From contig NC_068981.1 of NCBI RefSeq assembly GCF_001194135.2, positions 113,461,238-113,525,237 of the forward strand: 64,000 bases of DNA. The letters run 5' to 3'. This stretch comes from Octopus bimaculoides (lineage: Eukaryota). The notes under the pieces are model-generated. The model was given only the letters and a program-made list of their open reading frames with translations. It was not told the DNA's origin and did no database searches. Within the stretch, counting starts at the first letter, position 1, and each line of letters begins with the position of its first letter. Position numbers and translations under genes: made by a program. Shown here piece after piece: positions 1 through 64,000 of this stretch.

Positions 1-935
1 GTCATAAAACTGTCCTACAGTTTCATCAGAATGGGACATTGTTGGTGCATAAATACTGACAACGGCAAGAAACCTACCATTTGTCAGTTTGATACGGCAT
101 GACATGATCTCGTCAGATATACCACTTGGAAGCTCTGCAATGGAGGATACTAATGTATTCTTGAGAGCAAACCCAACACCAGATTCTCTACGCTGACCCT
201 TAGGTAGGCCTTTCCAGAAGATAGTATATCCATAAGTAGTTTCAATTACTTGACCCTCACCAGAGAGACGAGTTTCAGAGAGCGCAACTATATCAAGGGA
301 ATATTTCTTTAGCTCACATACAATAAGTGCAGTAGGCCTTTCTGGCCTCTTGTTGAAATTATCATCAAGAAGTGTGTGCACATTCCAACAGCCAAAATTC
401 AAACGATGTTTATTTTTACTTTTTCTTGAGAACTGTTTGACCACAGTGGCAGGATGACGACCGGGTCCAGCCTGTGATACACTGGGACACCTGCCGGGCC
501 AGACCTGTTCCCTTGATGTTCCCAAGCCTTTTTTGCCATTTACTGAATTTGTTTCAGACATTTTAAAATAAGTTACAAGTGCATTTTTAAGTTTCTGCCA
601 ACCAACCAATTGAATGATTTTACAAAGATTTGGAGTACTGGAAGTACCTGTGTAGATGAATAATTTTTAGTGGGTGTAGCTTGCACTGCACTACCCCCAC
701 TTATTAGCCCAAGAAGACTTTCACCGGTGTGACAAGAGAATTGACAAAACCAGGAACTTCCAAGGCCTCAGGTTTTGTTTCGAAGATTTCCTTCTCCTAG
801 GTAGATTACCAACCAAAGTTAAAGAGCTTCTACCTGCCCATGAGGGACATTCCGGACACCTAACCGACACTCAGACACTCTATAAAGTGATCAAATATCA
901 CTTTAGTGACCGATGCGGAGCTGCTCATTCATGAA
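1..935 (-). mobile_element. RTE-clade LINE, 5' UTR and start of APE endonuclease (continues beyond window)
   Basis: The reverse complement aligns by eye to 48812-49750, including the LNFGCWNV-like endonuclease start and the same 5' boundary. Confidence 0.85.
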
Positions 936-1253
936 AAAAAAAACATATTTACAGACACTTATACATATATATATACGTATTTACTGACATTTTGTTGGAT
1001 GGTTGTTGACTGTTCAGGAGTTCATCCGCCCTTTGTCAGGTCTTATTTTTCGTCCTGCAGGGTGTCCAACAACACCCTCCTCACCAAGCAAGCCTGGTTG
1101 TATTGGATTACATGTTACCGGTAGCACTCAAGAGCGACCTGACATAATATATATATATGCACACATATATATATATATATACACATATATGCACACATAT
1201 ATATATATATACACATACATACACACATATATATATATATATATACACATATA

Positions 1254-1307
<54 letters not shown>

Positions 1308-1751
1308 NNNNNNNNNNNNNNNNNNNNNNNNNNNNNNNNNNNNNNNNNNNNNNNNNNNNNNNNNNNNNNNNNNNNNNNNNNNNNNNNNNNNNNNNNNNNN
1401 NNNNNNNNNNNNNNNNNNNNNNNNNNNNNNNNNNNNNNNNNNNNNNNNNNNNNNNNNNNNNNNNNNNNNNNNNNNNNNNNNNNNNNNNNNNNNNNNNNNN
1501 NNNNNNNNNNNNNNNNNNNNNNNNNNNNNNNNNNNNNNNNNNNNNNNNNNNNNNNNNNNNNNNNNNNNNNNNNNNNNNNNNNNNNNNNNNNNNNNNNNNN
1601 NNNNNNNNNNNNNNNNNNNNNNNNNNNNNNNNNNNNNNNNNNNNNNNNNNNNNNNNNNNNNNNNNNNNNNNNNNNNNNNNNNNNNNNNNNNNNNNNNNNN
1701 NNNNNNNNNNNNNNNNNNNNNNNNNNNNNNNNNNNNNNNNNNNNNNNNNNN

Positions 1752-2040
1752 NCAGGGATTAGCAATTGAGTTGCTTCTCCAACATACTGAAAATTTAGAA
1801 ATAGCAGTCAAAGAACTATTGATTCTAAACTACAAATTTTTCTCTAAAACGGATGGCGATATTTATGGCACACATAGAACAAAAAGCCGGAGGGAAAAGC
1901 GTAAACAAAACAAGTCTTTAGTTAATTGGATACGAATCGTTTCATGGTTAAGTGAATGAAAATTTCACTATTCCAATCTTCAGCCCAAATATTCTGATAA
2001 ATTTGAAAGTGTCTCTAAAAAAATTTCACGGTAATTTTTG
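1752..2040 (-). repeat. Short HHR-bearing repeat, same family as the units at 26110-26373 and 26970-27234
   Basis: Shared segment gagttgcttc...catactgaaaatttagaaatagcagtcaaagaacta...gatggcgatatttatggcac. Confidence 0.75.
1926..1988 (-). ncRNA. Type I hammerhead ribozyme motif
   Basis: TTGGG-CTGAAGA-TTGG..AGTGAA/TTCACT..CCAT-GAAA-CGATTCG-TA|TCCAA. Core boxes intact, GTA cleavage triplet, T-T mismatch at the base of stem II. Confidence 0.7.
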
Positions 2041-2539
2041 GCCATGCGACACCAAAAATCAACGATAAGAAAGGCACTTACGAATTCATCGGCTAGTGAG
2101 TTCAGGCGGTACTGCACTCTGTTGCTCACGGTCCCGCACTAAATGACAGAAACAAATAAAAGAGATGTGACAAACTGGGGATCTGAAGTGAATACTAGGC
2201 AGGAGATGGAAAAGAAATATTGGTCAAATAGAAAAAGGATGGGCGATAAAAAATTGGATAGTCTTTTGGTACCGAAAAGTGAAGGAAGAAAAGCAAACTG
2301 AGTGGAATAGAGAAGGTTGGGGAAGAGCAGGTAGGAAGGGAGAGGGCGTGTGAAGAAAGAAGAGAATAATGATAGATAGTAGGCAGTTGACAGAGATGGA
2401 CTCGATCTTTCTAGCGTCAGCGCTGGACGATAGCTGACGGTCGACGAACGAACGCTGACAAAAGCAACGATGGAACGCTGATGTGACAGCCGGGAATTCC
2501 ATAGACCCTCCGCATAGCCAACGCGACCTCACCCCACTA

Positions 2540-2960
2540 TCGCCAAACACAATCCCACCCCATATAGCAAACGCGAATTACACGAAGTCGATGCGACCCC
2601 ACCCCATACAGTTGACGCGAAGCTCTGCATAGCTGACACGACTTCATGGCGTCCCAAACTCCACGTCTCAGAGTCACAAACCAACCCGCTGCGACGTGAT
2701 CCAATTGCGTACGGCGGAATCCGCCAGGCCAGCTCGTAGCATCAAAGGAAGACAACACACTCTGCACCCTACAGATAAGGAGTACAGTTCGGTATATAAC
2801 ACACAAGCAGGATCACCCAAAACATTAACAGAATAAACCAGGAATAGTAATATATCTCCGGTCGGCTTCAAGCGCGGAAAAGGTACCCCAATGAACGGAT
2901 GCAACAACCGATGACCGAAGCTCCCAATACATCTTGGTCGTATCGTCCCGGATCCAGTTG
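2540..2960 (-). mobile_element. Degenerate LINE APE-endonuclease fragment
   Basis: ORF 2537-2806 contains TSWPGGFRRTQLDHV...GSHRL, resembling the APE C-terminal motifs TW......R.QLDH...SDH. Confidence 0.45.
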
Positions 2961-3000
2961 GGTCCCCAACCGTAAACGGTCCCGCTATGGGAGATTGGGA

Positions 3001-3090
3001 CACTTTTTCATTCGACTAAAAACCTTACAAGGCGTATTCCAGCATGGCCGCAATAAAATGACTGAAACAAATAAAAGAATAAAAGTGTAA
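3001..3090 (+). mobile_element. SINE 3' tail fragment
   Basis: cagcatggccgca..aaatgactgaaacaaataaaagaataaaag is the reverse complement of sequence at 4135 and 61120. Confidence 0.6.
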
Positions 3091-4134
3091 AAGAATATAT
3101 GCACACACGACAGTGGGAGACAGACAGACTGACAGGCGAGTTAAAAAAATTGCACAGGAGGGTGACAAAGAAGCAATGGGTAAAAAATCACATAGAAGTG
3201 GTTTTGGCGGTGGCAGCGGGATAAGATGTGTGCTTTGGCGCTGGCTGGTGCTGCTTGTTCGAATTGTGCATCTTGCCCCAGGGAAATGAGTGAAATTGCA
3301 GTTACTGCGTATGCATAGTGTCTGGCATATTTTTGGGGTTCATGTGTTCATAAATTTGACTTTATTTACTGTTGGCAGATTCATCAAGGAGTTGTGAGGT
3401 ATGCATTCAGATTGATTTGGACAGTGGGGAAGGTCAGCAGGAGAAACAACTCCATATCGGCATGTACATCTTGGAGGAAGATAAAATTTAGGCCTATACT
3501 AAAGCGGACTTTTTTGGCATCCGTGAGAGGTAGATTTCAGGGGATGGTATGAGCCACGGGATGTTGTGTGTGTGGTGCGAGAGATGTGGGACGTATGCAG
3601 ATGAGTAGGCAAGTTTTACTAAAGTTTACTGTTGAAGTGCCATGTTTGAACATATGATGAATAAAGTTGCGTGGAAGAAACTCTTGCAGTCTCATTTTCA
3701 AGAATTGAATTTACTTGGTTGAATTCGTATTTCATAAAAAAGATTACGAACATTGAAAATGACATCTTCAAACCAGCAGGCTAAAATCTATATCTATTTT
3801 CTTTCTGTCATCCAAAGTATACGAAAATAATATACCTTTTAACCTGGCCAGAAGAATCTGCACAGTTGTACCCAATTCCGAAACTCAAGAAAATCAACTT
3901 AAGAATATAAAAAGTATTACTTGAAAGACAATACCCAATCAATTTAATCAATAACTAACGACATTCGAATGAAAAAGATATTCAAAACACAAAATAATTA
4001 AAAGTAAAAGACAGCCTAAATCTTACTTACTAGCGCCGAATGACCCACCAAATATACAACCCCAAAAGTGAAACAAAAGTGTAACAGTCCTAATTGCGGA
4101 ATATATACGAACCTCATAGAAGGCTCGACACATT

Positions 4135-4275
4135 CTTTTATTCTTTTACTTGTTTCAGTTATTTGACTGCGGCCATGCTAGAGCACCGCCTTTAGTCGAA
4201 CAAATCGACCCTAGGACTTATTCTTTGTAAGCCTAGTACTTATTCTGCCAGTCCCTTTTACCGAACTGCTTTAAA
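4135..4275 (-). mobile_element. SINE 3' portion
   Basis: Near-identical by eye to 61120-61260 (tttgactgcggccatgct.gagcaccgcctttagtcgaacaaatcga). Confidence 0.7.
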
Positions 4276-5682
4276 TCAGGACAAACATCACTATAAAAAA
4301 CTATTTCACCTGTGCAACAAGAAATTTAATTTATGTAAACAAATACTGTGGATGTGATGAAAACTAGAGGTGACAAAGAACAAAATGACGATATGAGATC
4401 CAAGGACCAGCGAAATATCTTTTCCTAACGAACATCCCAGATACCAAACTTTTTCTCTATATCAATGCATAGGGAGCACCACAGTCTAATTCCGATTAAA
4501 TAAGGAAAATATATTTATAAAGCAAAACTAAATACTCTATAACAACACTATAGAATAAGAAAACAGTTTATCTGCCCACTTAAAAACAACTAGAAAAGTC
4601 ATAATAAATAATGAAGGCAAATTAAAAGTTGCTGTAATGGCTTTGAAACCCTAAATTCAAATCACTGTTTTACTCATTACACATTTTTACACTGCTTACT
4701 GACATCAGCATAGAATTGACCAGCTAGAGCACTGGACTGCTGTTGGGCAAAAGTAAGTGATCAAAACAGTTGCTAAAAAAGCGACGTTCATAGGCAGGAC
4801 GCTGGGCTATTACCAAACCAGAATAAATGACCAGAACATTAAAAGCATGTGTCGTATTTGAGTAAATAACCATTCAGGATTTGAACGTACGTCTTAAAAA
4901 CCTATGTATACGAAACAATGTCAGCTTCAAACAGTTCAAGCTTCCATTAGTAAAGCAAACGACGAACAGTTCTTCTTATATCACAATAGAACTTGTAAGA
5001 AACCGTTTTTCTTATTTTTTAAGTCTTCATTGTATCTAATTGCTAATATAACTGATTGCTTTGAAACCTATTGAACTCTTTGTCATCTATTATTTTTAGG
5101 AAATTTATCGTACAATTAAACTTTATAATTTCCCATTGCTGTGAAATTTATTGAATACTTGAATTTTCATGAACATTTGACGTTTTGTACATGTTTTATC
5201 ACTATAGAACTTTCTTTTGTGCTTTCACTTACATTTTTATTTACCTTTGAAAAAAATTCTTGAAATCGGTTTGGATTTTAATAAACTTGCAAAAAAAAAA
5301 AAAGAATTAAAACTACTATTTGTATTAAGATCTAGGTGCATTTTCTATCCTCGAAACGAATTCTGTGTGTATGCTCACACATGCATGCACACATACATAC
5401 GTATATACATGTATACATGCGTACATACATGCACATTGCGGTTGTATTTAGCTTCTTTAAAGTTAGTTTTGAAAGTATTTTTTTTTTTAAATTGAGAAAC
5501 TCATGTCTTTATATTCAAATTAAAACTACTTGAGCAACATAGAGTGAATTATCTGAGAGATAAACATCTTGGTCGGATGCATAACTCTGGTTGTTGTAGT
5601 ATACAAAGTGTTAACTTTCCACTATGAAAATAAACGTGAAACAGAATAATACGATAAATTTCTGAAGATACGGAATATTTAC

Positions 5683-5902
5683 CATTTTCATCTCCTAACA
5701 CCCATTTCTCATCGTCATCAAAATGTACATTTCCACTCAATAAGTCAGTAATATTATTTGGGAAGAAAGCATGCGCAAGGGTGTTGCCTGGGCCGTCGAA
5801 TGGAACACCATCATTATGGTCTCCAATACAAAACTCAACTTCAATGTCTGCTGTTCCTTCATAAATTCTTGTGAAACGTAACATGCTCGCACGACTCCAT
5901 AT
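5683..5902 (-). CDS. MMP catalytic-domain exon: IWSRASMLRFTRIYEGTADIEVEFCIGDHNDGVPFDGPGNTLAHAFFPNNITDLLSGNVHFDDDEKWVLGDEN(G)
   Basis: Structural Zn/Ca motifs H.D..PFDGPG..LAHAF.P and HFDDDE.W (ORF 5549-5884). Acceptor ttgacag, donor G|gtaaat, 220 nt, phase 0 to 1; joins the previous exon as AFQ|IWS. Confidence 0.95.
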
Positions 5903-6699
5903 CTGTCAATTAAACCAGAATATATAAGTTTTCTTTTGATTGAATCAGGTTTCAGCATGTACAAATACACATATTTACTGTTGAAACAGGGCCAAATTCT
6001 GTTTTAAAAACAATAGCCAAAATAAAACATTTGAGGGTTTTTGTATAAGTTATTACATAAAAGTGACAAAGATGTCAGCAGCAGAATAATTTCTGTAGCT
6101 GACAATACGGACGGTTATTACAGTAGTCTATAATAATTTTTCCTTTTCTTTTTTTTTTTTCGTGCTCTTTTTTCTAAACAAATATTTATTTCCTAAATAC
6201 CACAGATCAGAAAAGAAAAATTACACATTTTTGTATTTTAAGAGATTTACCGTTTCAAGTTGCTCTTTCCACATTAAAGTAGTATCTGCAAGACTTTTTA
6301 TAGAAGAAAGATTAATTTCTTAGCAAGCCTATATGCTAAAAATGACCTGGTTGTATACACACAAAATCTACACATAGAATAGTATAATGCAAGAACACAT
6401 TTTCCGTATGAACTCCCTAAAAGGAAGTATTTCGCCTAAATTCTTGAGTAACCTACAAACTTTGAAAAGTTATAGGAGTAAGAGAACAATTTAGAATGCA
6501 TAATTTTTCAGTCAATTTTTTCGCAGATTAGGTAGTATATTAACATAGACATGTGCTTCCTTATTTATTTCAGTATTAGTTTGCGGTAGCTTGAGGTACT
6601 TAGGCCCAACGTAAGTTTTATACTGTATTTCTAGGTTGTCTGTCATTATTTAGTTAAATTTGTAATCTAATGCAGCTGGTACTAATGGGTGTAGGAATA

Positions 6700-7945
6700 C
6701 AAGAACAACACGGATATTTATAGTTACACTTTTTCCTTTGCAACTGCAGATTTTGTCAGAAGAGCGTATTTCACATATTTTATAAAGAAATTAGGCAATC
6801 AAGGCAAACCAAAAGCCTCTCATTTACTCTGTTGAATTTGTGTGGTAAATCTAAGTCGATAAACCAGAGATAAAACAAGGATAATGAACTTAAGTCTGAA
6901 GAAAATCGACACATCATAGTAAAGATTGCTATTTTTGTATGAATGATATTTCTGGACAGTTACACGACCAAATCGAAGATAGATTACCCAAACTTGCTCT
7001 CAACCGAAAGACCTGTATTTTATTGTGCCAAAGTGCCTGTTCTTGTATTAAGTTACAAATCAACAATGAACATGCGAAGAAAGCACTGAAGATGAAAATA
7101 CACCTAACCCCATCACCCAGTTTGAATTAAATAACTTAGTGCATGATTTTGAATATCGAAAGGCTTCAGCAAAATTATTGGAATCCAGGTTGAGTAAAAA
7201 TAACCTGTTATTTCCAGGAACATTTAGCTTTTCCTTGACATGCACGAGCAGAATTGTTAGTTTTTTTTTTTTTTGCAATGAGATATTAATTTGAATCAGA
7301 CAAAGGGTGGCTTTTCATTCACAGCTCAAAGGTTGTTTTAAGTAAGAGAAACGTCTTTGCTTCTGTACCAGGACTACTCGATACATATAAAACAAAGTTA
7401 TGAAATCATGAAGGTAGTACCGAGATCTCAAAGTGGTGAGTTGCATAGTGCCCTGCCAACAAAGCAGTTACACTAAATTTCCTTGATTTTTCTGGTGTGT
7501 GTTTGTGTGTGTGTGGGTAGGGGATGGAGGGGATAGTTGAGCTGGATGGCTGAAAAGAAAAGATTTTAATATTGAAAACCACAAAATTCTAAGCATCTAC
7601 CCAGTAAAACAAGAAAATATTTTATTCTCTGTTTTGAACCCCTTGGGAAAAAAATATCCTAAGGCAGCATCCACAGATGTGAAAAAAAACCTTTTTACAA
7701 CTTTTATGAATGCTACCCAGGGATTTAATAATCTAGGAGGTGATGTAAGTATTAAACTGCATTTCCTCCACAACCATTTAGACTACTTCCCTACAAATTT
7801 AAGGGTTGTAGGTGAAGGTCGAGGAGATTGTCTTCAACCAAGATATAAAACTACGAAAAAAGATACCAGGGACGGTGATACAAATATTATGGCAGGCTGT
7901 TGTTGCTGCCTAATAAGAAAACAAGGTAAAATCAATCATCTTCGA
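6700..7945 (+). mobile_element. Chapaev3-like (CMC superfamily) DNA transposase remnant
   Basis: QFELNNLVHDFEYRKASAKLLESRLSKNNLL near 7125-7210 and SIKLHFLHNHLDYFPTNL in ORF 7634-7948 match motifs recalled for this family; family call from memory. Confidence 0.6.
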
Positions 7946-7948
7946 TAA

Positions 7949-8150
7949 TACGAGGGTCAGCTGAAAAGTTCATAGGCTGACTCTCATGAAATGTGATCAA
8001 ATGAAGTTTATTTTTGAACATAGTTTCCCTTGCAGTCCACACACTTCTTCCATCAGTGCTTGGATCCCGTTGGTGAAGAAACTTTCATCCTGTTGGTCAA
8101 AAAAGCCATCAACTGCAGATATGTCGCCGTCTTCACTGTAACACTGTTCT
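7949..8150 (-). mobile_element. mariner-like element 3' end with TIR
   Basis: tacgagggtcagctgaaaagttc terminus; the minus strand encodes a WKKCVDCKGNYVQK mariner-like C-terminus. Confidence 0.55.
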
Positions 8151-10299
8151 ACTAATATGCACTTTTCTTTAGCACTATATCGCTAAAATATAAAAATGCA
8201 TCTCTGAAAAAGTTGATGTAATACACAAATTCTAAGAGCAGTTTTGAAATAAACACCCCCAACATCAGGGAAGATGAGTAGCTTTTATGAACAGAGGAAA
8301 CATGCAAACCAGTGATATCACAAATGTCTATAGTGTTGGTGTTTATCTGCAGTTTCTTAGCGTAAGCGGATAAAACTCATCAAAGTTAGGTAGCTTTTAC
8401 CACTAGAAGAATTGACTCAGTATTGCAAGGCACCAAGTTAGTTGTCAAATTATAGCATCCACTGCAGTTATTTTAAACTAAACAAGAAAATATTCTAACA
8501 AGGAACTCTATACAATTGCTCAATCTTAAGGAAAGACTTGTTGGATAATGTAGCGCTAGCTATGCTGTCAAAATAAAGATAGGCTGTGTGGTAAGTATAG
8601 TTGCAGGAGTGGCTGTATGGTAAGTCGCTTACCATAAAAAAACGGGAGATGGGCGGCGGACGTCACTGTGCCGCCGAACGACCCCGAGACCCCTCCGGTG
8701 GGAAGTGTGCCACCGGAGCGGGAGGCTCTGTCGCTTGACAACCGATGCTTGAGTGTCAGATGCAGTAAATTTCTAGGATAATTCCTTTTAGCACATAATT
8801 TTATTTCAATCATGATCGGACCTAATTGAATAGGTAATCGAACGAACTGCCGTGTATGATTTAATCACTTGACTCCATTCAATATTTAACTTTTATTTGT
8901 GTATCTATCCACATTCTTTCATGACTAATTTTGCCTTTTACCCCCACTGGACCGATAAAATAAGAAATTTTGTCGATACACCCTTTTCCTAAAAATCCTC
9001 AATTTGCCCTCGTAAAATAGACGGTAATTTATCCAGTTTTCGAGTAGGAGAAAAATATTAATTAGAATTCAATTGTTTCTCGTTACTTTTAAGTAAAAAG
9101 AAAAACAAAAAACTGAAAAGGACTAATGAATATTTTTATCTGCATATTAGTAACCTAGTTAGAAAAGGGTTAATTTAACATGATGAAAAACAGCCAATCT
9201 TAATTTATTTATATTATGTTAGCCTGAACATATTTCTCTCCCATCTTGATCGATGATTACTGTTCATATGATCCGTGGAGATCAGATTACTTACTTCCAG
9301 ACACAATCTACTATTTCATTTGGGACCATGCTACAGATTGTTTTGGCACGCTGTTTGACAGGGAAAGTAGGCTGAATTATATATATAATTTCCGAACTAT
9401 GTAAAGTAATAATAATTCAAATATTTTGGGACTGTTACATTTTGTAATTTTATATTTTAGACGATCGATCTTCAATCATCTTCCGATCATATTCCAACAT
9501 ATGTATTTAGTAAACTGACTTTAAACTCAGATCTTTTATTTCCAATCCACATATTAAAATCCAAGGGAGAATGCAAATAGGAATAAAGGTGCACCTGGAC
9601 GTATCAGTTATCGAATCAACTGACATTTTGTACAAAACATAGAGAAAGCCATCAAAGTTGAAGTCTACAATTTGGAGAGGTTATATTGTTAAGGTTGGTA
9701 AAATTTAATCTATTGCTTAGTCTGTCTTTTTCAGCACGAAGTGGTTGTCGCTAAAATACAGCTTCTTTACTACTGGTGCAATCCCCTCAAATGCCGCGTT
9801 GTTGGAAGATAATAAACTAAATTATACAATTTGTGTTGATAAAGCCAATAGTTCTTGTTGTTTAGTTTGTACCGACCTTCGTTGAAAAGCAAGCTGATGA
9901 TATGTTCTTCCGGAGACTGAAACATGAGATGCTGTTTAACAAATTGTCTGTAGTTTGTTGAATGAGATTAGACTAACTATATTACACGCAGTTAGTCTAA
10001 TGTAGTAAATCTAACTGCATTAAACTAACTTTACACGAGAGACTGTAGAAACTCCTTTATCATGTATTTTTGAACGATTTTTATTTACTAGTATTACGAG
10101 TACCATTTGAGAAATTGTTCTGTATAGTTACCTCACTTTATGTGCTATAACTACACTCGGTGGCGATTACGGACTTTCATGTCAAAGCGGAAAGAATCAT
10201 GATCTTTGGAAAAATACAGCTGTTGTTTCATGTTGTCTTCTGCCGTTTATTTGCAGTATATTCTTCCGAGATTACCCTTGAAGCACAGGGATCTGATTC

Positions 10300-12240
10300 A
10301 TGTAACATCAAAGTATGTTCACACACCAATGGGTCTGTGTGATATATTTCTAAGAATCAGCCCTCCTCAGAGTCCTGTATGTCTTAGCTATAAGACCATC
10401 TCCTGTTTGACTCGTAACTGGAGCCTTAGACAAAGTACTATCACCTAAGTAAGAGAGTATGTGAGAGCAGTGGTGACAAGCAGGCAACACTATACTCCTA
10501 AATTCCCAAGCTAAATTTTCCATTTTGTAATCATAATTCAATAATGTAGTTCCCCCATTGCTGTAGTCTATTCGCTGTGTGTATTGACGTTCCTTTTTTT
10601 AGAACCGTATATTGAGAATAGTGGGCGATGATCCGTTTGAAGACAGAAACTTCTTCCATGAATAAATCTATGGAATTTTTTCACACCGAATATGATTATT
10701 CACGTTTCTTTTCAATTTGGCAGTTCCTTTCAGCTGGTAATAATGATCGTGAGGCATGTGCTATTGCCTTTTCGCTCTCATCGTCATATTTGTACAGAAG
10801 CACTGCTCCAACACCGCAATCACTCGCATCTGTAGCAAATATGATATCCAACTTTGGATCAAAATGCGTTAACGATAAGTTCGATGTTAAAATGTTTTTT
10901 TTAATTTGTCAAATGCCTTCCGGTACTTATCAGTCCAGCACCGTTTTGCTGTTTTCTTTAACAAATCATTTAGCGGGGCCCTTATATTGTGTATATTGGG
11001 AATGTAAATTTGGTAGTAATTTACTAAACCCAAGAATGCTTGTAGCATAGTCCCATTATTCGGCATGGGTATATTTTTTATCGCAGTTTTTCTGGATGGA
11101 TCCGTTTTCCGTCCGTTTTTATCCATTACCTGGCCCAAATATTTAATTTTTTTCAGAAAGAACTCGCATTTTTCTTCACTAAACTTAAAACCGTATTCTC
11201 TTATCTTTTCGAATACCCTCTTTACGTGTTCTACATGTTGTTCGTGTGATTCGCTTTTTATTAGGATATCATCTAAATAGGCGATAGCAAAATCACAGTC
11301 ACCCAGTATTGTATCCAGTATTTGCTGAAATATGGAAGGAGTCACTTTTACACCAAAGAGAGGCCGCTTAAATTTAAATAAGCCACGGTGTATCAATGTT
11401 AATAAGTGTGAGCATTCTTTTACTTGGATTTGTAAATATACCTCCGAGAAGAATTTTGAGAAGAATTTCCCTCCATCTAATTTAGTGAACACTTCCTCAG
11501 GGTTCGGAAATAGGTAGTAATGTGAGATTAAGCAATCATTCAACCCTGTTGAAAAATCTGCACAAACTCTTAACTTATTATCTTTTTTTATGTAGACCGT
11601 AGGTGCTGCCCAATCTGAATGGTTCATCTTCTCTATTATTCCCAAGCTTTCAAGTCTCCCAAGTTCCTTATTTACCTGTTCTAGTGCCGTGAACGGTACA
11701 TTCCGTTTTGGTTTAAATACAGGTGTTGCACTTTGTTTTACTACAAATTTTGCCTTCGTTTTTGTGCAGCAGCCCAGTTCATCCGAGAAAACATCTGGAA
11801 ATGTTTTATTTTTCGTTTCAATCCCTCAGCTGCATTCCAACCGACTATATTCCTTTGCCGTTTTCCTTTGGTCATGAAATGCCACATTACACACAAATTC
11901 ATCAACAAAATACAACCTTTTACCCGTAATACCATGTGCTACTTTTGTAGATTTACTGAATTTTGGCTTACCATGTTATTTCATTCACAATGGTAATATC
12001 AATTCCAGTATTTAATTGTATTTTTACTTTTATATCTTTAATCTTCACATTTACAAATTTCCTCTTTGTCACATTACCATTTTCTTTCGACGACACCGTG
12101 ATTTTTCTTTTTCTTTTTCTTTGTTCTAATGTTTTGTTCTTTTGGTTTTACAGTGCGCTTTTACATGTCCAATTTTCCACAACGGAAGCATTCCGCTATC
12201 TTAAATGGGCAGTTTTTTTTTCCCAGGTGTAGACATTCAC
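10300..12240 (-). mobile_element. Gypsy/Ty3 LTR retrotransposon pol remnant (RT, RNase H, flanking parts)
   Basis: ORF 10887-11645 has WAAPTV..KK..KLRVC.D, AYLDDILI, KYLG and FLGLVNYY; a DASDCGVGAVL RNase H motif follows. No LTR pair identified. Confidence 0.9.
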
Positions 12241-12359
12241 ATGCAAAACATGAATACGATTGCCTGTCATTACTCCTTATGTGTAAATGTACTATCTTTC
12301 ACTTACCTAAGAAATTAAGAAACGCTGGTGAAAGAGATAAATCCTAATGATGCAAACGA

Positions 12360-12475
12360 ATCTATTATTATCCTCGGTCATGGCGATGAAATAAGTACCA
12401 GTAGAGGGCTGGAGTTGATGTAATCGACTAGCCCCATCCATAAAAATATCATGTCTTGTGCCTATAGTAGAAAGG
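12360..12475 (+). mobile_element. Nin/Deu-domain SINE fragment
   Basis: gatgaaataagtaccagt...gatgtaatcgact resembles 37860-37910. Confidence 0.5.
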
Positions 12476-12677
12476 TTAATGCAGCTTCACTTCTCTTACA
12501 TCATTAATTGCCCCGAGCAAAACATTTGCGTAATATTTTACAAATCATTTCTCCCTTTGAATATAGTGATTTTCGCCCAAACAAATAAAATGAATAAATA
12601 AATGCTTAAGAATAATAAATAAAATAATACTAGAAGGCCAGACAATTTAATTACTTTTATATACCAAAACCACTTAC

Positions 12678-12778
12678 TTGGAATGCTTCTTCAATGGTGT
12701 CATCAACTTGCTGTTTAGTAAGATCTGATGTGTATGTTTTAATGTTGTATGTTAAGTTTGTATACAGCCACCTGGAAC
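12678..12778 (-). CDS. MMP exon, start of catalytic domain: (G)SRWLYTNLTYNIKTYTSDLTKQQVDDTIEEAFQ
   Basis: W...NLTY.I..YT.DL....V...I..AF pattern. Acceptor ttcttacctattaaag, donor CAA|gtaagt, 101 nt, phase 1 to 0. Confidence 0.93.
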
Positions 12779-13014
12779 CTTTAATAGGTAAGAAAGAAAA
12801 ATGAAACAATAAATCAATAGAAAGAATTATGACTATTCTGAAATGAAGTGGCGAAAGTGCAATTTGACTGAATTGGCAGGGAAAAGGCTATAAAAAGAAG
12901 AAATTAAAAGTGCTTGTTAAGCTAGATGTAAGCAATTACAACAAAAGCAATGTGATTGCAACAACGAGAGTAATAATGATTTCTAAGGTACTTGGCTAGA
13001 TACTTGGAGAAGGA

Positions 13015-13175
13015 GTTAGTTACTTAATCAGCCTCAGTACTGTATTGGTACTTTATTTCATCGCCCTTGGAAAGAAGAACGGCAAATTTGACAGGGGTAG
13101 AATTCGGACTCGGAACCTAAAGTAGCGAATTAAATACGGAAAGGAATTTATCCGACGCTCTAACGGTTATACCTA
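13015..13175 (-). mobile_element. Nin/Deu-domain SINE fragment
   Basis: The reverse complement has gagtccgaattc...ctttccaagggcgatgaaataaagtaccaatacagtactgagg. Confidence 0.45.
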
Positions 13176-13707
13176 CACACCACCTCACCATAACGACACT
13201 AATAATTCAGTAATCATAACGAGAATACTAAAGTTAACAGGACCCTTCTGAAAAGAGAAGCCACATAAATAATATAGGTTTTTGCAGTCATTTTCGTACG
13301 TTTGTCATTCAGTTTGATAATCCGGTCATTCGAGGTCGCGAAAAAATTAGCGCCATGAAGTTAGTCATTCAGATTCGTTTTTCGATCAATCAATTTCGCA
13401 CTTCGGTCAAAGAATTTAACATTTACATCATTCAAATTAAAATGCCTGTCGAGATCATTCAAATTAGTCGGGATGCGAGGAAGCGTCTTTTCGAGAATTC
13501 AAATTCGCACGTGAGCATTCGAGTTCGAAATAAGTTTATTCAATTTAGTACTAATTTTACATGTGTGTTTTTACTCACATTCTAAGAAGAAAATGTTAAC
13601 AATGACAAGTTTAAACGACATCTTTTGTCACGCAAATTTTATTATGTTGCTATAGATCAAAGAAGAAATAAATTACATGATTCTTCTGTCCACGAAAGTT
13701 TTTTTCA

Positions 13708-14000
13708 TTGCAACATTCACCCATTCTACCCATGTATCTTGGAAGGAGGACATCCAAGATCAGGGTAGAGGAAATCCCGCCAGATATAGATGTGACATGG
13801 GTTGCGGCGGCTGTCCTCCTTGGTAGCGAGGAGAAGGTGGCCGTTCTCCAAGCTACGGAAACGGAAGAGAGCAAGTGGAAAGGAAAAACATTGGAACTTA
13901 TTATTCAGGTTGAGGCAGAATCTCTAGAAAATTTGGTGGAGATAGTGACTGTAGGAGACATAAGCTTAATGATATTACTGCATGCACAAGAAGAGGCAGC
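13708..14000 (+). mobile_element. Tx1-like LINE ORF1 fragment
   Basis: DVTWVAAAV...WKGKTLEL..Q matches DVNWMAAAV...WKGQTLEL..Q in ORF 40789-41316. Confidence 0.75.
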
Positions 14001-14229
14001 TTCGGGGATCGGTATTTATGCGATTGCAGGGAAGACTGAATACATATGCTTTAATCAGAACGGCTTGATCAATTCATTGAGCGATTCAGCTCGGAAGAAA
14101 AGCCGAACGCTCCACTTATCTCGGAAATGACATCTCATCCACCGAAAAAGATTTATCAATCCACATAGCAAAAGCATATAGTTCACTGGACAAATTAAGA
14201 ATAATTTGAAAGTTTACACTACCTGACCG

Positions 14230-14620
14230 GATGAAAAGGGTATTCTACCGAACTATAATAGAACCAGTTTTTCTATAGGTTCATCTGTATGGACTCCGAC
14301 AAAAAAGATAGAAAGCAAGCATCATAGGACCTACATAGGTATGTTGTGCGCTGTCCTCAACGAATCATGAGAACAACATCCAACGAAGAAGGAGCTTTAT
14401 GGAAACACCTCTAACTTATCACCGATTATTTGAAAGTGAAGAACAAGATATAATGGTCACTGCTATCTAAGAAGAGACGATTTAGTGAGTGAGTCCTGAA
14501 CCATGAGAATTCTCGTCAGACGACTCAAAATAACATACATTGATCGATTCACCCATGATGTCGAGTTACAAAAGGAAGACCTTAAATTTTCATGGAAGAT
14601 AGGAACGTATGAAGAGAAAG
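14230..14620 (+). mobile_element. RTE-like LINE, post-RT 3' fragment
   Basis: Hand translation includes EQHPTKKELYG, an RTE-type C-terminal pattern. Confidence 0.45.
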
Positions 14621-14769
14621 ATTGGTTTTGTTTCGAAGAACCTGTCGAAAAACATAGAAACAATAGACAGGTCAGCTTCGTTCATTTTTTTCTATTTCTG
14701 CTATGTGTAACTCTGATCGATATTTCTCAATTTCCTTTGTTTACAGAATAGAACTTCTGGTATTCATGT

Positions 14770-15240
14770 TCCCTCACTAATATCACCATCCAGTTATTAG
14801 TCTTACACAGCCTTCTTCTACCTTCTTTCCTTGGCAGATGGAGGCGGTCTAAATCTACCTTTGGATGGTGCGTTTTATAAGCAAATTCCTTGAAGATCGG
14901 CTAGGTACCGGTTGATGACATTGAAACCATATTGTACAAAAGGTAGTGTTAAGGTGTTAATAGCTTCTATGCTGTTGTAAGAGTTCAATTCAGTTTTCAG
15001 GACCAGCCAATCTCCTCTTCAAGTTTTCTCCATTTGTGTGTGTTGAATAATATCATTCTCATTAATGCCGAGATAAATATAAGTTCACTCTGGATATAGT
15101 CATCTTATTGTTGTATCTAGGTCAAGTTAAATAGATGATATGATTTTCAGTTTTATCGTTTTAAAGGTTGCTTTTTCACATTTATCGAGACCAAAATCCA
15201 TACTGATATCATTACTGAACTGCTTTACCGTTGATAAGAG
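14770..15240 (-). mobile_element. R4/Dong-like LINE internal fragment
   Basis: The minus strand encodes HPKVDLDRLHLPRKEGRR (compare LYLPRKEGGRGL at 20398-20646). Confidence 0.55.
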
Positions 15241-15254
15241 TCCTTCAAATACTT

Positions 15255-15258
15255 GGTT

Positions 15259-15351
<93 letters not shown>

Positions 15352-15468
15352 CTTCTTCTTCTTCTTCTTCTTCTTCTTCTTCTTCTTCTTCTTCTTCTTC
15401 TTCTTCTTCTTCTTCTTCTTCTTCTTCTTCTTCTTCTTCTTCTTCTTCTTCTTCTTCTTCTTCTTCTC
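15255..15468. repeat. Compound microsatellite (TCG)n(TTG)n(TTC)n
   Basis: Directly visible. Confidence 0.98.
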
Positions 15469-15469
15469 C

Positions 15470-15815
15470 TTCTTTATTGCCTTTGCACAGCTTCTAATGC
15501 TGGAGATGTACTACAGTGTTAGCTGTTCACTACCAGTGAACTAAGGTAACACCTCTTATTTCTCGAGCACCTTCCGGAGTATTCGAGCGGTTCCAAGCAG
15601 TGCTGTTTTCTGCTAGTACTCCAGCCTTATTGCAGCCCCTATTTATTCCACGTACTTCTCGAAATTTTTGCTCACTGTTCCCAGGGTTTCGACAATTATT
15701 GGTACTACTGCTACCTTTTTCATCGACCACAACTGCTTATCTTCCCAAGCTAACCTGTTATATCTCTCGACTTTTCTTTCTTCCTTATCGCATACCTTGT
15801 TGTCAGTTGGGCATG
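15470..15815 (-). mobile_element. R4/Dong-like LINE 3' end (RLE C-terminus), 5'-truncated at a (TAA)n tract
   Basis: The minus strand reads VAVVPIIVETLGTVSKNFEKY...KTALLGTARILRKVLE; flanked by (GAA)n and (TAA)n on the sense strand. Confidence 0.75.
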
Positions 15816-15816
15816 C

Positions 15817-15874
<58 letters not shown>

Positions 15875-15879
15875 GAGTG

Positions 15880-16370
15880 AGAGAGCAGTGCATGCCATCA
15901 AAGTGGCACTGGGGTAAAATATACGAAGCCCAATATACCCTTCATGACTATCTGTCTGATAAGGGTACGCCAGGCACATGCATCACAACCATATGGGCGC
16001 ATCATGGTGATCTCATATCAAGATAAATAGTGCACGACCTTGCAGGTGAACCCCAGTTACAATTTTATTCAGGTCGAGTAGCCCATTCCGCTCAAAAGGT
16101 CCCTGAATAAGGGTTGTTTAAGGATGTTGAACGAAACACCCATGTTTCCAAAGCTGAATTATCCAAACCCCAAAGAATTTATTCCTTTCAACACATGGCT
16201 ATGATGCTCCTCCACTACGTCTGCTCGTCAACAGAGATGCACATATAGTCAGCCACTAAGAGACATGCTCAACTGGTTAAGGTCAAACAACTGACAAGCA
16301 AATCTGTGGTATTGAACAGAATATTTGCTGTAGCCCATCTTTTATACCAAGACAAAGCAAAGTGTAAGAT
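15880..16370. repeat. Interspersed repeat (SINE/LINE-tail-like) between two (ATT)n tracts
   Basis: Non-coding, bounded by (ATT)n on both sides; resembles a common cephalopod repeat from memory only. Confidence 0.35.
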
Positions 16371-16375
16371 TTTAC

Positions 16376-16442
<67 letters not shown>

Positions 16443-16459
16443 TTCGTGCTCTGAATCGG

Positions 16460-16830
16460 TAGCATAAATGTGAGAGGCCTCGGGTCACCTTGAAAACAAG
16501 GTCACCTCTTAAACGACCTGAGATCTTGAGGTCTTACAATGTGGATGTAGTAGCCATTAGCGAAACTACACTCTCCGATCCGCGGGAACGTGCAGCCCTT
16601 TTCGGCGGATACGAGATTTTCTATCTCCGTGTCGGCCGGGAGCGGGTGTTGGTAGTACTGCGGTACTATTTGGGAAAGGCCTGGATTTGAAAATAAGGAC
16701 AATCTCCCTGGATCCAGAGGTTAAGTTGGTGGTCCTGGATGTGGACGGTAGTGACGGTGGTGCCTTCAGACTGCTGGCAGCCTACGCCCCGACAGGAGCA
16801 AGGCAGTCGGACTATTTCAAGCGTTCTTGT
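16460..16830 (+). mobile_element. Tx1-like LINE APE endonuclease N-terminal fragment
   Basis: INVRGLGS..KQGHLLNDLRS..DVVAISET...SLDPEVKLVVLDV parallels 33904-34197 and 41700-42000. Confidence 0.75.
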
Positions 16831-17001
16831 GTGTCTTCAGCAGGTTGAAAACATAAATTTGTCAATCTACAAGATGTCGAAATATCGTTCACTAGATAAC
16901 AATAGCACTCTTCTTTTAATTTTGACTCTATATCTTCAGGAGGAGTTACCTCAATCCTTTCTATATTAACCAAAATGAAGTAGATTGACAAATTTATCTT
17001 T

Positions 17002-17042
17002 TAAACCTGTTGAAGACACACAAGATGTCGAAATATCGTTCA
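17002..17042 (+). ncRNA. Minimal type I HHR motif with one core change (CTGTTGA)
   Basis: AAC-CTGTTGA-A-GACA cacaaga TGTC-GAAA-TATC|GTT; loopless palindromic stem III of the Penelope minimal type. Confidence 0.5.
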
Positions 17043-17078
17043 CTAGATAACAATGGCTCTCTTCTTTAATTTTGACTC

Positions 17079-17130
<52 letters not shown>

Positions 17131-17199
17131 TTAAAAAGTATTGACGTAACTCTTCACAAAGGTAAACAGTCAAGACGAAGAGCGCGATTTGATTATGAT

Positions 17200-18320
17200 A
17201 GATATTTGATTGGTTGAACAAGATTTCAACAGTAAGTCTGTCTTCGTCAAGTTCAAAATAAAAAGTGATAAAAATTCAAAATTATTGAAATTTAAATGTA
17301 AAGTATGAACGAGAGCAATCTACGTCCACACGTTAATGGAATGACATCATCAGTTTTTAAATTTCAATTTTATAACAGGCGAAAAGAAAAAGATAGAAAA
17401 AAGAAGACAGAAAAAGAAAGAGGAAGAATAGGAAAGAAAAAAGAAAAAGAATATTTACTCAAACAGTTTTGTATAAATTTGAGGATATTCTCCTGGCATT
17501 TTATTCATTCTACCAGGGCGTAAACATATTTCGCCTCATGCATTCTGAGAAGTGAAAGCGAAGCAGATTCAGCATATTTTCTGAGAATATGCACTTTTAA
17601 GTCTTCTTCAAAATTGCAGCCGTTTGAAACGAAACGTCCAGCAAGTTCTGTCAAACTACTATTATTGTGTCTGACGTCGAATCTGTGCCCATTAAACCTT
17701 TTGTTTAATTGTTCTGTTGTACAACTAACATAAATCAAGTTGTGTTTCGTGCACTCTGCTGCCTACACCAAATGAGAATCCCTACATATCCCACCTTCTG
17801 TATAAATCATAGTATTTCTGTTATGATTCCTGATGGAATTCACTTCACTCATGTTGTTGCACAATGAACAGGGCTTGCCTCTCTTGCGGCTGTTTTTCAA
17901 GGTACAACGTGAAAATGTTCCAATGTTCGTTTTCTTGGAGTCAAAAATAGAGGTCAATAATTTTCTTATATTCTTATTGCGTCAAAAAGCAACAATAGGC
18001 GGCTGAGAAAATATCTGTTTGAAACGAGGATATTTTGTCGCCACATGCTGGTAACTTTCATGCAACACTTTTGAAATGCTAGCGAAATGTCGGTGCCAGT
18101 TAATCATTAAAGGAATTCTGTCAGGTATTGTATCGTGTTTGCTATAATTATGCATGAAGGTTTGATTATTTCATTTGTTATTTCCTTTAATCGTGATTCA
18201 CTGTAACCGTGTTTGACATAACGATATACAAAAACATTTGCATGTTTCCAGTAATCCCCTATGTCAGTACAAATCCGTTTTATCCTCAAAAATCATTATT
18301 TTTGTTTCTCAGAACACTCG
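17200..18320 (-). mobile_element. Penelope-like element 3' part (RT thumb, Cys/His linker, GIY-YIG endonuclease, 3' pLTR)
   Basis: RIKRICT (18107-18289), CTLK...CSLC (17763-17957) and YVSCTTEQLNKRFNGHRFDV...E..Y (17505-17738). Confidence 0.85.
17214..17256 (-). ncRNA. Minimal type I HHR motif, decayed, about 250 nt past the GIY-YIG stop
   Basis: TTGAAC-TTGACGA-A-GACAG actta CTGTT-GAAA-TCTT-GTTCAA; perfect 6-bp stem I, C3 changed to T. Confidence 0.55.
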
Positions 18321-18329
18321 GTCTTGTTT

Positions 18330-19890
18330 GTTCTGGCAGATTCTGTGAGTGTGGACAGCAGCCTGATGTCAGAGGTCTCACAGGGTCTTTTTTCTCACAT
18401 TATAAGCTTTGATACTTGGTTGTTAATTATCGGGGGAGACATTCAATATCCAAGTACCAATCTCAAAATCCTAGTTATCCCCAGCAGAGCGGTTTTTTGG
18501 GCTTGCTCTGCTCTCATGTCAATTCTGATTTCTCAGACATATTTCTCGAACTTGGTTGTTAGTGCTCCGAGTGTCCCTACAACTACTGGAATGACAGAAA
18601 CTCTCCTCATAGTCCACATTCTTGCAATTTCATCTAGTAGTCTGTATTTTTCAATTATTTTTAGTTCTTTGTCACTTATGCATGCATCCCCAGGTATTGC
18701 AATATCTATAATCTTGGTTTCCGTTTTTTTCCTTTATCTACCACAACAATGTCTGGTCTCCGAGCATCGATTAGGGAGTCACACTGGATTGTAAAATCCT
18801 ACAATATCTTATATTCCTTGTTCCTTCTAGTTCATGTTCGTACCATTTCCGTGCTCCGTTTAGGCTGCACTTTTCACATAGCCACCAGTAGAACTTAGTC
18901 ACGTTATCGTGCTTCCTTTTGGAGTGCTTTTGGGCCAGCTTGCTACACTCACAATATGTGATATTGTTTCGTTTCTGCTGTCACACATCTTACAAAGGGG
19001 CAATTTGCTACTCTTATCTATTTGGAACTCGGTATAATTAGTTCTCAGAGCTTGTTCTTGGGCGTTGCATATCAATGTCTCAGTGCATGCTTTCAGATAA
19101 TTTTTTCTTAGCCATCTTCAAGTGTTGATTTTGTTTTTTTCTTCGATTTCTCTGAGGTATTGCCCATGCAGTAATTTCATTTTCCAATTGTTTAATCTTT
19201 CTTCTTCATCTTGTTTCTTAAATGTTTGTCAGTGCATCACATTTTCGTTAGGTATTGTATTGTTAATTCTAACTGCGGCAAGCAAGGATTTGCTCTGCTG
19301 TTTAATGTACCATCCCAAACTTTTCTCGTTGACAACACAGATCTTATGAGGCCTCTTCCTCCCTTGTTCCTAGGTAATACAATCTGTCAGTATCGCTTTT
19401 GTTAATTGTCCTTGTTAATTGTCATAACTTTTCTGATTTTCCTGTCCATTTCCTCAAGCTCGTTCTTTGTCCAGTGCCATATCGCATTAAAGAAACAGCC
19501 CATGTGTTCATCGTCCTGATTTTGATTTTTCCATTGAGCCTACTTCCCACAATTAATTTTGTTCTTCTGAGATATTCACACCTAAAGCTTTCCTTCATTT
19601 CACTTTCTTTGATTTTATCGTATTCCAAAATCCCCAGATATTTATATTCATTAGTCTCAATATCCTTAATTTTCCCGCCACTGGGTAGCTCTACACCATC
19701 AGACGACACTACTTTGCCTCTTTGTATTAAAAGCATACAACACTTTTTAATCTCAAATTCCTTTCCGATATCCTTACTGCATATCTGCACTGTTGAAACT
19801 AGGCCATTTATTTCAAGTTCGGTCTTCCCAAAGATCTTTAAGTCATCCTTATATAACTGATGGTTTAATTTTCCTTCACTTTTCAAGGTG
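18330..19890 (-). mobile_element. R4/Dong-like RLE LINE, 5'-truncated copy
   Basis: YKDDLKIF, YKYLGI and NTWAVSLMRY (ORF 19422-19886); PDIVV..DIAIPGD..KY RLE motif near 18650-18780. Confidence 0.85.
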
Positions 19891-22800
19891 TACCCCGATG
19901 TCTGGGATACATTTTAACCCCACAGTCTCTGTAATTCAATAGCTAGGTCCTGGAACTTTGCTATTTTTTCTAAACCTCTCATATTGATTTTCTCATCATT
20001 TGGGACTGTAAAGTCAATTATCTGTCACTTTCTATTCTCTTTATCTACTACTACTAAATCAGGCTCTATCATTCTGTCAGTCTGAATGTTAAAGTCCCAC
20101 AACATCGTATATTTCTTACTTTCTAGTACTTTACTAGGTTCATGTTCATACCATTTGTCAGTATGTTCAAATCCCAGTTTTCTACATAACTCCCAGAGGA
20201 TTATTCTCCCTAGGTTATCATGTCTTTTCTTTCCTCTTTTGACCTACATTGGGAATCTACTTGTTTTTTATCGATCTTGGCTTTTATCCAATTAGTCCTC
20301 AATGCTTGATCTTCTGCTGCTAACAAACTTCCTGTCTCCCTCTTCAGCATTCCTTTCTGAAAGCATAACCATGTCTCACTACTACCATTTGCTGCAACTA
20401 TATTTGGAAATCTACCATGCAAAGCCTTCTCTTGCTTGTCAGATAATCTTTCACCTTTATCTGGTTTTTAACTTCACTTGGCTTTTTGGCTTCCCTGTCT
20501 CCTACTATGACTCTAGTAGCTCTTAATAAACCTTCTTCACTATTACCTACATAGGAGGCTATATCTACTTTAGCTAACTCCACGCAGTCTTCTGCTGATA
20601 TTAATCCTCTTCCACCTTCCTTTCTAGGTAAGTATAAATTTGCCACTCCTGCCCTTCATTCATATTGAATTCATTCCTAGTTCTTCTGTTTAGCTTTGCT
20701 CCCTCTAGTCATTCAGTTTTCGTCCAATCTACAAAAGCTGCTGAGTATCTAAGTAATGATACTGCCCAAGTATTTACAGCCTTCAATAAATTCGGACCAT
20801 TTAGCTTTGACTTTATTAACTTCCTCACCTTTCTCATGTACTCCTTCTCAATTTTCGTTTTCATTTTTATGGTTAGTACTCTGTCAGATTCTTGATACTT
20901 ATGACACTCTCCTTCTTTCGATGATTTTAATGTCTGGCCATCTAGTAATTGAATGCCTTCACTGTTGACAACCTGTCCTCTTCTCATAACTAATATTGCA
21001 CACTTATCTATGCTAAATTCCATGCCTATATCTTTGCTGAAGAGTTTAACAGTCTATATTAAGGAATTTATCTTTTTTTCATTCTTACTAAAAAAAACTT
21101 GAGATTATCCACGTAGAGCAAAAGGTCAATTTTTCCCTTACTATTTCTGAGCTGGCTCCCTTCCTTTGCCTTTCTTAATACCAAACTGAGGGAGATCAAA
21201 CATATGGCAAATATTAAAGTGGATTACGAGTCCCCGTGGAAAATTCCTCTCTTGATATTAACTTCCCCTTAGAGTGTGTCACCTGAATAGAGACTTTCCA
21301 TTTCTTCATGCTATAGCAAATGAATTCTCTTATGAATATACTCAAACACCCTCTTATCCAAGGTGTGGTATCATGTCATAGGCTTTCCTATAATCTATCC
21401 ATGCTATTGTTAGATTTTTCTTTCTAGCTTTTACTTCATTTAGAACTGCTTTGTCTATGTATAATAAATCATGCATTCCTCTAGCCTTCTTCCTGCAACC
21501 TTTCTATCCTTCTGACAGTAAATTCTGGTTGTCAAGTTGCTCGAAAATGCTCTCTGAAAATATTCCTGTAAACAGCTTTCACACTAATGTTAAGCAAGTG
21601 ATTGGTCTACAATTGCTAGCTGTACTACCTTTACTTTTATCTTTCATAAGGAGTATTGTTCTCCTTCTAGTCATCCAGTCTGGTATTATTCCTCCATTAA
21701 AGCAATCCTGAGGTTATTCTCCCACCCTCCCATGTAAACTACTCAATTTTTTTTAACCAGTACCCTTGAACTAAATCCGGTTCTGGTCCCTTCCAGTTCG
21801 GTATTTTTCCTAACACTTTACTCATTAATGCACAGGTTAGTATTAGATCTGGCTGCTTCTCACTCATTACTTCTTCCCTCACTTTCTTTAACCATCTTGC
21901 ATCTCTATTATGATTGACTGGCTTATCCCAAATATTACTCCAAAAATGTCTAGCTTCCCCTGCATTAGGTTTCTCATCTTCAGTACTTCGTTTTCCACTA
22001 TTTATTTGGTCATAAAATCTCCTCCGGCCTGTCTCAAATAATCTATTCTGTTGATACTGATCTATTCTTCTCTGATATCCGGAGAGCTTGCCTGCTACTG
22101 CTATGATACGCTGTTTCAACTCTTTTATTACTGTCCCAAATCCTTTCTCTTTGACTAAGTATATTTTCTCGAGGGAAGATTTGCATCTTGTTTCCTATCA
22201 TTCTTGTTTTCCAGGCTTCTATTCTACTTGGATAATGTCTTAAAGTCTTCACTTTATTTTTAGTCTCCTTCTCCACATTTGTTCTTTTTTAGTCTTTCTC
22301 TGTGAAATATCTAATCTTCTGGTGACTACTACCCCTCCTGCATAGATCAATAAGTTAGTGACTCTTATAAGTTAGTCTCTCCTACTGATAACAGAATCTA
22401 CTTTCCTAGTAATTTCTGGCGGCTTCCTTCTATTGATACCTTTTAATGCTGGTAATCTTTTTCTCACTTCTTTACTCATTGCTTCCTGCATTTCATCTAA
22501 AATCTAAGTTGTTGGTGCCAGTTGTCCCTTCCTTATTGGTAGCACTATTATTATTCTTTCTTTTAGGTTCTTCCTTGGTTTGAGCTGTAACTCTTATGTT
22601 GTTGTTTGTCTTTCCTACTGCCTGGTTTTTCTTTTCCAATTCTCTTGTGATCTCTTCTACCTTTAATTCTGTCATCTACTTTCTTCGCCTAATAGTATTA
22701 GCTAGATCAACTAATCTCTTCTCAGTCACTTTAAACATACCCTTCTCTACCCGAAGTGTTAGCATCCGTTTTCTATAGCCCCTTCTTTTAGGTTCACTTT

Positions 22801-23200
22801 CTAAGTAGCACTGCATCACTATCCTGTTTTCTTCGCTGGTCTACTTTCCCCTCCTTTCTATATCATCTGCTGATGTTGTATTAGGATAACAGCTTTGGTC
22901 AGTTTGCATCTTCCCTTAAAGGTCCAACCTCATTTTCGCTGTTACAATCAGAGTTCCTTTGGAAACTCTTGTCTCTCATAAACTGAGGCAAGGTAACGTT
23001 CATCACCATCGCCATCACCGCTATCATTTTTCGACATCTGAAAGGTTCAAGCAACTTTCTATTGCATCCTTTGTTGCACCTTCGTGCTGGCGGCGTGGTG
23101 AGCGCTCGATCTTATTTTTGTTTTTTGTGGGGAGGATATTGTATTGTATCAGTACGTTTTGTTATAGGGGTTTGGTTTGAGTCTTCTGTTGTATTAGTTT
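19890..23200 (-). mobile_element. R4/Dong-like RLE LINE, near full-length decayed copy
   Basis: N-terminal ENRIVMQCY, KIPNWKGP.PDLVQGYWLKK, NTWAVSLLRY, LYLPRKEGGRGL, ETGSLLAAEDQAL, then the RLE PD motif. Confidence 0.88.
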
Positions 23201-23369
23201 TTAGATTGTGTGTTTTTTGTGCAGCGCAGGTTGTGTTCTTCAGTGGTTAAAAAAATACATAAAAAATAAAATAAATTTAAAAAATAAAAAAAAATGAAAA
23301 TTTAATTATTATTTAACTTTACTTAAAAAGAAAAGAAAATTTCAAACAGTACACCAAATCACTTGTCCA

Positions 23370-23587
23370 ATGGTTATAATGGAAGCGCGCCTGTCAGGAA
23401 GCTGTCAGCCTGACGACGAAAAATGTTCAAATGGCAGAATATCTTACCCGAATACGAACCTGGAAGGTCACTTAAACGGGATTTGTACCAAATTAAGCCC
23501 CCAAAGTTCACCACCACAACGACCACAAAATCAAAAATGTAAAAGAACTAAATGGAACCGGGAAGAATATAAAGAAGTAATATACGC
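23370..23587 (+). mobile_element. 5' end of an oppositely oriented R4/Dong-like element
   Basis: KRTKWNREEYKEVIYA resembles the N-terminal motif of the adjacent copy; ends in (TTC)n(TAT)n and a gap. Confidence 0.45.
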
Positions 23588-23640
23588 TTCTTCTTCTTCT
23601 TCTTCTTCTTCTTCTTCTTCTTCTTCTTCTGCTTCTTCTT

Positions 23641-23714
<74 letters not shown>

Positions 23715-24613
23715 NNNNNNNNNNNNNNNNNNNNNNNNNNNNNNNNNNNNNNNNNNNNNNNNNNNNNNNNNNNNNNNNNNNNNNNNNNNNNNNNNNNNNN
23801 NNNNNNNNNNNNNNNNNNNNNNNNNNNNNNNNNNNNNNNNNNNNNNNNNNNNNNNNNNNNNNNNNNNNNNNNNNNNNNNNNNNNNNNNNNNNNNNNNNNN
23901 NNNNNNNNNNNNNNNNNNNNNNNNNNNNNNNNNNNNNNNNNNNNNNNNNNNNNNNNNNNNNNNNNNNNNNNNNNNNNNNNNNNNNNNNNNNNNNNNNNNN
24001 NNNNNNNNNNNNNNNNNNNNNNNNNNNNNNNNNNNNNNNNNNNNNNNNNNNNNNNNNNNNNNNNNNNNNNNNNNNNNNNNNNNNNNNNNNNNNNNNNNNN
24101 NNNNNNNNNNNNNNNNNNNNNNNNNNNNNNNNNNNNNNNNNNNNNNNNNNNNNNNNNNNNNNNNNNNNNNNNNNNNNNNNNNNNNNNNNNNNNNNNNNNN
24201 NNNNNNNNNNNNNNNNNNNNNNNNNNNNNNNNNNNNNNNNNNNNNNNNNNNNNNNNNNNNNNNNNNNNNNNNNNNNNNNNNNNNNNNNNNNNNNNNNNNN
24301 NNNNNNNNNNNNNNNNNNNNNNNNNNNNNNNNNNNNNNNNNNNNNNNNNNNNNNNNNNNNNNNNNNNNNNNNNNNNNNNNNNNNNNNNNNNNNNNNNNNN
24401 NNNNNNNNNNNNNNNNNNNNNNNNNNNNNNNNNNNNNNNNNNNNNNNNNNNNNNNNNNNNNNNNNNNNNNNNNNNNNNNNNNTGGTAATTTCTGTTGGGG
24501 AGGCTTTGGTCTTGTGCAGCAATTAAAAATCCTTCAGTCTCTGCTTTGAGTCCTGAGCTTCTCAGCCATTGCTGGGATTTTTCTGTCTATTTCTTTCGCA
24601 TTTAGTTTAACCC

Positions 24614-24688
<75 letters not shown>

Positions 24689-26294
24689 GTTATTATTATT
24701 ATTATCTCTTTATCACAAGCTTTGTTGGAGCTCCTGGAGTCTTACATGCGTAGCGGGTTTACTACCTGCAGCCTACGGTACCATGCTATTGTTCTTTTCG
24801 GCTATCTAATACTTTCCTGATTATTCTGGCCGTGCCTAGGAGGCAAACTTTTGTAACAATTCTACTGGGCGCTCTATTCCAATTTCCTTTATATTCCCCT
24901 TGATGCCTTCTGATACTGTTCCAAGGATTCAACAATAATTGACACTAACTTCACTTTCTTTATTTTCCAAGCCGGGCTATTTCGTACTTAAGAGGGTTGT
25001 ATCTATCTACATTTTCGCCTTCTTTCTTGACTTTTCGTGGGTCAAAAGGGCATGCAACATCAACTATATAGCATATGTGGTGCACCGTGTCAGCGACCAC
25101 TAGGTCCGGTCTATTATGCTCTAGCATCTGATCTATTTGGATTGGGAGATTCCAGAGGATTTTGCTAGACTCTGACTCTGTCACTCTGAGGTTTGTGCTC
25201 ATACTACGTCTTGCCTCTCTCTAGCCCCCACTTCTCGCACTGTTGTGGCTACATGGAATTGATTGTGTAGTCCCTTCTTGCGTAATTCTTCTTCATGCCC
25301 GTTTTGTACTTTCTTTGTTTTCCATTTTTTCTCTGCTCTCAATACTCCCCCGTTCCTGACTGTCACTAGCAAGGTTTCCTTACTTTGGGCTAGGTATCTC
25401 ATTAAACTCTCGAGTTCGATAGGCACGCAGTCTTCCACGCTTACCAGTCTCCTTCCTCCATTTGCTCACTTCATACATAGGCGATTAGTGTCTGCACGTG
25501 AATGATGAGCTCCATGCATCGTTAGGAACTCTCTTGACTTTCTGTCCATCTCCTTTAGCTCCTCCTCTGTCCACCTCAGGATTTCAGCTCCATGCCGAGC
25601 TACTGCGACTGCGCGCAAGTTTATTGTCGAAATTATGTTTCTGACATTCAGCTTTGAAGTCAATATTTTTCTCATTCACCGCAGGTTCTCTTTTTTTTTG
25701 TCACGGTGTTTGATTCCATCTGCGTCAAGTATTCCCAGGTATTTATAGCTGGATTGAAGTTGAATTGCCTTCATCAATTCACTACTTGGTAACCATATGC
25801 CTTCTATCCTAGCAAGCTTTCCTTGTCTCATCACCATCGTAGCACATTTTGAGAGTCTAAACTCCATCTTAATATCATTGGAGAAAATCCGCACAGACTG
25901 TCCTAGGCTGTTCAGTGTTTGTGAATAGCTTCAGATCGTCCATGAATAGCAAGTGATTTAATTTTCCCTTACCTCTTCTCAGATCATACCTCAAATTTGT
26001 TTTCAGTATATAGATATAGGGCAGAGAATTGCCAATTAGTTAATAAAATTAATAATTAACAATTTTGCCAAGTAGTTCAGTATGCAAAAAACCTTTATCG
26101 GTAAACCATTTATAATTATAAACATATAGGGATCAGCATGAGTTGCTTCACCAGCATACTGAAAATTTAGAAATAGCAGTCAAAGAACTACTAATTCTAA
26201 CTACAATTTTTTCTCCAACAGATGGCGATATTTATGGCACGCATAGAACAAAACAGAAGAGAAAATAAAACGAAAACAAACCTGCCGTTAGTTA

Positions 26295-26352
26295 ATCATG
26301 TACGACGTTTCGTGATTAGAATATAAAATTCTTTTCCACTCATCAGCATGAT
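26295..26352 (-). ncRNA. Type I hammerhead ribozyme, all core positions intact
   Basis: ATCATG-CTGATGA-GTG..AGAAT tttat ATTCT..CAC-GAAA-C GTC G-TA|CATGAT: 6-bp stem I, G-C closed stem II, GTA triplet. Confidence 0.85.
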
Positions 26353-26997
26353 ATAAAAAATAAATCTGAAAATNNNNNNNNNNNNNNNNNNNNNNNNNNN
26401 NNNNNNNNNNNNNNNNNNNNNNNNNNNNNNNNNNNNNNNNNNNNNNNNNNNNNNNNNNNNNNNNNNNNNNNNNNNNNNNNNNNNNNNNNNNNNNNNNNNN
26501 NNNNNNNNNNNNNNNNNNNNNNNNNNNNNNNNNNNNNNNNNNNNNNNNNNNNNNNNNNNNNNNNNNNNNNNNNNNNNNNNNNNNNNNNNNNNNNNNNNNN
26601 NNNNNNNNNNNNNNNNNNNNNAGTATATAGATATAGGGCAGAGAATTGCCAATTAGTTAATAAAATTAATAATTAACAATTTTGCCAAGTAGTTCAGTAT
26701 GCATTTACCGATAAAGGTTTTTTGCATACTGAACTACTTGGCAAAATTGTTAATTATTAATTTTATTAACTAATTGGCAATTCTCTGCCCTATATCTATA
26801 TATTGATGGTCTTCTCTTGGATGGTTAAACTGCAGTCTTTTCTGCGGGACTATTTGTGACGCACATGGGATAATTTTGAGGAGGGATACGGAACTCACTA
26901 GTCGATAAATTTGTGGATGTTTTTTTCTGATGTGATATTTGATGTCGCATGGTCAGATATGCATGAGTATATTAGCATTTTCAGATTTATTTTTTAT

Positions 26998-27055
26998 ATC
27001 ATGCTGGTGAGAGGAAAAGAATTTTATATTCTAATCACGAAACGTCGTACATGAT
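26998..27055 (+). ncRNA. Inverted sister copy of the HHR with core mutation CTGGTGA and a stem II mismatch
   Basis: ATCATG-CTGGTGA-GAG...CAC-GAAACGTCGTA-CATGAT. Confidence 0.7.
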
Positions 27056-28359
27056 TAACTAACGGCAGGTTTGTTTTCGTTTTATTTTCTCTTCTGTTTT
27101 GTTCTATGTGTGCCATAAATATCGCCATCCGTTGGAGAAAAAATTGTAGTTAGAATTAGTAGTTCTTTGACTGCTATTTCTAAAGTTTCAGTATGTTGGT
27201 GAAGCAACTCATGCTGATCCCTATATGTTTATAATCAAATTTGTTTTCTGTAGCATTTCACTCAAGGGGATCATTCCCAGCACGAATATCAGTGGGAACA
27301 TACTGTCTCCCTGGAAGATTCCTCTCTTGATTTTCACCTCTCCTAGTACTCACTTCCCTGCTGTCAATTCCGTTCTCCAGTATTTCATGCTATTCCATAT
27401 AAGGCGTCTCATATTCTCTGCTACGCCATACATTTCCATTGTTCTTATTATCCATGAGTGTGGTATCATATGCTTTGCGATAGTCAACCCATACCATGCT
27501 CAGATTTCTATGTATTCTCTTGCAGTTTCTGATAAGTAAATTATCAATTAAGAGCTGATCCTTCGTGTTCTCCGGCTCCTTTTTCGACACCCTTTCTGTT
27601 CAATGGGTAGCAGTCCACTTTTTTTAAAGTATCTGTACAACTCACCGGCCAGAGCAGCTGACATTAGCTTCCACATTAGCGGAAGGCATGTTATTGGCCT
27701 AAAGTTGGATGCAACATTTCTCTTTTTAGGATTCTTGGCACATAATGTCTTTCCCTTTGTCATCCAGTTGGGTATTGTGTCTACCTGCAAGGACTCATCT
27801 AGCTGTTGAGCTATTTTTGTCTGGAGCCCTCTCAGCTTCTTCATCAAAATAACCTTGGACCCCATCCGGTTCTGGGCTTTTCCAATTTGGGAATTTTCTT
27901 AACTGCTTCTTTATCATTTCTGTAGTTATCTTTATGCACGTGGTGTGACGGTATTCTTGTCTCTTTTGGCAGTATTGATTTTGAATCTTTTTGTTTTGAT
28001 AATATAAATGTCAAAGATACGAAGTCCAGTATTTAAGCACTTAGTAACTGGGTGTGCTAACTTTATTTCACTAAAGAATGGAGGTAGGGCTTAAATATTG
28101 AACGTTGTACATTTGACCTTTACATTGTCAAAGCAAAAGGTCTGGTTTTTTAAGGCGTCTAGAAACTTTCCTCAGAAGGTCCCGCTCTTTAATGCAAGCG
28201 GATCACTGGAATTGTATTTTAGAAACAGAACGTTTTTGTGAGGCTAGCGCTTAAGAGAAGAGAGGGAAGAAGCCTCGAAAACCAGCTCAGAAGTGTTCAA
28301 CTCTATCACAGGTGCCGGCCGGATTGCTCCAATGTGCCTGTATGGACATGAAGCAACCG

Positions 28360-29010
28360 CAGTAATATACATGTGTGTGTGTGTATAAACATCTGTGTAT
28401 ATAAACATCTGGGTGCAATATGAAGGAAAAATTTTATCGTCACTAATTGTGACTGAGTGTTTCGAAGCACCTACATTGCAAAAAATAAGAGTTAAAAACT
28501 TCTAAAGATATAAGAAGCGCGCAAATATCTACTGACATGGGAGATAACCGCCTCATGGGATCACTAGACTAGACTAGTTTCGCCTATCAGTCGTAGGTTC
28601 GTCAGTGGTAACTACTCAAACGTTCGATGGTTTGGCCAAATCAGGTTGTCTGTATATATATTTTTACCATAAATTTTATGGCTGATTTAGCGAAATGCTA
28701 AATCGTATATCAAAAATTATTATAAATAGCTGGGCACTTTATAATACCGTAAAGGAAAAATTTGATCGTCACAAATTGTGATTGAGGTTGCCGAAGCGCC
28801 TATATTGCGAAAAGTAAGTTAAAATCTCTTAATGTTGATAGGCGAAACTAGTCTAGTCTAGTGATGCTGGAGATGCTCATGGGGCAGTTATCTCTCCTGT
28901 CTGTATATATATTGCGTGCTTCTGACAACATTATGTGTTGTTAACTCTTATCTTTTGCAATATAGGTGCTTCGGCACTCTAAGTCACAATTAGTGACAAT
29001 AAAACTTTTC
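28360..29010. repeat. Direct-plus-inverted repeat cluster (pLTR-like) with a decayed HHR at about 28565-28615 (-)
   Basis: 28420-28500 recurs direct at 28750-28830 and inverted at 28935-29010. The minus strand has CTGACGA-ACCTA..TAGGC-GAAACTAGTC; a plus-strand half copy lies at 28838-28865. Confidence 0.55.
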
Positions 29011-29288
29011 TTGCTTTTTTTCTCTCTCTCTGTCTCTCTCCCCCCTCTCTCTCTCTCTCACACACACACTCACACATGTACTCCATAATTTTGTTACTGC
29101 TGTTTTTTTGTAATAGAATAAGGATTTATCTAATATAATAAATGCGGAAACTAATTCCTGTGTGTCAGTGTGTCGCACTTCAAGCCCCTTCTCTCACTTT
29201 TCCTTGACACTCCTACTATTGCTCTTGTTGAGGTGAGAGTAATAAAGTATAGAGTAATAGAGCATAAGGACGGTGAGGGTGGTGGTGA

Positions 29289-29322
<34 letters not shown>

Positions 29323-29431
29323 TGAGAGAAAGAAAAAGAGAAGAGGAAGAGAGACAAAGAAATTTAGGGAAAGTTGAAGATGTTTTTTATTAAAAGTAGT
29401 AGTATTGATGGTGGCAGTGCGAGTAATAGTA

Positions 29432-29500
<69 letters not shown>

Positions 29501-29528
29501 NNNNNNNNNNNNNNNNNNNNNNNNNNNN

Positions 29529-29577
<49 letters not shown>

Positions 29578-30702
29578 AAGAGTGGGTATGTAAGAGAAAG
29601 AGGGACTGAACACTGAACTAACATGCTGAAGTAACATAGTGAAAGAACACAAATTTAGCCTTTTTGTGATGGTAATGAGGTGATAGTAAATAGTATGAGC
29701 TGTAGTTGTGATAGAGGCGGCGGTGATGGTGGTGTTTGTGGTGGTGAGGGGTAAAGTGAGAATAATCGATATGAAAGACAGCAGTGATGGTGATAGAAGG
29801 GAAGGCGGCCAAGTCAAAGGTATTGATGGCGGTGGCGATAGAAATCTGAATGGTGTGTGTATGGCAGACGTGGTGGCGATGGTGGTGGTACTGTTGTTTA
29901 TCATGCAGGTTTGCAATAAGTTCAAAGTTGATAAATTATATCATTATTTTGATGAAAATTGTTCATTGCTTGAAAAATTTTGTTGAAGTTTAATAAAATT
30001 TGATATGTACTCAATGCATGAAGGGTTATTGTTGGGCCCAAGGCCTAATGAAGAGCCCTCCAAAGGAGCTATCTTAAAAGTCACCCGATAGGGCGGCTTT
30101 TAAGCTAGTTCAGTCATAAATACAAATTTAAATGATATTCTTCGATTGAATTTGAAGTAACATAACGTATANNNNNNNNNNNNNNNNNNNNNNNNNNNNN
30201 NNNNNNNNNNNNNNNNNNNNNNNNNNNNNNNNNNNNNNNNNNNNNNNNNNNNNNNNNNNNNNNNNNNNNNNNNNNNNNNNNNNNNNNNNNTAACAGAATA
30301 AAAGAATATGCATACACACACAAAAACAGACATATCCATTATCCTTAAGCTTTCTATTTCTGAGAGGGCTGTAGTGATGCTGTTGTGACATATAGCGAGT
30401 TTGGGGCATTTAAACCTAGAGGAAACCATCCCTCTCCAGGTCTAAACACGACTTATTCTTTCCAGCGAGAAAGAGGGAAAGAGAATATGAATTGGACTAC
30501 AGCATTTAACACACACTCAGTCCCTTTCTCTTTCTGTATATATGTATAAAGTGATGGTATGCTGTCAACTTAATGTGACAGTCCCATGAAAGGGAAGAAT
30601 GATACTGCTATTTAACCCTAGGAAACACCGTTTCCTGTTGGCCATGACATTTTCTGTGTCCTTATGTTTTCAAAGGGAGTGATAAGCACCTCTACCCAGC
30701 AA

Positions 30703-30765
30703 AGCCAGCATCCAGAGACTAGTTTCAGAGTCATTGCTCATTATCAGTCTGGAGTAGCATGGCTT
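30703..30765 (-). ncRNA. Type I HHR motif downstream of Tx1-like copy A
   Basis: TCCAGA-CTGATAA-T-GAG caatga CTC-T-GAAA-CTAG-TC|TCTGGA; stem I extends (AGCCA/TGGCT); G8 changed to A. Confidence 0.7.
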
Positions 30766-30775
30766 GCTAGCTGAA

Positions 30776-33700
30776 TTTTTTTTATTGGGGCAATAAATGT
30801 CACACATAGATGGTACGATACAGGACAATACAAAAAAAAAATGTTATGAGATCGAATGATGCTTTGTTTTTTTTTAAATTTTAATGAAATAATTAGATTT
30901 AATTTATAGTCTTTTTCCTTTTGGGAAGGGGATTATGCCCGGTTGCATCAAAGGCCCAGCGACGACCCCTTTCCTTTTTTCTTCCAATGCAAATCAAGTA
31001 GGGTTACTTTCACCCACCTTTCTTAACACAGCCTTCCATCTTTCCTCAAACACACTTCGCGACAGGATCATCTTCTCCAGCCCTATCTTGCTCTTCAGAT
31101 GATATCTGAAGAATTGTAGCAAACCAGGGCCAGAGATGAAGGATCCCGTCACGAGTCCTTGCATTCTAGTTTTCCACACACATTCTTTCAGTACAGCAAC
31201 TGTACAGAAAAAACATACCTCACCTTTCTTTGAGAGTTCAGTGGGCGTTACAATCTTTATTATAGATTCAGCCGATAGCTGTACTCTTCCTAATGCGACA
31301 ACACGTGATCGACGTAAATCATCAAGCCTAACAACTCCCGACAATGTACAAAGGCGTGCTGGACAGTTTCATCGTCCAGCCCATATCTTGGACATATCGT
31401 TGGCACTGACATTCCGTGCCTGGATAACTTATCTCGAACAAGTAAAACATTCCTGTAACACTGCCAGGTCAGGGATTTTTGGTAATTATCCAAATACCCT
31501 GGCCCGAAAGTATTTTCGAACAGGTTGGTAAGTTGGTCCTCATCAAACCCCAGAGCTTCTCCTAGAGCGTCATCGTTTTTATGCTCTCCCATCTCTCTAT
31601 ATAAAACCGAGGTGGTGTTCCCACTACCGACCTTGCCCGTCTTGTGGATAAGCACGAGTTCCTGTTGACATTCCTTTTGCTATTCAGTCAGATTACGTCT
31701 TTTAATGAAACCGGGTTTAAATCGCTCCAAAGAAGCTGGTCGCAGAAGGAGTTCCTCTGCCAGCGGATTCCACACCTTATCACCTTCTAGGTAAGGTCAG
31801 AAATGCCTCAACCTCAACGCATGTCTGTGCATCATTAGCCAGGGCATCCCCAACCCACCCTTTAGCGGTTCCTGGCAGCAAACGGAGTGCCTCACAAGTG
31901 GCTTTCCACAAAAAGCGGAAAAGGAGGCGTTCCAACTTGTTTAACCACGAATCGAGGCAAGGGACAACGGTCAGGTGGTAGGTGATTACAGATGCAATAA
32001 ACATCTGTACCACCTCCGCCCTTCCTTTCAAGAACAGAGCCCTTCCAGACCAAGTCCGTAGAGCCTCTACCTTGTCTGCCACTCGCTCCAATTCTTCGTC
32101 CAGTCCAAATCAAACTCCAAGCAACTTAAAAGGATCATCTGTCCAGTGACCCACGACACTGGACGATATCGACTTGCTCCTCCAAGTGTCGAGGCGCAAG
32201 CCAATGGACTTGTCCCTTTTGTCCCTGCCACTGCTCCGTATCCTTTGATTGCATCTTCTACACAAGGTAGCTGCGCTTCATTGGACACGATGAAGGTGAC
32301 GTCATCCGCATAAGCAGAGACCGACTTACCGCATCCAATTTCATTAGGGTTACCTCCTAACTTCTCCAGCTTCCACAGCAATGGCTCAAGAGCCAACACA
32401 TACATGGCGGAGATCCACTTACGGAAATCCGAGCCCATCCCAGGCACTTCGAAGACCGCCGTCAGGTACTGGTGGTCTACCCTATCAAACGCTTTATTTT
32501 GGTTTAAATGGACCATGGCCTCACCTATGCCGGTTAATTTACCCACCCTGTCTAAGGTGTAGCGGATAAGGTGAAGATTGTCCTAGATTGACCTGCCTGG
32601 GATGGCGCATGTCTGCGTCCTCCCTACAAGTTTCTCCACGACACACGTCAACGTTTTAGCTAACACCTTGGCCAAAATCTTTAACTCTACATTAAATAGA
32701 GTTATGGGCCTGTAATTAATATTATCCCCCTTGCTCGGAACCTTCTGGATCAGCGTCACTGCTCCCCGACTCACAGAGCTGGGAATCCTCCCATTCTGTT
32801 GCCAGTTTGTGTAGACGCTAGCCAGCAGAGCCCTGAACAAGTTCGGCATACTACGATAAAACTCATAGGGTAGACTATCCAGCCCAGGTGAATTGTCCCC
32901 GGCGCACTCGGCCAACACCTCTTTTACCTCCGCAGGAGTGATCGGTCATTCACAGCATTCCGCCTCCCGTGCCGAGAGTCGCGGTCCACCGGCTAGAAAG
33001 TCCTTTAACGGCTCCACATGCCCAAGCGTTCCGCTCTCCCCGAACAACTGAGCGAAACGCCGATGAAAGGTCTTTTGCATAATTTCCTGTCCATAGATCT
33101 TGTGCCCCTGTTCGTCAGTTAAAGACTTTATAGAGGCTTTTTGCCCTTCTGACTCTCCACACGACTTGCCCATTCGGTAGTGTTAACACCTTCTTGCCCC
33201 ACTGCACGTAACTTAGCTCTAACTCTGCTGCCTTCGCGTTTGGCTTTGAGGAGTCCATGGCCTCGCCTAAATTATTAAGTAACTCCCCTTCTATCCTAGA
33301 TCTATCTAAACTTAGTTGATTGCTAAATCTAATAGACTCTAAACGAATGGCTCTCCTTAGGGCGTGCCACCATCTATTATTAATGATAGCACCACATAGT
33401 GCCCCCTGTACTAACTCTTTAATCCGGGCACGGAAGTCTTTACAAATCAAAATAGGCTTGTTCATCTTCCAGTACCCGGGTCCCTGTCTATGACATTTAC
33501 CTACGCGTTCCTCACACGTCACAAATTTGTGGTCCGTGTAAGGTACAACAAAAAATCGTGAACAGCTAAAAGTATCCCTATCTCTTTCCCTAACGAATAC
33601 TTTATCTATGTAAGATCTGCGTGAGCCGTCGTTATTACTCCATGTCTACTGTGGAACGCTCGGCTCATCTGGTCTGTAACGGTCTACTAGATTATAGCTC

Positions 33701-34360
33701 TCTAATAGACCCTTAAGTCCAGGATTTCCTTTCTTATCAGTCGAGCCAACACTATCCACTCATGCATCAAGGATAGTGATAAAGTCTCCTAACAGAACAA
33801 CCGTTTTTGACGTCACTAGAAAGTGTTCTAGGTTTCGAAAAAAAACCAGACTGCCCTCGCTCGTTAGGATCGCAGACAGCTACCAGCCTGTAAGACTGTT
33901 TACTCACGTGGGTTGCATCCAGGACAACCAGCCTACCTTCTGGGTCCAGAAATCAGTACTTATTGTAAGTCCAAGTTCTTCCAGAATAAGATCACCAAGC
34001 CCCACTCCTTGTCTGCTAGGAGCGATAAATTTCTCATAGCCATTCAAGAGAGGCGAGAACACTTGTGGTTCACTCATCTTGGACTCAGTTACAATGCACA
34101 CATCTATATCATGTGACCTGAGGTCGTCCAGGAAACAAGTTTGTTTCCATTTCGACCCCAGACCATGCACATTCATGCACCCTAACTTAATCGACATGAT
34201 AAAAAAAAATTTTAAGGAGTACTTTCAGTTTAAGTTGGGGTAGGGGTTGCACAAGTTTTTCTCCCCCACATCTTTCTCTTTGCTTGGTGTAGCAGCTGGG
34301 CTTTCTCTAGGTGTGGTAGCCGGGCTTACAGTTAGCTTCCCCTTCCGCCACCTCGGAGCT
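30776..34360 (-). mobile_element. Tx1/L1-clade LINE copy A: end of ORF1 region, decayed ORF2 (APE-RT-Cys domain), 3' UTR, AATAAA/A-run
   Basis: MSIKLGCMNVHGL, SPGLDSLPYEFY, YRPITLFNVELKILAK, AFDRVDH, SAYADDVT and CPRYGLDDETVQHAFVHC; stop at 30994. Confidence 0.9.
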
Positions 34361-34363
34361 GAC

Positions 34364-35883
34364 GTATTCGTACATGTCAAAATTCTTTATTTATTTAATT
34401 TCTAATGAACATAAATGGGATATACCAATACTATATTTGCATACACATACACAAACTAAGAATATGTAAAAGAAACTAATAAATTATAGTAACTAATGAA
34501 TTTATATACAAATGTAAATATTTAGAGGTGAAAAAAGTATTCGTACAGAACATAAATAACTGATAATTCTGATTTAATACTTCGTAGCATAACCATTATT
34601 CAGTTCCACTTCAACCAATCTCTTCTTGTAGTTCTTAATCAATGACTCGCATGTTTCTTTAGGAATTTTTTCCCATTCTTCTTGACAAATTTTCTTCAAA
34701 TATGGAATGCACATTGGGGCTCTTGAATGAGTTTTAATTTTCAAATAACGCCACAAATTTTCAATGGGGTTCAAGTCGGGTGACTGGCTTGGCCATTCTA
34801 ATAATTTTATATTGTGATTGACAATCAATATTTGGTAGGCTTCGCCGTGTGCTTAGGGTCGTTATCCTGTTGTAAAACCCACCCTTCACAAAGCTGGAGC
34901 TTTTCTACAGAGTCCCATAAATTATTGTTCAAATTATTTTGGTACATCTCTGCATTCATTTTACCATCTATCACATGTAAATTGCCAGTGCCATTTGCAG
35001 AGAAACACTCCTACACAATTATGTTGCCACCTCCAAACTTTACAGTAGGAATTGTGTTTTTCGTCGAATAGGCGGTACCATCATTCCTCCAAACATGGCT
35101 ACGCGAATTTCGTCCAAACAATTCAATTTTCGACTCGTCTGTCCAAAGAACATTTTACCAGAATGTATCAGATTTATCTTTATGTTCATAAACAAATTTT
35201 AAACGGACATCTCTATGCCTTTTAGTAAACAGTGGAGTTTTTATAGGAGAGCATGACTTCAGTTCATTCTTATGAAGTTCATTGCTGATTATTCATAGTG
35301 TGACACTAGACCCTGAAGCTAACAAATCTTCTTGCAGCTCCTTTCTGGTGATCATTGCGTTTATTTTTGATACTTCACTTCATTTTTCTTAAAGATCTAG
35401 GGGAAATCATGCGTGGTGCACTGGATTTTATTCTGTTTTCAACAATTGCCGATTTTTTATATCTTTGAATAAATGAAGATATAGTAGAAAATGGAATACA
35501 AAGGGTCTCTGATATTTTCCTGTAACTTTTACCGGCTTTCCACTGTTCAACAATTAAGTTTTTCACTGAATTTGTGAGTTCTTTACTTTTCGCCATTATT
35601 AGGACACTACTTTATGTTGTCTCAGTGCTGAATGAAGAAGATAGCATTTTGACACTTAAAAATGACTACTGATAAGATTATTGGAACAAACAAGAAAGTT
35701 CTAGTTAAAAAAAAAATTTAACAGTAACTCATAAATATTTATAATTGTATATAGATTCATTAGTTACTATAATTTATTAGTTTCTTTTGCCTATTCTTAG
35801 TTTATGCATGTGTATGCAAATATAATATTGGTATATCCCATTTATATTCATTAGAAATTAAATAAATGAAGAATTTTGACATG
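34364..35883 (-). mobile_element. Tc1-family DNA transposon with long (about 190-200 bp) IR/DR-type TIRs and decayed DD34E transposase
   Basis: MAKSKEL...GKSYRKIS HTH (35375-35596), [20 protein letters not shown] and [15 protein letters not shown] (34574-34828). 34364-34530 is inverted at about 35715-35883; inner repeat gtattcgtaca at about 34537. Confidence 0.92.
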
Positions 35884-36507
35884 NNNNNNNNNNNNNNNNN
35901 NNNNNNNNNNNNNNNNNNNNNNNNNNNNNNNNNNNNNNNNNNNNNNNNNNNNNNNNNNNNNNNNNNNNNNNNNNNNNNNNNNNNNNNNNNNNNNNNNNNN
36001 NNNNNNNNNNNNNNNNNNNNNNNNNNNNNNNNNNNNNNNNNNNNNNNNNNNNNNNNNNNNNNNNNNNNNNNNNNNNNNNNNNNNNNNNNNNNNNNNNNNN
36101 NNNNNNNNNNNNNNNNNNNNNNNNNNNNNNNNNNNNNNNNNNNNNNNNNNNNNNNNNNNNNNNNNNNNNNNNNNNNNNNNNNNNNNNNNNNNNNNNNNNN
36201 NNNNNNNNNNNNNNNNNNNNNNNNNNNNNNNNNNNNNNNNNNNNNNNNNNNNNNNNNNNNNNNNNNNNNNNNNNNNNNNNNNNNNNNNATATATATATCC
36301 AAATTAAGCAGCCATACATGTAGTAATCGAATCAAACTCAAAGTTGTTTTAGCCCATTGCAAACACGTTGAACCTAGTGTTGGTTGTTAGGGTGACTTCA
36401 TATAAAAAGTTTGGAAATTCAATTTACGTTACGTAGGAAAAATAAAACAAAATATTCTCGGTAATCTAATTAATTTCGTTATTTGAAACTACAGATTATT
36501 AGCTTAC

Positions 36508-36627
36508 CTTGAAGAGCGAAGCGCTTTGAAATTCTAAATTGTATTGGTTCACGCCTAGAGGGGATCATATCAAAAACACCACAGCGTTTTTTCTGCATTT
36601 GTTTTATAGTAAATCTATCCAACTTTC
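36508..36627 (-). CDS. MMP exon with cysteine switch and convertase-like site: (G)KLDRFTIKQMQKKRCGVFDMIPSRREPIQFRISKRFALQ(G)
   Basis: RCGV.D switch motif and KR|FAL junction. Acceptor tttttcgcag, donor G|gtaagc, 120 nt, phase 1 to 1, in frame with both neighbouring exons. Confidence 0.92.
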
Positions 36628-37061
36628 CTGCGAAAAATGAAAATATATAAATCCACTATTAAACAATATCATTATTTAGCATATATTTCGCAGTTCTTTT
36701 GCATCATCATCATCGTTATCACCCTTTTGATAATAATTCCGTCATACTAAAGTCATAAGCGAAATTACTAGCAAGTAGTGAAATCCATACAAACAATATA
36801 ATTATGTATATGTAATAAAATTCTAACGATACAACAATACACACATGCAAAAAAAAAAATCAAATATTAGTATACAGAAAAAGTACATGGACTATTTTGG
36901 AAAGTAAACGTTTGCTCAGTGTACGATTTTTTCAGATAAATAAATGAAAAATAACATTACGATAATTTTCTACTGATTTGCAATTTGACACAGATGTAGA
37001 TAATGGAGCTAAACTCACACACGCGAGCGCGCACATACACATACATACATGCATGCATGCA

Positions 37062-37095
<34 letters not shown>

Positions 37096-37104
37096 CATAC
37101 ATAC

Positions 37105-37665
37105 AAGACACTATAATGAAATCCGTCGAAAGGATAACTCGGAGAACAAAGAAATAAAGACCCACAATATGGTAGAAGTCATAGCCACTCATAATAAAAA
37201 GGAGTACTGGTGGAATGTCCCAGTGAAGACCTCAATAAAATGTATGCACAACAGACCTGATATAATGATTCGGTATAGAGAAGAAAACCTGTGTACAGTT
37301 GTGGAAATTAGCTGTCCAGCGGATGTTAACATAAAGCTGAAGATCAGTGAAAAAGAGAATACCTACGCTGAACTATTGAGAAATCTGCAGTTACTCTATC
37401 CAGATTACAAGTTCAGGTTTATACCTGTAATTAATGGGGCCCTGTGATATGTAACACACTGCCTACATAACTATCTTGAGAAATTTGGCTCCTGAAAACC
37501 AAATGTAGAAAGCTAATTCGAAGACTGCAGATACAAACCATCACTGCAACTGTAAAGATCTGTAAAACTTTTCAGAGGTTTATCATTCAAATATATATGA
37601 GCATGTCTAAATATGCAACTATATGCATGAGAATACATACATAAAACAAAACATACGAATCTACA
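37105..37665 (+). mobile_element. RLE-type non-LTR retrotransposon 3' end embedded in (CATA)n
   Basis: EYWWNVPVK...NRPDIMI...VEISCPAD..K.SEKENTY RLE motif (ORF 37049-37447); (CATA)n on both sides. Confidence 0.8.
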
Positions 37666-37742
37666 CATGTACATACATACATACATACATACATGCACAC
37701 ATGCACACATGCACACATGCATACATGCACACATACAGACAT

Positions 37743-37978
37743 TAATGCGGCGAGCTGGCAGAAACGTTAGCACACCGGGCGAAATGCTTAGCGGTATTTC
37801 GTCTGCCGCTACGTTCTGAGTTCAAATTCCGCCGAGGTCGATTTTGCCTTTCATCCTTTCGGGGTCGATTAAATAAGTACCAGTTACGCACTGGGGTCGA
37901 TATAATCGACTTAATCCGTTTGTCTGTCCTTGTTTGTCCCCTCTGTGTGTAGCCCCTTGTGGGTAGTAAAGAAATAAC
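37743..37978 (+). mobile_element. tRNA-derived SINE with Nin/Deu-type central domain
   Basis: A/B-box-like gagctggcagaa...gagttcaaattcc followed by gcctttcatcctttcggggtcgattaaataagtaccagt. Confidence 0.8.
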
Positions 37979-38019
37979 ACATACATACATACATACATAC
38001 ATACATACATACATACATA

Positions 38020-38135
38020 CAAAAATATCCTGTTGTTGATGTTGAAATTCTAAAGAAGGAGCCTTGGATCTAGGTTAGAAACAAGCTCTTTCTCTATTAG
38101 CATGAAATCTTGAAATAAAACTGAACAATGACATA
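38020..38135 (+). repeat. Short LINE-tail repeat in (CATA)n; tandem inverse copies at 59240-59345 and 59405-59515
   Basis: ttgttgatgttgaaattc.aa.gaagga..ttggatcta.gtt.gaaac...aaatcttgaaataaa is shared by all three copies. Confidence 0.7.
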
Positions 38136-38139
38136 CATA

Positions 38140-38930
38140 CATGCATGCATATAGTAGTAGGCATTTGTCGGTCTCGAGAGACCACGGATCTGCGCCCGAA
38201 GAAATCATGTCAGCTGCTGATGGTGGTGCAGCATCTGTTGTGGCTGTACAGGCCCACAAGGGAGTGACAGTCACGCATACAGCGACTGCATTTGAAGGAG
38301 CCTTTTGCCGGCGCTACTGGTTTTTCCTCCCATTGAGTGCGCTTTTCTTTGGTGGCGAGTTCCTGTTTTTCTTCCGCTTTTCTTGGTGGCGAGTTCCTGT
38401 TATACTACCATATTGTGGGTTCTTATTTCTTTCACAGTATTTGTCTCCAGTGTAGGCGATCATTTGCAACCTCCTCCCATCTCAGGACATCCAGATCAAG
38501 CGACTTCATATCTCTCTTACAGACATCTTTGAAATAATGATGAGGTCGTCCTCGTGCTCTTGTGCCGGCCGCCAACTTCCATAAAGGAGGTCTTTTGGGT
38601 CCTTCCGTCCGGCATGCGATGTACATGACTGAGCCAGCGCAAACGACGCTGCTGGAGCAGGGTGAGTATCCTGGTGCACTCCGGATTTTGCTTTCAGCCT
38701 CGGCAGACCAAGCAGTTTGCCGCTTGATCTGGTGTGGAGGTAAGCACCATCAGTTGATGTCCCAAATGCATGTTTCAGTATAATTGCAAAGAAGATGCCA
38801 AATAGGCTGGGAGCAAGCACACAGCCCTGTTTCACGCCCCTACGTATGTTGAAGGCCTCCGAGAAAGAGCCATCAGATTGAACGATGCCTTTCATGTCCG
38901 CGTGAAATGATTGGACAAATGGTGGTGCGC
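38140..38930 (-). mobile_element. RTE (BovB-like) LINE RT-to-3' fragment with internal deletion
   Basis: GSFSEAFNIRRGVKQGCVLAPSLFGIFF (38506-38895) and LWKLAAGTRARGRPHHYFKDVCKRDMK (38432-38626). Confidence 0.8.
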
Positions 38931-38939
38931 CCTGAAACG

Positions 38940-40310
38940 AGCTATTCGATTAGAGTCTCTTACATTTAGTAAAGTGCTAAGTTTAGAGGGGACTAGAATA
39001 CAAAGGTAGTTAACTAAGGAATTAGAGGAGACCATAGCATCAGGTTCGGCATCAAGAGTGTTGGCGGCGAGAACGGTATTATTTCGTCACCTCAAAGCCA
39101 AACACGAAGAGTGTAGAGTCAGGGCTAAGTTACGCGCGGTGGGCAGAGAAGGTATTAACGTTGCCGGATGGACCCGTGGTGTGGAGAGTCGGAGTGGCAG
39201 ACAAGCCTCTGTACAGTCTTTAATTGACGAAAAGGGGCGTGTGATCGAAGAACAGGAGATGCAGAAGGCCTTTCATCAGCATTTCACCCGTTGTTTGGGA
39301 CGAGTGAGGAGTTGAACCACGGGAGCCCTTAAGGGATTTCCTGGCCGACGAGCAGCGATTCTCGGCGCGTGAGGCGAAGAGCTGTGAAGGGCCGATCACA
39401 GCTGCGGAGGTCGAAGAGGTGCTGGCCGAATGCGTTCGGGACAAGTCGCCAGGACTGGATGGTCTGCCCTACGAGTAGTATGCCGGACTTGTTCGGACAC
39501 TTGCTGGCTTGCGTCTACACGAACTGGCAACAGAATGGGAGAATTCCAAGCTCTGTGAGTCGGGGAGTGGTAATACTGGTCAGAAAAAACCCGAGCAAGG
39601 GGGATCATATTAGTAATTTCAGGCCCATAACTCTACTAAATGTAGAGTTAAAGATTTTGACCAAGGTGTTAACAAAAAGCTTGACGGTTGTCGCGGAGAA
39701 ACTTGTCGGAAAGGCGCAAAATTCTGCCATCTCTGGCAGGTCGATCCAGGACAATCTTCATCTATTACGCAACACCTTAGACAGGGTGGGTAAAGTATCC
39801 GGTAAAGGTGAAGCTCTGGTCCATTTAGACCAAAGCAAAGCTTTCGATAGGGTTGACCATCGGTACCTGGCGGCAGTCCTTGAGGGAGCTGGGCCCAGAC
39901 TTCCGCGGTAGGATCAAGGCCATTTATGGTGGCATCAAATCCACAGTGCATCTGAACGGTTACCTGCCGGAGCCGTTCGAGACCAAGCGTTCAGTTCGTC
40001 AAGGGTGCCCCCTATCAAGTTGGTTTGCGGCTTAGCACCTGGAGCAGCAAGCCGATAACGTTCAGTATCGTAGGGCACTGGACGGATGGTCCTGTTAAGT
40101 TGCTCGAAGTTTGGTTTGGTCCGGACTCCCAGACGGAGAAGAATTAGAGTGAGGTGACGGACAGAGTAGAAGCGCTAACCTGGACCTGGTCCGGAAGAGC
40201 TCTGTCCCTGAAAGTGAGGGCGGAGGTGGTGCAGACGTTTATTGCGTCTGTTATCATTTACCGTCTGACCGTTGTCCCTTGCCCCGATTCGTGGCTATGC
40301 AAGACGACAT
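38940..40310 (+). mobile_element. Tx1-like ORF2 internal fragment with deletions
   Basis: NFRPITLLNVELKIL..QSKAFDRVDH; near-duplicate of parts of 42450-43590. Confidence 0.85.
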
Positions 40311-40419
40311 GGCGACAAGGCTGGACTTCCTTCTCTGCGAGATGGATTTCCCACTGGTACAGGAAGAAAACCAACAAGTCAACCAAGAAGAAGCGAAGAA
40401 AAAAAATATTTTAAGCCGC

Positions 40420-43400
40420 CGTAGGTGGAAAGTTTTGTGAAATTTAAATATCTAAGGAGCAGTTGTTCAAATACAGGACTATGATTAAAAAGTGTGGCAA
40501 CGAGACGAAACTGTTGCCACCTAAAGAGATAATTCAAAATTTGGCGGAAAAAACTGTTGTATATAAAATATACAACAGGAAAGATAAGCAGATCATGCCC
40601 ATGAAAAACGATATTGTTGAGAAACGCCTCGCCCCCATATAGAGAAAAATAAAATATGTTGGGCGTGGTCCAAGAAATGCGACGGTGGAGGTGCAGTTTG
40701 AGAATGCAGACATTGCCAAAGAAATTTCAACTCAAACTCTCAAGACGGACCAAATAATGTTACTACCAAAATTATAATAGAGAAGATTATGGCCGGGTAC
40801 GATGTCAATTGGATGGCGGCAGCAGTAATATACGACACAGAGGAGGAGATAAATATTTTAAGCATGAAGAAGAGAGAGGCAGTGAATTGGAAAGGTCAGA
40901 CGCTAGAACTATTAGTACAAGCTTCTAACGAAACGCTAGAAGCAAAGCCCGACAGAATATTCATAGGGGAGGGAATCAGCGCAAGAGTGTCGGTGGAGGG
41001 GCGTCGATCCAGATGCTTCAAATGTGGAGAAAAGGTTCACGTCCGCTCCGAGTGTGAAAAGGTAAAGAAACCGGCACAAAAAAGAACTGAAGTCCCTCCC
41101 CGACAAGAGAAAGACCAACTGGAGAAAGACCAACGGAAGAAGAACAACAAAGAAAAAGAAGAAGAAAAAGTAGAGAAATCACAAGATAAAGAAAATATGG
41201 AAGGAGAAGAAATGGAATTTGCCGTTGTATCACACAAAAGGAAAAAAGCCCTCACCCCAGACTTCCCTCCCCTGACAAGAAAAAGAAAAGAAACATTACA
41301 AAACACACATACATAAAAAAATAACCCCATCCCCTTCCAAACCAAAACCCACCCCAACCCTCCCCCAAATCACACAGGGGGAAAAATAGTGTCGTACAGT
41401 ACGAAAAACACAATCTTACATGGCTTATTAAAAAGAAAAAAAATTATACAACATTGGGACCGATAGAAGGCAAACCGCCACATTTGTGGCTAGCTAGAGT
41501 GGACATGGAACACTATGAACAATTTAAACAACTATATCCAGAGGATATATTCGACGTAAGCCAGTACATAGTGAAAGAAAAAATTGTGCTGGCACCAGCG
41601 GCTACACCAGAAAAAGAAGAAACGGAAGGAGGGGACGACAAATGTCGTACAGCCCCTCCTCAAGTTTAAAATGTAAGTATGTTCAACTTTTACAATGGAA
41701 ATTAAGTTAGGGTGTGTAAATGACGTGGCCTGGGATCGAAATGGAAGCAAACCTCAGGTCACAGAAATTAGATATATGTATTGTGACTGAGTCCAAGTAG
41801 AACGGGCTACAGGTGTTCTCGCCTCTTCTAAATGACTACAAGAAATTTATTTCTCCTAGTCGGGGAGGAAGCGGGGGCGTGGTGGTGTTGTTCAGAAAAG
41901 CTTCGACGTACAGGTAAGTACAGTCTTTCTGGACCCAGAAGGTAGGTTGGTCGTCCTAGATGTGACACACGTGAGTAAGCAGTCCTTCAGGCTGGTGGCA
42001 CTCAACACTCCGCATGAGAGTAGGCAAACGGGTTTTTTTTCGAGATCTGGAGAACTTTCTAGTAACGTCTACAACTTTAGTTTTAAAAGGAGACTTCAAC
42101 ACTATTCTCGACGCGCGAGTGGGTAGTGTAGGCTCGACCAATAGAAAGGGAAACCCTGGTCTAAAAAGGCTACTAGCGAGCTATAACCTAGTAGAGCGGT
42201 ACAGACCGGATAAACCGCTCGTTCCACAGTGGACGTGGTCTAATAACGAAGGTTCACTCAGATCTTATCTAGATAGGGTAGTTATAAAAGATAGAGATAG
42301 AAACACAGTTGTCCACGCTTTTGTTGTACCTCCTACACCGATCACATTTTGACTAGTAAAGTCTTCTGTACCCGGGTTAAGGAGTTAATTCAGAGGGCAT
42401 TATGCGGAGCCATCGTAAATAATAGATGGTGGTGCGCTTTCAAGCGAGCCATTAATTCAGAGTCTCTTAGATTTAGTAAAGAGCCAAGTTTAGAGAAGAT
42501 TAGAATAGAAGGGCAATTAATTAAGGAATTAGAACCCATGGTATCCGGCTCTGCATCCAGAATACTGGCGGCGAGAACGGTATTACATCGTCACCTCAAA
42601 GCCAAACACGAAGGGTGTAGATTCAGGGCTAAGCTACGCGAAGTGGGCAGAAAAGGTATTAACGTTGCCGGATGGGCCCGTCGTGTGGAGAGTCGAAGAG
42701 GCAGACATGCCTCTGTACAGTCTTTAATTGACGAACAGGGGCGTACAATCAAAGGACAGGAGATGCAGAAGGCCTTTCATCAGCATTTCGCCCAGTTGTT
42801 TGGGACGAGCGAGGAGTTGGACAATCTTCATCTCTTACGTTACACTTTAGACAGGGTGGGTAAAGTACCCGGTAAAGGTGGCGCTCTGGTCCATTTAGAC
42901 TAAACTAAAGCTTACGATAGGGTTGACCATCGGTACCTGGCGGCAGTCCTTGAGGCGGCTGGGCGAGGCCTAGATTGCCACGGTTAGATCAAGGCCATTT
43001 ATGGTGGCATAAAACTCAGTTCAAATAAACGGTTACTTCTCGGAGCCGTTTGAGATCAAACACTCGGTTCGTCAAGGGTGCCACCTGTCTTCGCTTCTAT
43101 ATGTATTGACTCTTGAGCCATTGCTGTGGAAGTTGGAGAGTTTGGGGGCATCCCAAATGAAATCGAATGTGGTAAGAGTGTCTCTGCGTACACGGATGAC
43201 GTCACCATCATCGCGTCCAAGATGACTCAGCTACCTCGCGTAGCAGAGGCAATCAGAAGATACGAGACGGTGGCAGGGACAAAAGTTAACATGGACAAGT
43301 CCGTCAGTTTGCGGCTCGGCACCTGGAGCAGCAAGCCGATAACGTTCAGTGTCGTAGGGCACTGGACAGATGATCCTGTTAAGTTGCTCAGAGTTTGGTT

Positions 43401-44741
43401 TGGTTCGGACTCTCAGACGAAGAAGAATTGGAGTGAGGTGACGGACAGGGTAGAAGCGCTAACCCGGAATTGGTCCGGAAGAGCGCTGTCCCTGAAAGTG
43501 AGGGCGGAGGTGGTGCAGACGTTTATCGCGTCTGTTATCATCTACCGTCTGACCGTCGTCCCTTGCCCCGATTCGTGGCTATGCAAGCTGGTAAGGATTC
43601 TCTTCCGCTTTTTGTGGAGGGGAAAACCGCTTGTGAGGCGCTCCGTGTACTGTTAAGAACCGCTAAATGGTGGCTTAGGGATGCAGTGGTTAATGATGTG
43701 CAAATATGCACTGAGACTAAGGCATCTCTGGCTCTACCTGGATGGTGGTCAGGTGTGGAATTCGCTCGCAGGGGAATTCTTTCCACGATCAACCTCCTTG
43801 GAGGAATTTAAACCCGGTTTGATTAAAAGACAAAAAACGACTGAATGGCAAAAGGAATGTCGGCAGGCACTCGCGCTAATCAGCAAGGCGGGCAAGGCCG
43901 GCAGCGGGGATACCACCTCTGCATTTTATAAAGGGTTGGTAGAGTACAAAAGTGACGACGTTCGAGGAGAGACACTGGGACTCGATGAGAACCAGCTATC
44001 CAAACTGTTTCAGAACACTTTCAGGGTGGGGTATTTAGATAACTACCAAAGATCCCTGACCTGGCAGTGTTTTAGGAATGCGTTTCCTATTCACGAGAAA
44101 TTGTCCAAGCACGGATTGTCAGTACCACCGGAATGTCCAAGGTGCGGGCAGGACAAGGAAACTATCCTGCACGCTCTTGTACAGTGCACACAGCTGTCGG
44201 AGCTGACAATTTACGTAGAACACGTGTTGTCACACCTAGGGAAAGTACAGCTATCGGCTGAGTCTGTGATTAAGAGCGTACCGCCCACTGGGCTATCTAA
44301 AGAAGGTGAAGCTTGTTTTCTATGTACAGTTGCAGTAATGAAAGAGTGTGCATGGAGAACTAGAATACAAGGAATCAAGACAGGAACCTTCATCTCCGGC
44401 ACTGGAATGCTACTATATTTTAGGTATCACCTGAAAAGCAAGATAGGGCTGGAGAGAAGGCACCTGTCGAGAATCGTATATGAGAAAAGATGGAAAGGTG
44501 TGGCAAAGAAGTTAGGAATAAATGTCCCTTCTTAATCCCCCCCCCATGGTAAAAACAGGGTGTAGTCGCTGGTCAACCAGCCAAATGTCGAACAAATAAG
44601 TTATCCTTTAAAAAAACTATAATTATATATACATTTTTAAAAACGATTTTTATATAAACTCGCTGAGCACTTCTCTATGTTTGTAAGGTCCTGTACCGTC
44701 CCCTCTATGTCTCGATAATATATTTATCATAATTAAAAAAA
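40420..44741 (+). mobile_element. Tx1/L1-clade LINE copy B: ORF1 (CCHC knuckle CFKCGEKVHVRSEC), ORF2 (APE, deleted RT N-part, YTDD, CPRC Cys domain), 3' UTR, A-run
   Basis: ORFs 40789-41316, 42014-42352, 42349-42903, 43126-43656 and 43681-44535; aattaaaaaaa at 44731-44741. Confidence 0.92.
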
Positions 44742-44744
44742 CAG

Positions 44745-44803
44745 GTGATTGTCACACGCTGATGACGGGTCAATATACGGAAACTCGGGTCCGTGTGTAT
44801 CAC
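44745..44803 (+). ncRNA. Type I HHR motif downstream of Tx1-like copy B
   Basis: GTGAT..CACACG-CTGATGA-CGGGTCAATATACG-GAAA-C TCGG G-TC|CGTGTG..ATCAC; core intact, stem II short and atypical. Confidence 0.75.
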
Positions 44804-45029
44804 GTCAGGTTGAAGATGGGAAGGATGGCTTCCCTTTGCAAATACTGATAGCACACAGAAAGTGTGTCAATAGACAGCTGGAGGAGGTGTTCTCCTGGGG
44901 CTACAAGATACAGTAGCATGCACCCTTAAGGGTTAGCGACATTTAAGTGGCAAATATACTTCACGATGACGTGCAGCTACTGTTTATACCTCGTTCAGAG
45001 ATTTATATATATTAGTTTATGTATATATT

Positions 45030-45340
45030 GATATTATTTCAGTTTAAAAAAACCTTGACAATGTAAATCTGTTCATAGTTACCATGGGTAGCAAAAATCA
45101 CACAAAAAAACAGGGTATCACACCCGTTTTATAGGTAGAGATACCAAATTAAAGCGATGGATGCATTTTGAGTAGATATGAATAATAACAATAAATGGAG
45201 CAAAATGCATATAAATAAAAGTTCCTTTAATTCCTGCATATGTTTCAAAATATATGTGCACTCTACTCCAAAGAAGTAAGTGCTGCTGGAATTGCACATA
45301 TATTCATCGTCAGGGAACCAACATATGTTGGTTCCCTGAC
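45030..45340 (-). repeat. HHR-headed repeat, copy 1 (HHR about 45229-45318, cleavage triplet mutated to GCA)
   Basis: Aligns with 55830-56125; CTGACGA-TG-AATATATGTGCA..TGCACATATATT-TTGAAA. Confidence 0.7.
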
Positions 45341-45715
45341 NNNNNNNNNNNNNNNNNNNNNNNNNNNNNNNNNNNNNNNNNNNNNNNNNNNNNNNNNNNN
45401 NNNNNNNNNNNNNNNNNNNNNNNNNNNNNNNNNNNNNNNNNNNNNNNNNNNNNNNNNNNNNNNNNNTATATATATATATATTTAATTGTATCAAGGACCT
45501 ATAATCCTTTAAGGGATTTTAACATCCTAGTCCTCTGGTTTATACCAGTGTTCAGTGTAAACGCAATATATTAGTTTTACTTTGATATATATGTAGGTAT
45601 TTAAAATATTTATGAATGGGAATGTTCAAATCCATATAATTTCATTATATGGGTTTGCATATTTTTAAATAAACTGATGTCTGCATGACAATTTCTCCAT
45701 TTTCTTCTTTTGTTC

Positions 45716-45787
<72 letters not shown>

Positions 45788-46107
45788 ATACGTACATACA
45801 TACATAAATACACACGCATACATGTATACACACACAAACAACACAAACACACACACGCACACACACGTATTTATACACACTCATATATACATTCATATTA
45901 AGATATGCACGCTCACGCAAAACATATCAGTCTTTATTTATCAAATTTCACACACAGTACTTCGGTTGACCACAAGCTTTGGTAGTTGAAATTGTTTGGA
46001 AGTGTTACGCAGTGGAATTAAGAACCAAATGACTGCAAAAAAACTTTCTTAACCACATTGCTGTACCAGCACCAATATGGAACACAAAATTATTTGTTAT
46101 TAGTTAC

Positions 46108-46222
46108 CTGTAATTTCCAAGTTTGCTCTCATTTGAAATCTCTTCATTGCTTTGATATACGCTATTTTTGGGTCGTTAAGTGTGTAATCTGGTGTCAGGT
46201 AACCATATCGTATGAGATAATT
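46108..46222 (-). CDS. Matrix metalloproteinase (M10A) exon, start of pro-domain: NYLIRYGYLTPDYTLNDPKIAYIKAMKRFQMRANLEIT(G)
   Basis: Hand translation gives the MMP pro-domain pattern YL..YGYL...FQ...L..TG. Acceptor tttctttcag, donor G|gtaact, 115 nt, phase 0 to 1. Confidence 0.9.
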
Positions 46223-46455
46223 CTGAAAGAAAACAAATTTCAAATTTTTCAATATAAAGTTTTATGGTTGTGCAGAAAAGCAAAAATAGCAGTAATTATG
46301 TTTGCATATGAAGAACTCTTTATTTTCCCAATTTCCTCCTTGTAGTTTATACACTTGATTGTCTAATTACTGAGATAATTGTTATCAAAAGTAACATTGA
46401 ACAGTAGTTCAAAGTAATATCCACAAGTGTTCATACATTTATAATTTGATATCTG

Positions 46456-46554
<99 letters not shown>

Positions 46555-46944
46555 GCAAATATACATACATACATACATACATACATCCACACTCAACATA
46601 CAGAAAAGTTCATTAAACCGGCCTAATCAAATATAGAGACAAGCTGTTCATGCAGAGATAGCGTCACATGCCCATTAAACGATCAATGTAACACATGAGC
46701 TATCTTTTAACACTGTAGTCAACAATTACAAGAGCTCATTTAAAATCCAGGAGAGATGTAACATCACATTAGTGTGACACATGACAATTGAAAGGAAAGG
46801 TACAATCAACTGGATAGTATTGAAAAAGTGCACTTTGTTAAGCTAAGAAAAGGTTTAATCTAAAGAATTTGTTCTACCCATGGACCCTCACTCAGTCAGT
46901 CAGTCACTCACTCACTCAGTCAGTCAGTCAGTCACTCACTCACT

Positions 46945-47870
46945 CACTCACTCCTGCTCCTGCTCGATAGGGCTGATGTCATCCCAGGTTAGTGGCCTTT
47001 TTGCATTTTCCAAGATAACGCCGAGCCTCTGGAGAACTTCCTTAATCACGTCCATACATCTGGTGCAGGACATGTCATGGGGCCTCTTCCAGCCCACAGT
47101 TGCTGCGTTGAACGAGAGTAAGGCCCTGGTAGGAAGATCTGGTAGGAAAGAGGAGTTCTTCCTGCTCATCCGCACGCAGCTCTCGACACTGCTACAGAGC
47201 CGTTGGAACAGGGCAGTGAGATTGGGAAGCGCGCTGACGGGTTCGAGAAGTTTCCAGAGAAATGCGTGGTTGGCCGCGTCGAATGGTGCCTTCAGGTCAA
47301 CGAAGGCGATGTAGAGGCGGCAATCTTCGCGGAACACCCAAGATCTTTCAATAAGGAGAGGAAAGGCAAAAATAATATCGGCAGCAGAACGATTTAGCAT
47401 GCATCCAATTGCTGTAGGCGGCGTCTGCTTTTAATGGCTGGAAGAGCACGACGGAGGAGGTTCCTAGTGAAGAGCTTGCCTGGAATAGAGAGGAAGGTGA
47501 TGCCTCTGAGGTTGCTGCAGACGAATCTATCGCTCTTCCGTTTCCAGTAGGGGAGGATGATACCCAGTAATTTGGAGGCTGCTCTGACGCCCTTCTATAG
47601 TTGATGATGCGGATGAGCCACTGGGTCATGTTTTCTCTGCGGTGATAGTGTATATTTCAGGGGCTTTGCAGTTGTTGAGCTTTTTCAGGGCAGCACTGAC
47701 TTCGTGAGGGGTGGGGTGACAAGTTCGAGTCTGCAAGTATCGTTGGTTGCGGCTGTCTGCTGTGATGGTTAGTCTGGAATTGATTGTGACAAGTAGGTGA
47801 TGAAGGCTGAAGTGATCTTTCCAGCGTTGGAGGCGGAGTTTCCACAGTGATGATGTTGCCATTGGTATCC
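46945..47870 (-). mobile_element. RTE-like LINE RT fragment
   Basis: LYIAFVDLKAPFDAANH (46948-47400) and KKLNNCKAPEIYTITAE (47626-47862). Confidence 0.75.
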
Positions 47871-48159
47871 TTCATCAGGTTGTAGATACATTTTAGCCAA
47901 GGTCCGCCTCTTCTTTCCCCCTCTCTCCCTTTCTCTCCCTGCCGATCTCGTTCTTACATCCTTTTCATCCCACAATTACAGATACATAAAAAATTGAGTG
48001 GACAGTTCCCACACGAATGCTCACATGTAGGACAGTGGCTAAAAGGAAAAATATAAGTTTTAATTCCTGGATTTCGTTCCATTTTTCGTTTTACATCTCT
48101 GAGTCTCGTAAACTAAATGTAGTGTTTTTAGATTTCCAGTACAGGGGAGTCCAATTCAA

Positions 48160-48207
48160 TCATGTCTGACGACTATTAGATCAATACGAAACTCTTCGGT
48201 AGCATGA
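48160..48207 (+). ncRNA. Type I HHR motif (solo)
   Basis: TCATGT-CTGACGA-CTATT agatc AATAC-GAAA-C TCTTCG G-TA|GCATGA; core intact, C-C mismatch at the base of stem II. Confidence 0.7.
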
Positions 48208-48374
48208 AACTAAATATATGTACACATAATTGGTCAGTTTTTCATAAATCCAAAAGCACATTAAACTTTTTGAGCAGTAATATTTTATGTAGTCGTTGAA
48301 TATGACCGGTCAAATTACCATTGGTTTGACAGGCCATAACTAACGATTACAGTATGTATGTATGTATTTATGAA

Positions 48375-48790
48375 TGTATGTCAGTGGATAGGGCAGCAGA
48401 CTCGCGATCATAGGATCGCGGTTTCGATTCCCAGACCGGGCGTTTTGAGTGTTTATTGAGCGAAAACACCTAATGTTCCACGAGGCTACAGCAGGGGGGG
48501 TGGGGTGGCGAACCCTGCTGTACTCTGCCACCACAACTTTCTCTCACTCTTTCTTCCTGTTTCTGTTGTACCTGTATTTCAAAGGGCCAGCCTTGTCACA
48601 CTCTGTGTCGCGCTGAATCTTCCCCGAGAANNNNNNNNNNAAGGGCCAGCCTTGTCACACTCTGTGTCGCGCTGAATCTTCCCCGAGAACTACGTTAAGG
48701 GTACACGTGTCTGTAGAGTGCTCAGCCACTTTCACGTTAATTTCACGAGCAGGCTGTTCCGTTGATTTGATTAACCAAAACCCTCGTTTT
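48375..48790 (+). mobile_element. tRNA-derived SINE
   Basis: tRNA-like head gtcagtggatagggcagcagact...ggtttcgattccc (B box). Confidence 0.75.
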
Positions 48791-48811
48791 TAAATCACAT
48801 ATCGTGCCTTT

Positions 48812-51800
48812 CTTTATGAATGAGCTACTCCACATCGGTCACCGGAGTGATATTTGATTACTCTATAGAGTGTCTGAGTGTCGGTTTGGTGTATGGAATG
48901 GGAGAGCTTAACTCATCGGCAGGTAGAAACTCTTCAACCTTGGTTGGTAATCTACCTAGGAGAAGAAAATCTCCGAAACAAAACCTGAGGACTTGGAAGT
49001 TCCTAGTTTTGTCAATTTTCATGTCACATCGGCGAAAGTCTTCTCTTCTTAGGACAATAGGTGGGGTTAGTGCAGTGCAAGCTACACCCACTGAAAATTA
49101 TTCATATGCACAGGTACTTCCTGTACTCCAAATCTTAGTAAAATCATTCAATTGGTTGGTTGGTAGAAACCTAAAAATGCACTTGTAACTTATTCTAAAA
49201 TGTCTCAAACAGATTCAGTAACTGGCAAAAAAGGCTTGCGAACGTCAGGGAAACAGGTCTGGCTCGGCAGGTGTCCCAGTGTGTCACAGGCTGGACCCGG
49301 TCGTCATCCTGCCACTGTGGTCAAACGATCTTCAAGAAAAAGTAAAAATAAACATCTTTTGAATTTCGGTTGTTGGAATGTGTGCACACTTCTTGATGAT
49401 AATTTCACGAAGAGGCCAGAAAGGTGTACTGTACTTATTGCATGTGAGCTCAAGAAATATTCCCTTGATATAGTTGCGCCCTCCGACACTCGTCTCTCTG
49501 GTGAGGGTCAAGTAAATGGATATACTATCTTTTGGAGAGGTCTACTTAAGGGTCAGCGTAGAGAATCTGATGTTGGGTTTGCTTACTAGATTACATTAGT
49601 ATTCTCCATTGCAGAAATTCCAAGTGGTATACCTGAACGGATCATGTCATGCCGAATTACACTGACAAAAGGTAGGTATCTTACCGTTGCCAGTATTTAT
49701 GCATCAACAATGTCCCATTCTGATGAATCTAGTACAATTATTGAGGAAAGTACCAATTTCTGTCAAGCTGGTCATATTGGTAGATTTCTATACAAGAGTT
49801 GGAAAGGGCTATGTTTCATGGCCTGTGTTCGGTCGATATGGTATTGGAAAATGTAATAAAAATGGAGTAGCTCTTTTGACGTTTTGTACTGAGAATAATC
49901 TGGTTGTCACCAACACTCTGTTTAAGCAGAAAAAAAAATATAAAACCATCTGGATGCACCCAAGATCTAAGCACTGGCATCTCATAGATTATATTCTGAT
50001 CAGGAACCGTGATATGGAAGATGTTTCTAGTGTTCGGGTTATGAGAGGGGCAGAGAGCTGGACTGACCATCATCTAGTGCGTAGAAAAATAGATTTTTCG
50101 ATAATCGACAATCTGGTCCTTAGGTATCCAAAAAGTTAAATGTTGCAAACTTTAAATTATCAAGCGACTTGCAGATTCCACGATGTTATAGAAAGTAGCA
50201 ATATTGACCTCAACAATTTATGGGAAGATTTCAAAACAAAAGTATTTCAGGCTGCAAGTTCGTCGGTGGGATTTAAATCTCATAAATCCAGTGACTGGCT
50301 CTTAGACAGATCAATAGAAATTCATGATCTACTTTTAGAAAAACAAAACTTGAACCCCAATTCAAACGAAGCTTACAGAAAGCTGAAAAGGAAAGTGCAG
50401 ACTGCTCTAACGAAAATTAAACAGGAATGATGGAATGATAGAGCAAGAGAGGCACAAGAAGCAGCTGATAGAGATGATGACAAGGGTTTGTACTCTTATG
50501 TTAAAGAGGTATTTGGCCCAAAATCTTCCTCAATAGCTCCAGTGAGAACAGTAAATGAACGTTTTCTTCTGAGTGACACCGCTTCTATTCATAAGCGTTG
50601 GGTAGAACATTTTTCTGCTCTTTAAAATAGACCATCATCCGCTGACATGAGGATGATAGAAAGAATTGAACACCTAGTTATAGAAGAGATGGCATTTGAA
50701 CCAACTCTAATGACATTTATTTAGTTGTGAATAAGCTGAATAAGTCTTCAGTGTTTGATGGAATCTGTGCAGAAGTCTTGAAAGATGGGGGTGACAAAAT
50801 GTTTGAACTCTTAAATATATTAATTTGTCACTGTTGGAGAACTGAGAAAGTGCCTCAAGACTAGATTGATGCCATTTTAGTCTCCTTGTATAAAGCAGGA
50901 CCAAAGGATCTGTGTGGTAATTTTCGTGGGATTTCGCTTTTGTCTGTGGCTGGAAAGGTACTTGCCCGCATTTTGTTAGAACGTTTAAATACCTTTATAG
51001 TTCCAAATATAGTGTCTGAGTCTCAGTGTGGCTTTCGCTCCTCCGGGGGCACAGCTGATTGTATTTTTACTGTCATACATACAAGAAAAGTGCATTGAAC
51101 AGAATCTTGTTCTATACCAATGATTTGTTGATCTGAGCAAAGCATTCGATACCGTTAATCGAAAAGGACTGTGGCTAATTCTAAGGAAAATAGGTTGCCC
51201 AGAAAAATTTGTAAACATGGTCAGAGCTTTGCATCAAGATTTTGGTGGTAGGCTCTCTGGATCTTTTGTTGTGGAAAATGGAGTAAAGCAAGGAGACCTG
51301 ATGCACCCACCTTATTTGCAATATACTTTGTTGTTGTGTTGTCACATGCTTTTCAAAACTCTGAGGAGGGTATTTACATAAAATATTGAACAACAGGGAA
51401 CGTTTTTAATCTGACCAGACTGAAATTCAAAACGAAGGTTTTTACTTCATTCATTAAGGAACTTTTATATGCTGACGATTGCGATCTTGTCAGTCATTCT
51501 GGAACAGGTCTGCAATATCTTGCATCTGCATTTGACACAGCTTGTGATGATTTTGGCCTGACCATCAATCTGAAAAAAACCCAGTTGTAATGCATCAACC
51601 TGCATATGGTTTATAACCCCATTAAAATTTTTGGTAAGGGAAAGTTACTTTCTTTTACTTCAAACACAGATGTCATTGCATCTGCAGGCTTCACCTCAAT
51701 TAAAGCTATGATTTTGTGGTACCAATTGAGATGGTGTGACCATATTGTTCGAATAGTGGATGAACGCATGCCGAAACAGCTGTTTTATGGTGAGCTTGCA

Positions 51801-52200
51801 GAGGGGAAATGCTATCGGCGTAAACCTAAAAAAAATTTTAAGGATGGCATAAAGCCTACTATGAAGTCACTTTGAATGGTTCCAGAAGATATAGAAACTC
51901 TTGCTTCGGAGCGAGTTGGATGGCGAACAAAGATGTGGACTGGAGTAAAAGCATTTGAAGAGGCCAGGGTAACGCAAGTAAGACTCAAAAGACATCTAAG
52001 GAAGAATGTTACGATCGAGAAGGTGAATGACAATGACGTTTTTGTGTGTATAGTCTGTGATAGACCATGCCTGTCTTTTGCTGGCCTCAAATCTCATCAA
52101 AGGACATGTTAAGATCCACAAAGAGCAGAACTTATCTGTAGGTCTTGATGGTCCAAATCAGAGGTGCAATCTATGTGGGTGTCTTTTCAGAACATTGTCT
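48812..52200 (+). mobile_element. Full-length (about 3.3 kb) decayed RTE LINE: 5' UTR, APE, RT, C-terminal Zn-finger-like motif
   Basis: LLNFGCWNV, WMHPRSKHWHLIDYIL, NFRGISLLSVAGK, AFD, LLYADD, RMPKQLFYGEL and CIVCDRPCLSFAGLKSHQRTC; many stops. Confidence 0.92.
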
Positions 52201-52400
52201 GGTTTATATTTAAATGATAAACTTCTGGAAAGTTTTACAGATTTTTACAGTTCTTGTGATGGACTGGATCTGTAGTCTTCGCATTATCTTTCTCCTTTCT
52301 GGCTAGGTATAAACCTGAACTTGTAATCGGGATAGAATAATTGCAGATTATTCTCTTTTTCACTGATTATTGTAATCAGGATAGAGTAATTGCAGATTAT
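52200..52400 (-). mobile_element. Partial copy of the (CATA)n-associated RLE 3' end
   Basis: Matches 59660-59880 (atttaaatgataa.cttct.gaaagtttt...ataaacctgaacttgtaa). Confidence 0.65.
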
Positions 52401-52662
52401 TCTCTTTTTTATGTCAACATCTGCCGGTCAGCTAATTCTCACAACTGTACAGCTAATTCCTACAACAGTTTCTCTTCTCTATCACAAAAAATTATATCAG
52501 GTTTGTATGTATGTATGTATGTATGTATGTATGTATGTATGTATGTATGCATGTATGTATGTATGTATAAAAATCGTCAGTGTATCATATATCAGAAAAA
52601 GAAGCACACTCTAAGGCATAGAGCAGTAATGTATTTATATGTAGTTAAGTCTATGTCCGGTC

Positions 52663-52728
52663 TTAGAGTGACCAATGGTTTCGTATCCTCAAAGGGCTTA
52701 GCCTCATAGGAGTCTCGTCAAACTCTAA
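52663..52728 (-). ncRNA. Type I HHR motif, C3 changed to T
   Basis: TTAGAGT-TTGACGA-GACTCCT..AGGATAC-GAAA-C CATTG G-TC|ACTCTAA; perfect 7-bp stem I. Confidence 0.65.
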
Positions 52729-52729
52729 G

Positions 52730-53800
52730 CCGAAGACACATGTAACTCTTCTCTTCTGGGAAGTAGGAATCCGTTACGGTCATTTGGTCGGTCAGTCACC
52801 AAAGAATAAATACTCCGGGGTCAGCGAGAACAGGTTACCTCCCTTAGACCAGTTCATCTGGGCCAAAACAGAGGGAACAGGGGATTTTTCCCTTGATCTG
52901 CTTTTAGATCGTAAGGACCCTTCCGGGTCTGATCGGAGAACGGGGAATCCCATGCTTGCAGCAGATAGCGTTTGAAATTGATGCAAAGACTACATTTCCT
53001 GGCGAGTGTTCAGTGATCCAGGTTTTAGGGAATCTTTGAGTATCCTTGTTTGCTCAGGTATAGAAAGCTTGCAGCGTTCGCTCCCATTAATGAGAGGACC
53101 CGGCCGCTCTTAGATCTCCCACTTAATATCGTCTGGAGTCCTTTCATCTTTGAGGTGTCACACTTGGTTGGCTAGAGATGTGATGAATCGTCTTTCTGGA
53201 ATCCTGAAAGTGGGCCTATGGTTGTACAGGCGCCGCTTGAAGGCCATCCTGGCTGACCCTATATACTTCCAGGCTTTGCTAGCGCATCTCCATTGGCTTC
53301 GGATCTGGATATATTGTTGCCGCCGGTGTTACTGGAGCTGCCATCAATGCTGTTATCATTACCTGGCGTCAGTCCAGCGATATCGCTGCGGCTGTTGTCG
53401 TTGCAGCCGTTTTCACAAACTCTTGGCTATTTTTCATAGAAGTTGATGTATTGTACATGTGTATTTTACACTGTTTTGCTCATGCTCTTTTCTCTCTTTT
53501 TATTGCATGTCCTTTATGTACATTTTTGTTCTTACCATTTGTTATACATTATTCCTTTTTGCTACAGTTTATTTGTTGTTTTCGCATCTTTCCCTCACAG
53601 TCATTCTTCTGGTCCGAGGGTAGTAGTAGTAGAAGCATGTTCACAGTTTGGCTCTTTACCATATTTTGACTCATCACGTGATGATCGAGTTACCCTATCA
53701 CGTGACAGACCAGCCAAGCATTTGCTATTTTAGGAAGCCTTTCCCGCTATTTCTTCAGTGAGGTGGGTTACACGGTGGAGTTCGGATGTTCGGCAGAGAG
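52730..53800 (-). mobile_element. Degenerate Tx1-like ORF1-related sequence
   Basis: The minus strand near 53170-53240 reads ACTTIGPLSG...SHL*PTKCD versus NYTTLGPIEG..PHLWLARVD in copy B ORF1. Confidence 0.35.
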
Positions 53801-55777
53801 TAACTTTATTGTCACAGGTATTCTTTGACGCATACGTTGTTCCTATCCTCCAGCAGAAGTTATGTCTCGTATTTATTTTTCCTGTTCTATCTCGCATACA
53901 TCATCATTATGTACCAATTGCATGTTAAACTATTGTGTATATATTCTGACCTTTCTTTCAAAATGTATCTCAACAGCTTTGCCGTCTTAATGCTTTTTAA
54001 CTGGTTGAATAAATCGTCACATTTAATTCTGGTTTCCTCATCCTTCCATTATCTATACATGCAGCCTTACTCAAACCAGCATTATTTATCAACTCAACTT
54101 CAGCTGTTAAACCTGCTTATATTTTTTGTATTCTTATATCCTTTTATTACATACCCTTATTATATCTTATAGTTTATCTTATATATAGATATTATATTTT
54201 TGTTGGTTTTCGTTTCTTTCCTATTCTATAACTTATATCTTTTATTTTTTATTTTATATTTTTATTATGTCTTATGATATTTCTTATTGTATTCTTGTTT
54301 CTTTGGTTTTAATTTGTCTCGCATTGTCAATCCCAGATTCTTAGGTAAAGATATGTATACGATTGTTTCACAAGAGTATTCCGTATATAGGGAATTGTGG
54401 TATGCATTGTGTATGTACCTGTGCCTGTATGTATGTGCATATTCATATATGTGAATATACGTGTATATATANNNNNNNNNNNNNNNNNNNNNNNNNNNNN
54501 NNNNNNNNNNNNNNNNNNNNNNNNNNNNNNNNNNNNNNNNNNNNNNNNNNNNNNNNNNNNNNNNNNNNNNNNNNNNNNNNNNNNNNNNNNNNNNNNNNNN
54601 NNNNNNNNNNNNNNNNNNNNNNNNNNNNNNNNNNNNNNNNNNNNNNNNNNNNNNNNNNNNNNNNNNNNNNNNNNNNNNNNNNNNNNNNNNNNNNNNNNNN
54701 NNNNNNNNNNNNNNNNNNNNNNNNNNNNNNNNNNNNNNNNNNNNNNNNNNNNNNNNNNNNNNNNNNNNNNNNNNNNNNNNNNNNNNNNNNNNNNNNNNNN
54801 NNNNNNNNNNNNNNNNNNNNNNNNNNNNNNNNNNNNNNNNNNNNNNNNNNNNNNNNNNNNNNNNNNNNNNNNNNNNNNNNNNNNNNNNNNNNNNNNNNNN
54901 NNNNNNNNNNNNNNNNNNNNNNNNNNNNNNNNNNNNNNNNNNNNNNNNNNNNGTGGAGGCAAAGATGCGTCTCATTTACTTGACAATTTATGCACCACAT
55001 TGCAGAAATCACAATGTAAGTATATCTGAAAGGGTAGTCTTACACTGTTGTACCGTTGAATTACAAATAATGCTCATCTGTTATGTTCAGGTTAAAATTT
55101 CATCAACATCAAAAATATATGAATTTTCATGGGAGTTATGGCCGTTATACATAGAATATAATTTCCAAATTTCATAAAGATCCGTTCAGTACTTTTGACG
55201 TAGTTTTGGATAAGAAAACAAATGACTAATGTGTGTGTTTGTGTGTGATGGGTGTATATATGTATAGATATCTGTATGCATGTATATATATGTATATATG
55301 TGTACATATTACATGTACATCTATATATATCTATATATATATCTACACATGTGTATACATATATATGTATGCATATAAATCTATATCTATATATATATAT
55401 ATCTATGCATATACGTGTACATATACATGTATATGTATACATATACATCTCTTTCTCTCTTTCTCTCTCTTTCTCTCTCTTTCTCTCTTTCTCTCTTTCT
55501 CTCTCTCTGAAAGTATCTGTCATTACAGTATCGAAATGTGATTGTTTCAGTTAGTAGAATAGTTTCATTTTTAAAGTGAAATTATTTGACATGAGTGTTT
55601 TTGTTTCACTTTTGATACGTAATACTTAAATAGTGGAGGAGATATTATGTTGCCGTGGGCTCGAACTCTGCAAGAAGTTAAAATTATTTTTACTAAAACA
55701 CAACTGGAACCCTAAGTAAGGCATCTGTAAAATTTGAATGAAATTGGTTGCGTAGTTCTCGAGTTTTAGGGATTCAC

Positions 55778-55808
<31 letters not shown>

Positions 55809-55829
55809 TTCTCATTTTTATATATATCG

Positions 55830-56125
55830 ATTATCTCAGTTTTAAAAAAAACCTTTGATAATGTAAATATGTTAATGGTTGGTTACCAGAGGTAGCAAAA
55901 TTACACTAGAAACCAAAATATCACAGCCGTTTTACAGGTAGAGATACCAAGTTAAAGTGATACATTTTGAGAAGATATGAATAATAATAATAAATGGAGC
56001 AAAAGGCATATAAATAAAAGTTCCTTTAATTCCTACACATGTTTCAAAATATATGAGAGCCCTTCCACAAAGAAGTAAGAGCTGCTGGGATTCCTCATAT
56101 ATTCCTCTTCAGGGAATTCATAAGC
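55830..56125 (-). repeat. HHR-headed repeat, copy 2
   Basis: Aligns with 45030-45340. Confidence 0.75.
56028..56118 (-). ncRNA. Type I HHR with long stem II
   Basis: AATTCC-CTGAAGA-GGAATATATGAG..CTCATATATTTT-GAAA-C ATGT G-TA|GGAATT; core intact. Confidence 0.75.
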
Positions 56126-56458
56126 AAACATAAAAGCAAGACAAATACGAAATGATGAGGTAACTTACGAGCTAAGATGTTACATGGTCAGTGACCGTTA
56201 GAACGTTTGTTTACATAGAGATATAAAGGGATCAATGATATTATTCCATGGGCTTTAGGAACAAGAACGCTTGTTTATAAAGGGAGGGGGGTTGTAAACG
56301 TGATGCTAAAGGTTTAAATTAAGTGAATGATTGAAATAGGGGGAGAAAGAACAATATGTAAAAACGCACAGGAGGTTTGTATAATAAAATTTATGCTAAT
56401 ATTAATATCATAATGAAACAAAGAGTTGTATTACGACATTATACGATAAAATAAACTG

Positions 56459-56496
56459 GGAGTACCGGTTTCGCGTCTAACGCTTATCAAACTTCC
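56459..56496 (-). ncRNA. Decayed minimal type I HHR
   Basis: GGAAGT-TTGATAA-GCG ttaga CGC-GAAA-CCGG-TA|CTCC; two core changes. Confidence 0.5.
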
Positions 56497-56769
56497 AAAG
56501 TCTCAGTTTTAACTCATGGGGACGCCATTTTTGTTGTTGACAATAACTTTTGCAGTCAAGAGACGTAACTCTTCAATTTATCTGAAAATTACAAGTTACT
56601 TTCAAAGTATTGTAAGGGTCTTTGGACTGATATTCTTAATGTATACAGATATGTGAGATATATACAGAAGTTTAGGGGGGTTATTTACAAATATTTCAAG
56701 GGTGGAGAGAAGAATTGATTGTTGTTCTGTTCTAGTGGGGGTTGGTTGTTACTAAAATGAATTAATGTT

Positions 56770-57050
56770 CAGTTCTGTTCAGATGCACGGGCTGCCAAAA
56801 AAGATAATGTCGGAAGTACAGGAAATTCTATCTGCCGCCGCTGTACAGTACACCGGCAACAAACAGCTTCATCACAATATCGCCAGATATATCTCGGCGA
56901 AAATATTGGCGTATGTGCTAAACAACTGCAACCACAGTTCTATATATTTCCTCTGTACAAATTTGCTGACTGGATCTCAATACAAGCTCGTCTTAAAGAA
57001 GCCTCATTCATCCAGAAATATAAACCAGAACTGAACATTAATTTGTGAAC
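56770..57050 (+). mobile_element. Penelope-like GIY-YIG endonuclease C-terminal fragment
   Basis: An alternative frame reads FRCTGCQKDNVGSTGNSICRRCTVHRQQ...ARLKEASFIQKYKPELN. Confidence 0.75.
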
Positions 57051-57934
57051 GGGAATTTTTGAGGGACAGGTTGTTGCCCTTTCTTTTTCTGGGCATAGTG
57101 TACCGTTAAAAGCGTGAATATTTATGACAATTATACAGTGAAAGTTTTAAGACGATTCAGCAAGTATTTGAGCCAATTTCTCTGAACGGGAAGTTTTCAT
57201 GGTATTTATTGGGTATTCGTTTACAATTACACCTATCTCGTTAAACACTATTTTAATGTACGCTTGAATTGCTCTAAACGAATTTGACCATAAAAATGTC
57301 GGAAATTTAGTATTTTTTAAGGTAGTAATAAAATTAGTCGAACCTATTTTCATGCAGTCGAATGCGAAAAGTTTCCGAAATTTTCATATTTTTTACGTCT
57401 GCTTTTTCAGAATTCTACGCATGCGTGAAACATCAGACGAAAGTACATTCAATAACATATTCATACATGAAACAACGTAAACAGGCACAACAATAGCTCC
57501 GACGGCCGACGGCATGAACATACTCCCAACAAATTTTATTAATATCTTAAAAAATACTAAATTTCCAACATTTTTATAGTCAAATTCGTTTAAAGCAATT
57601 TAATAACATAAAAACCGCACTTTAAGATAGTGTTTAGTGGGCATGGTGTAATTGTAATTTTCACCGAAGACTAACAGTGTTTTCATGTTTTTTTTTTTGT
57701 TTTTCAAAATGTCTCATTTGAAAGAACGCAAGTATGTGAGACAGAGATAGATAGAGAGAGAGAGAGAGAGTTATGAGAGGTAACATTGTATGAGAGAGTA
57801 AGTTCAATACGTAATACATATATCTGGGAGAGAGAAACATCAAAGTAACACCGAAGGAGACATCAAGAAGAGCGCAACCGGTTAAGTGAGGTTGAATTAA
57901 GAGAAGCAGTACATATGTAGGGGGGAGAGAGAGG

Positions 57935-57992
<58 letters not shown>

Positions 57993-59619
57993 AGAGGTAA
58001 CATTGTATGCAGTTCTGTCAATTACCACTCCTCACACGACAGTTCTCAATAAGAGAAAAGGTAGTAAGCATGAGGAATAGTAGGAGAGTTATTGAATAGT
58101 GAGAGCGGGGTAATTCGTTTTGTCGAATTTTACCAGACTGAAAGCGGACCGGTTAATTTTCCTGAATCCCATATAGATGTTGACACTCTTTCGGGTACCC
58201 ACGGTTCCTCATGCCAAGTTTGGTCAAAATCGATTGAGCGGAAGCAAAGTGGCCACAAAGTCATGGATCAATTTCACATACATTTAGCATTTGAATGCGG
58301 TCCCTTCATATTGGAACCGGAGCGTTTAATTTTCGGGAATCCCATATAAAAGTTGACACTCTCCCGGTACCCACGGTCCCTCATGTCAAGTTTAGTCGAA
58401 ACCGGTCCAGTGGTTGCGGAGGAGTTTGGTAACAAAATTTTGACACAGACGTAAATAGCTCAATTATAGTATAGATTGTCGCATACGAAAGCTATAATTT
58501 AGCATTAAATTTGTCGGCAATTTTACCTTGTCCTTATACTTCTCAATCCAACTCTACCCAATCCAGACACTTCGACGAGTTCCTCTTTATAAACTTGATG
58601 CTAATTTAAACTCTTCTCTCGCTGGCCGAATTTTTGTCGGTAGTCATATGGCACTGTGTACTTGTTCTTGAAAAGTTCTAAATGTTTAATCTTTACCTGT
58701 ATTCATCTGATGAAAATGTTTGTGCTTTTTTTTTTTTTTGCATGATGTATCACTTTTGTTCAACAATAAAAAAAAACACGTCTGAAGCAGCTGTAGTGTC
58801 TATGTATGAGCATATGGCCGTATATATACACACATGCAGTTAATCTATCACATCTTATCTCTTTCTTTTTCCTCTTTCTTTCTATTTTCCAGCTGGCTAC
58901 TAGCTCTAAAAAGATACATTGTCAAAATCGAAATGGTTTCTTTCTTCTTTTTCTTTTCTTCTCTTTTCTGTTCTTTTTTCCTTCGCCCCCTTGTTTCTTT
59001 TTGTTTCCTTCTTCTTTCTTGTTTTTTTCTTCTTCTTTAACTTGCGACGGTAAATGTTGTGTGTGTGTGTGTATACATGTAAAATTATATATATTTATAG
59101 ATGTGAATATTTATCAGTGACTATTTGTTAGGCACGTATAATGTATAATGTGTGTAAGCACATACTTATGCATGGAGCCATATGTATACGTATACGCATG
59201 TAAGTATCCATTTATATACGCAAGTATATATACATGTGTATGTCTGTCATTATTCAGTTTATTTCAAGATTTCTTGCCAATAGAGAAAGAATCGGTTTCA
59301 AACGTAGATCCAACGCTCCTTCATTGGAATTTCAACATAACAACAGGGTGTTTTTGTTTGTTTGTTTGTATTATGTATGCATGTATGTATATACGTATGT
59401 ATGTCATTATTCAGTTTATTTCAAGATTTCTTGACAATAGAAGAAGAACCGGTTTCTAACTTAGATCCAAGCCTCCTTCATTGGAATTTCAACATCAACA
59501 ACAGAGTATTTTTTGTACATACGTATGTATGTATGTATGTATGTATGTATGCACGCATGCACGTATGCATGTATGTATGTATGTTTGTATGTATGTGCAT
59601 ATCTGTATATTTTATGTAT

Positions 59620-60170
59620 GTATTCTCATGCATATAATTACATATCTAGACATGCTCATATATATTTAAATGATAAGCTTCTAGAAAGTTTTACTGATTT
59701 TTACAGTTCCAGTGATGGATTGGATCTGTAGTTTTCGAATTAGCTTTCACCTTTCTGGTTTTGAGAAGCCTAATTTCTCGAGATTGGTATTCAAGCAGTG
59801 TGTTACGTATCCCAGGGCCCCAATAATTACAGATATAAACCTGAACTTGTAACCTGGATAGAGTAACTGCAGATTTCTCAATAGTTCAGCACAGGTGGTT
59901 CTCTTCGGCTTTATATCAACATCCGCTGGGCAGCTAATTTCTACAACTGTGCACAGTTTGTCTTCTCTATCCCAAATCCTTATACCAGGTCTGCTGTGCT
60001 TACATTTTATTGAGGTCTTCACTGGGACATTCCACCAGTACTCCTTTTTATTGTGAGTGGCTATGGCTTCTACCATATTGTGGGTCTTTATTTCTTTGTC
60101 CTCAGGATTATCCTTCTGACGGATTTCATTATAGAGTGTCCTAGCTACAATGTCATGTCTCATCGGTCTA
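59620..60170 (-). mobile_element. RLE-type retrotransposon 3' end, same family as 37105-37665
   Basis: ORF 59747-60163 RHDIVAR...EYWWNVPVK...SRPGIRIWD...EISCPAD. Confidence 0.85.
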
Positions 60171-60635
60171 TTTATATTTTCGCATATACTTCATGTTCCC
60201 TTTCAGTGGGCATCTCTGAAATCTAAATGGTAACGCCGTGTGTAAGAAAATTTTTTTCATCCTGCCAATATTGCATAAATTGAGATGACCCTACTTTATA
60301 AAATGTTCAGATGAGTAGTTCTGTAAAGCGCTTCATTATGTTACTGTACAGATATATGTGCATTTATATGTGTGCATTGATGTCTGTTAGGCGTCGTAAA
60401 ACGTATATATTGTGCAACTCATAATTGGTGTGAATGATGTAACTGAATAAGGGATATGAAACAGCTGTAAGCATATGGAATAAATACTTTTTATTCCCAC
60501 TTCTCCTGAATTTTAATTAATTATTATACACTCCAAAATAGTGATCCCTGGAGTTTCATGAGCTTAGTGACATTAAATTACAATTTAAACTTAATAGCTG
60601 TTTCCCGATAGCTGGACCCCATATGGAATGCTTAC

Positions 60636-60749
60636 TGTGAGTTCTGTTTGATTCTCTGAATCCCTAATTCTATTCATAATAATTATGTATATAGGCTTCG
60701 CACTACTTTGGATAATGTAACCCAGATATACTGGAAATTAATGGATCAT
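60636..60749 (-). CDS. Candidate 5' exon of the MMP: MIH*FPVYLGYIIQSSAKPIYIIIMNRIRDSENQTELT
   Basis: ACCACC-ATG at 60749 is in frame with a phase-0 donor ACA|gtaagc that fits the next exon (NYL...). There is an in-frame TAA at codon 4 and an alternative acceptor ttccag giving exon 60730-60636. Speculative. Confidence 0.3.
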
Positions 60750-61119
60750 GGTGGTTATCGTTATTTCTCGATTTGAACTATTGTCAAATTAGATGATATT
60801 CACATCCTGAGTTACGTTTAACTTTTTTTGTCAATATATCGTTAACGTGTATGTCATGATTGTGTTTGAGCCGCTGAGCTACACCAAACAAAACCAGAGA
60901 AGATTATGAGTGGGTTATTATCTTCAATGTAGTCATGTTATTGGAAATGATTGCTATTCTATCACTGTTAAGCAATTAATTGTAGTGCTCTCTTCTTTCA
61001 GAGGAGCTTCATATTTCTTAAAGTGACAAAATAAAGATTATCGAATAAGCAGAGATTCAAAAACTTTACACATAAAATCAAGGAAAAATTCATGTTTACA
61101 CTTGTATGTACATAATTCT

Positions 61120-61345
61120 TTTATTCTCTTTTACTTTTTTCAGTCATTTGACTGCGGCAATGCTGGAGTACCGCCTTTAGTCGAACAAATCGATCCCAGG
61201 AGTTATTCTTTGTGAGCCTAGTACTTATTCTATTGGTCGTTTTGCCGAACCGCTAGGTTACGGAGACGTAGACATACCAGCATCGGTTGTCAAGCGATGG
61301 TGGGTGGGGGAACAAACAAACATATATATACATACATGCATACAT

Positions 61346-61403
<58 letters not shown>

Positions 61404-61565
61404 GACAGGCTCCTTTCAGTTTCTGTCTTCCAAATCCACTTGGTCGGCCCGAGGCTATAGCGGAAGACACTTGCCCAAGGTGCCACGCAGTGGGAGTGAA
61501 CCCGGAACCATGTAGTTGGGAAGCAAAGAAGCAAGTTTCTTACCACATAACCTTGCCTGCTCCTA
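61120..61565 (-). mobile_element. tRNA-derived SINE with internal (TA)n
   Basis: The reverse complement has head tgtggtaag...ggttccgggttcactccc, then gcaccttgggcaagtgtctt and a tail shared with 4135 and 3001. Confidence 0.8.
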
Positions 61566-61829
61566 AATAGAATAAAATACTTATGCAAATATAATTACAC
61601 ACTAGAAACTCTAAACCAAAGCATAAAAAAAAGCTTAATTTAACAAAGAACATAAAAAAACACCACTTTACACATTCGGCACGGTGCCTGGGCTTGAATG
61701 TGTCATATCATATCATAAATGATCGCGGCGTATCTGTCAGTACATGCATACATACATACGCACACATATACATACGTACATACATACATACATACATACA
61801 TACATACATACATACATACATACATACAT

Positions 61830-62432
61830 GAAACGACAAGTCGCGTATTTGGTGTGGGAGACTATCGAAAATACGATGCATACTATTTCCAACTTTGGAG
61901 CCAAAACTATCAGCCTTGTTAAATAACTGGTTAATCTTCAGATGAATTAACTCAGGGAGATTTTTATTCACGATCGTAGTGATTTTCGACTGAAACTTGA
62001 AATTAGCATGCAGAGAGTTACTACAAACAACATTTTTCTTGGAGTTATGAATTGAATAATGATCGATTTAACTGCTACGAAAAAGCGAGACAAAACTCCG
62101 CCGTTGGCTATATGAATCGATTGAAATCATATTGGGACGATCTGCATCCAGAATTAAATCATTTTACTGCGAAGCAACTACGCCAAGAAGCAACATTTGT
62201 AGAACATAGAAAGAAGGTTAGTAACTGTAACTGTATTAAAAAATCGAAAATTAACCTTCTCAACTCTATAAACAAAAACGAAAACGTGAATGATATAAGA
62301 CAACTACGTGGTTTCGCATTCCAACAGATTCCATAATGCCTGCCAGCCAAACTACATTACTGGCTCAAGTAACTGACCATTGTCCCCCTACTACGACTAT
62401 GGAAAATAGCAGGCACAACCGCAACGACTATT

Positions 62433-62506
<74 letters not shown>

Positions 62507-64000
62507 CGTGGTAGTCAGGATTATATGCCGTTGAAATGTGCCTTTACTGAAATTTTCCGAGAAAAAATAACTTTAGCTTTGAAGGACTCTTTTGAGGAGG
62601 GAATATTCTCTACCAAAGTAAGTAAAAACCCACCAGATACGGTATTAAAAGCTGTTAACGAAATTGGTGATGAGTATTTACAACAGTGTGATGAACCCAT
62701 ATACTGGTGGATTAACGCCTGTCTATATGCACTAGCTACTACTGTAAAACAGTACATGAAATTCAAAAAGTAAACAAAACCGAAATAACAAAGAAAGTAC
62801 CATCATGGGTTTTGAAGACAGAGAAAAAGATAACTGATCTACGGAAGACCATCAGTCATGTGATAATGCTTATTGCAGAAGAGAATAACCGAGAGAAGTA
62901 AAATAAACAAAAAATTTAACCGCAACCAGGCAGCAGTATACAGAGACACGAGAAGAGGAGCAATAGATATCACGGAAGCTCCTCCACGAAAAGACAAAGA
63001 CTTCTTCTGGAGGAAAATATGGAGTGAAGGGAAGGAATTTAACCAAGATGCTCTGTGGCTGGAAGAAGTCCGAAAAAGTTATTGCTCCTGCGTTATATCC
63101 AAGACATACAACATTGATGGTGAAACACTTGCATCTGTGATCCAGAAACTCCAGGATGGAAAAGCACCTGTTTGATATTGGTACAAGAAGCTAACATTCT
63201 ACCAACCATATCTTATCAATCTGTACCAGCAAGCTTTCATTGGGAACCGTAGCATAACACTGTGGTTAGCTCTGGCAGAGACAAAATTGACCCCCAAATG
63301 CAGAACAACCCACATGGCAAAAAACTACCGGCCAATTGCATGCCAGAACTTAACGTATACAACATATTTAAACCTCTTCCTCCCAAACCATTGTGAAGTC
63401 AATAACATTATTACAGCAGAATAAGCAGCTAAGAAGAAGGGAATCTAGGGATGTGTTAATCAACAAAACTGTGATGTCAGAGCATAGGAGGAACCTAGTT
63501 TCAGTGTGGCTAGACTACAAGAAAGCCTTTGACTCTGTTCCCCACTCATGGATTCTAGAAGCCCTTCAACTTGCTTAAGTTCCAGTGAGAATAGTCAAAG
63601 CCATAGCTGACCTAACTTTATCGTGGGCCACCATTTTGAAATTAAACACAAAGAGTGAGTGTATTATCGGCGATAGAATACAGTAACGCAAAGGCATATT
63701 CCAAAGAAACAGCCTTTCTGTGATGTTGTTTATTCTTTCTGCAAACCCTTTGTCATTCATGTTAAGGAACTCTGGAAAATATCTCACTGGTTCACAAGAA
63801 AACAGAAATAGCAAATTTACACACTGTTTCTTTGTGGATGACTTAAAACTTAATGCAAATAATATGCATGAGATGAAAAGAGCCTTGACCTAGTTCTAAC
63901 ATTCTTAAAGGATGTAGAGTTGGAGTTTGGTCAGGATAAATGTTGTTATATGGTTGTGAAAAGAGGGAAAACTTTAAACCAGACTAGTAACATCTCCATC
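61830..64000 (+). mobile_element. R4-like RLE LINE 5' part through RT (decayed), starting directly after (CATA)n; (TAG)n inserted at about 62435-62505
   Basis: GYMNRLKSYWDDLHPEL, FWRKIWSE, NYRPIACQN, WLDYKKAFDSVPHSW and FFVDDLK. Confidence 0.85.

What the first reader, a model, noticed from the sequence alone, without database searches (positions are those of the whole stretch)
44535..44925. Tx1-like LINE 3' ends are each followed by a same-strand hammerhead ribozyme module
Seen: the window has two Tx1-like ORF2 stops (44535 on +, 30994 on -). Their 3' UTRs are homologous (tttgta..gtcctgta.cgt.cc.tctatgt) and end in an A-run (44741; 30776). A type I HHR core starts 17 and 28 nt later (44759; 30747), in the element's sense orientation. 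The two HHRs have different stem I sequences that each pair perfectly (CACACG/CGTGTG; TCCAGA/TCTGGA), a shared CAAT in the stem II loop and a GTC triplet. Sequence beyond them is also homologous (acacagaaa.tgtca...ggtgtt.tcct.ggg.ta...cagta.cat at 44851-44920 and 30663-30598). Known: many Tx1-clade elements are target-specific; HHRs are typical of Penelope-like elements and retrozymes, and I know of no description at Tx1 3' ends. Inference: either this family carries a 3' self-cleaving ribozyme that defines its RNA end, or it inserts specifically just upstream of an HHR-bearing repeat.
Basis: partly seen in the sequence, partly recalled or inferred. Interest (0 to 1): 0.82.

Follow-up and report, generated by a model that had tools for sequence, protein, structure and literature searches.

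The report
Hammerhead module trailing two LINE copies
Two decayed copies of an L1/Tx1-type jumping gene, probably in an octopus-like genome, are each followed just past their normal end by the same ~255-base module carrying a hammerhead-ribozyme motif; this pairing has not been described for this kind of element, but two copies cannot show who is carrying whom.

Summary
Two degraded L1-superfamily LINE copies have ORF2 stops at 44535 (+) and 30994 (-). Each has a homologous 3' UTR ending in A(A/T)TAAA plus an A-run, then a type-I hammerhead motif 11 or 22 nt later on the same strand, then about 200 nt of further homologous sequence (z = 12). Such motifs are expected about 0.01 times per window. 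Helix I is perfect in both copies, with 4 of 6 pairs changed on both sides. Copy B has a disabling G8-to-A core change, and Rfam hammerhead models do not match either copy.

ORF2 dN/dS of 0.32 rules out a neutral segmental duplication. Relatives (Argonauta hians, two Logan/JGI contigs) end at the A-run with no hammerhead, so the module lies outside the ancestral LINE.

Best reading (confidence 0.45): a retrozyme/Penelope-type hammerhead unit was captured once at the tail of an ancestral master copy and has since been copied along with this LINE lineage. Its weak, palindromic helix III would keep it uncut in single transcripts.

Rivals are LINE insertion targeted next to such repeats, and the repeat inserting into LINE tails.

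No third copy could be retrieved, so the choice remains open. The Tx1 clade assignment was not tested.

The parts
40304..41670 (+). LINE copy A: remnant of the 5' UTR (about 63 nt) and ORF1, with a CCHC zinc knuckle near 41020
   Evidence: Read directly from the sequence. tblastx to the ORF1 of the Logan relative L012 gives E about 1e-29. The C-terminus of ORF1 is shared with copy B.
41695..44535 (+). LINE copy A ORF2 (endonuclease, RT, C-terminal zinc-finger domain). It is degraded: frameshifts, one in-frame stop, and about 450 nt deleted near 42811-42820
   Evidence: Pfam RVT_1 and zf-RVT. It is 78% nt identical to copy B. tblastx frames are.
44536..44741 (+). 3' UTR of copy A, ending in ATTAAA (44732-44737) and a 7-nt A-run (44735-44741). 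This is the canonical 3' terminus of the LINE
   Evidence: Aligns to the copy B UTR with z = 11 and 71% identity. The same terminal motif ends the element in relatives L002, L006 and L012.
44742..44998 (+). H1 module of copy A, about 255 nt lying outside the canonical LINE. Its 3' edge is approximate and abuts another hammerhead repeat (H2, minus strand) at a short (TA)n
   Evidence: Alignment to module B has z = 12.7. nhmmer finds only these two copies.
44753..44797 (+). Type-I hammerhead motif of copy A with an intact core. The predicted cleavage site is after C44791
   Evidence: Helix III is ACUCGGGU, which is self-complementary if G-U pairs are allowed (read directly from the sequence).
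30994..34365 (-). LINE copy B: C-terminal end of ORF1 and a degraded ORF2. Its 5' end abuts a Tc1-like transposon
30776..30993 (-). 3' UTR of copy B, ending in AATAAA (30786-30781) and an 8-nt A-run (30783-30776)
30520..30775 (-). H1 module of copy B (its 3' edge is approximate)
30711..30753 (-). Type-I hammerhead motif of copy B. The core reads CUGAUAA (G8 changed to A), helix III is the palindrome ACUAGU, and the predicted cleavage site is after C30717
38919..40303 (+). LINE fragment A2 (RT region, equivalent to copy B 33373-31936), joined directly to the 5' end of copy A
   Evidence: The reading as a template-switch chimera is an inference.

Best explanation
The roughly 255-nt H1 module is a retrozyme/Penelope-pLTR-type hammerhead unit that sits just beyond the LINE's own terminus (the polyadenylation signal plus A-run). 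It is retrotransposed together with this LINE lineage as a 3' extension.

Most likely one such unit landed at the tail of an ancestral master copy. Transcripts that read through the weak A(A/T)TAAA signal then carried it along. The two diverged subfamilies seen here inherited it.

The hammerhead has the usual metazoan type-I build: helix I of 6 bp, helix II of 3-5 bp, and helix III of 2 bp with a small self-complementary loop. This build is known to cleave poorly as a monomer and better as a dimer. In a single LINE transcript it would therefore stay uncut, and the extension would survive. Cleavage after GUC would need two copies to pair, either in tandem arrays or between two RNAs.

What is shown: the homology, the boundaries, the helix I compensation and the independence of the two insertions. 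What is inferred: co-mobilisation, a single acquisition, and any catalytic role.
For: 1. The two copies are independent insertions from lineages that diverged while active. ORF2 has dN/dS = 0.32 and dS = 0.66 over 448 codons.
2. UTR and module have diverged equally: 71% and 72% identity, each 58% when gaps are counted.
3. The association is one to one in the window. Both LINE 3' ends carry the module, and the module HMM finds no solo copy on either strand.
4. A and B are each other's closest relatives (distance 0.23, against 0.27-0.30 to four of the five Logan copies; L014 is 0.25 from B and 0.29 from A). The one outgroup copy with a readable 3' flank (L012) lacks the module. This fits a clade-specific acquisition.
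5. The sequences outside LINE plus module are unrelated between the two loci. Upstream lie an RT gene on the other strand and a Tc1-like end. Downstream lie an H2 repeat and GA-rich DNA.
6. Helix I is kept by 4 double changes, so the fold was under selection after the two modules split.
7. The architecture matches the published description of metazoan type-I hammerheads (PMC4209133, read).
Against: - There are only two copies, both old.
- No target-site duplications could be found to bracket LINE plus module (best P = 0.18, and that candidate lay after the A-run).
- Copy B's true 5' flank may be hidden in an assembly gap (35884-36288).
- Relatives at 47-73% identity end at the A-run.
- The module has no recognisable tail or polyadenylation signal at its own end.
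- Other hammerhead repeat families in the same window (H2, H3, H4) exist without any LINE. H3 shows the same pattern as H1: a hypervariable, compensated hammerhead between conserved flanks. H1 therefore behaves like an independent repeat family.
- One relative may be site-specific, which favours the targeting rival.
- Copy B's core is dead, Rfam models do not match, and the monomer fold is unstable.
Confidence: 0.45

Rival explanations
1. Targeted insertion. This LINE subfamily, like known Tx1-clade elements, inserts at a fixed site 10-20 nt upstream of the hammerhead in a pre-existing H1 repeat. The module is then simply the downstream half of the target.
For: - The canonical LINE terminus is the A-run.
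- Relatives form head-to-tail arrays of the kind that site-specific LINEs build: L007 with a period of 7547, L003, L012, and consecutive genes in Patella.
- In L012, TTAGGTAC[C/A]TCT lies on both sides of one copy and at the end of a foldback element.
- Hammerhead repeats are abundant and independent of LINEs in this window.
Against: - There is no solo H1 in 64 kb.
- Copy A's 5' flank is coding sequence of another retroelement right up to the junction, so the target repeat would have to begin exactly at the insertion point.
- The spacers differ (11 against 22 nt).
- No shared sequence follows the A-run in A, B, L012 or L006.
- The L012 direct repeat is ambiguous, because the foldback arm seems to run on past it.
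Confidence: 0.2
2. The reverse order. H1 is a mobile, Penelope-derived retrozyme-like unit with a bias for A-rich or microsatellite DNA, and it inserted independently into the tails of two resident LINE copies.
For: - Penelope-like elements show an insertion bias for microsatellites such as (TA)n, and they leave many short hammerhead-bearing fragments (PMC8557442; PMC4209133).
- Relatives of this LINE carry (ATT)n tails.
- H1 and an H2 unit meet tail to tail at a short (TA)n near 44999-45010.
Against: - It needs both LINE tails to be hit, and both H1 copies to be at LINE tails, in the same orientation and starting at nearly the same point.
- No remnant of the tail or of a duplication flanks the module on its upstream side.
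- No Penelope-type RT/GIY-YIG gene related to H1 was seen in the window.
Confidence: 0.15
3. A single insertion next to a hammerhead repeat was later copied by an inverted segmental duplication. The two cases are then one event.
For: The copies lie about 6-10 kb apart in opposite orientation.
Against: - ORF2 dN/dS of 0.32, with pS = 0.44 against pN = 0.18 over 448 codons, shows that most divergence arose under purifying selection, that is, before insertion.
- Homology stops at the element and module edges.
Confidence: 0.03

Closest known systems
Metazoan non-LTR retrozymes and canonical type-I hammerheads of animal genomes (Cervera & de la Pena 2020, PMC7229834; descriptor in PMC4209133)
   Same: - A type-I motif with helix I of 6 bp, helix II of about 4 bp and helix III of 1-2 bp with a small palindromic loop.
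- A unit a few hundred nt long with low GC.
- A hypervariable hammerhead with compensatory changes.
   Different: - The units here are single, not tandem.
- Each is fused to the 3' end of an autonomous LINE.
- No circular RNA or cleavage data exist.
- Rfam models do not match.
Penelope-like elements with hammerheads in their pseudo-LTRs (PMC4209133, PMC8557442)
   Same: - An autonomous retroelement with a hammerhead near its 3' end, on the same strand.
- Relatives arranged in tandem.
- The role of the ribozyme is unknown.
   Different: - The protein here is APE + RVT_1 + zf-RVT with a separate ORF1, not a telomerase-like RT with GIY-YIG.
- No copy of the module was detected at the 5' side (the 5' UTRs are mostly missing from both copies).
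Ribozymes at the 5' ends of LINEs (HDV-like in R2 and others, twister in RTE; summarised in PMC7761336)
   Same: A self-cleaving RNA motif carried by a non-LTR retrotransposon.
   Different: - Those sit at the 5' end, stay with the element RNA after cutting, and process read-through transcripts.
- This one sits after the 3' terminus, and cutting would remove the last ~200 nt.
Target-specific Tx1-clade LINEs such as Tx1L in Tx1D (from my own knowledge of the literature; not read here)
   Same: - L1-superfamily architecture.
- Arrays and a possible fixed insertion site in a relative.
- Another repeat lying next to the element.
   Different: - Clade membership is untested.
- Only the 3' side shows the repeat.
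L1 3' transduction (from my own knowledge)
   Same: Read-through of a weak polyadenylation signal carries downstream DNA into new copies.
   Different: - Transduced segments are normally unique to one lineage and short-lived, and they end in a new poly(A) tail.
- Here the segment would have persisted across deeply diverged subfamilies, and no tail is visible.

Membership tests
Hammerhead ribozyme, type I | Conserved core CUGANGA ... GAAA ... UH in the right order around three helices | tested here: met
   Copy A has the full core. Copy B has CUGAUAA, with G8 changed to A, so this feature is not met in B.
Hammerhead ribozyme, type I | Helices supported by base pairing and covariation | tested here: met
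   Helix I is 100% paired, with 4 of 6 pairs changed on both sides. Helix III has 2 invariant pairs. Helix II is only 70% paired.
Hammerhead ribozyme, type I | Match to the curated Rfam covariance models | tested here: not met
   No hammerhead hit at gathering score, nor at E <= 10 on 140-160-nt pieces.
Hammerhead ribozyme, type I | Self-cleavage | not testable with these tools
   This needs in vitro transcription of monomer and dimer constructs.
Metazoan non-LTR retrozyme | Weak helix III (1-2 bp) with a small palindromic loop, helix I of 6 bp, helix II of about 4 bp | tested here: met
   The sequences were compared with the description in PMC4209133. Helix III is ACUAGU in B and ACUCGGGU in A.
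Metazoan non-LTR retrozyme | Tandem repeats of 170-400 nt, each with a hammerhead | tested here: not met
   There is one unit per locus and no further copy in the window.
Penelope-like element | Telomerase-like RT with a GIY-YIG endonuclease, flanked by pseudo-LTRs | tested here: not met
   ORF2 has RVT_1 and zf-RVT. Full-length relatives have Exo_endo_phos. A separate ORF1 has a CCHC knuckle.
L1 superfamily LINE | APE endonuclease + RT + C-terminal zinc-finger domain, with ORF1 upstream and an A-rich 3' end | tested here: met
Tx1 clade | Phylogenetic placement with reference Tx1 elements | not tested
   No reference sequences or names were available. Named relatives are only 'hypothetical protein' entries from Octopus, Argonauta, Patella and Branchiostoma.
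Tx1 clade | Sequence-specific target site | tested here: inconclusive
   Relatives form tandem arrays, and L012 has a possible 12-nt flanking repeat. No target-site duplication was found for A or B.

The most novel reading that the evidence does not exclude
An L1/Tx1-type LINE lineage of an octopod has taken a retrozyme-type hammerhead unit as its working 3' tail. It would then be the autonomous partner that recognises this kind of tail. It could mobilise the solo hammerhead repeats of the genome (H2-H4 here) in trans, just as LINEs mobilise SINEs that share their tails. That would give a LINE-based route for animal retrozymes alongside, or instead of, the Penelope-based route now proposed.
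Probability: 0.15. Interest if true: 0.85.

Novelty: new variant of a known kind. Interest (0 to 1): 0.6.

Why it matters
Which autonomous element moves the animal hammerhead repeats (retrozymes) is an open question. The 2020 description left LINEs or Penelope-like elements as candidates (PMC7229834). A 2026 preprint argues for Penelope-like elements in vertebrates.

A LINE lineage that carries such a unit at its own 3' end would be a concrete, testable link between LINEs and hammerhead repeats. It would also be the first hammerhead found at the 3' end of an L1/Tx1-type element.

If the LINE instead targets these repeats, that adds a new target class for site-specific LINEs. Either outcome can be settled by a simple census of one genome.

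Tried and rejected
Searches that found nothing useful:
- Rfam at gathering score and at E <= 10, on the whole window, on the 20-kb region and on the two motifs alone. No hammerhead hit. The many 'miRNA' hits are TG/TA microsatellites.
- Two scans of JGI metagenome contigs for relatives, both empty.
- The first protein search, with too strict a cut-off, which was empty.
- All 12 contig look-ups. Only L002, L006 and L012 reach a LINE 3' end. L008, L014, L015 and L017 stop short or are interrupted.
- A module HMM against the window and all loci, which found no further copy.
- Rfam on the relatives' loci, to look for an RNA-gene target. None was found.
- Accession-number search for the Logan runs, with no paper found.

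Hypotheses tested and not supported:
- Module = 5' UTR of a following tandem copy. There is no similarity to any 5' UTR (z <= 2.7), while the control pair gives z = 6.2.
- Target-site duplications for A and B under both boundary models. Not significant.
- The rest of copy B beyond the Tc1-like element. Not found.
- Continuation of the interrupted RT gene downstream of copy A. Not found.
- Upstream region of H2 as a LINE UTR. Only a weak match to L002 (z = 5.7), not pursued.
- Segmental duplication. Rejected on dN/dS.

Uninformative test:
- Minimum-free-energy folding of monomers and dimers does not return the hammerhead fold. I judged this uninformative for this class of motif.

Full report
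**What is there**

The window is TE-rich eukaryotic DNA: about 36% GC, with assembly gaps and TG/TA microsatellites.

It holds two decayed copies of one LINE family.
- Copy A (+) runs from an ORF1 with a CCHC knuckle (about 40367-41670) through ORF2 (41695-44535).
- Copy B (-) runs from the end of ORF1 (about 34365) to the ORF2 stop at 30994.
- A third fragment, A2 (38919-40303), is joined to the 5' end of A.

ORF2 carries RVT_1 and the C-terminal zf-RVT domain. Full-length relatives add the Exo_endo_phos endonuclease and are about 1145-1160 aa long. This is the architecture of the L1 superfamily and not of a Penelope-like element.

Whether it belongs to the Tx1 clade could not be tested. The closest named proteins are 'hypothetical' entries from Octopus bimaculoides (67% identity to both C-termini), O. 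sinensis, Argonauta hians and Patella caerulea. The window therefore most likely comes from an octopod.

**The observation**

After each stop codon comes a 3' UTR of about 210 nt. The two UTRs align with z = 11. Each ends in a polyadenylation hexamer fused to an A-run: ATTAAAAAAA ending at 44741, and AATAAAAAAAA ending at 30776.

Eleven nt (A) or 22 nt (B) later, helix I of a type-I hammerhead motif begins:
- A, 44753-44797: CACACG CUGAUGA CGGGUCAAUAUACG GAAA CUCGGG UC CGUGUG
- B, 30753-30711: UCCAGA CUGAUAA UGAGCAAUGACUCU GAAA CUAG UC UCUGGA

A descriptor asking only for the core, GAAA, UH and six Watson-Crick pairs in helix I is expected 0.01 times in a Markov copy of the window. On a register-corrected alignment, helix I is fully paired in both copies, with four of six pairs changed on both sides. 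Helix III (A-U, C-G) is invariant. Helix II is 70% paired. Sliding the partners by 1-3 columns removes all compensation.

The sequence after the hammerhead is homologous in its own right (z = 12.3). The hammerhead stretch itself is barely alignable (z = 1.8). So the fold has been kept while the sequence has changed.

Points against an active ribozyme:
- B has A at the catalytic G8.
- Neither motif reaches any Rfam hammerhead model.
- The canonical monomer fold is unstable.

The build matches the published description of the common animal type-I hammerhead, which cleaves poorly alone and better as a dimer (PMC4209133). That build is helix I of 6 bp, a short helix II, and a 2-bp helix III closed by a small self-complementary loop (ACUAGU in B; ACUCGGGU in A, which pairs with itself if G-U is allowed).

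**Are the two cases independent?**

Yes. Over 448 aligned codons, pS = 0.44 and pN = 0.18, giving dN/dS = 0.32. Most of the divergence therefore arose while the lineages were under selection as active elements. An inverted segmental duplication of one insertion would give a ratio near 1. Homology also stops at the edges of the element and of the module.

**Where does the LINE end?**

Three relatives reach their 3' ends.
- The Argonauta hians copy (L006, 47% aa identity) ends at ...GGCTAATAAAAGAATTA(ATT)4 and is followed by unrelated DNA.
- The JGI contig L002 ends at CCAATAAAAGAAATC(ATT)n.
- The Logan contig L012 (73% nt identity to A and B) ends at GGGAATTAAAAAAAAA. Within 80 nt it is followed by the 5' UTR and ORF1 of another copy.

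All three share the UTR motif (...GTATCGTCCCCTCTATGT...) seen in A and B. None has a hammerhead. The A-run is thus the ancestral terminus. The 255-nt module (44742-~44998; 30775-~30520) lies outside it. The module's far edge in A abuts a different hammerhead repeat on the other strand, at a short (TA)n.

**What the module is like**

The window holds at least six more hammerhead motifs in three further repeat families:
- H2: 56118-56028 (-) and 45319-45229 (-)
- H3: 26352-26295 (-), 26998-27053 (+) and 1988-1926 (-)
- H4: 48160-48207 (+)

H2 and H3 show compensatory changes between copies. H3 also shows the pattern seen in H1: conserved flanks around a fast-changing but still pairing hammerhead. 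One H3 pair lies inverted about 650 nt apart, an arrangement reported for truncated Penelope-like elements. None of these is attached to a LINE. H1 therefore looks like one more member of a class of hammerhead repeats that exists independently in this genome.

**Explanations**

Three readings fit the anatomy.

(a) *Co-mobilisation.* A hammerhead unit came to lie at the tail of a master LINE. It has since been copied with it, through transcripts that read past the A(A/T)TAAA signal.

(b) *Targeting.* The LINE inserts at a fixed point just upstream of H1 repeats.

(c) *Reverse insertion.* H1 inserts into LINE tails.

I favour (a), at 0.45, for these reasons:
- The association is one to one in the window. 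Both LINE ends carry H1, and there is no solo H1.
- UTR and module have diverged to the same degree (71% and 72%).
- A and B are sister copies (L014 lies nearly as close to B), and the only outgroup copy with a readable flank lacks the module.
- The DNA outside LINE plus module is unrelated at the two loci.
- Copy A's upstream flank is coding sequence of another retroelement right up to the junction. Under (b), the target repeat would have to start exactly at the insertion point.

Reading (b), at 0.2, gains from the behaviour of relatives. These form head-to-tail arrays (L007 with a period of 7547, L003, L012, and consecutive genes in Patella). In L012 a 12-mer lies on both sides of one copy. 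That repeat is ambiguous, however.

Reading (c), at 0.15, gains from the known microsatellite bias of Penelope-like elements and from the (ATT)n tails of relatives. But it must assume that both tails were hit by the same family, at the same place and in the same orientation.

Target-site duplications would decide the matter, but none could be found. Copy B's real 5' flank may lie in a gap.

**Mechanism**

Under (a), a hammerhead that cut efficiently would remove the last ~200 nt from the template, and these could not then be inherited. The weak helix III resolves this. Single transcripts stay whole. Cutting after GUC (44791|44792; 30717|30716) needs two copies paired through the self-complementary helix III, as in tandem arrays or between two RNAs.

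Whether this has any use for the LINE is not known. It might trim read-through or array transcripts, or release a small RNA. Alternatively the unit may merely hitch-hike, as has been suggested for hammerheads in Penelope-like elements. All of this is inference.

**Comparison and novelty**

Known cases are:
- hammerheads in animal retrozymes and SINE-like repeats;
- HDV-like and twister ribozymes at the 5' ends of LINEs.

I found no report of a hammerhead behind the 3' end of an L1/Tx1-type LINE. The searchable library is incomplete. I rate this a new variant of a known kind.

**Limits**

- Only two copies are available, both decayed, and there are no RNA data.
- No third copy of the A/B clade with a readable 3' flank was obtained.

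Noticed in passing
window 56028-56118 (-) and 45229-45319 (-): A second hammerhead repeat family (H2) with a 60-nt helix II. The two copies are alike over about 220 nt, with compensatory changes in helices I and II. The 45-kb copy has U16.1 changed to C and meets the H1 module of LINE A tail to tail at a short (TA)n.
   Followed up: partly
window 26295-26352 (-), 26998-27053 (+), 1926-1988 (-): A third hammerhead family (H3). Two copies form an inverted pair about 650 nt apart, inside a foldback inserted into an RT gene (FMDD motif, about 25.9-27.5 kb). One of that pair has the core mutated to CUGGUGA. The copy at 2 kb has a fully different but pairing helix I.
   Followed up: partly
window 48160-48207 (+): A fourth hammerhead-like motif (H4): UCAUGU CUGACGA CUAUUAGAUCAAUAC GAAA CUCUUCGG UA GCAUGA. 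Its loop 2 and helix III resemble H1, but its flanks do not match the H1 model.
   Followed up: no
window 34373-35883 (-): A Tc1/mariner-like transposon with 152-nt terminal inverted repeats (93% complementary) and a transposase C-terminus. It lies directly against the 5' end of LINE B. One arm runs into an assembly gap.
   Followed up: partly
window 38919-40303 joined to 40304: An internal LINE fragment (RT region) is fused to the 5' end of LINE A. This looks like a template switch of the reverse transcriptase onto a second LINE RNA. The composite sits inside another RT gene on the minus strand (38506-38925).
   Followed up: partly
L007 (period 7547), L003, L012; Patella caerulea locus tags SNE40_003393-003415: Relatives of this LINE occur as head-to-tail tandem arrays in several molluscs and in unnamed ENA assemblies. 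No RNA gene lies between the units.
   Followed up: partly
L012 334-346 and 4116-4128; foldback at L012 1-350: TTAGGTAC[C/A]TCT lies on both sides of one LINE copy, directly before the next copy's 5' UTR, and at the end of a foldback element. This may be a fixed insertion site, as with Tx1L in Tx1D, but the foldback arm seems to continue past it.
   Followed up: partly
window 45733-45866, 37026-37743, 46542-46607: Sub-threshold Rfam 'microRNA' matches (mir-297, mir-466 and others) are TG/TA microsatellites, not genes.
   Followed up: yes
window 16455-16824 (+): Another, more distant LINE endonuclease fragment (40-58% aa identity to copy B). Its 3' end was not traced.
   Followed up: no
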